Shown here: one piece after another, positions 1-7,396 of the stretch | How positions within the stretch are numbered: position 1 is the first letter of the stretch | Layout: the number at the start of each line of letters is the position of its first letter | DNA from: Neoechinorhynchus agilis | Taxonomy: Eukaryota; Animalia; Acanthocephala | DNA length: 7,396 bases | NCBI GenBank assembly: GCA_051530055.1 | Contig: JBMGUZ010000094.1 | Coordinates: 1-7,396, forward strand | Reading direction: 5' to 3' | Notes under the pieces: model-generated | What the model was told of the DNA's origin: nothing | Database searches by the model: none | The model's input: the letters and a program-made list of their open reading frames with translations, nothing else | Program-made: the position numbers and the translations under genes

Positions 1-1221
1 TTATTCTTTTCTAGGTGATTAAGAAGGCGGCATTTAGGCTTACTGATTTATGACTCCCATTTTGGTTACGGTGAAGAAACGAGCGCATTATAGGCATTGA
101 AATTCTTATATTTTTCCGGGTTGATGATTTTTTTCTACGTGTGTTAAGAAGACCTATTTAATTCTTTGAATCTTACCAAACTGTGTTTTGTATTGCATTT
201 CTGTTAAGTTTTGAAGGTAAAGTGTACGACGTATAAAACTGTTGGATGATGTGTTCTAACGAACTCAACGGTCGTTCGGCCGATAATCTGTCTAAAACGA
301 CAAATATATTTTTCCACATCATGGATTAGAACCTTGCCATTTCAAGATTACGATTCCTTACTGGTTGTTGCCTGCAATTTGAACCGAAGTCACCTTCAAA
401 TAGGTCCCTACAAAGGAAATTCCTCCAATCATTCAATAAAGGTTATTTTATTGTTGTAGTAATCACATCGTGAAAAAATTGATTCTTATTCCATTTCTGG
501 TCGTCGTTGGCGATACAAGCCTCCTTCTCAAACGTTCATCCTTTTCTTTAAATCCAAGATAGTTAACAAGATTGACAGGTTTTATAAGGAACGATAAAAG
601 TCAAAGAACGTTATAGTATCTTATCCAGAAAAGAGCTTAGGTTTTCCTGTAAAATCTCACGTCGTCTTTTTGTGGCTTTCTAAGGATTCTATAGAAAGAT
701 GATTATCGATTAGTATTGTCAATAAGTTCGACTCATTTAAACCGATTAGATGTTTTATTTAATAAAAAAGAAGAAAACATGTCCTTTAGACTGCAAGATA
801 AACAAGAGTTCTTTAAATGAGAACGAAAATAACTCAAAAAACAAGTTTAGGTCCCTTGTGATTGAATCAGTGTCGAAATATACATTCGTCTCTTTAACTC
901 GACAAGCGACCTCGTTAATAACAATATCTATAATCATTATACCTCAATAAAAAATATCGACTGATATAGAATCTCAATAACAGCTCGTCAACAAAGTGAT
1001 AATCGACCAAAAAACCCATTTTTAACCGACGAAGCTACATATTTCCTTAGCCGTCGAGAACACTCAGTTGCGACTGACGTGAACGCTCAAATATTTCTTC
1101 TTTTCAGCCAGACGATAGCGAACGACGAAAAAAGGCAGTTTTCAAAGAGAAATCCAGGACGTAGCAATGAGCGAAGCATATTAACTCAATAGGTTTCTCC
1201 AATGGTTGATTAATAGACTCT

Positions 1222-1280
1222 TTACGATCACCTTAAATTCAATACGTGACGAAAAGAAGATAAAACTCACCATTTCAATT
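1222..1280. repeat. Possible eroded relic of the satellite monomer upstream of the array
   Basis: ttacgatcacc..aattcaata (1222-1244) matches the monomer end ttacgatcaccacaacttcaattcaata. It is followed by gataaaac and tcaccatttcaatt, which resemble arm motifs. Confidence 0.3.
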
Positions 1281-2994
1281 CACATCGACATTTCTGCAAT
1301 CCACGAGGGCGACAGAAATGCGATTCTTTCAGCTGAAAGGCAAAAAACCGTTAAACGTTGACGCTTTTTGTTTTTTACAATTCTAAGGGCCCCGACGGAT
1401 TTTCTCTCGACGATACCGGAATTGGAGATGAGGTTATAATAATCTCCGGATAAAACGTATTTTATTGAAATATTTTGCGAACTCGATTAGATTAATTTTT
1501 AATGACAGATAAACGAGGTTTCCACGAGAAATATTTCATTTCATTAAATTGCGTTTTATCTTTGCCGGGGTATTACGATCACCGTAACTTCAATTCCATA
1601 ACCCCTACGGATTTTCTCTCGACGATACCGGAATTGGAGATGAGGTGATCATAATCCCGTCCCCGGATAAAGCGTATTTTATTGAAATATTTTGCGAAGT
1701 CGATTGGATTAATTTTTAATGACAGATAAACGAGGTTTCCACAAGAAATATTTCATTTCATTAAAATGCGTTTTATCTTTGCCGGGGTATTATGATCTCA
1801 ACAACTTCAATTCAATAATCCAGGCGGATTTTCTCTCGACGATACCGGAATTGGAGATGAGGTGATAATAATCTCCGGATAAAACGTATTTCATTGAAAT
1901 ATTTTGGAAGTCGATTGGATTAATTTGTAATGGCAGATAAACGAGGATTCCACAAGAAATGTTTCATTTCATTAAAATCCGTTTTATCTGGGCCGGGGTA
2001 TTACGATCACCACAACTTCAATTCAATAATCCCGACGGATTTTCTCTCGACGATACCGGAATTGGAGATGAGGTGATAATAATCTCCGGATAAAGCGTAT
2101 TTTATTGAAATATTTTGCGAAGTCGATTAGATTAATTTCTAATGACAGATAAACGAGGTTTCCACGAGAAATATTTCATTTCATTAAATTGCGTTTTATC
2201 TTTCCCGGGGTATTACGATCACCACAACTTCAATTCAATAATCCCGACGGATTTTCTCTCGACGATACCGGAATTGGAGATGAGGTGATCATAATCCCCC
2301 CGGATAAAACGTATTTTATTGAAATATTTTGCGAAGTCGATTAGATTAATTTGTAATGAGAGATAAACGAGGATTCCACAAGAAATATTTCATTTCATTA
2401 AAATCCGTTTTATCTAAGCCGGGTTATTATGATCACCGCAATTTAAACTCTATCATCGCGACGGATTTTCTCTCGACGATACCGAAATTGGAGATGAGGT
2501 GATAATAATCTCCGGATAAAACGTATTTTATTGAAATATTTTGCGAAGTCGATTGGATTAATTTATAATGACAGATAAACGAGGATTCCACAAGAAATGT
2601 TTCATTTCATTAAAATCCGTTTTATCTGGGCTGGGGTATTACGATCACCACAACTTCAATTCAATAATCCCGACGGATTTTCTCTCGACGATACCGGAAT
2701 TGGAAATGAGGTGATCATAATCCCCCCCGGATAAAGCGTATTTTATTGAAATATTTTGCGAAGTCGATTGGATTAATTTTTAATGACAGATAAACGAGGT
2801 TTCCACAAGAAATATTTCATTTCATTAAAATGCGTTTTATCTGGGCCGGGGGATTACGATCACCACAACTTCAATTTAATAATCCCGGCGGATTTTCTCT
2901 CGACGATACCGGAATTGGAAATGAGGTGATCATAATCTCCGGATAAAACGTATTTTATTTAAATATTTTGCGAAGTCGATTAGATTAATTTGTA

Positions 2995-3141
2995 CTCGCT
3001 AGCAGTACAACGGGACAATGCTGCCAGCGTGATGGCGGCGGTCGAGGAAGGACAAAAGCTGGAATTCGGCGGGAAGTGGTGAGTGTGTTAATTGTCGAGA
3101 AATGAAGATTGATTGGTTGTCGAAATGCTCCGGAAATATCT
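2995..3141 (+). mobile_element. 147-bp insert in monomer 8; probable extremely 5'-truncated CRE-like (RLE) non-LTR retrotransposon 3' end
   Basis: Non-satellite, more GC-rich sequence flanked by ATTTGTA at 2988-2994 and 3142-3148; the unit is 154 bp longer than 212. Frame 2996-3082 reads SLAVQRDNAASVMAAVEEGQKLEFGGKW*, resembling the recalled CRE-clade C-terminal consensus ISIAIQRGNAAS(I/V)LG. A 59-nt tail follows, with no poly(A). Confidence 0.65.
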
Positions 3142-3702
3142 ATTTGTAATGACAGATAAACGAGGTTTCCACGAGAAATATTTCATTTCATTAAATTTCG
3201 TTTTATCTGGGCCGGGGGATTAAGATCACAACAACTTCAATTCAATAATCGCGACGGATTTTGTCTCGACGAAACCGGAATTGGAGATGAGGTGATAATA
3301 ATCTCCGGATAAAACGTATTTTATTGAAATATTTTGCGAAGTCGATTGGATTAATTTTTAATGACAGATAAACGAGGTTTCCACAAGAAGTGTTTCATTT
3401 CATTAAAATCCGTTTTATCTGGGCCGGGGTATTACGATCACCACAACTTCAATTCAATAATCCCGACGGATTTTCTCTCGACGATACCGGAATTGGAGAT
3501 GAGGTGATCATAATCCCCGGATAAAGCGTATTTTATTGAAATATTTTGCGAAGTCGATTGGATTAATTTTTAATGACAGATAAACGAGGTTTCCACAAGA
3601 AATATTTCATTTCATTAAAATGCGTTTTATCTGGGCCGGGGGATTACGATCACCACAACTTCAATTCAATAATCCCGACGGATTTTCTCTCGACGATACC
3701 GG

Positions 3703-3878
3703 AATTGGAGATGAGGTGATCATAATCTCCGGATAAAACGTATTTTATTGAAATATTTTGCGAAGTCGATTGGATTAATTTTTAATGACAGATAAACGAG
3801 GTTTCCACAAGAAATATTTCATTTCATTAAAATGCGTTTTATCTGGGCCGGGGTATTACGATCACCACAACTTCAATT
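3703..3878. repeat. Imperfect inverted repeat inside each monomer (example: monomer 11)
   Basis: Left AATTGGAGATGAGGTGATCATAAT matches the reverse complement of right ATTACGATCACCACAACTTCAATT at 20/24. Left GATAAAACGTATTTTATTGAAAT matches the reverse complement of right ATTTCATTAAAATGCGTTTTATC at 21/23. A mini-hairpin ATTAA-TTT-TTAAT (3774-3786) lies near the centre. A ~36-bp non-palindromic linker separates monomers. Confidence 0.9.
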
Positions 3879-5058
3879 CAATAATCCCGACGGATTTTCT
3901 CTCGACGATACCGGAATTGGAGATGAGGTGATCATAATCTCCGGATAAAACGTATTTTATTGAAATATTTTGCGAAGTCGATTGGATTAATTTTTAATGA
4001 CAGATAAACGAGGTTTCCACAAGAAATATTTCATTTCATTAAAATGCGTTTTATCTGGGCCGGGGTATTACGATCACCACAACTTCAATTCAATAATCCC
4101 GACGGATTTTCTCTCGACGATACCGGAATTGGAGATGAGGTGATAATAATCTCCGGATAAAAGTATTTTATTGAAATATTTTGCGAAGTCGATTAGATTA
4201 ATTTTTAATGACAGATAAACGAGGTTTCCACAAGAAATATTTCATTTCATTAAAATGCGTTTTATCTGGGCCGGGGTATTATGATCACCACAACTTCAAT
4301 TCAATAATCCCGACGGATTTTCTCTCGACGATACCGGAATTGGAGATGAGGTGATAATAATCTCCGGATAAAACGTATTTTATTGAAATATTTTGCGAAG
4401 TCGATTAGATTAATTTGTAATGACAGATAAACGAGGATTCCACAAGAAATATTTCATTTCATTAAAATCCGTTTTATCTAAGCCGGGTTATTACGATCAC
4501 CACAACTTCAATTCTATAATCCCGACGGATTTTCTCTCGACGATACCGAAATTGGAGATGAGGTGATAATAATCTCCGGATAAAACGTATTTTATTGAAA
4601 TATTTTGCGAAGTCGATTGGATTAATTTTTAATGACAGATAAACGAGGTTTCCACAAGAAGTGTTTCATTTCATTAAAATCCGTTTTATCTGGGCCGGGG
4701 TATTACGATCACCACAACTTCAATTCAATAATCCCGACGGATTTTCTCTCGACGATACCGGAATTGGAAATGAGGTGATCATAATCCCCCCCGGATAAAG
4801 CGTATTTTATTGAAATATTTTGCGAAGTCGATTGGATTAATTTTTAATGACAGATAAACGAGGTTTCCACAAGAAATATTTCATTTCATTAAAATGCGTT
4901 TTATCTGGGCCGGGGGATTACGATCACCACAACTTCAATTTAATAATCCCGGCGGATTTTCTCTCGACGATACCGGAATTGGAAATGAGGTGATCATAAT
5001 CTCCGGATAAAACGTATTTTATTTAAATATTTTGCGAAGTCGATTAGATTAATTTGTA

Positions 5059-5205
5059 CTCGCTAGCAGTACAACGGGACAATGCTGCCAGCGTGATGGC
5101 GGCGGTCGAGGAAGGACAAAAGCTGGAATTCGGCGGGAAGTGGTGAGTGTGTTAATTGTCGAGAAATGAAGATTGATTGGTTGTCGAAATGCTCCGGAAA
5201 TATCT
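5059..5205 (+). mobile_element. Second, identical copy of the 147-bp CRE-like insert (monomer 17)
   Basis: Identical to 2995-3141 at an offset of 2064 bp, with ATTTGTA at 5052-5058 and 5206-5212. It lies within an identical duplicated block, so it reflects duplication of one insertion. Confidence 0.65.
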
Positions 5206-5371
5206 ATTTGTAATGACAGATAAACGAGGTTTCCACGAGAAATATTTCATTTCATTAAATTTCGTTTTATCTGGGCCGGGGGATTAAGATCACAACAACT
5301 TCAATTCAATAATCGCGACGGATTTTGTCTCGACGAAACCGGAATCGGAGATGAGGTGATAATAATCTCCG

Positions 5372-5436
5372 GATAAGACATTTTAATTAAGTGAAATATT
5401 TCTCGTGGAAACCTCGTTTATCAGTCGTTGTAAATT
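5372..5436 (-). repeat. Inverted, diverged fragment of the satellite monomer at the right edge of the array
   Basis: 5392-5422 tgaaatatttctcgtggaaacctcgtttatc is the exact reverse complement of monomer sequence gataaacgaggtttccacgagaaatatttca. Flanks gataagacattttaattaag and agtcgttgtaaatt align with mismatches to the reverse complement of the monomer right arm and apex. Confidence 0.9.
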
Positions 5437-5696
5437 CGACGCCAGCACCACCGACGACACCCATGCCATTTTATTTTCTTTGGCGTCGAGACATTCGAGT
5501 CGTTTGGTACCGCAGAACTTGGTCAAACAATTGTCCAAGAGATTGATACGAATCACTGGCGATCTTAGATCAGGAGCATTCCTCCTACAAAACATAAGTC
5601 TAACTCTACAATGGGAGGGAACGCTGAATCCGTCCTTTCGACCGTTACACCAGGACGGCAGCTGCGGTGTGAATGATTATAAGCTCTTCTTGTGTT
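5437..5696 (+). pseudogene. Degenerate 3' end of a CRE-like RLE non-LTR retrotransposon ORF (two compensating frameshifts)
   Basis: Frame from 5467 reads HFIFFGVETFESFGTA. It shifts to NLVKQLSKRLIRITGDLRSGAFLLQNISLTLQ (to 5611), then shifts back to GNAESVLSTVTPGRQLRCE* (5617-5676). This matches the recalled CRE-clade C-terminus of the form F(V/I)PFGVETLGPWG..A..L.K.LSKRL...TGD.RAG.FL.QRISIAIQRGNAAS(I/V)LGT. The exact element boundaries are approximate. Confidence 0.75.
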
Positions 5697-5973
5697 ATTA
5701 AAAAATTAATCATTATTTGCACCTATAAATGTAAGATTTCGATTTTTACGGAATTGTGATCGGCCATTACGCTATAAAAAAGGTTCAAGTCTCCCGTCAC
5801 TAATCATTCGTTCAATATTCTATGAGTACTCAAAGGCAAACATCAAAAGAAGAGATCCCATACGCATCAATGATGGTCTTTTATAAGGTAAAATAAATTC
5901 ACTAATGACTGTTAAACTTTTTACCAATTTCACCTAGCGATATTCACTCAGAAAATTGATTTATATTGAAAAT

Positions 5974-6001
5974 TTTCGGCCTTTTCGTTGGCCTTCTTCA
6001 G
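5974..6001 (-). ncRNA. Mirror copy of the hammerhead-like core in the left arm of the inverted repeat
   Basis: Exact reverse complement of 6029-6056. Confidence 0.4.
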
Positions 6002-6028
6002 TCAGATCTAGAACTTAAAAAGGAATGA

Positions 6029-6056
6029 CTGAAGAAGGCCAACGAAAAGGCCGAAA
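6029..6056 (+). ncRNA. Hammerhead-ribozyme-like core (possibly degenerate)
   Basis: CTGAAGA-A-GGCC-aacgaaaa-GGCC-GAAA fits the CUGANGA box, a 4-bp GC helix II and the GAAA box. Convincing helices I and III were not found. Confidence 0.4.
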
Positions 6057-6704
6057 ATTTTCAATATAAATCAATTTTCTGAGTGAATATCGCTAGGTGA
6101 AATTGAAACAATAATGATTAATTTCTTTACAAACTTTTTACCACAAGAACTCAAGGAATCAACTAAAAACGTCCAATGGGAAATAAATCAGGAAAAATTT
6201 AAGCTTCGTTAAAAACGTACAATCGAATGAAATTTTTTAGGGATACTTATCTTAGAATCCCTATTTAAGTTGGTCAAATCCACTATCGCCGATGACTCTC
6301 AAAGAAAAAGGGGAAGAAATATGTCGTTGAAGGGAAGAGGAATCTCGGTCTCCCCCTGGGAAGAATTTTAAGGATCCGGATGGATTCGTACAAAACTCAT
6401 AACCGCGAATGGTTCAGGGTATTAAGTTATTTTATTCGATTCTCTGATGAACGAGATATCGGTTATCATCCGTGAAAAGACCTTCACTTCAACACACAAT
6501 AAATGTGATCAGCTATTGAGACTTAAAAGATAAAATAGGAATAGTTATAATAATACAGAAAAGGACCCATGTATCTTTAGGTCCTCATGAACACTCGAAT
6601 TTACAGAATAATTATTTCGGTACTTCTTTAAGATTCGTGCAGAGATTTGAAGAATTTTTTTATAAGTTGACTTTGGTTTGTTAGTTGTTTTTATGTTGCT
6701 CCAG

Positions 6705-6839
6705 AATCTCAGACAGATTCCGAATCAAAAGCTTCCTTAAAGCGATTCCGAGCGATTGTCGTTAAAATAAACAATATGACCAGAGCTGACAACGATGCTC
6801 AACATTACGGAGTGCGAAGAGCTACAAAATCTGTGAAAG
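6705..6839 (+). CDS. Candidate internal coding exon, product unknown
   Basis: T-rich acceptor ...tttttatgttgctccAG (ends 6704) and donor AAG|GTAACA (6840). The 135 nt are open in a phase 1-1 frame: SQTDSESKASLKRFRAIVVKINNMTRADNDAQHYGVRRATKSVK. A 66-nt intron-like stretch 6840-6905 follows, ending ttaacctcttcAG. No homology recognised. Confidence 0.3.
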
Positions 6840-7396
6840 GTAACAAAATAGAATTTCGATTTCGGTCTTTTTTGATTGTTTATCATAAAAAATTAACCTC
6901 TTCAGAGTTTATTTGGTAAATAAACTCCAATCATTGTTTGTTAGAAAATAAAGCGGCAGAAATATCACCAAAACATGCCTTAGACAGCAATTAAAGTGGT
7001 TTCCAATCAAGTGAAATACTCGAAAAACAAGTTTATAAAAGAAAATAACAATAATGCACGTGAAAAAGATTAGTGAAAAATGCGTAATAGCGAGAAAGAA
7101 TCAGGAAATGGAAGAAAAGATGACGACATTTCAAGGAAATTCTGCCTCTCGCGATGTAAAGAGGAAACGCAGCGAGTGTGGTCGCGATCACTGAGGGGAG
7201 AGCGATGCCTCTTCTTCGTGGACGATGGTGATTGTTGAAACGATTTGTTGTGGGTGTGTAAATGAAGGAGTTGCTTTCAAAAAAAATTACACGAAACATT
7301 TCATTGTGCGAGCACAGGAATTGATTTGAGTTAAACGGAGAAGCTTTTGGAAAAGTTGATTGAAGAAAACGCCTCCATAAAGATTGATTTGAACTG

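Follow-up and report, generated by a model that had tools for sequence, protein, structure and literature searches.

Two RLE-type LINE families at the A/T-rich apex of a 212-bp fold-back satellite in Neoechinorhynchus agilis: a probable compositional soft spot

Two related, distinct families of LINEs with a restriction-like endonuclease (RLE) each appear to have inserted once into a 212-bp fold-back satellite of the acanthocephalan N. agilis, and both struck the same short stretch of it, the apex of the monomer. We analyzed a single stretch of DNA (the window; 7,396 nt of contig JBMGUZ010000094.1), and consider it about 60% probable that these are non-specific RLE LINEs with a preference for A/T runs, which hit the same apex soft spot twice. 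Both insertions would have arisen by target-primed reverse transcription, with nothing but the 3' end of each element retained; the first, insert A, would later have been copied along with ~1 kb of the array, and the second, fragment B, would sit in an inverted terminal monomer. The endonuclease or priming step of these dispersed families would favor A/T-rich runs, and because the apex (ATTAATTTTTAAT) exceeds every other pure A/T run of the monomer in length, it would be the most probable landing place in the satellite, in either orientation.

The satellite forms a tandem array of ~18 monomers in direct orientation (positions 1391 to ~5370, plus strand), which we delimited by TRF, repeat families, monomer alignment, and DNA folding; its higher-order structure includes a 426-bp period in the left part. 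The monomer folds on itself (DNA MFE of −34.1 kcal/mol; z of −4.95) and has ATTAA-TTT-TTAAT as its innermost hairpin; all-A/T windows of 10 nt occur in the monomer only at this apex. An offset identity scan revealed that the array segment at 2297 to 3320 (plus strand), which carries insert A, is duplicated at 4361 to 5384 (offset of 2064; ~99 to 100% identity). This repeat reflects segmental duplication of the array after the insertion, or possibly an assembly artifact. A metagenome scan with a conserved satellite 21-mer yielded three chance matches with no extended similarity, and exact-product look-ups of the window open reading frames (ORFs) gave no other satellite loci on record. The N. 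agilis genome paper mentions neither the 212-bp satellite nor these RLE-type LINE families (PMC12690905).

Insert A (2995 to 3141, plus strand; 147 bp) is a strongly 5'-truncated RLE-type LINE copy, recognized by its translation and its nucleotide identity to relatives. It is flanked by a perfect 7-bp target-site duplication, ATTTGTA, with the left copy at 2988 to 2994 (plus strand) and the right copy at 3142 to 3148. When the insert is taken out together with one ATTTGTA, a 212-bp monomer results that is 89 to 94% identical to the others, with the apex TTAATTTGTAATGACAG, the same as that of the uninterrupted monomer at 4402 to 4425; thus, the placement of insert A in the apex by an earlier, sequence-only reading of this DNA proved exact. 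A 147-bp 3' end, a perfect duplication, and a restorable empty site are the signature of target-primed reverse transcription. Positions 2996 to 3079 code for the last 28 amino acids (SLAVQRDNAASVMAAVEEGQKLEFGGKW), followed by a stop codon (3080 to 3082) and a 33-nt 3' untranslated region that is common to relatives and ends in ...GATTGATTG (~3115). The last 26 to 27 nt (3115 to 3141) matched none of the loci compared and resembled the satellite no more than chance allows (105 of 500 shuffled sequences scored at least as high).

The nearest relatives of insert A lie in the same genome: nucleotide identity is 96.7% over 120 nt to locus L005 (6989 to 7108) and 95.9% over 121 nt to locus L004 (10231 to 10351). 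In peptide sequence it differs little from the tails of N. agilis proteins KAL7667367.1 (P0005) and P0028, with 89% amino acid identity to the N. agilis tail. A second, identical copy of insert A (5059 to 5205, plus strand; ATTTGTA at 5052 to 5058 and 5206 to 5212) derives from the 2064-bp duplication; because ~1 kb of array is duplicated at that distance, we count the two copies as one insertion event. Insert A is young, as indicated by its perfect 7-bp duplication, its intact tail reading frame, and its 97% identity to relatives.

Fragment B (5437 to 5696, plus strand), which we identified by translation, phmmer, tblastn, and nucleotide identity, belongs to a second RLE-LINE family and is decayed, with its true 3' end somewhere in 5692 to 5696. 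From ~5467 it encodes the last part of the RLE domain (FIFFGVET..., frame 3), then the tail as NLVKQLSKRLIRITGDLRSGAFLLQNISLTLQ (5516 to 5611, frame 1) and GGNAESVLSTVTPGRQLRCE (5614 to 5673, frame 3), with a stop codon at 5674 to 5676 and at least two frameshifts. It is 75.5% identical at the nucleotide level to L005 10819 to 11006. Positions 5440 to 5467 resemble the ORF start of L005a, a long relative in L005 (4193 to 4220; 25 of 28 nt, with the peptide PPTTPMP in both), after which fragment B passes directly to the RLE end. An internally deleted, non-autonomous element like the R2 SIDEs would join the 5' and 3' ends of its parent in this way, with the middle missing; the resemblance here is one short stretch rich in Pro and Thr, and we found no second copy with the same junction.

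Fragment B begins right after an inverted apex, as had been proposed from the sequence: inverted-repeat and local alignments showed that 5371 to 5436 (minus strand) is an inverted partial monomer, consisting of the right arm and right half-loop in reverse complement, which is 88% identical to the array and ends at the apex (...GTCGTTGTAAATT). The switch from direct to inverted orientation falls within the self-complementary arm (CCGGATAA). On the other side of fragment B lies an inverted monomer apex remnant (5693 to 5711, minus strand; TGTTATTAAAAAATTAATC), identified by alignment and background frequency: (TGTT)ATTAAAAAATTAATC at 5693/5697 to 5711 differs from the inverted apex TGTCATTAAAAATTAATC by one mismatch and one indel. 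The remnant 14-mer, with at most one error, occurs once in 83 kb × 2 strands of background; we estimate the probability of a chance apex-like match adjoining fragment B at ~1e-4, which upholds the earlier suggestion that this resemblance is meaningful. Positions 5693 to 5711 are likely the downstream copy of a decayed 10- to 14-bp target duplication, consistent with target-primed reverse transcription for fragment B as well, and the satellite ends at 5711, 4 to 5 nt past this putative duplication. Inversion of a segment containing fragment B was considered as the source of the inverted flank and rejected, because it needs an extra 30-nt deletion.

The putative duplication of fragment B (positions 4 to 13 or 4 to 17 of the direct-monomer apex) includes that of insert A (positions 5 to 11). 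Both events therefore fall within ~3 bp of each other, with the two elements facing opposite ways relative to the monomer, in agreement with the sequence-only reading, which had mapped both junctions to the same ~7- to 10-bp window. Given its frameshifts, its decayed duplication, and the 12% divergence of its flank, fragment B is old.

As judged from their sequences, insert A and fragment B are the C-terminal tails and 3' ends of RLE non-LTR retrotransposons with R2-type architecture. Their peptides share ~59% amino acid identity over 32 residues (E value of 2e-7); the peptide alignment drawn between them earlier is real, but needs a frameshift in fragment B. Blastn detected no nucleotide similarity between the two, and because they are similar in amino acids without being similar in nucleotides, they belong to two different families, which bears out the claim of two independent events.

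A phmmer search with the joined fragment B peptide found 55 proteins at an E value of ≤1e-3. The two top matches (P0001 and P0019) are spurious, being bacterial repeat proteins; the true matches are the C-terminal tails of proteins with RVT_1 and a CCHC...RPDG...WDAT...VET region, and RVT_1 is present in P0037 and P0042. The assignment of both peptides to RLE elements thus stands, as tails of RT-bearing, RLE-type proteins. A word-indexed protein search with the fragment B peptide gave no matches, and Pfam found nothing meaningful in the short window peptides. PF26138, listed for one match, was not reproduced by hmmscan.

We tested for RT, CCHC, and endonuclease features on relatives and homologues from outside the window. 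L005a (~4190 to 7108) has an N-terminal CxxC zinc-finger-like motif, and its translation contains RVT_1 (E value of 1.3e-12); its PDB sequence matches are exclusively R2 proteins (best E value of 1.9e-4). There is also a colinear match of motifs to R2Bm residues 934 to 999, and among 40 homologues C63, C65, D139, K169, and E188 are invariant, with H75, C79, and D123 nearly so (≥90%). The AlphaFold model of one homologue (P0178; pLDDT of 93) matches the endonuclease-containing C-terminal part of R2Tg, R2Pm, and R2Bm (E values of 9e-6 to 5e-5). When the N. agilis RLE region served as a protein query, relatives with ~50% identity from Lepidoptera, Collembola, and others were recovered, and no further N. 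agilis gene models.

The sequence-only reading had gone on to propose that the satellite may be a target of such elements, and here the copies elsewhere in the genome disagree. All nine related copies that we sampled, at five other N. agilis loci (L001 to L005; 80 kb), lie outside the 212-bp satellite, and the monomer gave a single blastn match to those 80 kb (61 nt; 75%). A satellite-homing family would have most of its genomic copies at the same target; none of these nine does, in a small sample that was found via annotated gene models on a repeat-masked assembly and is biased toward annotated regions and against copies inside satellites. Tabulation of flanks in the source genome, which had been set in advance as evidence that could overturn the proposal, showed no common target sequence among the 3' flanks in the 80 kb; in this small sample, flanks differ from copy to copy. 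What they share is composition: in six 3' flanks, A/T makes up 75 to 100% of the initial 12 nt, versus 60% for background. The flank boundaries of L001 and L005b are uncertain because these elements end in A-rich sequence, and the search for target duplications at the other copies gave short, non-significant shared words and no clean duplication.

The coincidence at the apex rests on two events. If insertion were uniform, two events would fall within ~3 bp of each other with a probability of ~0.03, so some site preference seems needed; we infer that A/T preference underlies the coincidence. Because the apex is the longest A/T run and the element flanks are A/T-rich, the double hit is more simply explained without targeting. 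It is unlikely, though conceivable, that both elements inserted essentially at random and hit within a few base pairs by pure chance: with n = 2, a post hoc value of ~0.03 is unremarkable when the feature was chosen by eye while scanning a genome, but the consistent A/T richness of six flanks argues for at least a compositional preference.

More doubtful is true preferential targeting of the satellite apex by the RLE, which would recognize either its sequence or the tip of an extruded hairpin or cruciform; the satellite would then serve as a safe harbor, and copies elsewhere would have arisen off target or at an earlier time. Such targeting accords with the arrival of two independent families in the same ~10-bp window in opposite orientations, as fits a dyad-symmetric site, and with the stable monomer fold, which has the apex as its terminal loop. 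Target specificity is found in many RLE clades, microsatellites being among the targets, and YURE is occasionally found in a U2-derived satellite (PMC4640811). However, the sampled relatives all lie outside the satellite and lack a common target motif, insert A occupies two of the ~18 window monomers, both from a single event, and an A/T-run preference covers the same facts. We are slightly more skeptical still of a specifically structure-directed form, in which a Holliday-junction-resolvase-like endonuclease of acanthocephalan RLE LINEs would preferentially nick an extruded hairpin or cruciform tip, so that unrelated families converge on the apex in both orientations, with the satellite as a safe harbor.

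Least probable, in our view, is that fragment B was never inserted in a monomer and came to lie beside satellite pieces through rearrangement or misassembly of the array's right end (a fold-back inversion at the palindrome, a mis-join, or collapsed or expanded repeats); the insert A duplicate could likewise be an assembly artifact. The orientation switch does lie inside a self-complementary arm, the satellite does stop just past the putative duplication, the 2064-bp duplicate is ~100% identical, and Flye, an assembler for long error-prone reads, is among the works cited by the N. agilis genome paper (PMC12690905), but one inverted monomer runs on across the apex from one flank of fragment B to the other, overlapping as is typical of target duplication, the apex remnant is statistically real, and the 12% divergence of the inverted piece marks it as old genomic sequence, not a recent mis-join.

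On the preferred reading, the window is an example of a soft spot in base composition that passes for site specificity. Were the apex instead a genuine target, we would have a rare example of a LINE that homes to a palindromic satellite through shape and not through sequence, and a handle on site choice by RLE endonucleases. The RLE-type LINE families and the 212-bp fold-back satellite documented here had not been described before, and come from an acanthocephalan, a group whose repeat content is, to our knowledge, almost unstudied.

The elements had been labeled CRE-like. Like the CRE clade (CRE1/2, SLACS, and CZAR), they are LINEs of the RLE type in which the RLE comes after RT; however, CRE elements target the spliced-leader RNA genes of trypanosomatids, whereas the host here is a metazoan and the insertions lie in satellite and unrelated DNA. 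An Rfam scan of the window found no spliced-leader RNA or other RNA gene at an E value of ≤1, with sub-threshold hairpin matches only; we found no CRE-specific similarity, and the matching solved structures are those of R2 proteins, which leaves the label unsupported.

Likeness to R2 (R2Bm and R2Tg) is closer. L005a is a single ORF with an N-terminal zinc-finger-like motif, RT, a CCHC knuckle, and a C-terminal PD-(D/E)xK RLE; the modeled C-terminal region of a homologue superposes on R2 proteins; and insertion yields copies that are truncated at the 5' end, lack poly(A), and carry short target duplications. In contrast, R2 occupies one site in 28S rDNA, whereas the acanthocephalan elements are dispersed. 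Identity in the structural alignments is 14 to 20%, and a conserved tail helix (...TGDxRxGxFLxQRISLAxQRGNAAS...), common to many lepidopteran, collembolan, and other invertebrate elements, sets them apart from R2.

RLE LINEs that target repeats have precedents: Dong in (TAA)n, Togen in (TG)n, and YURE in the U2_sat satellite (PMC4640811). These also land in tandem repeats, one of them a satellite, but their copies are mostly in the target repeat, as opposed to none of the nine other copies here. Dispersed, non-specific copies recall instead the HERO clade, whose RLE LINEs are mostly not target-specific, with some families favoring microsatellites (PMC4640811), and the R2-like BLAG elements, which are randomly located in the cockroach genome (PMC7650587); the agreement with HERO and BLAG is one of behavior alone. 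In the A+T-rich genome of Entamoeba histolytica, insertion hot spots of EhLINE1/EhSINE1 combine a short nicking motif with favorable local DNA structure (PMC1635306). Although its host and lineage are unrelated, this RLE-type LINE, which lacks targeted insertion, may be the closest functional analogue of the apex soft spot.

The tandem array of 212-bp monomers at 1391-5370 was delimited by TRF (91-96% matches) and by repeat families. As single-stranded DNA, the monomer folds into a single extended hairpin (-34.1 kcal/mol, z -4.95; 0 of 200 shuffles equally stable), whose terminal stem-loop, ATTAA-TTT-TTAAT, is the apex. No other pure A/T run in the monomer is as long as the apex (13 nt), and all-A/T 10-nt windows occur nowhere else in it. 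Array orientation flips from direct to inverted at ~5370, within a self-complementary arm (CCGGATAA...). A scan at offset 2064 showed that the segment 2297-3320 recurs at 4361-5384 with ~99-100% identity. This 2,064-bp segmental duplication may reflect recent growth of the array or else have arisen during assembly. The left part of the array (1391-2991) has a 426-bp (dimer) period, in which CTCCGG monomers alternate with a C-run variant (CCCCCCCGG). Degenerate monomer-like sequence precedes the well-formed array at 1222-1390 (for example, TTACGATCACCTTAAATTCAAT, 1222-1243), arguing that the left satellite edge is older or eroded. We found no convincing coding sequence in the array flanks (1-1390 and 5712-7396).

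Monomer alignment showed that 147 bp (insert A, 2995-3141) interrupt a single monomer, with ...GATTAGATTAATTTGTA on the left and ATTTGTAATGACAG... on the right. ATTTGTA is duplicated, because it is present on both sides (2988-2994 and 3142-3148); joining the flanks minus one ATTTGTA restores a 212-bp monomer, 89-94% identical to its neighbours. The apex of this empty site reads exactly as in the uninterrupted variant at 4402-4425, which confirms both the insertion and its 7-bp target duplication. The sequence-only reading overlooked a second copy of insert A at 5059-5205; since both copies lie inside the 2064-offset repeat, they go back to a single insertion that was either amplified together with the array afterwards or doubled during assembly. 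Insert A codes for SLAVQRDNAASVMAAVEEGQKLEFGGKW, followed by a stop. The 3' ends at two other N. agilis loci (L005 and L004) are 96-97% identical to insert A but lack its final 26-27 nt (GGTTGTCGAAATGCTCCGGAAATATCT; 3115-3141, also 5179-5205). No match to these nucleotides turned up in the satellite or in the fetched loci; candidate origins are an extended 3' UTR variant, a small 3' transduction, and untemplated or filler sequence.

Fragment B is preceded by the reverse complement of the monomer right arm and half-loop (5371-5436, 88% identity), which terminates at the apex in ...GTCGTTGTAAATT. On its 3' side, (TGTT)ATTAAAAAATTAATC (5693/5697-5711) resembles the sequence with which the inverted monomer would continue, TGTCATTAAAAATTAATC. 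The 14-mer of this remnant, with at most one error, occurs once in 83 kb of non-satellite background (both strands), and we estimate the probability of a chance match adjoining B at ~1e-4; with inverted-monomer sequence on each side, B is therefore located within an inverted monomer. The flanks share 10-14 bp, corresponding to direct apex positions 4-13 or 4-17; this overlap resembles a target duplication that has decayed. The inverted terminal monomer breaks off at 5711/5712, 4-5 nt beyond the apex and B's duplication, and is followed by unrelated DNA; a deletion, a further insertion at this spot, or the original edge of the array may account for the break. Farther on lies a perfect inverted repeat (5925-6105) whose 80-nt arms are separated by a 21-nt spacer (DNA fold -96 kcal/mol, z -25). 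It has only sub-threshold miRNA-like matches in Rfam; parts of its arm recur at L004 9592-9646, L001 421-468, and L002 3247-3359, so it is a member of a dispersed family of hairpin or MITE-like repeats.

Insert A duplicates apex positions 5-11, so the A and B events map no more than ~3 bp apart, with opposite orientations on the monomer. Junction and duplication mapping thereby confirm and sharpen the earlier observation that both fragments lie at the same apex; under uniform insertion, the post-hoc probability of such proximity is roughly 0.03.

The B peptide, ...FIFFGVETFESFGTAE / NLVKQLSKRLIRITGDLRSGAFLLQNISLTLQ / GGNAESVLSTVTPGRQLRCE and then a stop, contains at least two frameshifts; once joined, it gave 55 matches at E ≤ 1e-3 in a full HMMER scan. 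The top two, bacterial repeat proteins, were set aside as spurious. The remainder share a C-terminal ...TGDxRxGxFLxQRISLAxQRGNAAS(V/I)LGT..., and the long matches carry RVT_1 followed by a CCHC...RPDG...WDAT...FVPFGVET region. The tails of homologues KAL7667367.1 (P0005) and P0028 are 89% identical to that of insert A over its 28 residues; P0005 and another homologue, P0011, are annotated as Neoechinorhynchus agilis, and a contig of the N. agilis assembly encodes P0028. The window thus probably stems from this acanthocephalan or a near relative. The longest A-family copy (L005a, L005 ~4190-7108; RVT_1 E 1.3e-12) shows a colinear series of features: a start rich in Pro and Thr, then a zinc-finger-like CxxC motif, RT (GGIRPIAV...YLDD), CCHC, RPDG/WDATC/FVPFGVET, and the tail. 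Its PDB sequence matches are R2 proteins only (best E 1.9e-4), with a weak colinear match to the R2Bm CCHC-KPD region. All 40 aligned homologues have C63, C65, D139, K169, and E188, and at least 90% of them have H75, C79, and D123. An AlphaFold model of one homologue (pLDDT 93.3, pTM 0.90) matches the endonuclease-containing C-terminal part of R2Tg, R2Pm, and R2Bm (E 9e-6 to 5e-5, probability 1.0; TM-score 0.43-0.58 on query). Insert A corresponds to a portion of the final helix, and B to the strand with the conserved Glu plus the two last helices. Tail homology, together with the RT and R2-like C-terminal region of the relatives, therefore identifies both fragments as 3' ends of LINEs with a restriction-like endonuclease (RLE), in support of the proposed RLE retroelement origin. 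The narrower "CRE-like" label is not supported, and no spliced-leader gene was found in the window.

B's first ~28 nt (5440-5467) match the L005a ORF start (L005 4193-4220) at 25 of 28 nt, with PPTTPMP as the common peptide, after which B skips straight to the RLE end. This one short, compositionally biased match suggests that B may be an internally deleted, non-autonomous derivative, a possible parallel to R2 SIDEs, which are internally deleted derivatives.

Five loci of GCA_051530055.1 (L001-L005, 80 kb) yielded seven A-family copies (82-97% nucleotide identity to insert A), one B-like copy (75.5% nucleotide identity to B over 192 nt), and one third-family copy. Four RLE-LINE copies of at least two families (310-1789, ~4190-7108, 10322-10471, and 10775-11006) cluster in the 11-kb stretch L005 1-11276 on the unplaced 28-kb contig JBMGUZ010000035.1, as expected if insertions are nested or the region is rich in transposons. 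Directly upstream of a 5'-truncated A-family copy, L002 10003-10130 carries a 19-nt inverted repeat (GGCGAATTGTTACACACTC / GAGTGTGTCACAATTCGCC) around ~90 nt that may be a small MITE.

These relatives leave the proposed satellite-targeting system unsupported on present evidence. A monomer dimer gave a single 61-nt blastn match (75%) in the 80 kb, placing all nine related copies outside satellite, and the 3' flanks compared in both A subfamilies have no common target sequence: the common 3' UTR of insert A's subfamily terminates in ...GAAGATTGATT(G) and is followed by TAATACATTTATCG (L005a), AATTTCAAAAATC (L004), or ATTTGTAATGAC (the window, after the 26-27 extra nt), and the second subfamily ends ~12 nt past the stop codon with likewise unrelated flanks. 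The first 12 nt of the 3' flanks are 75-100% A/T in six copies, versus 60% in background, and the third-family copy likewise adjoins a long A/T run. The most economical reading of the double hit is thus a preference for A/T runs: non-specific RLE LINEs would twice have landed in the monomer's best A/T run. A structure- or sequence-directed preference for the apex itself is unlikely, at roughly one chance in eight; we retain it because the nine copies were reached via gene models on a repeat-masked assembly, which under-samples copies inside satellites, and because no clean target duplications were found for the other copies to fix their nick sites.

The elements are further examples of an established type, from a phylum that has been little studied. 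Four of the RLE clades are mostly target-specific, but many families in HERO are non-specific (PMC4640811); cockroach BLAG elements are R2-like and non-site-specific (PMC7650587), and the hot spots of the RLE-type EhLINE1 are determined by a short nicking motif together with the local structure of the DNA (PMC1635306). The dispersed N. agilis copies agree with these published non-specific RLE elements.
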